Origin: Dictyostelium discoideum | Lineage: Eukaryota | Length of the DNA stretch: 4,957 bases | Direction of reading: 5' to 3' | Assembly (NCBI GenBank): GCA_000004695.1 | Contig: CH709151.1 | Location: forward strand, 1-4,957 | Part shown: positions 1-4,957 of the stretch, one piece after another | How positions within the stretch are numbered: position 1 is the stretch's first letter | How the letters are laid out: each line of letters opens with the position of its first letter | Notes under the pieces: generated by a model | Databases searched by the model: none | What the model was told of the DNA's origin: nothing | The model's input: only the letters and a program-made list of their open reading frames with translations | Position numbers and translations under genes: made by a program

Positions 1-408
1 GCGACGTTCACTTGGAAGTTAGATGGAAAGTTGAATACTTTATTCAATTCGGATATCTCATCTTTCTTGAGGATACATTCTTCTTCGACGAGTAAACCTT
101 GATTGTTTACCATATGTTTGTACTGACCAAGTAAAGTATCGGATAATTGATAATCGGTTGGAACATCGACATTGTTACTTGATTCATCATCACTTTGTTC
201 ATTCTCGGTGTCAGAGTTATCATGAGAAGGTTGGTTATGTGAATTGGTATTAGATGAGAACATAGGTTCTTTCATGAATCTTGTAAAGGCTAAAGAAAGG
301 TTGTTGATTTGATCCTCCATTGATTTCATTCTTAAATCAAAGGATTCAGCGCTATTAGAGGCAGAGGTACTACTCGAGGTATAATTATTATTAACAGGGG
401 TAGACATA
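1..408 (-). CDS. DIRS-1-type retrotransposon ORF1 (putative GAG-like protein), N-terminal 136 codons of copy A; partial, runs off window start
   Basis: The reverse complement of 1..408 translates uninterrupted as MSTPVNNNYTSSSTSASNSAESFDLRMKSMEDQINNLSLAFTRFMKEPMFSSNTNSHNQPSHDNSDTENEQSDDESSNNVDVPTDYQLSDTLLGQYKHMVNNQGLLVEEECILKKDEISELNKVFNFPSNFQVNVA. This is near-identical to the N-terminus of the intact 335-aa ORF at 3223..4230. Differences are a 3-bp indel and a few substitutions clustered in the first 10 codons and around codons 58-59. The ATG is at 408..406 on the minus strand. Confidence 0.8.
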
Positions 409-862
409 TTTTATTGTTGATATCTAAAATTATAATGGGAGAAAAATAATAATATTAAAAATTAATAAAGAGAAATAATTATTTGTATAAAATTTGTGTG
501 TGTGTGTATCTTAAATATATATAGGAGGAATTCCCAAATAAAATAAATCAAATTGTTTTAAGTTTTTAGTGCCACTATTTATACCGTTTTTATTTTCTTA
601 AAAATTTCGCAAAACTCAAAAAAATAAGGGTTTTCGACCCTTCACAACTTTGTGCATTGTGTCGGGTTCGGAATTTTTCAGTTTTTCGACCTTGCGGTAA
701 TGATCCCGTCATTGTGCCGGTTCGAAATTTTTTACTTTTCTTTCGAAAATTTTTTATTCTTCGAATGTTCTAGAACATTCTAAAAAATTATCTTAAATAT
801 TGGGAAATTCAAATAAATAAATGTTATTCATAATATATATATATATATATGATAATATAAAT
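409..862 (-). repeat. Left inverted-terminal-repeat/5' leader region of DIRS-1 copy A
   Basis: Non-coding AT-rich leader between the element terminus and the ORF1 ATG. It contains GAAnnTTC heat-shock arrays, a (TG)6-7 tract at 495..507, a TATA-like tatttatac (reverse complement) at ~571..583, and an (AT)n run at 828..848. It is mirrored in 2775..3222. Confidence 0.7.
757..780. promoter_or_regulatory. Heat-shock element: perfect alternating TTC/GAA array (ttcTTCGAAtgTTCtaGAAcaTTC) in the copy A leader
   Basis: The sequence shows at least four contiguous inverted nGAAn units with 2-bp spacing, the canonical HSE architecture. DIRS-1 is known to be heat-shock inducible from its ITR. Further TTCGAA / TTCnnGAA units lie at 721..727 and 743..748. 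Confidence 0.6.
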
Positions 863-1054
863 GATTGAAAGGAACTCTCTATCACCTATGCTGTACCTCT
901 TTTGAGTGTCAGTAAGTTTTCTACTGTGGAACCAAATGACTTTGAATTTATCACCTTGAATTTGATATAATACACCTGATAATGCTTTATCACTAACATC
1001 ACAATACAAGTGAAAACTACCCTTTTCAGAAGTTCCGTTTAAAAAATGTTGCAT
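863..1054 (-). pseudogene. Fragment of an LTR-retroelement-type (Ty3/gypsy, DIRS or BEL-like) RNase H domain; truncated at both ends
   Basis: The minus-strand ORF 824..1054 reads MQHFLNGTSEKGSFHLYCDVSDKALSGVLYQIQGDKFKVIWFHSRKLTDTQKRYSIGDREFLSI. It carries the canonical RNase H motifs of retroviral/LTR-type Pol proteins: (Y/F)-x-D-A/V-S-D-x-x-x-G-x-V-L-x-Q, then h-x-(F/Y)-x-S-R-K-L-x-x-x-E/Q-x-x-Y-S-x-x-(E/D)-(K/R)-E-x-L-x-I. The trailing IIYIIIYIYIYYE is readthrough into the (AT)n of the DIRS terminus. A stop lies 11 codons upstream of the Met, inside the tRNA-like sequence, so this is an orphan internal fragment. Confidence 0.55.
1041..1046 (-). terminator. Oligo(T)6 RNA polymerase III terminator immediately 3' of the tRNA-like unit
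   Basis: aaaaaa at 1041..1046 on the plus strand gives a T6 run on the minus strand, one nucleotide after the predicted discriminator base. Confidence 0.45.
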
Positions 1055-1119
1055 ATGGGAATCGAACCCGTGACCTCTTACATTCTAAGCTATCTATCTA
1101 CCATATGAGCTAAATAAGC
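1047..1119 (-). tRNA. tRNA-like Pol III unit (probable degenerate tRNA gene or pseudogene; anticodon not assignable)
   Basis: The minus strand reads GCTTATTTAGCTCATATGGTAGATAGATAGCTTAGAATGTAAGAGGTCACGGGTTCGATTCCCATATGCAACA. Residues 8-19 form a good A box (TAGCTCAtaTGG versus TRGCnnAGTGG). Residues 52-62 form a perfect B box (GGTTCGATTCC). An AGGTC variable-loop signature is present, the T-arm pairs ACGGG with CCCAT (4 of 5 pairs), and the overall length is a canonical 73 nt. TTTTTT follows directly. However, the 5' acceptor half (GCTTATT) cannot pair with the 3' half (ATGCAAC), no 5-bp anticodon stem forms, and (TAGA)3 slippage sits in the D-arm. Confidence 0.4.
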
Positions 1120-1167
1120 TTTGATTATTTTTCATTATTAATAGCTGAAATATTAATGTAAAAAAAG

Positions 1168-1234
1168 TGAGTAAGAAAAAAAACATCAACAACAACAACA
1201 TTTTTCATATAAAAAAAAGACTTAAAAATAAAAT
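1168..1234 (+). repeat. Direct repeat copy 1 (tgAGTAAGAAAAAAAACATCAACAACAACAACATTTTTCATATAAAAAAAAGACTTAAAAAT); putative leader (A-module-like) repeat of a TRE5-type element
   Basis: About 60 bp is near-identical to 1345..1431. It starts 49-51 bp upstream of the 5' end (1119) of the tRNA-like unit. Confidence 0.7.
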
Positions 1235-1300
1235 AAAATACACAAAGAGTAAATCATTGTACTTCTTTATTTTATTGTAATTTATTTTTTCTTTTTTTTT

Positions 1301-1325
1301 GAAAATTTTGCGAAGCAAAATTTTC
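1301..1325. repeat. Perfect 11-bp stem / 3-nt loop hairpin (gaaaattttgc gaa gcaaaattttc) between the two direct repeats
   Basis: Exact reverse-complement arms are read directly from the sequence. Confidence 0.5.
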
Positions 1326-1344
1326 AAAAAAAAGGAAAAAATAA

Positions 1345-1431
1345 TCAGTAAGAAAAAAAACATCAACAACAACAACATTTTTTATTTGATTATTTCATTT
1401 TTCATATAAAAAAAAGACTTGAAAAAATTAA
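1345..1431 (+). repeat. Direct repeat copy 2, with a ~20-bp internal insertion/duplication (ttatttgattatttcattt)
   Basis: Same sequence as 1168..1234, 177 bp further on. With the insertion, the repeat period is ~178-199 bp. Confidence 0.7.
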
Positions 1432-1613
1432 ATCTCTATACGTATCTAGTAATACAATAGTAATAGTTGCAAATCAGGATGGACAGGAGTTCACACCGAC
1501 AGCATTCAAGTAGTTAGGGATGCTAGTAATTCATTCAAACAAAAATAAAAAATTCCACTATTATTAGTATTACATCAAAATTTCCAGTTGATCACAAAGA
1601 ATATCTCACAACA

Positions 1614-2378
1614 ATGTCCACTGAGTTAAAAAATAAATTCATCAAATGTGAACCAGGAATCAACCATTCTACCTTTACCTTTATCGGAGTAAACACTGAA
1701 TGGGAACCAGAATCTAAAATAAAAGCACTTAACGACTTCACTGTTATAAATATCACTAAATGGAAAATTTTAAAATATAAAGAATCTATGGCCAAAGAAG
1801 AAAAAACCAATGAAAAACAAACATCCCAATCAACACAACAAACACATCAAACTCAACCTAATCAACATACTGAACAAGTTCAAATAATCCAAAATAATAT
1901 AAAAAATTTAACCGAACAAGAGCTAGCTGAATTAATTTTCAACAACCCACAAGAGGCTGAACAAGAAAAAGAAATCATTAAGGAGTTCCAACAACAAAAA
2001 ATTCAAAACCAAAACAAACAAGAAACAAATAATAGTGACAATACATCTTTCACCTCTCCACCCAAAGATAAAGATGAACCATCACTCAATTTAAGTTCTC
2101 AATTCGAAGTTAGCATTTCTACTCAAGAAATAAACACTATGCTTAATACTGACTTTATCTTTGATGACTCTTCACCAATACCAAATAAATTATTAGAGCT
2201 GATTTCACCTGAACCAATTGTTTTTAGCATCAGAGAATTGGATTCTCCAACTAAAGATAACATACTAAATGAACTACTATATCAACCAGAACAATCAATT
2301 TATGTTCCTCCTCCTCCTCCCTCCTCCCCCTCCACCCCAATTAAACAAACCAAGCAGACTAACAAAAATAAGTGGTAG
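1614..2378 (+). CDS. Hypothetical N/Q/P-rich protein, probably ORF1 of the TRE5-like element; terminates prematurely relative to a +1-frame continuation (frameshift in a CCT/poly-Pro tract)
   Basis: A 254-aa ORF with amoeba-style codon usage. It has a structured N-terminus (MSTELKNKFIKCEPGINHSTFTFIGVNTEWEPESKIKALNDFTVINITKWKILKY) followed by Q/N/T-rich low complexity and a PPPPPSSPSTP tract. A stop occurs 40 nt after the cctcctcctcctccctcctccccctccacccc run at 2306..2337. Confidence 0.55.
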   Translation: MSTELKNKFIKCEPGINHSTFTFIGVNTEWEPESKIKALNDFTVINITKWKILKYKESMAKEEKTNEKQTSQSTQQTHQTQPNQHTEQVQIIQNNIKNLTEQELAELIFNNPQEAEQEKEIIKEFQQQKIQNQNKQETNNSDNTSFTSPPKDKDEPSLNLSSQFEVSISTQEINTMLNTDFIFDDSSPIPNKLLELISPEPIVFSIRELDSPTKDNILNELLYQPEQSIYVPPPPPSSPSTPIKQTKQTNKNKW

Positions 2379-2583
2379 ACCAAAATTCAACATTAAACAA
2401 AAAAACATTAAAACGATCGAAGAAAATATAGAGGAACACCTCAAAGATTCTTTAAATAACTCATCAGAAACAATATCAACAAAGAGAAAATACCAGGAGG
2501 AGCCAAATCAAGAGAATGACCTCGAACAAATATCCACAATTATGAACAACAATTTACAAAAACTTATCAATCTCACTAACTAA
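2269..2583 (+). CDS. Probable C-terminal continuation of the same ORF1 in the +1 frame (real coding likely only downstream of the poly-Pro tract, ~2340..2583); the N-terminal MNYYINQNNQFMFLLLL part is out-of-frame overlap
   Basis: Past the proline tract the +1 frame stays open and reads LNKPSRLTKISGRPKFNIKQKNIKTIEENIEEHLKDSLNNSSETISTKRKYQEEPNQENDLEQISTIMNNNLQKLINLTN. It ends exactly at the TAATG overlap with the endonuclease-like ORF start, which argues it is genuine coding sequence displaced by a 1-nt indel. Confidence 0.4.
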   Translation: MNYYINQNNQFMFLLLLPPPPPPQLNKPSRLTKISGRPKFNIKQKNIKTIEENIEEHLKDSLNNSSETISTKRKYQEEPNQENDLEQISTIMNNNLQKLINLTN

Positions 2584-2699
2584 TGAACACAATTAAGATA
2601 GCAATCTGGAACGCCCAAGGACACAGCAAAGAAAAATGCACCTTTAAAGCCAATTTAAAGCAAATTCAATTTAAATTTGCTTTAAATTGGCTTTAAATT
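2583..2699 (+). pseudogene. Truncated 5' remnant of a non-LTR ORF2 (endonuclease-domain N-terminal motif); about 20 meaningful codons, then the frame runs into hairpin repeats
   Basis: It translates as MNTIKIAIWNAQGHSKEKCTFKANLKQIQFKFALNWL*. The I-A-I-W-N-x-x-G segment matches the conserved first motif of the exonuclease-endonuclease-phosphatase domain. From ~2640 the sequence is a palindromic minisatellite, so the domain is deleted. Confidence 0.35.
2643..2697. repeat. Perfect 24-bp inverted repeat (tttaaagccaatttaaagcaaatt / aatttgctttaaattggctttaaa) with a 7-nt loop; built from tandem tttaaagc units
   Basis: Arms 2643..2666 and 2674..2697 are exact reverse complements, counted base by base. 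The loop is caattta at 2667..2673. Confidence 0.8.
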
Positions 2700-2733
2700 T
2701 GCTTTTTAAAAAGGTGATTTTAAAGATATTTTT

Positions 2734-2766
2734 AAGGTCGTTTAAAATTACATTAAAAATGACCTT
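2734..2766. repeat. Second hairpin (aaggtcgttt ... aaatgacctt): 10-bp stem with one G-T mismatch, 13-nt loop
   Basis: Read from the sequence. It lies 36 bp after the first hairpin and 8 bp before the DIRS copy B terminus. Confidence 0.5.
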
Positions 2767-2855
2767 TTAAATTTATTTATATTATCATATATATATATAT
2801 ATTATGAATAACATTTATTTATTTGAATTTCCCAAATATTTAAGATAATTTTTTA

Positions 2856-2879
2856 GAATGTTCTAGAACATTCGAAGAA
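2856..2879. promoter_or_regulatory. Heat-shock element array (GAAtgTTCtaGAAcaTTCGAAGAA) in the copy B leader
   Basis: Alternating GAA/TTC units at 2-bp spacing. This is the counterpart of 757..780. Confidence 0.6.
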
Positions 2880-3048
2880 TAAAAAATTTTCGAAAGAAAA
2901 GTAAAAATTTCGAACCGGCACAATGACGCGATAATTGCGCAAGGTCGAAAAACTGAAAAATTCCGAACCGACACTATGCACAAATTTGTGAAGGGTCGAA
3001 AACTCTTATTTTTTTGAGTTTTGCGAAATTTTTAAGAAAATAAAAACG

Positions 3049-3056
3049 TATAAATA
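3049..3056 (+). promoter_or_regulatory. TATA box (tataaata) ~170 bp upstream of the ORF1 ATG
   Basis: A canonical TATAAATA lies ~170 bp downstream of the HSE array in a slightly GC-richer context (cgtataaatagtggcac). The inverted counterpart is at ~571..583. Confidence 0.4.
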
Positions 3057-3222
3057 GTGGCACTAAAAACTAAAACAATTTGATTTATTTTATTTGGGAA
3101 TTCCTCCTATATATATTTAAGATACACACACACACAAATTTTATACAAATAATTATTTCTCTTTATTAATTTTTATTATTATTTTTTTCTCATATTATAA
3201 TTTTAGATATCAACAATAAAAT

Positions 3223-4230
3223 ATGTCTACCACTGTTAATAATAACGAAGCCTCTAGTAGTAGTACCTCTGCCTCTAATAGCGCTGAATCCTTTGATTTA
3301 AGAATGAAATCAATGGAAGATCAAATCAACAACCTTTCCTTAGCCTTTACAAGATTCATGAAAGAACCTATGTTCTCTTCTAATACCAATTCAAGTAGCC
3401 AACCTTCTCATGATAACTCTGACACCGAGAATGAACAAAGTGAAGATGAATCAAGTAACAATGTCGATGTTCCAACCGATTATCAATTATCCGATACCTT
3501 ACTTGGTCAGTACAAACATATGGTAAACAATCAAGGTTTACTCGTCGAAGAAGAATGTATCCTCAAGAAAGATGAGATATCCGAATTGAATAAAGTATTC
3601 AACTTTCCATCTAACTTCCAAGTGAATGTCGCTCCATTCGGTACACCTGAAGGTATTACTGTATCATCCAACGTCAAGAACAATGATACTGACTTGTTGA
3701 TTGTCGAAAAGCGAATCAACGATAGCTTGAAACCTTTGCTTCTCATGTCAAGTATGTTATCATCTGATAGCTCTAATGTCGATGTAGAACTTATTAGTTA
3801 CTTAACTCAGAGTGCAATCGTCTTAGCCGTTAATGCTCAAGCATCGCTTAGTCGTGTCCGTCGTAACAACATCGCTAAAGAAATCTATGGTTCTGAAGTA
3901 CTCTTACCAATTAAGATCAAGGATACACCAAAGATGTTTGATGAAACTGAAACTGAACGTGTAAGAAAGCTAGCCAAGTCAATCAGAAAGAACAACGAAG
4001 CTAAACAATCATTGTTAAAATTGAATTATCATTCCAAGTCCAATGTCAAGAAATCAGTTAACTCAAGTGGTAATAACACTACAGGAAACAGTAGTAATAG
4101 TAAATCCAGTAGTGGGAGTAATGGCCGATCTAACAACTTCAATGGATCACCAAGTAATGTTGCATCAGGTAGCAACAATACCAAGTCTGCCAACGGTACC
4201 AACAACCGTTTTCAGAAGAACAAGAAGTAA
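3223..4230 (+). CDS. DIRS-1-type ORF1 (putative GAG-like protein), complete, 335 aa
   Basis: An intact ORF that begins directly after the leader. It is S/N-rich at both ends with a unique central region. The minus-strand ORF at window positions 1..408 reproduces its N-terminus. Confidence 0.85.
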   Translation: MSTTVNNNEASSSSTSASNSAESFDLRMKSMEDQINNLSLAFTRFMKEPMFSSNTNSSSQPSHDNSDTENEQSEDESSNNVDVPTDYQLSDTLLGQYKHMVNNQGLLVEEECILKKDEISELNKVFNFPSNFQVNVAPFGTPEGITVSSNVKNNDTDLLIVEKRINDSLKPLLLMSSMLSSDSSNVDVELISYLTQSAIVLAVNAQASLSRVRRNNIAKEIYGSEVLLPIKIKDTPKMFDETETERVRKLAKSIRKNNEAKQSLLKLNYHSKSNVKKSVNSSGNNTTGNSSNSKSSSGSNGRSNNFNGSPSNVASGSNNTKSANGTNNRFQKNKK

Positions 4231-4957
4231 ACTTACCAGTAGGTGGACGTCTGTTCCACCACAAACAAGTTTGGAAAGAATTGGGTCTTCCAAACTTTTG
4301 TCAAGAGTTCGTAAATGGATTAAAAATCCATCTGCTTCCAAATTTCAAGCCGATGCTAAACCCAATTCCGATTTCAATTCCGGAGGGTCCGAAATCAGAT
4401 TGCATCACAAAGGAAGTACAAGACTTGTTATTAGACGATGCCATCGAACAAGTACTTCCAAACCGTTATTCAAAGCGCGTTTTTTACTCCAACGTGTTTA
4501 CGGTTCCAAAACCTGGAACGAATCTACATCGTCCAGTTCTAGATTTAAAAAGGTTAAACACTTACATCAACAACCAATCATTCAAGATGGAAGGAATCAA
4601 GAATCTACCATCAATGGTCAAACAAGGTTATTACATGGTAAAACTCGATATCAAGAAAGCCTACCTCCACGTATTAGTAGATCCACAATACAGAGACTTA
4701 TTCCGCTTCGTGTGGAAAGGTTCGCACTACCGTTGGAAAACAATGCCGTTCGGGCTATCGACAGCTCCTCGTATCTTTACAATGCTGTTAAGACCTGTAC
4801 TTCGAATGTTGAGAGATATCAAGGTATCCGTCATCGCTTACTTGGACGATCTATTAATCGTAGGTTCAACAAAAGAAGAATGTTTATCCAACTTCAAAAA
4901 GACAATGGAATTACTTGTCAAACTAGGTTTCAAGTTAAACCTAGAAAAGAGTGTTCT
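4173..4957 (+). CDS. DIRS-1-type ORF2 N-terminal part: reverse transcriptase (open in frame 3 from 4173; first in-frame ATG at 4353); partial at window end
   Basis: The frame-3 translation contains VFTVPKPGTNLHRPVLDLKRLN, YYMVKLDIKKAYLHV, KTMPFGLSTAPRIFT and VIAYLDDLLIVG. These are RT motifs 1/2, A, B and C (YLDD). The open frame overlaps the ORF1 stop by 57 nt. It is missing from the supplied ORF track because it has no stop inside the window. Confidence 0.8.

Follow-up and report, generated by a model that had tools for sequence, protein, structure and literature searches.

Two DIRS-1 ends on an unplaced contig

The DNA window analyzed here, 4,957 bp in length, is an entire unplaced contig of Dictyostelium discoideum AX4 that bears the genes DDB_G0294178 and DDB_G0294180 and contains only repeats. 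It is a repeat-only leftover of the Sanger assembly, and the linkage of both DIRS-1 junctions is read from this contig alone. The initial annotation of this DNA was silent on this status, as it was on the arms being unrelated copies and on the spacer being a four-part transposon mosaic. The window contains the following features (coordinates, strand, description):

1-407, minus: left DIRS-1 copy, start of the GAG-like ORF1, 135 codons, ATG at 407-405, cut by the contig end
408-542, minus: left DIRS-1 copy, 5' UTR with a (TG)n run, 97.0% identical to 3089-3222
543-861, minus: left DIRS-1 copy, left inverted terminal repeat, terminus ATTTATATTATCATATAT (minus strand), matching right terminal repeats of full copies
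763-780: heat-shock element GAATGTTCTAGAACATTC of the left-copy terminal repeat, in which four perfect GAA/TTC units alternate
866-1042, minus: putative Ty3/gypsy-type (Skipper/DGLT-like) RNase H fragment, ~60 aa, bounded by the DIRS-1 end and the tRNA relic
1046-1120, minus: putative tRNA-derived relic retaining TAGCTCATATGG (A-box-like) and GGTTCGATTCC (perfect B box), with a T-run downstream
1155-2620, plus: TRE5-type non-LTR retrotransposon, 5' 1.46 kb, 5' end toward the tRNA relic
2621-2774, plus: TTTAAA-rich, hairpin-forming repeat module, of which the first ~150 bp are present, starting from CACAGCAAAGAAAA, cut by the DIRS-1 end
2775-3088, plus: right DIRS-1 copy, left inverted terminal repeat, from the canonical terminus
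2856-2873: heat-shock element GAATGTTCTAGAACATTC in the right-copy terminal repeat
3089-3222, plus: right DIRS-1 copy, 5' UTR
3223-4230, plus: right DIRS-1 copy, intact GAG-like ORF1, 335 aa, of which the inverted repeat takes in 3223-3632 only
4203-4957, plus: right DIRS-1 copy, start of the reverse-transcriptase frame with a YLDDLL motif, open to the contig end

Both arms of the structure are DIRS-1 5' ends; in each, the left terminal repeat is followed by the 5' UTR and the beginning of the GAG-like ORF1. The translated ORF1 of the left copy is identical at 129 of 136 positions to that of the right copy, as it is to those of other genomic copies, and that of the right copy shares 99% identity with D. 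discoideum DIRS-1 ORF1 proteins (P0003-P0010, including DDB_G0267292 of AX4). The adjoining frame matches the Pfam model RVT_1 over 4203-4955 (1.3e-24) and is annotated jointly with ORF1 as DDB_G0294180, partial (P0026). The terminal repeats at 543-861 and 2775-3088 align in inverted orientation (89-98%) with those at the right end of full copies elsewhere (L004, L005 and L007), which also contain Phage_integrase genes; the window itself has left terminal repeats only.

In a gapped local alignment, 1-872 and 2763-3632 pair as one inverted repeat, with 839 of 878 columns identical (95.6%), 25 mismatches and 14 gap columns, or 97.1% identity over ungapped columns. A repeat search recovered the same arms as a chain of inverted blocks running from 1-374/3259-3632 (98%) through 800-872/2763-2835, and the longest exact-match blocks measure 128, 105 and 73 bp. 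Along the arms, the ORF1 parts are 95.9% identical, the 5' UTRs 97.0% and the terminal repeats 95.6%. The final ~10 aligned bases (863-872/2763-2774) are probably an AT-rich chance pairing; the true element ends lie at 861-862 and 2775, where the terminus is identical to that of eight other DIRS-1 copies, and the spacer between them is 1,912 bp. The long inverted repeat proposed in the initial annotation is thus present, with 870-bp arms at 95.6% identity around a 1.9-kb spacer, and its description as two head-to-head DIRS-1 left ends agrees with the terminal repeats, the canonical termini and ORF1. Of the coordinates that it assigned (1-862 and 2775-3645), the left end and the terminus at 2775 stand, but the outer right end is at 3632 rather than 3645: position 1 pairs with 3632, and 3633-3645 therefore have no partner within the window.

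Relationship of the two copies

We aligned the left 860 bp of ten copies, comprising both arms and eight genomic copies (six from L005 and L007, an AX4-like assembly, and two from L004). The substitution distance between the arms was 2.8%. The right arm lay at 0.8-1.7% from the six L005/L007 copies and 4.4-4.7% from the two L004 copies, and the left arm at 2.2-3.2% and 5.6%, respectively. Differences from the consensus numbered 28 in the left arm and 8 in the right, and no column of this alignment held a derived state common to both arms. At the protein level, the right arm was identical to other copies at 133 of 135 positions, but to the left arm at 129 of 136. Several copies in a chromosome-level assembly match the right copy with 98-99% identity along its entire length. 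Because the arms share no derived changes and the right arm is closer to other copies, the two are independent DIRS-1 insertions, the left older and the right young. Low coverage near the end of the contig could have introduced sequencing errors that account for some of the private differences of the left arm.

A local inverted duplication, in which fold-back, breakage-fusion-bridge or palindromic amplification copied a single DIRS-1 end, would account for long arms in exact inverted register that both end at one element position. That common end, however, is the natural DIRS-1 terminus. The homology stops there and the flanking sequence is not duplicated: neither the arm alignment nor comparison with other copies revealed non-DIRS flanking sequence common to both arms. 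Moreover, the two arms resemble one another no more than they resemble copies at other loci, and the right arm stands 2-3 times as far from its partner as from distant copies. A duplication of this kind is accordingly exceedingly improbable, and we rejected it on the absence of shared derived sites and on the arm-to-arm distance of 2.8% as compared with 0.8-1.7% between the right arm and the L005/L007 copies. With 39 of 878 aligned columns differing between the arms, the structure is not a fold-back cloning artifact. CM142509.1 of a chromosome-level assembly contains a similar head-to-head DIRS-1 pair, with arms at ~1-2065 and ~6643-8709 that are 98% complementary over a reported 1,775-bp block and ~4.6 kb between element ends.

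Composition of the spacer

The spacer is transposon debris, apparently older, every part of which is a truncated piece. Adjacent to the left DIRS-1 end, an ORF at 824-1054 matches the Pfam models RT_RNaseH_2 (4.4e-16) and RT_RNaseH (1.2e-13), and the gypsy-type fragment has an 83.5% DNA match to L004 2181-2328; LTRs and other polyprotein domains of such an element are absent from the window. For the neighboring tRNA-like sequence, ARAGORN at default settings returned no cloverleaf and relaxed settings only implausible intron models, the acceptor and anticodon stems could not be paired by eye, and Rfam gave no tRNA match, only an 11.7-bit match to the tmRNA clan.

The largest piece is related to the TRE5 non-LTR elements. 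It matches, at 81-95% of DNA positions, a full element in L008 that has an RVT_1-containing ORF2 and starts ~50 bp upstream of a tRNA-Lys(UUU) gene; in the window, the corresponding start (~1155) lies ~35-45 bp from the opposite-strand tRNA-like relic, itself not callable as a tRNA. The piece comprises a 5' module duplicated as direct repeats (1155-1228/1332-1425), a 254-aa ORF1 at 1614-2378 (DDB_G0294178) with an out-of-frame continuation at 2269-2583, and only the first 38 bp of ORF2 (ATG at 2583, MNTIKIAIWNAQG), and its homology ends at 2620. The remainder of the spacer belongs to a TTTAAA-rich module that elsewhere spans ~330-400 bp, with ~80% matches that share its 5' boundary in two L005 copies and at 15220-14890 of L008. 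It contains a palindrome (2633-2669/2671-2707), and its predicted RNA fold has an energy of -48 kcal/mol (z = -8.0); against Rfam it gave only sub-threshold matches to generic miRNA models.

These pieces bear on whether the contig is correctly joined. Reads from different loci could have been merged through common repeats, such that the two DIRS-1 ends would not truly lie 1.9 kb apart. The repeat-only, unplaced nature of the contig fits such an error, as does the 2005 assembly, in which repeats longer than ~5 kb could not be resolved and over 5% of the reads stayed unassembled (PMC2665215). Exact-protein look-ups with the junction-spanning ORF and DDB_G0294180 gave no matches in other assemblies, and protein-based look-ups found neither DIRS-1 junction in long-read assemblies. 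Against this, the spacer is apparently low-copy, the TRE5-type ORF1 having one AX4 entry and two distant homologs in the protein collection (P0121-P0123). Independent short-read unitigs (Logan) run unbranched across 1391-2650 at 99.5%, including the 2620/2621 junction. The DIRS-1 junctions lie only ~300 bp (left) and 155 bp (right) from this low-copy core, and each 860-bp arm would therefore lie no farther than the length of a Sanger read from a unique anchor. We consider misassembly unlikely.

Promoter direction and small RNAs

The heat-shock pattern GAAnnTTCnnGAAnnTTC has perfect matches at 763-780 and 2856-2873, against a chance expectation of 0.04, and none of 200 shuffles reached two matches. 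A TATA box, TATAAATA, is present in both arms and is oriented toward the ORF1 of its own copy (576-583, minus strand; 3049-3056, plus strand). In published reporter assays, either DIRS-1 terminal repeat can drive transcription of a downstream reporter (PMC4482531), and with GFP the right LTR was active in the forward orientation only and silent when reversed (PMC3950715). From these assays on the same repeat, we infer that each promoter would point into its own DIRS-1 body, and transcription would therefore exit the spacer on both sides. The divergent heat-shock promoters described in the initial annotation are consistent with the motif matches, the TATA box orientation and these assays.

The same annotation regarded the structure as a hairpin precursor of siRNAs. 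Under such a model, read-through over both arms would form a dsRNA stem of ~870 bp that Dicer would process into DIRS-1 siRNAs. The arms could indeed pair across ~870 nt at 95.6% identity, and DIRS-1, the main siRNA source in D. discoideum, produces a full-length antisense transcript that begins in the right terminal repeat (PMC4482531, PMC3950715). Terminal-repeat small RNAs are also symmetric and RrpC-independent, as expected of Dicer products (PMC3950715). However, the window has no promoter from which a transcript could cross both arms. The hairpin RNA had been said to need read-in from outside or from the promoter of the spacer element; the DIRS-1 promoters do diverge as described, but the TRE5-type 5' module of the spacer faces the right arm only. 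The reversed right LTR gave no reporter expression (PMC3950715), and transcripts between opposed terminal repeats were inferred to stop at polyadenylation sites inside those repeats (PMC4482531). A diced hairpin is expected to cover the 5' end of GAG on both strands, yet this region, ~410 of the 860 nt of each arm, reportedly lacks small RNAs in wild type when deep-sequencing data are mapped to the DIRS-1 consensus, and DIRS-1 small RNAs are mostly asymmetric and RrpC-dependent (PMC3950715). Silencing is already triggered by the opposed terminal repeats of one element (PMC4482531). Known DIRS-1 small-RNA production involves sense and antisense transcription from the two terminal repeats together with the RdRP RrpC, and a head-to-head pair is unnecessary. 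A functional hairpin locus is therefore highly unlikely, and the lack of a spanning promoter and of small RNAs over the 5' end of GAG (PMC3950715) argues against the siRNA-precursor proposal.

It is likewise highly unlikely that the full-length DIRS-1 antisense RNA occasionally reads out of one copy, through the spacer and into the other, forming a long hairpin that seeds the RrpC-independent, strand-symmetric terminal-repeat small RNAs, with head-to-head pairs as primary triggers of DIRS-1 silencing, or, in a second version, that such pairs fold back once ends near the chromosome tip are resected and give dicentric chromosomes. A cruciform-prone geometry had also been claimed, which is not supported: a 1.9-kb spacer and 4.4% divergence are both parameters that lower hairpin and cruciform formation in duplex DNA (PMC10164571).

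Origin of the structure

Together, these observations suggest that the inverted repeat is probably a by-product of transposon nesting, in which two separate DIRS-1 insertions came to surround older debris. In the order that appears most consistent with the window, a tRNA gene would first have drawn a TRE5-type non-LTR element to ~40-50 bp upstream, with a Ty3/gypsy-type element sitting downstream of the tRNA gene. Two DIRS-1 elements would have inserted later, one per side and in opposite orientations, presumably through tyrosine-recombinase insertion of a circular intermediate, as in the published model. The left copy interrupts the gypsy RNase H domain and the right copy the TTTAAA-rich module. 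Since the 5' ends of both copies were turned toward the spacer at capture, their first ~860 bp form the 870-bp inverted repeat. Judged by its sequence, the right copy is near the consensus, with open reading frames. The pair as such probably has no dedicated function; opposed DIRS-1 ends are ordinary for the D. discoideum genome.

Comparison with known systems

DIRS-1 of D. discoideum is the founding tyrosine-recombinase retrotransposon. Its GenBank entry, as used by PMC7192593, is M11339. The window resembles this element in the terminal repeat of ~315-320 bp with heat-shock element and TATA box (inverted terminal repeats of ~320-350 bp being characteristic of DIRS-1), in the 335-aa GAG-like ORF1 (99%), in the reverse transcriptase and in the canonical left terminus. 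It differs in that the two copies are represented by no more than their 5' 861 bp and 2,183 bp; right terminal repeats are absent, and the recombinase ORF and the internal complementary region, which belong near the right end of the element, lie beyond the contig ends.

In hairpin-RNA endo-siRNA loci of animals and plants, transposon sequence forms a long inverted repeat that encloses a loop. The window likewise has a long transposon inverted repeat and a loop, but here unrelated transposon pieces make up the loop of 1.9 kb, and the GAG part of the DIRS-1 arm is without small RNAs in published data (PMC3950715). In the engineered knock-down cassette of Friedrich et al. 2015, opposed DIRS-1 inverted terminal repeats also flank an insert, but they point inward, and convergent transcription of the insert yields dsRNA (PMC4482531). 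The repeats of the window point outward, and its spacer is thus not convergently transcribed from the left repeats.

As in the TRE5 family (TRE5-A, -B and -C, and internally deleted forms such as TRE5-A.2), the non-LTR piece has a modular duplicated 5' UTR, ORF1 and the start of ORF2, and its 5' end faces what may be a tRNA-type gene ~40-50 bp away. In contrast to that family, ORF1 is frameshifted, ORF2 is lost after 38 bp and the 3' module is cut by DIRS-1; because of the first two defects, it is a defective remnant rather than a complete member. Finally, centromeric DIRS-1 clusters share with the window fragmented copies in both orientations, next to what in the window is a putative Skipper-type element, but differ from its neighborhood of a TRE5-type element and a tRNA relic. 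Because TRE elements are reportedly almost absent from DIRS regions (PMC2665215), this neighborhood is somewhat unusual.

The arms of the inverted repeat are DIRS-1 left ends

Both arms of the inverted repeat consist of DIRS-1 sequence, a minus-strand left end at the start of the window and a plus-strand copy beginning at 2775.

DIRS-1 features of the window
Left arm, minus strand: first 135 codons of ORF1 of the left copy, the same protein as right-copy ORF1
3223-4230, plus strand: intact ORF1 of the right copy (335 aa), sharing 99% identity with numerous DIRS-1 ORF1 proteins of D. discoideum
4203 to contig end, plus strand: reverse-transcriptase frame of the right copy (Pfam RVT_1, 1.3e-24)
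543-861 and 2775-3088: DIRS-1 terminal repeats, with inverted-orientation matches to the right terminal repeats of the L004, L005 and L007 copies
763-780 and 2856-2873: perfect four-unit heat-shock element GAATGTTCTAGAACATTC, one per terminal repeat
3049 (plus strand) and 576 (minus strand): TATAAATA box, one per terminal repeat, pointing to its own ORF1

The length of the terminal repeat was set at about 315-320 bp because of the match to the right terminal repeats. Eight further DIRS-1 left ends at three loci in long-read assemblies (L004, L005 and L007) all start with (A)TTTATATTATCATATAT, which corresponds to window positions 861-862 and 2775. The heat-shock element GAATGTTCTAGAACATTC is expected 0.04 times per window, and two matches occurred in none of 200 shuffled sequences. 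In published reporter assays, a downstream reporter was strongly expressed from either DIRS-1 terminal repeat (PMC4482531), and expression was absent when the right LTR was reversed (PMC3950715). The initial annotation had described head-to-head DIRS-1 left ends with promoters directed away from the spacer. This description is correct, because the ORF1 and reverse-transcriptase content of the arms, their common terminus, the heat-shock elements, the orientation of the boxes and the reporter data all agree.

A repeat search of the window recovered the inverted blocks as a collinear chain, from 1-374/3259-3632 (98%) through 800-872/2763-2835. Gapped local alignment of 1-872 with 2763-3632 gave 839 identical columns out of 878 (95.6%), with 25 mismatches and 14 gap columns. 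The repeat itself thus stands as originally reported, but its right boundary had been drawn at 3645, 13 bases too far, since position 1 pairs with 3632. Identity between the arms is 95.9% in the coding part, 97.0% in the 5' UTR and 95.6% in the terminal repeat, and the longest unbroken matches are 128, 105 and 73 bp.

The right DIRS-1 repeat bears a 27-bp extension. A "right-type" extension of this kind on the left repeat of the right copy was considered, as BLAST homology continues for ~23 bp past the left terminus (2752-2774), and was rejected. The homology of this stretch with right terminal repeats is probably due to chance, because the match, by eye, consists of the shared ATTAAAAAT plus AT-rich sequence.

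The arms as independent insertions

We compared the two arms with the eight copies from L004, L005 and L007 in an alignment of the left 860 bp. The arm-to-arm distance in this 10-copy alignment is 2.8% substitutions. The right arm lies 0.8-1.7% from the six copies in the AX4-like assembly (L005 and L007) and the left arm 2.2-3.2% from the same six, whereas both arms are more distant (4.4-5.6%) from the two L004 copies, which come from another strain's assembly. None of the columns holds a derived state common to both arms, and differences from the consensus number 28 in the left arm and 8 in the right. At the protein level, the right arm is identical to other copies at 133/135 positions, compared with 129/136 between the arms. 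No flanking sequence common to both arms was found in the gapped alignment, where homology stops at the natural element terminus. On the basis of these distances, derived states and protein identities, and of the end of homology at the terminus, the repeat arose from two separate insertions, the left older and the right young and near-consensus. Since the arms are independent copies, the repeat is no evidence for a palindromic rearrangement.

Part of the left-arm differences could stem from sequencing errors at the contig end, where coverage is thin; this explanation is incomplete, because the substitutions cluster inside the ORF. The left-arm ORF1 residues EQSDDE (window 190-200) carry a D where young AX4-type copies carry an E (EQSEDE), and the D state is also found in many diverged DIRS-1 copies of other strains. 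This state fits derivation of the left copy from an older DIRS-1 lineage.

A mosaic spacer of truncated mobile elements

Truncated pieces of several mobile elements make up the spacer (863-2774) between the two DIRS-1 termini.

Features of the spacer
866-1042, minus strand: partial Ty3/gypsy RNase H domain (RT_RNaseH_2, 4.4e-16), truncated by the end of the left DIRS-1 copy
1046-1120, minus strand: tRNA-like relic with an A-box-like motif, a perfect B box GGTTCGATTCC and a T-run terminator; cloverleaf lost
About 1155-2620, plus strand: 5' portion of a non-LTR element of TRE5 type, with duplicated 5' module, ORF1 and ORF2 start
1155-1228 and 1332-1425: tandem duplicate of the TRE5-type 5' module, spacing 177-197 bp
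1614-2378, plus strand: TRE5-type ORF1 (254 aa), with a continuation at 2269-2583 in a different frame
Up to 2620, plus strand: first 38 bp only of TRE5-type ORF2, where homology ends
2621-2774: start of a TTTAAA-rich hairpin-forming module with 5' boundary CACAGCAAAGAAAA, truncated by the right DIRS-1 end

The Ty3/gypsy fragment is assigned no further than Skipper or DGLT-A, and the non-LTR element no further than the TRE5 family (A, B or C). The tRNA-like relic directly abuts the gypsy RNase H fragment. No credible tRNA was found at 1046-1120 by ARAGORN with default or relaxed settings or by Rfam; to judge from its sequence, the relic could still bind TFIIIC.

The stop after 254 aa of the non-LTR ORF1 directly follows a C/T-rich run (about 2300-2340), and reading resumes out of frame to 2583, a pattern that suggests a frameshifted ORF1. 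A full relative of the element at locus L008, in another strain, shares 81-95% DNA identity and contains a full RVT_1 ORF2, and window homology to it breaks off exactly at 2620. Its 5' module is also duplicated (L008 7645-7739 and 7850-7941, spacing about 205 bp). The relative starts about 50 bp upstream of a tRNA-Lys(UUU) and faces it, as TRE5 elements are described to do. The non-LTR ORF1 has only three protein matches in a collection of 5.8 billion sequences (100%, 66% and 46% identity), its closest relative being P0122, a protein of 439 aa; because of this small number, we assign the spacer element to a low-copy TRE lineage.

The TTTAAA-rich module recurs with the same CACAGCAAAGAAAA boundary at L005 326-477 and 2097-2260 and at L008 15220-14890, and it folds as a pair of strong hairpins (-48 kcal/mol, z = -8). 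Its L008 copy closes with an A-rich tail, as a non-LTR 3' UTR does. A miRNA at 2632-2708 was rejected: the best Rfam match reached 33.7 against a gathering score of 100 bits, and with all matches far below threshold only a generic hairpin is left.

Source contig and risk of misassembly

The window is a complete unplaced AX4 contig of 4,957 bp, and its record contains nothing outside the window. The proteins that it encodes have exact database entries, DDB_G0294178 and DDB_G0294180 (partial).

RefSeq gene models on the contig
DDB_G0294178: the 254-aa non-LTR ORF1
DDB_G0294180 (partial): fusion of DIRS-1 ORF1 with the reverse-transcriptase frame

In the AX4 project, assembly failed for repeats longer than about 5 kb, and >5% of reads were left unassembled (PMC2665215). 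The junction-spanning 76-aa ORF, the window's own DIRS-1 ORF1 and DDB_G0294180 had no exact-protein matches elsewhere, and in these protein-based look-ups the two DIRS junctions were matched in no other assembly. Exact-protein matches to the spacer ORF1 were found only on three ~1.2-kb unitigs from independent short-read runs. These match 1391-2650 at 99.5% and therefore confirm the 2620/2621 junction; they reach neither DIRS junction. P0072, a fusion of RNase H and DIRS ORF1, was considered as a long-read-assembly counterpart of the left junction and rejected, its locus (L004) being a different DIRS cluster. When the 135 aa of the left arm served as query, none of the 171 retrieved proteins carried the arm's private residues, and the left copy is therefore placed in no long-read assembly.

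A chimeric contig produced by misassembly nevertheless appears improbable. The arms are not identical, and the spacer core is apparently low-copy: for its ORF1 there are one AX4 entry and two further, distant homologues, and the unitigs that cover the core do not branch. Both DIRS junctions lie within a few hundred bases of this low-copy core.

Instability and hairpin RNA

The structural part of the earlier interpretation is right. The functional part, which took the repeat to be prone to instability and a potential hairpin precursor of siRNAs, lacks support, and published data contradict some of it. According to PMC10164571, duplex DNA breaks less and forms fewer hairpins or cruciforms as the distance between arms or their divergence increases; for this reason a repeat with a 1.9-kb spacer and 4.4% divergence would belong to the stable class. 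The same paper describes fold-back of widely spaced, divergent repeats in very long single-stranded DNA, and by analogy the window repeat might, rarely, fold back following extensive resection.

No promoter in the window reads across both arms: those of the DIRS-1 copies point away from each other, and the 5' module of the TRE5-type element faces the right arm only. Transcripts between opposed terminal repeats have been inferred to stop at polyadenylation sites inside the repeats (PMC4482531). A diced 870-bp stem would yield small RNAs on both strands of the first 410 nt of GAG. In wild type, deep sequencing on the DIRS-1 consensus found the GAG 5' end 'devoid of any small RNAs', and DIRS-1 small RNAs were mostly asymmetric and RrpC-dependent (PMC3950715). 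The promoter layout and the published small-RNA data both argue against a hairpin precursor. The known route to DIRS-1 small RNAs requires no head-to-head pair: a single element is transcribed in sense and antisense from its two terminal repeats, with RdRP acting in addition (PMC4482531, PMC3950715).

Comparison with other DIRS-1 regions

The head-to-head geometry of the window is not special. In the chromosome-level assembly CM142509.1 (L007), two DIRS-1 left ends on opposite strands face each other, one at about 1-2065 (minus) and the other at about 6643-8709 (plus), with a 1,775-bp block 98% complementary and roughly 4.6 kb between element ends. A third L007 copy adds a 950-bp arm at 100% complementarity (1116-2065 versus 9551-10500, opposite orientation, 7.5 kb apart), and this pair is a far better substrate for hairpin formation or recombination than that of the window.

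The TRE5-type element and the tRNA relic (1046-2620), trapped between DIRS-1 copies, form an uncommon neighbourhood. TRE elements are reported to be all but missing from DIRS regions, the one clear exception lying in the inner DIRS region of chromosome 2 (PMC2665215). The orphan contig might come from that region or represent a second case of a TRE within DIRS sequence, and this neighbourhood might help to place it. It is one of three useful points, together with the independence of the arms and the published small-RNA profiles that already oppose a hairpin precursor. Beyond this, the significance is largely one of bookkeeping: an unplaced AX4 contig built of known transposon families is annotated.

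The genome contains about 40 full and 200 partial DIRS-1 copies, and DIRS-1 is said to prefer existing DIRS-1 sequence as an integration site. The centromere study found DIRS-1 in both orientations, mostly fragmented by later insertions (PMC2665215). The locus is an unremarkable outcome of transposon nesting, which is well documented in this genome: its centromeric regions are described as DIRS-1 copies that lie in either orientation and are nested within other elements.

Follow-up and report, generated by a model that had tools for sequence, protein, structure and literature searches.

Does a tRNA-like unit lying between retrotransposon pieces mark a site to which Pol III directed several insertions, and did it seed the DIRS-1 copies found on either side of it? 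The window, i.e. the whole stretch of DNA analysed here, is an entire unplaced AX4 contig of Dictyostelium discoideum (4,957 bp) composed of repeats throughout. A first-pass annotation had described five pieces, and all of them were found in the order and on the strands claimed. It had further taken the spacer between the two DIRS-1 copies as wholly non-host, which is wrong: 142 bp (1025-1166) are a tRNA relic with its own flanks. We consider it likely that the locus is a relic tRNA gene with a canonical TRE5 insertion, buried in a DIRS-1/Skipper repeat cluster in which the DIRS-1 copies came later. The boundaries, identities, spacing and orientation of the pieces, as well as the cutting of older elements by both DIRS-1 copies, are direct observations. 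The pieces are as follows:

1-862, minus strand: DIRS-1 copy A (left terminal repeat 408-862; 5' part of ORF1 from 407 to 3, 135 codons; exits the contig end)
860-1024, minus strand: pol fragment assigned to Skipper-1, N-terminal part of RNase H, 165 bp (Pfam RT_RNaseH_2, E=4e-16)
1025-1046, minus strand: tRNA 3' flank with a T6 Pol III terminator at 1041-1046, read from the sequence
1047-1119, minus strand: tRNA-derived relic, 73 nt (A box 1101-1112, B box 1058-1068, anticodon loop TTAGAAT)
1120-1166, no strand: A+T-rich spacer, 47 bp, from tRNA position 1 to the TRE5 5' end
1167-1347, plus strand: TRE5 5' A-module copy 1, ~180 bp, 20 bp of the 200-bp unit being deleted (direct repeat spacing 177)
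1348-1424, plus strand: second A-module, incomplete; a deletion joins it to ORF1 near codon 33
1425-2583, plus strand: TRE5 ORF1 remnant with several frameshifts and an internal deletion of roughly 40 codons
2583-2620, plus strand: first 12-13 codons of ORF2 (MNTIKIAIWNAQG), the start overlapping the ORF1 stop (TAATG)
2621-2777, plus strand: TRE5 3' untranslated module, hairpin-rich (hairpin 2633-2707), truncated by DIRS-1 copy B
2775-4957, plus strand: DIRS-1 copy B (left terminal repeat 2775-3222; ORF1 3223-4230; RT ORF from 4236; exits the contig end)

The tRNA-like unit carries the parts of a Pol III promoter, namely an A box and a B box (TAGCTCATATGG, GGTTCGATTCC), with T6 directly after position 73. 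An A box followed after 25-45 nt by a B box occurs once, against 0.00 occurrences expected by chance (0.04 for the B box by itself), and the relic agrees with GTCnnnnGTTCRAnYC, which PMC3159450 quotes as the B-box consensus of D. discoideum. The unit had been called degenerate, and this holds: 12 of 21 cloverleaf pairs can form, ARAGORN made zero tRNA calls over it, Rfam returned sub-threshold clan matches alone (7-12 bits) and the z-score of its fold is -0.09. The only similar sequence found was another tRNA-like unit in contig L006 (82% identity over 44 nt), and a metagenome scan with the tRNA-like core gave 0 matches. The idea that the relic is an internal part of an element was rejected, as Skipper homology stops at 1024 and TRE5 begins at 1167. 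Was the unit ever a tRNA gene? It might instead have been an A/B-box Pol III site like the TRE5-A targets on the extrachromosomal rDNA palindrome, considering that TRE5-A integrates at A/B-box arrangements without tRNA context (PMC5391098) and that no cloverleaf can form in the unit. We regard this as exceedingly improbable in view of a length of exactly 73 nt, of D-loop, anticodon-loop (U33, purine 37), variable-loop and T-loop registers that are all tRNA-like and run into T6, and of the D. discoideum AlaAGC primer, which, aligned in the correct register, agrees with the relic at 19 of 24 positions, the best among 33 tRNA families. From this one 24-nt primer comparison, the ancestor of the relic was probably tRNA-Ala(AGC). 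For the relic itself we infer past Pol III activity.

Region 1167-2777 is, as judged from sequence, a dead, internally deleted TRE5-family non-LTR element. The first-pass annotation had named it TRE5-like, and it indeed aligns with two full-length APE+RT elements (L004 and L005), whose 5' ends are matched by A-module copy 1 from the first bases. TRE5 elements have two ORFs, the second of which encodes an APE endonuclease, an RT and a zinc finger; in the L004 relative, ORF2 contains RVT_1 (E=4e-32) and a weak Exo_endo_phos match under the Pfam cut-off (E=6e-4). The dead copy has one and a half A-modules and is devoid of the B-module region and the first ~32 ORF1 codons. Its A-module/ORF1 junction is spanned by independent Logan contigs (L001-L003), and 1391-2650 recurs in Logan assemblies at 99.5% identity in at least 12 samples. 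The longest open stretch of ORF1 (1614-2378) is DDB_G0294178, the C-terminal piece (2347-2583) lies in a different frame, and ORF1 matches the ORF1 proteins of the full-length tRNA-associated elements at 66% (P0002) and 46% (P0003). Past 2620, the last position that aligns with the beginning of ORF2 in L004 and L005, ~3.3 kb of ORF2 are deleted. Another TRE5 copy in L004 has a 3' module that is 82% identical and runs ~170 bp further; in the window the module ends at the start of DIRS-1 copy B, which took away the 3' end where the poly(A) tail and target-site duplication of a TRE5 element belong. Rfam matches of miRNA type at 1284-1342 and 2632-2708 were dismissed, since they fall on A+T-rich palindromes that belong to the A-module and to the 3' module.

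The architecture resembles that of TRE5-A, -B and -C, especially the ORF2-deleted non-autonomous TRE5-A.2: the 5' end points towards a tRNA-type unit from ~48 bp upstream, the ~200-bp A-module is in tandem, and the start of ORF2 overlaps the end of ORF1. As in TRE5-A.2, ORF2 is mostly deleted, which joins the element to a hairpin-rich 3' module. Membership of the TRE5-A subfamily was rejected in a comparison covering TRE5-A only, since the TRE5-A ORF1 primers Rep-190, Rep-109Q and Rep-157Q match neither the window nor L004 or L005 (best 19/29). Unlike in TRE5-A, ORF1 is of another, low-copy type, found also in two full-length elements from a different isolate, and the related ORF1 has a residue other than Ile at position 10. 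The window copy further differs from TRE5-A.2 in having lost the B-module region, the start of ORF1 and its own 3' end, in carrying frameshifts and in lying beside a tRNA target that has decayed.

The TRE5 start (1167/1169) lies 47-49 bp from tRNA position 1 (1119), in agreement with the ~50 bp upstream of the tRNA 5' end given earlier. The two are arranged head-to-head, with the relic on the minus strand and TRE5 on the plus strand, diverging. The full-length relatives show the same orientation at 48 bp (L004) and 42 bp (L005) upstream of genuine tRNA genes, their neighbours being tRNA-Lys(UUU) and tRNA-Glu(UUC). In TRE5-A, such geometry is credited to an ORF1 protein that contacts TFIIIB, and an intact B box is required. 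[quoted passage not shown] Canonical distance and orientation together support the Pol III-type unit as the target of TRE5 integration.

The TRE5 copy is the one Pol III-directed insertion among the four elements at the locus, because the LTR-type piece is an internal Skipper-1 fragment and the DIRS-1 copies cut older elements at ATT. On the other side of the relic, the minus-strand RNase H fragment of LTR type described in the first-pass annotation is real, but its placement 0-8 bp past the terminator is not: Skipper-1 homology starts 16 bp past the T-run, i.e. 22 bp past the tRNA end, and the smaller figure arose because the reader's ORF extends into non-homologous sequence. In residue-by-residue comparison the piece is Skipper-1 and not Skipper-2, with 48 of 50 RNase H residues identical to the Dd_Skipper-1 line in the supplement of PMC5006619 (machine-read text), the Dd_Skipper-2 line being very different. 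Nucleotide homology covers 857-1024 (92% identity to a 930-aa RT-RNaseH-integrase ORF in L006), with no Skipper homology beyond 1024, where a non-canonical join leads to the tRNA 3' flank. At the left edge, DIRS-1 copy A cuts the fragment at 860-862, with AAT/ATT common to both sides. The piece thus shares with the Skipper-1 chromovirus a near-identical RNase H and co-occurrence with DIRS-1; it differs from an intact Skipper-1, which has LTRs, gag and an integrase chromodomain, in comprising 165 bp only, one end rearranged onto the tRNA flank and the other cut by DIRS-1. We know of no integrase reaction that can place an internal pol fragment beside a target. As Skipper-1 is a centromere-enriched family without tRNA preference (PMC5006619) and the piece is an internal pol fragment rather than an LTR end, it is not tRNA-placed.

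These observations bear on a more far-reaching reading, according to which a persistent Pol III landing pad gathered tRNA-directed insertions on both sides, was retained while the tRNA decayed and seeded the DIRS-1 cluster. The unit has an intact A box, B box and T-run despite 9 of 21 broken stem pairs, the distance of 22 bp lies within the 8-23 bp range reported for Dd_Skipper-2 (PMC5006619), and the DIRS/Skipper cluster of L006, from a sister lineage, contains another degenerate tRNA-like unit, immediately upstream of which lies an LTR element. However, the fragment belongs to the family without tRNA preference and possesses no LTR end, a tRNA-relative position is seen for the TRE5 copy only, the intact boxes carry an ascertainment bias, the unit having been noticed through them, and tRNA genes and TREs are nearly absent from published centromere assemblies (PMC2665215). 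We consider this reading highly unlikely. The suggestion that the unit is kept as a landmark found no support, the intact boxes being the very feature that drew notice; a rough neutral-decay estimate for them gives p~0.02 with ascertainment bias left aside. It is very doubtful that the relic still binds TFIIIC/TFIIIB within centromeric heterochromatin and that its A and B boxes stay intact for this reason. If it did, it could act as a chromatin boundary or as a site where TRE5 elements continue to land, comparable to the A/B-box sites of the rDNA palindrome, which are independent of tRNA genes. Seeding of DIRS-1 clusters at tRNA havens is likewise unsupported, and published data argue against it (PMC2665215).

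The two DIRS-1 arms (1-862 and 2775-3632) are inverted copies with 95.8% identity, and their left terminus ATTTATATTATCAT is identical in copies A and B and six others (n=8). Compared with the DIRS-1 copies of L007, copy A shows 96% identity (three copies) and copy B 99%. The RT ORF of copy B contains RVT_1 (E=1e-24), and the ORF1 homologues (n=207) come exclusively from Dictyostelium. In DIRS-1, ORF1 precedes an RT/RNase H/methyltransferase ORF and a tyrosine recombinase ORF, an order represented by ORF1 and RVT_1 in the window and by the remaining domains (RNase H, Dam and Phage_integrase) in the sister copies of L007 and L008, which are 97-99% identical. Of the inverted terminal repeats and the internal complementary region of DIRS-1, the window contains the left terminal repeat of each copy. 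Both copies are joined by their exact left terminus within older elements, namely the Skipper-1 RNase H region and the TRE5 3' module, and the ATT at these joins is also present in the uninterrupted Skipper and TRE5 relatives. The trinucleotide model cited in PMC7192593 would predict the ATT common to both joins. These joins suggest that the copies arrived by insertion and not by recombination among DIRS copies; both right ends, where the other halves of Skipper and TRE5 are expected, lie outside the window. As in centromeric clusters, DIRS-1 ends exactly at its left terminus, resembles other copies at 96-99% identity in ORF1 and RT, and sits inside other transposons with no target duplication visible. 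As differences, the targets are Skipper-1 and a TRE5 element instead of a further DIRS-1 copy, and only the 5' parts of the two copies are in the window. The earlier picture of a Pol III-directed hotspot later overrun by DIRS-1 therefore stands for TRE5 targeting and for the late DIRS-1 copies; several tRNA-positioned elements it does not have, the LTR piece being Skipper-1.

Could the arrangement have arisen in the assembly, by joining reads of separate repeat loci such that DIRS-1 copies, Skipper piece and tRNA/TRE5 are not genomic neighbours? The contig is unplaced and contains repeats only, Logan contigs confirm 1391-2650 only, and a mis-join could have passed through the repeated A-module (1167-1390). 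The four outer junctions were sought in other assemblies and none was found. Exact-product look-ups for the window ORFs that span or flank junctions (824-1054, 1094-1201, 1205-1378 and DIRS-1 ORF1) gave no matches; newer D. discoideum assemblies, searched via DIRS-1 ORF1 variants, yielded no orthologous locus, the private residues of copies A and B occurring in no listed protein; and next to the closest DIRS-1 copy (P0007/L007) spacer homology is absent. Against an assembly artefact, the junctions are biologically precise, with a canonical 47-49 bp between TRE5 and tRNA and DIRS-1 joins at the exact terminus and target ATT. Mis-joins arise within shared repeats rather than at unique element ends, and the three left junctions span about 310 bp, which one Sanger read could cover. 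A chimeric contig is hence unlikely.

Under the favoured reading of a relic tRNA gene with a TRE5 insertion, a TRE5-family element would have integrated 47-49 bp upstream while the tRNA gene was still bound by Pol III factors. This copy would then have died, ORF1 becoming frameshifted and ORF2 cut to 13 codons joined to the 3' module. By rearrangement, not integration, the internal Skipper-1 pol piece may have been joined onto the tRNA 3' flank; the relative order of the Skipper and TRE5 events given here is our inference. Two different DIRS-1 copies would subsequently have entered Skipper-1 in its RNase H region and TRE5 in its 3' module, each at a target ATT, so that DIRS-1 5' ends face the relic from both sides, and the tRNA itself would have decayed past folding.

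The assembled D. discoideum centromeres contain four tRNA genes, two on chromosome 1 and two on chromosome 2 against none on chromosome 3, and three of these genes are flagged as pseudogenes (PMC2665215); Glockner and Heidel (2009) found a single TRE adjoining DIRS, without a tRNA beside it (PMC2665215). The relic shares with the centromeric tRNA pseudogenes of that study the nature of a non-functional tRNA-derived unit within a DIRS-rich repeat region. It differs from the DIRS-adjacent TRE reported there in that TRE5 retains its decayed target at canonical distance, a target missed by tRNA finders. As a transposon pile-up the locus is ordinary and of a type already understood; every component in it is of known kind, and the locus leaves the current understanding of these elements unchanged. 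What it contributes is two clean DIRS-1 junctions at ATT within non-DIRS targets, the recognition of the AX4 gene model DDB_G0294178, annotated as 'hypothetical protein', as a TRE5 ORF1 remnant, and a concrete case of a tRNA-targeted TRE5 still beside its decayed target inside a DIRS-1/Skipper repeat cluster. This suggests that such TRE5 targets may escape detection, having decayed below the thresholds of tRNA finders.

Reading the minus strand from 1119 to 1047 gives GCTTATTTAGCTCATATGGTAGATAGATAGCTTAGAATGTAAGAGGTCACGGGTTCGATTCCCATATGCAACA, followed by TTTTTT. Length and loop registers match a class I tRNA, and both promoter boxes, A (TAGCTCATATGG) and B (GGTTCGATTCC), are intact and lie at the proper spacing, an arrangement that occurs once against 0.00 occurrences expected by chance (0.04 for the B box alone). 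Only 12 of 21 stem pairs are able to form, and shuffled sequence folds just as well; ARAGORN detected no tRNA, and Rfam returned clan hits of 7-12 bits only. Since AlaAGC was the best match among 33 family-specific tRNA primers (PMC5391098, S1 Table) with 19/24 positions in the correct register, followed by ThrAGU with 16/24, the relic most probably derives from a tRNA-Ala(AGC) gene that has decayed and now has AGA in place of the anticodon.

Features of the window and positions of DIRS-1 left ends
1-862, minus strand: DIRS-1 copy A
860-1024, minus strand: Skipper-1 fragment
1047-1119, minus strand: tRNA relic
1167-2777, plus strand: TRE5-family element
1301-1325: near-perfect A+T-rich palindrome in the TRE5 A-module, GAAAATTTTGCGAAGCAAAATTTTC, conserved in the TRE5-type elements at L004 and L005 (another D. 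discoideum isolate)
1614-2378: DDB_G0294178, 254-aa ORF, "hypothetical protein" in AX4, really a TRE5 ORF1 remnant
2633-2707: near-perfect A+T-rich palindrome in the 3' module, 37-nt arms
2775-4957, plus strand: DIRS-1 copy B, 335-aa ORF1 and RT (RVT_1, E=1e-24)
3223-4957: DDB_G0294180, "hypothetical protein" in AX4 on the same contig, really a DIRS-1 ORF1+RT fusion model
860-862 and 2775-2777 (window); 3805, 16643 and 18760 (L006, a D. cf. discoideum DIRS-1/Skipper cluster); 1088, 3550 and 7515 (L007, a DIRS-1 locus in a chromosome-scale assembly): DIRS-1 left ends with ATTTATATTATCAT

The ORF1 remnant shares 66% and 46% identity with two proteins from a different D. discoideum isolate, each encoded by a full-length element of ~5.7 kb that comprises ORF1 and an ORF2 for endonuclease and RT; the similarity of 1168..2773 to a non-LTR element proposed in the first-pass annotation is thereby borne out. 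Both full-length elements adjoin a true tRNA on the minus strand, in one case Lys-UUU at a distance of 48 bp and in the other Glu-UUC at 42 bp. Alignment of the window with these two elements starts right at their 5' ends, GAGTAA(G)AAAAAAAACATCAAC, which places the element start at 1167-1169, upstream of the relic and diverging from it, with 47-49 bp between the element and tRNA position 1, as had been estimated (~50 bp). The 5' end of such elements always faces the tRNA 5' end (PMC5391098) and TRE5 distances to the tRNA range from 34 to 95 bp (PMC5006619 Table 1). The geometry is thus canonical, and there is good support for one insertion directed by Pol III. Primers for TRE5-A ORF1 gave no match, so that by ORF1 the subfamily is not TRE5-A.

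This TRE5-like copy is dead. It contains one A-module plus a partial second one, and the L004 and L005 elements likewise carry tandem 200-bp A-modules. The second A-module is fused by deletion to ORF1 at about codon 33, and ORF1 carries frameshifts and a ~40-codon deletion. The ORF2 start overlaps the ORF1 stop (TAATG); ORF2 ends after 12-13 codons, where a deletion of ~3.3 kb leads straight into the 3' module. This module shares 82% identity with its counterpart in a further TRE5 copy at L004, which extends ~170 bp further; in the window it ends at 2777, at the start of DIRS-1 copy B. The A-module (~200 bp; window 1167-1424, L004 5644-5912, L005 5425-5905) is 85-95% conserved and varies in tandem copy number (1.4, 1.3 and 2.4, respectively), and despite this conservation the three ORF1 proteins are only 46-66% identical. 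Sub-threshold Rfam miRNA hits at the two palindromes were rejected as spurious products of the palindromes themselves.

Segments 1-862 and 2775-3632 are inverted copies of one another (95.8% identity). The 207 homologues of DIRS-1 ORF1 come exclusively from Dictyostelium genomes, and relatives of the arms in a chromosome-scale assembly (96-99% identity) encode RT, RNase H, Dam methylase and Phage_integrase domains, which is the DIRS architecture. All eight DIRS-1 left ends inspected (two in the window, three each in L006 and L007) open with ATTTATATTATCAT; therefore 862 and 2775, where the window arms stop, are genuine ends of the element. Within the terminal repeat, the B-box-like strings GGTTCGGAATT and GGTTCGAAATT (665-675 and 718-728, mirrored in copy B) fall below the strict B-box consensus. 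Copy B interrupts the TRE5 3' module and copy A the RNase H region of Skipper-1; at both joins the uninterrupted relative has ATT exactly where the ATT of DIRS-1 begins. These joins would fit trinucleotide-guided integration of DIRS into non-DIRS targets by its recombinase (model cited in PMC7192593). Because DIRS-1 cuts both older elements, it is the latest layer, as the first-pass annotation held, and the tRNA/TRE5 unit and the Skipper-1 piece are older.

The window is a complete AX4 contig, which is unplaced and consists of repeats only, and the outer junctions of its elements had no match elsewhere in ORF-product look-ups, DIRS-1 ORF1 variants or a metagenome scan. Mis-joining of its pieces during assembly, for which the A-module repeat offers a possible route, is nevertheless improbable because the outer junctions are biologically precise. 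Segment 1391-2650 recurs in Logan assemblies from at least 12 samples at 99.5% identity. Logan contigs from other samples lack ACTA at 2575-2578, just before the ORF1 stop, a difference that looks like repeat slippage; otherwise they differ by just two substitutions over 1,256 bp.

On the other side of the relic, a minus-strand ORF (824-1054) contains RT_RNaseH_2 (Pfam, E=4e-16). The nucleotide match to a 930-aa RT-RNase H-integrase ORF from a D. cf. discoideum repeat cluster (92%) is confined to 857-1024, and the first ten codons of the window ORF are without homology to it. Compared with the published RNase H line of Dd_Skipper-1, residues HLYCDVSDKALSGVLYQIQGDKFKVIWFHSRKLTDTQKRYSIGDREFLSII agree at 48 of 50 positions, whereas the Dd_Skipper-2 line is quite unlike them (supplement of PMC5006619). 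Homology begins 16 bp beyond the T-run, i.e. 22 bp beyond the tRNA end, and not at the 0-8 bp first described, the one position to be corrected in an otherwise accurate description. The fragment is internal to pol and therefore arrived through rearrangement rather than targeted integration.

L006 also contains tRNA-like units. A perfect 16-nt direct repeat, CCATTGTAGTGGTATA (1338-1353 and 2586-2601), brackets a 1,232-bp insert with a T-run at its start and a minus-strand tRNA-like head (2520-2590) at its end; it resembles a retroposed unit that was inserted, with target-site duplication, within an LTR, and neither ARAGORN nor Rfam gave a hit there. A second degenerate unit (2630-2740; best primer match Ala-UGC, 17/25) has an external B-box-like GGTTCGATGCC ~35 bp downstream and a chromodomain-less (DGLT-A-type) LTR element ending ~20-35 bp upstream, all within the DIRS-1/Skipper cluster.

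The interpretation offered at first is thus partly right. Of the proposed Pol III-directed hotspot, the single directed TRE5 insertion stands; a multi-element hotspot is unsupported, because neither Skipper-1, which is enriched in centromeric clusters and has no tRNA preference (PMC5006619), nor DIRS-1 targets tRNA genes. The centromeres assembled in published work contain two tRNA genes on chromosome 1, two on chromosome 2 and none on chromosome 3, 3/4 of them flagged as pseudogenes, and the single DIRS-adjacent TRE reported lacks a tRNA (PMC2665215), which speaks against a general role of tRNA genes in seeding DIRS clusters. Nor does survival of the boxes amid broken stems speak for a relic kept as a landmark: a crude neutral estimate, in which all 16 conserved promoter positions are unaltered vs ~21% change in stem positions, gave p~0.02, which is no evidence of selection since these boxes were what drew attention to the relic. 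All components are known families acting as already described. The relic persists in a form missed by tRNA finders, which makes it a useful counter-example to the view that the tRNA was deleted.

Follow-up and report, generated by a model that had tools for sequence, protein, structure and literature searches.

The locus considered here raises the question of what a 73-nt tRNA-like unit represents when the promoter boxes and terminator of a Pol III gene are combined with a cloverleaf that does not fold. An earlier note on this DNA described the unit as having intact Pol III boxes, no foldable acceptor or anticodon stem and (TAGA)3 slippage in the D-arm, and suggested that it could be a tRNA pseudogene that still nucleates Pol III complexes, a chimera of two tRNA halves or a tRNA-derived element. 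Based on the analyses below, the unit is probably a relic of a nuclear Dictyostelium discoideum tRNA gene that belongs to a duplicated family and whose old promoter layout was used as a landing site by a TRE5-type retrotransposon.

The window, i.e., the whole stretch of DNA analysed, is an entire unplaced contig of 4957 bp from D. discoideum AX4, and its content is a nest of transposons (Table 1). The product of the TRE5-type ORF1 at 1614-2378 is DDB_G0294178 and the DIRS-type product is DDB_G0294180, both of D. discoideum AX4, and an exact-protein look-up of the window's own ORFs matched only the contig itself and short Logan contigs. The two DIRS-1-type left ends are inverted relative to each other. 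An ORF at 824-1054 (76 aa), which starts within the unit, was rejected as an artefact running from the relic through the gypsy fragment into the DIRS repeat.

Table 1. Features of the window and of the related units in other loci
Feature	Position	Strand	Remarks
DIRS-1-type element, left end (terminal repeat and start of ORF1)	1..862	-	
Ty3/gypsy (Skipper/DGLT-type) internal RT-RNase H fragment	863..1021	-	PF17919 and PF17917
3' spacer AAACGGAACTTCTGAAAAGGG, conserved	1020..1040	-	here cut at 1021/1022; in the paralogs followed by the ex-B-box module
T6 run, Pol III terminator-type signal	1041..1046	-	directly after position 73
tRNA-like relic, 73 nt	1047..1119	-	colinear with class-I tRNA, 0 indels; 12/21 cloverleaf pairs
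Extended B box GTCACGGGTTCGATTC (+46..61)	1059..1074	-	full match to D. discoideum GTCnnnnGTTCRAnYC
Anticodon-loop equivalent TTAGAAT	1082..1088	-	U33 and A37 kept; "anticodon" AGA
TAGATAGATAGC: D-loop end, D-stem 3' strand (GATA), G26, anticodon-stem 5' strand (ATAGC)	1089..1100	-	
A-box-like segment TAGCTCATATGG, tRNA positions 8-19	1101..1112	-	+1 G seven nt upstream
Native 5' flank, 47 nt	1120..1166	-	kept in L016 and L004; ends at the TRE5 junction
TRE5-type non-LTR retrotransposon	1167..2774	+	head-to-head with the unit
Second DIRS-1-type element, left end (terminal repeat, ORF1 3223-4230, start of RT)	2775..4957	+	
Paralog	L016:20809-20881		94.6% identity over 148 bp to window 1020-1166 (5' flank to spacer)
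Paralog	L004:20425-20497		77.6% identity over 165 bp; 14/73 unit differences from the window unit
More distant decayed unit	L005:2634-2706		Ala-type T-arm AAGGGATCGA

Read on the minus strand, the unit (1119..1047) has the sequence GCTTATTTAGCTCATATGGTAGATAGATAGCTTAGAATGTAAGAGGTCACGGGTTCGATTCCCATATGCAACA and is followed by TTTTTT (1046..1041), and its length, its box spacing and the T6 run are present as described earlier. It consists of the acceptor strand GCTTATT, TA, the D-stem strand GCTC, the D-loop ATATGGTA, GATA and G26, continues with the anticodon-stem strand ATAGC, the loop TTAGAAT, GTAAG and the variable loop AGGTC, and ends with the T-arm ACGGG TTCGATT CCCAT, ATGCAAC and A73. In this indel-free register, all of the tRNA-invariant nucleotides U8, A14, G18, G19, U33 and R37 are kept, as are G53 T54 T55 C56, A58 and C61 of the T-arm. 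The colinearity with tRNA together with these invariant loop nucleotides points to tRNA ancestry.

The two promoter boxes, which had both been described as intact, differ in quality. GTCnnnnGTTCRAnYC, the published consensus of the extended B box in D. discoideum (PMC3159450), matches once in the whole window (0.02 matches expected), and this match is the one inside the unit. The A box, TAGCTCATATG, fits the permissive motif TNNNNNANNNG and departs from the stringent D. discoideum A-box motif TRRYNNARYNG (PMC5391098) at R15 and Y16, where it has T15 and A16; because of these two deviations, we describe it as near-consensus rather than intact. The A box extends to position 19 and the GGTTCGA core of the B box begins at position 52, which is within the A-box/B-box spacing range of 30-60 bp (PMC5391098). 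On this reading, the DNA of the unit appears to retain a type-2 Pol III promoter layout with a +1 G, an A-box-like segment at +8, a B box and a T6 run.

The (TAGA)3 repeat noticed earlier is indeed present in the D-arm; it extends beyond it, with TAGATAGATAGC continuing through G26 into the 5' strand of the anticodon stem. The idea that it arose as a local insertion by slippage does not hold, as TAGATAGATAGC adds no length to the indel-free 73-nt layout and is common to three paralogous units (below).

The cloverleaf is broken in most of its parts. We counted 3/7 pairs in the acceptor stem, between GCTTATT and ATGCAAC, which the earlier note had described as unable to pair, 2/4 in the D-stem, 3/5 in the anticodon stem, which close the 7-nt loop TTAGAAT, and 4/5 in the T-stem, where the C-A mismatch seen earlier is C50.A64. 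The total of 12/21 pairs compares with 21/21 in two real D. discoideum tRNAs, tRNA-Lys and tRNA-Glu, and the 8/16 pairs formed outside the T-stem are at chance level (P = 0.28). The minimum free energy (MFE) fold of the unit, which includes the previously described CTTA/GAATG/TAAG hairpin, has −12.5 kcal/mol and is no better than those of shuffled sequences (z = +0.15), while tRNA-Lys has z = −2.8.

Standard tRNA finders gave a matching result. ARAGORN at default settings and Rfam at the gathering threshold called no tRNA at the unit; its best match in the tRNA clan was to a tmRNA T-arm with 10 bits at a gathering score of 29, and D. discoideum tRNA-Lys as a positive control reached 72.6 bits with the tRNA model. 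When the ARAGORN thresholds were lowered to 80% and to 20%, only a poor "Ser(aga)" cloverleaf with a shifted acceptor stem of 5/7 pairs was reported. An intron or mis-set boundaries were rejected as explanations, since ARAGORN with introns allowed and lowered thresholds found no better register. An organellar tRNA was likewise rejected: the metazoan-mitochondrial models of ARAGORN, the sole organellar mode run, returned nothing, and the T-run, ex-B and TRE flanks are of the nuclear type. Thus, the proposed check with covariance models and tRNA finders revealed no fold with a normal acceptor stem and anticodon. Real tRNA genes have 21/21 pairs, 72.6 bits and 51-62% GC, whereas the unit has 12/21 pairs, at most 10 bits and 40% GC. 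A functional tRNA would not be makeable from the unit and folding of a transcript as tRNA appears excluded, because the acceptor, D and anticodon stems were lost in the common ancestor of the copies described next.

We gathered ~235 kb of Dictyostelium loci, mostly repeat-rich, with the gypsy fragment and DIRS ORF1 as handles; these loci are given L-numbers, and the unit of the window is referred to as W. Two paralogous units, L016 and L004, come from other D. discoideum assemblies. L016 differs from W at 4 of 73 positions (T8A, C11A, A36T and C63G). A more distant unit in L005 is paired head-to-head with another decayed unit, which is Cys-like. W, L016 and L004 have in common the segment GCTTATT...TAGATAGATAGC, and in each of them C50 and A64 are mismatched and the 3' strand is not complementary to the 5' strand; they form 12/21, 12/21 and 11/21 cloverleaf pairs, respectively. 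Their majority-rule ancestor is identical to W except for T36, which gives the loop TTAGTAT, and their "anticodons" differ (AGA in W, AGT in L016 and ATT in L004). Given that the paralogs carry TAGATAGATAGC and the same broken stems, the breakage appears to be ancestral, with TAGATAGATAGC inherited and the cloverleaf broken before the three copies separated.

The similarity of the three copies extends outside the unit, through no less than 47 nt on the 5' side and through the 21-nt 3' spacer. L016 and L004 continue beyond the spacer into the ex-B-box module AGGTC(G/A)CGGGTTCGATTCCC..ATAAAACA, directly past which lies the end of a TRE3-like element. In the window, the gypsy fragment, which is 97.6% identical to L011:17628-17792 with homology ending at 1021/1022, stands in place of this ex-B region. 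A canonical Skipper-2 insertion, i.e., one 8-23 bp downstream (PMC5006619), was rejected as the origin of this arrangement, because the junction falls within RNase H coding sequence and not at an LTR end. Because both flanks are common to the copies, they look like segmental duplicates rather than products of SINE-like spread. The relic family is small and lies in DIRS-1/Skipper-rich, centromere-type repeat DNA; among the ~235 kb of mostly repeat-rich loci, we found no intact family member, and a metagenome scan with the 5' half of the unit gave no match.

We also asked whether the boxes were constrained among the three copies. With positions fixed in advance, the boxes did not vary less than the remaining positions (P = 0.22 and 0.57), and there is thus no sign of promoter selection. 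The differences between W and L004 are clustered, with 2 in 47 nt versus 12 in 26 nt (Fisher test, 3e-5); this clustering was found post hoc and reaches beyond the boxes. A-box or B-box consensus positions are lost in two of the three copies, and only W passes both the permissive A box and the B box. That W alone passes both boxes fits its history of TRE5 targeting, if anecdotally.

For the parent isotype, the unit was compared with the anticodon-arm sequences, as primer-length fragments, of 33 D. discoideum tRNA families in a published primer table. The best in-register matches were to Ala(AGC) with 19/24 positions and Thr(AGU) with 16/24 (17/24 for the inferred ancestor), and the remaining families reached at most 15/24 at any offset. 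Over positions 30-48, W matched Ala at 15 and Thr at 14 positions, and the majority-rule ancestor gave a tie at 15/19. These comparisons suggest tRNA-Ala(AGC) as the best counterpart of the anticodon arm, with tRNA-Thr(AGU) next. The T-arm of the unit, ACGGGTTCGA, differs from the Ala type, AAGGGATCGA. Scans of genome, viral and metagenome collections with exact patterns yielded no match for tRNA-Ala and a single, non-Dictyostelium gene for tRNA-Thr.

On the other side of the unit, the TRE5-type element consists of a duplicated 5' module, ORF1 (1614-2583, one frameshift), the first 38 nt of ORF2 and a C-module, which joins the ORF2 remnant at about 2620 and contains a hairpin (2633-2707) with 37-nt arms; it is thus an internally deleted copy. 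Its 5' end faces the unit. The homology of the window to L016 begins exactly at 1166, and this places the junction with the element (1166/1167) exactly 47 nt before the +1 G. L016 represents the empty site, i.e., it is without TRE5 and has all structural defects of W. The unit/TRE5 junction is known from one short unplaced AX4 contig; the independent support from Logan contigs is confined to 1391-2650, a range in which the ORF2/C-module deletion junction lies.

A spacing of 47 nt, with the 5' end facing the unit, lies inside the literature window of ~37-54 bp upstream of +1. TRE5-A integrates ~50 bp upstream of tRNA genes with its 5' end toward the tRNA 5' end (PMC3159450); a functional B box is required at the target, the efficiency is far higher when there is also an A box, and non-tRNA loci with A and B boxes are hit as well, 47 bp upstream of the +1 G (PMC5391098). 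Among the gathered loci, L006 and L007 contain TRE5-type elements head-to-head with tRNA-Lys(UUU) and tRNA-Glu(UUC), respectively, with gaps of 42-46 nt. Published primers specific for TRE5-A did not match the element of the window, and for this reason we label it "TRE5-type" only and apply the TRE5-A experiments by analogy.

Because L016 has the same defects and no element, the simplest history would be that the TRE5-type element landed beside an already broken unit. An insertion beside a broken unit would in turn imply assembly of TFIIIC and TFIIIB at the site when the element arrived. In the mechanism that we propose, TFIIIC would bind the B and A boxes and place TFIIIB upstream, and the TRE5-type retrotransposon would use this complex to integrate 47 nt upstream of the +1 G, head-to-head with the unit. 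In the case of TRE5-A, the ORF1 protein contacts TBP, a subunit of TFIIIB. Later rearrangements would have replaced the downstream ex-B box by the gypsy fragment, with its junction at 1021/1022, and DIRS-1 copies would have come to flank the block. Any 73-nt transcript would have no tRNA fold and would presumably be degraded. Among the readings of the earlier note, that of a pseudogene nucleating Pol III complexes is therefore favoured, if indirectly, by the element at 47 nt and by an empty L016 with the same defects, and it is favoured for the time of insertion.

Another reading concerns the origin of the 3' part. Since the 3' third of the unit is nearer to ex-B modules than to the T-arm of tRNA-Ala, the unit could be a recombinant, although we consider this rather doubtful: its 5' two-thirds would derive from an Ala(AGC)- or Thr(AGU)-like tRNA and the rest from an ex-B module or another tRNA gene, by unequal recombination or gene conversion between B-box sequences, starting in the variable loop or the B box. 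Such an origin would explain why the 3' strand fails to pair with the 5' strand. The 3' part, AGGTCACGGGTTCGATTCCCATATGCAACATTTTTT, aligns with the ex-B modules of L004, L016 and L011, AGGTC(A/G)CGGGTTCGATTCCC..ATAAAACATT, also over the tail that follows the B box, and L011 has two ex-B-like modules in tandem and no tRNA 5' part. In addition, D. discoideum Ala tRNAs have AGGTAAAGGGATC where the unit has AGGTCACGGGTTC, and the changes A48C, A50C and A54T needed to get from Ala to the unit go against AT-biased decay. However, the family's ex-B modules could just as well have been copied from the 3' end of the unit itself, tRNA-Thr(AGU) of D. discoideum may have a T-arm that matches the unit, and a 3' swap leaves the broken D and anticodon stems unexplained. 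A recombinant origin refines the explanation of the unit as a tRNA-gene relic and does not oppose it.

The order of events could also have been the reverse, with TRE5 inserting beside an intact, working tRNA gene and the breakage arising later and spreading among the paralogs by gene conversion, in which case the position of the element would say nothing on Pol III factors at the broken unit. Recombination is frequent in such repeat clusters, and the clustered W/L004 differences (2 in 47 nt versus 12 in 26 nt) could reflect conversion tracts. Yet L016, with only 4/73 differences, shares the flanks to within one base of the TRE5 junction and lacks the element, so that a conversion tract must span the unit and both flanks and still end at the junction; moreover, the ~235 kb of mostly repeat-rich loci hold no intact family member, and we regard this order as improbable. 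The unit is present more than once, with its Pol III promoter inside and a T-run behind it, as would be a tRNA-derived, SINE-like element spreading by retroposition. There are only three copies in ~235 kb, however, all with the same 5' flank of at least 47 nt and the same 3' spacer, and two with the ex-B module and the TRE3-like end; a tail, a target-site duplication and a tRNA-unrelated body are missing. The tRNA-derived element of the earlier note is thus very improbable, and segmental duplication accounts better for copies with both flanks in common. A working non-canonical tRNA, or a structured Pol III RNA of another kind, is hardly credible as the product of the unit, even though the unit retains the terminator, U33/A37 and the invariant nucleotides of the loops, as its fold is no better than those of shuffles, the paralogs show no compensatory changes and differ in their "anticodons," and T8, C11 or G18 is lost among them.

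The tRNA-gene relic that we favour has many features of its working counterparts. The unit and its paralog context together carry the hallmarks of D. discoideum tRNA genes, i.e., a T-run, an ex-B module and TREs at fixed distances. Like the unit, the ordinary tRNA genes in L006 (tRNA-Lys) and L007 (tRNA-Glu) have a head-to-head TRE5 at 42-47 nt and a T-run, and the ex-B box that lies ~25-30 nt downstream of ordinary tRNA genes lies likewise in the paralogs of the unit. Among the closest published parallels are the A/B-box loci without tRNA similarity that are targets of TRE5-A (Spaller et al. 2017, PMC5391098). As in the unit, these loci have a +1 G seven nt before the A box, a B box 30-60 bp away and a T5 or T6 stretch; their transcripts end at this stretch, and TRE5-A is found ~47 bp upstream in the tRNA-like orientation. 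They have no other similarity to tRNA and a stringent A box, whereas the unit is tRNA-colinear throughout and has a permissive A box only. Unlike the integrations at those loci, that at the unit is a natural, old event by a TRE5-type element. Yeast ETC sites resemble the unit in that they are B-box DNA with no working tRNA gene; they are bound by TFIIIC without TFIIIB and Pol III (as cited in PMC5391098). The TRE5 insertion argues for the presence of TFIIIB, so that the unit would be closer in behaviour to the promoter of a tRNA gene than to an ETC site.

A second parallel is in the centromeres. D. discoideum centromeres 1-3 contain four tRNA genes in DIRS clusters, of which three are flagged as pseudogenes (Glöckner & Heidel 2009, PMC2665215). 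These sequences lie among DIRS-1, Skipper and DDT elements, and the unit is likewise a tRNA-derived sequence in a DIRS/Skipper context; however, they were detected by tRNAscan, whereas the unit is too decayed for ARAGORN (default) and Rfam. The same study reported that the centromeres are nearly devoid of TREs and that the one TRE beside DIRS lacked an adjacent tRNA (PMC2665215), whereas the unit has a TRE5-type element at the canonical distance. Thus, tRNA pseudogenes in DIRS clusters and A/B-box targets of TRE5-A have both been published, and the unit combines the two; it is otherwise a pseudogene of an ordinary kind among the remains of transposons, though a tidy example.

What the unit probably adds is a natural, datable case of TRE5-type site choice from Pol III promoter architecture alone, beside a sequence that was by then no longer a tRNA gene; evidence that a retrotransposon chooses its site without a working tRNA gene has so far come mainly from engineered assays and the rDNA element. 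As standard finders miss such relics, claims that a TRE has no tRNA target in repeat-rich regions need a sensitive check. The significance of the relics would rise if they were active TFIIIC/TFIIIB platforms in centromeric repeats. It is conceivable, though we think it improbable, that relics that keep A and B boxes serve as tRNA-less TFIIIC/TFIIIB platforms in DIRS-1 centromeric clusters. If so, the TRE near DIRS without a tRNA (PMC2665215) may have a target like the unit that is invisible to the finders, and the relics would be the entry points of rare TRE insertions there. They would possibly also be chromatin boundary or organising sites. In fission-yeast centromeres, tRNA genes and TFIIIC sites act in this capacity.

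The TRE5-type element, a non-LTR retrotransposon lying head-to-head with the tRNA-like unit, is a copy with an internal deletion. Its ORF2 runs for only ~38 nt before it is joined to the C-module, which opens with CACAGCAAAGAAAA. The same ORF2/C-module junction is present in three Logan contigs from independent runs (L001-L003; 99.5% over 1391-2650). CACAGCAAAGAAAA is also found where ORF2 of the TRE5 element in L006, a Dictyostelium locus with a TRE5/tRNA pair, ends, and is present as separate copies in L011, another of the compared loci. The C-module itself contains a near-perfect hairpin, and a C-module stem-loop has been reported to be essential for TRE5-A retrotransposition (PMC3159450). 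Toward the other end of the element, the 5' module is duplicated, with a 55-nt inverted repeat between the two copies. ORF1 carries a sole frameshift in a CCT/C-rich run, cctcctcctcctccctcctccccctccacccc, and this could be a genuine slippage mutation or a sequencing error.

Coordinates of features in the window and in two compared loci
Feature	Location	Strand	Details
DIRS-1 left ends	1-862; 2775-3632		facing one another; 1.9-kb central block in between
B-box-like half motifs	660-678; 712-731		GGGTTCGGAATTTTT and CCGGTTCGAAATTTTTT; mirrored at ~2900-2970
76-aa ORF	824-1054	minus	ATG within tRNA-like unit
Duplicated 5' module	1155-1208; 1332-1385		89% identity; spacing 177 nt
Inverted repeat	1257-1311 / 1315-1369		55 nt
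ORF1 frameshift run	2290-2345		
ORF2 start to element end	2583-2774		ORF2 starts at 2583; C-module joined at ~2620
C-module hairpin	2633-2707		arms 37 nt, 89% complementary; 1 nt between arms
Tandem ex-B-type modules	L011:13725-13851	minus	two modules
Decayed tRNA-like units	L005:2515-2587; 2634-2706	minus; plus	head-to-head; ~45 bp between

Because one DIRS-1 left end adjoins the Ty3/gypsy fragment and the second adjoins the TRE5-type element at that element's 3' end, the original tRNA locus is without both outer flanks. The DIRS-1 terminal repeat holds two B-box-like half motifs, neither of which matches the consensus GTTCRAnYC. From its start, the 76-aa ORF crosses the spacer and then the RNase H fragment of the gypsy element before it runs into the DIRS terminal repeat; we rejected it as a gene and regard it as a fusion artefact.

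Among the compared loci, L005, a repeat-rich D. cf. discoideum contig, contains two decayed tRNA-like units. In one, which is Cys(GCA)-like, the anticodon loop carries 1 inserted nt, and the other has an Ala-type T-arm, AAGGGATCGA; ARAGORN called neither. In L011, ex-B-type modules, resembling the B-box modules downstream of tRNA genes, occur in tandem as AGGTCACGGGTTCAATTCCCACA(T/C)AAAACATTT, with no tRNA 5' part ahead of them and a TRE3-like end after them. The spacer between them is that of the family of the tRNA-like unit, and their conserved post-B-box tail also occurs in ex-B boxes that belong to unrelated tRNA genes in L005, L006 and L007.

Follow-up and report, generated by a model that had tools for sequence, protein, structure and literature searches.

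Does the segment at positions 1169-2774 represent a single internally deleted retrotransposon or the remains of several elements? The window, that is, the whole stretch of DNA analysed here, is an unplaced contig of 4957 bp of the AX4 reference genome of Dictyostelium discoideum, with an exact match to an AX4 protein, and it consists of repeats throughout, including two near-identical inverted DIRS-1 arms. An earlier note had proposed an ORF2-deleted element of the TRE5-A.2/.3 kind, joined to its own 3' end. As judged by comparison with five other TRE5 copies (L001 to L005), the region is very probably nested transposon debris, in which a TRE5-C-type remnant was hit by a second element, here called X, and then by DIRS-1, rather than one deletion derivative.

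The central segment is enclosed by DIRS-1. The left copy (1-862, minus strand) comprises the left inverted terminal repeat and the start of ORF1, reading leftwards, and its terminus adjoins the central segment. The right copy (2775-4957, plus strand) comprises the left inverted terminal repeat, ORF1 (3223-4230) and the start of the next ORF, and it truncates X. The two copies pair through the inverted-repeat arms 1-374/3259-3632 (98%), 443-566/3065-3188 (97%) and 835-862/2775-2802 (100%). On either side the central segment meets a DIRS-1 5' end, and the role of DIRS-1 is confined to setting the right-hand boundary. Insertions nested within other repeats are a typical feature of DIRS-1 clusters (PMC3950715, PMC2665215). 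Beside the left copy, a retroelement RNase H domain fragment (845-1042, minus strand), truncated on the tRNA side, matched the Pfam families RT_RNaseH_2 (E = 4e-16) and RT_RNaseH (E = 1e-13), with 22-91 of the 100 profile positions covered; when the retrieved loci were searched with this fragment by tBLASTN, the window itself was the only match.

A degenerate tRNA-like locus with A and B boxes was read from the sequence at 1047-1120 on the minus strand. Positions 1058-1068, read as the complement, give the B box GGTTCGATTCC, and 1041-1046 form a T6 terminator. The locus lies below the thresholds of both programs used: ARAGORN called no tRNA in this segment, and Rfam gave sub-threshold matches only, to the tRNA clan and to Plastid-ycf2, the latter effectively an antisense tRNA. 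The TRE5 remnant starts at 1169, head-to-head with this locus on the opposite strand, and is separated from the tRNA-like 5' end (1120) by a spacer of 48 bp (1121-1168), close to the 49-51 bp given in the earlier note for the start of the repeats. TRE5 elements in general integrate ~50 bp upstream of tRNA genes or A/B-box loci, always in this orientation. The corresponding spacing is 48 bp in L001 (tRNA-Lys) and 44 bp in L002 (tRNA-Glu). As reported previously, the 5' end of TRE5-A always faces the tRNA 5' end (PMC5391098). The proposal of a TRE5-type element in canonical position and orientation upstream of a tRNA-like locus is thus supported, as are its leader repeats of the A-module type, the frameshift in ORF1 and the beginning of ORF2.

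The direct repeats of ~60 bp with a 177-bp period described for the leader were also recovered (1155-1208/1332-1385, 89%; 1199-1228/1396-1425). They represent one A-module and, behind it, the A-like beginning of a further module, an arrangement common to L001, L002 and L005. By alignment, the A-module (1169-1346, plus strand, 178 bp) has a 22-bp internal deletion relative to the 206-207-bp units of its relatives, and its BLASTN identity was 91-95% to L001 and 82-94% to L002. Of the B-module that comes next, the A-like start (1347-1416, plus strand) is fused by a deletion straight to ORF1 at about codon 32. In L001, positions 9919-10094 contain poly(A), the half of the B-module that is not translated, and ORF1 codons 1-31, and their counterpart is absent from the window; this deletion of ~176 bp, with an ACTT/AAAAAA microhomology at its junction, accounts for the loss of the B-module leader and of about 31 codons of ORF1.

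Compared with L001 by alignment and by translation in three frames, the upstream part of ORF1 (1417-1613, plus strand) corresponds to about codons 32-99 of L001 ORF1; it is broken by stop codons and by deletions of 1 nt (~1464) and 4 nt (~1536). Because ORF1 homology reaches upstream to 1417, the ATG at 1614 is an internal Met. The open remainder of 254 aa (1614-2378, plus strand) is annotated as "hypothetical protein" DDB_G0294178 / XP_628808, as shown by an exact database match. This protein was 62% identical in amino acids to P0002 and 49% to P0003, and a Pfam search with it returned no domains. Note that the protein-database matches numbered three for ORF1 and two for the endonuclease domain, in a database nearly devoid of D. 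discoideum transposon proteins. The C-terminal part of ORF1 follows in the +1 frame (2299-2583, plus strand), beginning with a frameshift zone in a Pro tract (2299-2340) and ending with TAA at 2581-2583. The previous description of a 254-aa ORF1 that continues in the +1 frame was thus correct as far as 2583 and incomplete on the upstream side. Given that the frame changes at the Pro tract in all three TRE5-C-type copies, a programmed +1 frameshift was considered; it was rejected because the shifts differ in position and sign, being +1 in the window, -1 farther downstream in L001 and -1 farther upstream in L002. The overlap of the ORF1 stop with the next ATG was confirmed (TAA 2581-2583, ATG 2583-2585). 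The ORF1/ORF2 overlap in the relatives is ATGA, and in an allele carried by other strains a 4-nt deletion destroys the overlap.

The five copies were assigned to TRE5-A, -B or -C by matching published descriptors and not by alignment to reference TRE5 or Repbase sequences. On this basis, L003 and L004 are classed as TRE5-A, since their 3' B-module carries an ORF1 start with Ile at position 10 (MKITNNTTNI in L004), and their C-modules have T15, C26, A35 and C38 (numbering from the 3' end), the very residues that were mutated in PMC3159450. L005 is classed as TRE5-B, having no C-module and an ORF1 weakly related to that of TRE5-A. L001 and L002 are classed as TRE5-C, with a C-module at the 3' end and no 3' B-module. 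Their C-modules are 71-77% identical to the TRE5-A C-module and have a hairpin 3 nt shorter, which fits the terminal hairpin regions of 51 and 54 nt in PMC3159450, the 51-nt value being that of TRE5-C. TRE5-C is a tRNA gene-targeted non-LTR retrotransposon of D. discoideum (Glockner et al. 2001, as described in PMC3159450).

The window copy groups with L001 and L002. Its ORF1 is 85.9% identical in nucleotides to L001 and 74% to L002, and these two are 75% identical to each other; it shares with them the head-to-head site ~48 bp upstream of a tRNA or tRNA-like locus, the A-module with the A-like B-module start, and the ORF2 N-terminus. On the other hand, the window copy is heavily decayed and truncated, with the B-module leader and ORF1 start deleted, three frameshifts in ORF1 and 13 ORF2 codons left, and it is 14-26% diverged from L001 and L002; its own 3' end, and hence the defining C-module, is absent from the contig. 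BLASTP of the ORF1 of the window and of L002 against the TRE5-A ORF1 parts of L003 and L004 gave E > 1 or no match, so that the assignment to a TRE5-A derivative did not survive the comparison.

A TRE5 element has two ORFs, the second of which codes for an APE endonuclease, RT and a zinc finger. In the window copy ORF2 is reduced to its first 13 codons, MNTIKIAIWNAQG (2583-2621, plus strand), the start of the endonuclease domain. The endonuclease-type motif seen here previously was supported by homology, as MNTIKIAIWNAQG matches the N-termini of ORF2 in L001 and L002. ORF2 of these two copies matched RVT_1 with E = 1e-32 and, weakly, Exo_endo_phos from residue 9 (E = 6e-4, below the Pfam cut-off). 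The loss of coding character was confirmed in part: homology to ORF2 stops after codon 13, at 2621/2622, and not after ~20 codons or at ~2640. Moreover, this truncation appears to be the insertion breakpoint of another transposon, and not a junction of ORF2 with the 3' end of the same element.

The sequence behind the breakpoint (2622-2774, plus strand) is a terminus of X. It starts with CACAGCAAAGAAAA, contains a hairpin with a 24-bp stem, and in reverse complement belongs to the 'right end' type among X termini. It was 82% identical to L001 17063-17220 (minus strand) over 157-159 nt, and local alignment gave 159 against the X end and at most 22 against five stretches from 3' ends, of which four are C-modules, indicating that the tail is not a C-module as had been supposed. 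The X terminus follows the pattern CACAGCAA[A/T]GAAAA and then a TTTAAA-rich sub-terminal region, and positions 2622-2635 match it exactly. The GA at 2620-2621 that flanks the tail is how a TC duplication would read on the opposite strand; a single X end lies in the window, the other being cut off by DIRS-1. The tail is strongly structured (DNA fold z = -7.25), so that its description as hairpin-rich holds; however, the non-coding stretch up to the DIRS-1 terminus at 2775 is 153 bp and not exactly 134 bp. The figure of 134 bp is a coincidence, because a start at 2640 is arbitrary and X is cut by DIRS-1 at 2775, and it illustrates that an expected number, here the length of the C-module, can be met by an arbitrary boundary. 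The match in L001 was also considered as a reverse-oriented C-module; this was dropped, as the true C-modules were identified and X was found as a bounded insertion. At 2632-2708, every Rfam miRNA match to the hairpin was far below its gathering score, which points to a generic AT-rich hairpin.

Two complete copies of X were found in the other loci. In L001, X occupies 15130-17218 (2089 bp), has perfect 26-bp inverted ends and is bordered by TC on either side; once it is removed, ORF2 is back in frame and aligns to L002 without a break. In L005, X occupies 5626-6378 (753 bp), also with inverted ends and TC on either side, and splits the TRE5-B ORF1. All five X termini from L001, L005 and the window align from the same first base, whereas the flanks are unrelated; of the five TRE5 copies examined, three have X in an ORF. 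X has no ORF, varies in size between these copies, and has AT-rich structured sub-terminal regions; its ends are asymmetric, the long hairpin being present at one end only. On the window strand, the opposite end of X would read ...TTTGCTGTG and be followed by GA.

TRE5 integration proceeds by target-primed reverse transcription, and the ORF1 protein contacts TFIIIB. The probable history of the locus begins with a TRE5-C-type non-LTR retrotransposon, which integrated head-to-head with a tRNA gene, ~48 bp on its upstream side; the target gene has since degenerated. The TRE5 copy then decayed through the 22-bp A-module deletion, the three ORF1 frameshifts and the ~176-bp microhomology deletion that joined the A-like B-module start to ORF1 at about codon 32. 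X, a non-autonomous inverted-repeat element, probably inserted next into ORF2 behind codon 13, and a DIRS-1 copy probably inserted into X later, or recombined there, at 2775. In this account the homologies, the breakpoints, the two complete X copies with their target duplications and the occurrence of the locus in other strains are observed; we infer the order of events and the family labels. Because of the DIRS-1 insertion or recombination at 2775, the rest of X and the whole 3' part of TRE5 are missing from the contig. A TRE5 3' end, with its oligo(A) and flanking target-site duplication, was thus not found on the contig, where X and then DIRS-1 follow 2621; the loss of this whole end explains why oligo(A) is absent, and it does not speak against TRE5. 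Mobilisation in trans requires the C-module (PMC3159450). Since ORF2 and the 3' C-module, which is needed for reverse transcription, are missing, the copy could not be mobilised, even in trans, and has no function.

The proposal of a trans-mobilisable TRE5-A.2/.3-like element, with A-modules, ORF1, an ORF2 stub and a 134-bp C-module, draws on real features, namely the correct TRE5 position and orientation, the A-module repeats and the hairpin-rich tail. Published TRE5-A.2, a non-autonomous derivative of TRE5-A.1, has the structure AB-ORF1-BC with a C-module of 134-137 bp (PMC3159450), and the window resembles it superficially in the series of leader modules, ORF1 and a short non-coding tail, as well as in target preference. 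However, its ORF1 is unrelated to that of TRE5-A at the BLASTP level, no B-module copy follows the ORF2 stub, and the tail lacks similarity to C-modules of both the TRE5-A and the TRE5-C type. The tail begins exactly at the first base of X, an element known elsewhere with two ends and target duplications, and its length is 153 bp from the 2621/2622 breakpoint, with the right end set by the DIRS-1 insertion and not by a 3' terminus. TRE5-A.2 carries an internal ORF2 deletion, whereas ORF2 of the window is interrupted by another transposon. We therefore give this proposal hardly any credence. It is also highly improbable that an undescribed TRE5 sub-lineage gained the X-like tail as a 3' module through template switching or 3' transduction, in which case 2621/2622 would mark a joint formed by deletion or recombination. 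For the C-module of TRE5-A, PMC4559204 argues that 3' transduction was the probable source, and a single X end is visible in the window; but the joint coincides with the X terminus to the base, as expected of transposon insertion and not of random recombination, the GA beside the joint agrees with the TC/GA duplication of both complete X copies, and oligo(A) is absent. Furthermore, other copies sharing the 2621/2622 joint were not found, the Logan contigs being alleles of the same locus, which is present in other strains.

These contigs also bear on the idea that repeats were in part joined wrongly during assembly to give a chimera, for which the short, floating contig, its make-up of repeats and its two near-identical inverted arms of DIRS-1 could speak. 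The interval 1391-2650, with both internal TRE5 junctions (the ORF2/X junction and the 1415/1417 deletion junction), was recovered at 99.4-99.5% identity in Logan contigs assembled independently from 12 read sets. The DIRS-1 joins at 862/863 and 2774/2775 are outside this interval, so that an assembly artefact is conceivable there, with no bearing on what the TRE5 and X parts are. A chimera is accordingly improbable, and nested debris around a TRE5-C-type remnant is the preferred reading.

The remnant is an ordinary dead copy of a known tRNA-targeted family described in 2001, an already known kind, and as a dead nested copy in the most heavily studied Dictyostelium genome it has little biological weight. 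The DNA-transposon families described in D. discoideum are DDT-A/B/S, thug-S/T and Tdd-4/5, and X was set against these by description, not by sequence. X resembles non-autonomous inverted-repeat (MITE-like) DNA transposons in its ~26-bp inverted ends, the absence of an ORF and the short target duplication, and differs from Tc1/mariner, which duplicates TA, in duplicating TC. There is a small chance that X is an undescribed non-autonomous inverted-repeat family with asymmetric hairpin-bearing ends and an unusual 2-bp TC duplication and, separately, that the 14-26% divergence reflects several old TRE5-C sub-lineages. If absent from Repbase, the X termini would be useful for repeat annotation. 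Similarly, DDB_G0294178 / Q54AV6 is a truncated, frameshifted TRE5 ORF1 remnant, and the "hypothetical protein" entry needs a flag as transposon-derived. A sequence of the X terminus usable as a genome query is CACAGCAAWGAAAA.

A search with the conceptual ORF1 protein of the window gave three matches, namely the window's own protein, P0002 (62% identity) and P0003 (49%), the last two coming from another D. discoideum assembly, where they lie at loci L001 and L002, respectively. Both loci hold a full TRE5-type element oriented head-to-head with a tRNA gene, 48 bp upstream of tRNA-Lys in L001 and 44 bp upstream of tRNA-Glu in L002, with target-site duplications ggtcattgattttta and gtttcggtttcaa. 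From the 5' end, these elements begin with 206-207-bp A-modules, a partial A-like unit, poly(A), a leader of ~60 bp and the ORF1 ATG.

We typed the loci by the descriptors published in PMC3159450 and not by alignment to reference sequences. As described there, TRE5-A.1 has the structure AB-ORF1/ORF2-BC, with a 290-bp B-module that includes the ORF1 start and a C-module of 134-137 bp; the 3' B-module is absent from TRE5-B and TRE5-C, and the C-module is found in TRE5-A and TRE5-C and absent from TRE5-B. For the terminal hairpin region the lengths given are 54 nt (TRE5-A) and 51 nt (TRE5-C), ORF1 of TRE5-B is ~25% identical to that of TRE5-A, and the mutations made were I10* in ORF1 and, numbered from the 3' end, C38A, A35C, C26A and T15C (PMC3159450). 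Downstream of the ORF2 stop, L003 and L004 carry poly(A), then a B-module in which an ORF starts, and then ~130 bp running to ...CCAATTC(A)n; T15, C26, A35 and C38 are present counting from the 3' end, and the B-module ORF of L004 starts MKITNNTTNI, with Ile at position 10. On these descriptors, both were assigned to TRE5-A. L005, which lies upstream of tRNA-Thr, is without a C-module, has an ORF1 only weakly related to that of TRE5-A and was assigned to TRE5-B. L001 and L002 are without a 3' B-module, their C-module is 71-77% identical to that of TRE5-A, and its first hairpin is 3 nt shorter, fitting 51 versus 54 nt; they were assigned to TRE5-C. Nucleotide identity over the ORF1 region was 85.9% between the window and L001, 74% between the window and L002 and 75% between L001 and L002, and no significant similarity of window ORF1 to TRE5-A ORF1 was found. 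Because its ORF1 is thus near L001 and L002, the remnant within 1169-2774 (+) is, by sequence typing, of TRE5-C type and not a TRE5-A.2/.3 derivative.

The direct repeats of 177-bp period that the earlier note described in the leader are present, as are the 254-aa ORF1 with its +1-frame extension, which runs to 2583, and the overlap of the ORF1 stop with the next ATG as TAATG. The window's A-module corresponds to that of L001/L002 minus 22 bp and is followed by the A-like unit, which is fused straight to EKIKSLY at 1417 with ACTT/AAAAAA microhomology at the joint, the counterpart of L001 9919-10094 (poly(A), leader and ORF1 codons 1-31) being missing. ORF1 homology extends over 1417-1613, where stop codons and deletions of 1 and 4 nt disrupt it, so the annotated ATG at 1614 is an internal methionine. 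The ORF at 1614-2378 (254 aa) is exactly the AX4 hypothetical protein DDB_G0294178 (XP_628808, Q54AV6), known from this 4957-bp contig only and listed by NCBI and UniProt as uncharacterised; the protein corresponds to an inner stretch of a decayed TRE5 ORF1. In all three TRE5-C-type ORF1 copies the frame changes inside the same ~60-nt proline-tract of CCT/CCC codons (window 2299-2340; L001 ~11490-11560; L002 ~11090-11130). Programmed frameshifting could be considered for such a shared location and is disfavoured, as the position and sign of the shift differ among the copies, which points to the tract being a mutational hotspot.

The ORF after TAATG opens MNTIKIAIWNAQG, and an ORF2 start is present as had been proposed, but similarity stops after codon 13 (2621/2622) rather than after ~20 codons. 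For this reason the tail is 153 bp long and not 134; its structured, non-coding character holds (DNA fold -36.4 kcal/mol, z = -7.25). The earlier note likened this tail to a C-module. In local alignment, however, it scored at most 22, a chance level, against five 3'-terminal stretches, four of the five being C-modules, versus 159 against one end of X, a non-coding inverted-repeat element. X came from a BLASTN match of window 2620-2777 to L001 17220-17063 in reverse orientation (82% identity), 2 kb past the apparent ORF2 end of L001. In L001, X is a 2089-bp non-coding insertion (15130-17218) that breaks the TRE5-C ORF2, whose inverted ends, CACAGCAAAGAAAATCACACCTTAAA, are perfect over 26 bp, with TC flanking each side; its removal, with one TC kept, made the alignment to L002 continuous and the ORF2 C-terminus open, the latter containing ISLQLERFSKQWNSPLH and ending at a stop codon. 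A 753-bp X in L005 (5626-6378), with inverted ends CACAGCAATGAAAA and likewise flanked by TC on each side, breaks the TRE5-B ORF1. When these four termini were aligned with the window, all five shared a common first base and had unrelated flanks. The terminus in the window starts at 2622, the exact stop of ORF2 homology, directly follows GA (complementary to TC), and resembles the right-end type of X, which has the long hairpin. In both complete copies the flanking TC is a 2-bp target duplication. The ends of X are asymmetric, a long hairpin occurring at one only, and of the five TRE5 copies studied X breaks three, that of the window among them. The tail stops at 2774 (with a 3-nt ambiguity) because the DIRS-1 terminal repeat starts at 2775, and the X terminus and this boundary together account for the 134-bp figure and the missing oligo(A) without a C-module.

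Logan contigs from 12 independent read sets are 99.4-99.5% identical to window 1391-2650 (or 1391-2626), and their span includes the deletion joint at 1415/1417 as well as the ORF2/X joint. They encode an identical 254-aa ORF and so share the proline-tract frameshift. Such alleles (L006-L008) show 2-3 substitutions relative to the window and lack 4 nt (ACTA) at the equivalent of 2575-2578, just ahead of the ORF1 stop, a deletion that abolishes the TAATG overlap; such differences are as would be expected for a neutrally drifting pseudogene common to strains.

[quoted passage not shown] The window copy keeps only a broken ORF1 and the A-module that bears the promoter, and on this background it can neither encode the machinery nor undergo copying in trans; judged from these features, it is inert debris within a DIRS-1-rich region. 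Overall, the observations and the interpretation of the earlier note hold in part, its TRE5-type reading being upheld and its C-module and TRE5-A.2-like derivative not. The element is a member of a known family in the reference genome, and X may already be catalogued.

The remnant is flanked by DIRS-1 copies at 1-862 (-) and 2775-4957 (+), mutually inverted and up to 98-100% complementary, which stand head-to-head, the 5' inverted terminal repeat of each pointing at the 1.9-kb central segment. The pair may have arisen by two separate insertions or by a rearrangement, or may reflect a join made during assembly; independent Logan coverage is limited to the internal joints, the outer DIRS-1 joins lying outside it. 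A retroelement RNase H fragment at 845-1042 (-) (Pfam RT_RNaseH_2, E = 4e-16) covers profile positions 22-91, and tRNA-like sequence takes the place of the first ~21; the fragment lies a few bases from the 3' end and terminator of the degenerate tRNA-like locus (~1047-1120, -), on the same strand, and may come from DIRS-1, Skipper or DGLT-A. A sub-threshold Rfam match to the Plastid-ycf2 5'UTR at 1049-1119 (+) was rejected as a real plastid feature (19.8 bits against a 65.7-bit cut-off) and most likely arises from the resemblance of that family to a reverse-complemented tRNA.

Comparison of leader and B-module sequence (L001 9841-9960, L002 9832-9950, L005 4551-4750, L003 13090-13230 and L004 9128-9240) revealed that the TRE5-B and TRE5-C copies have a common 5' leader, GAAAAAAAACATCAACAACAACAAC...CATATAAAAAAAAGACTTA, poly(A), ...TTAATCAGA.AATTTCCA. 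The portion past the poly(A) is also found in the TRE5-A 3' B-module, and over its first ~85 bp the leader is similar to the A-module start. Upstream of tRNA-Lys in L001, the target motif (g)gtcattgattttt occurs in three copies (9629-9643, 17467-17481 and 17637-17650) flanking in turn the 7.8-kb TRE5-C copy, a 5'-truncated TRE5-A that is a solo C-module (~17515-17626) and an older A-module-like remnant. This arrangement suggests that TRE5 elements integrated one after another at the same tRNA gene.
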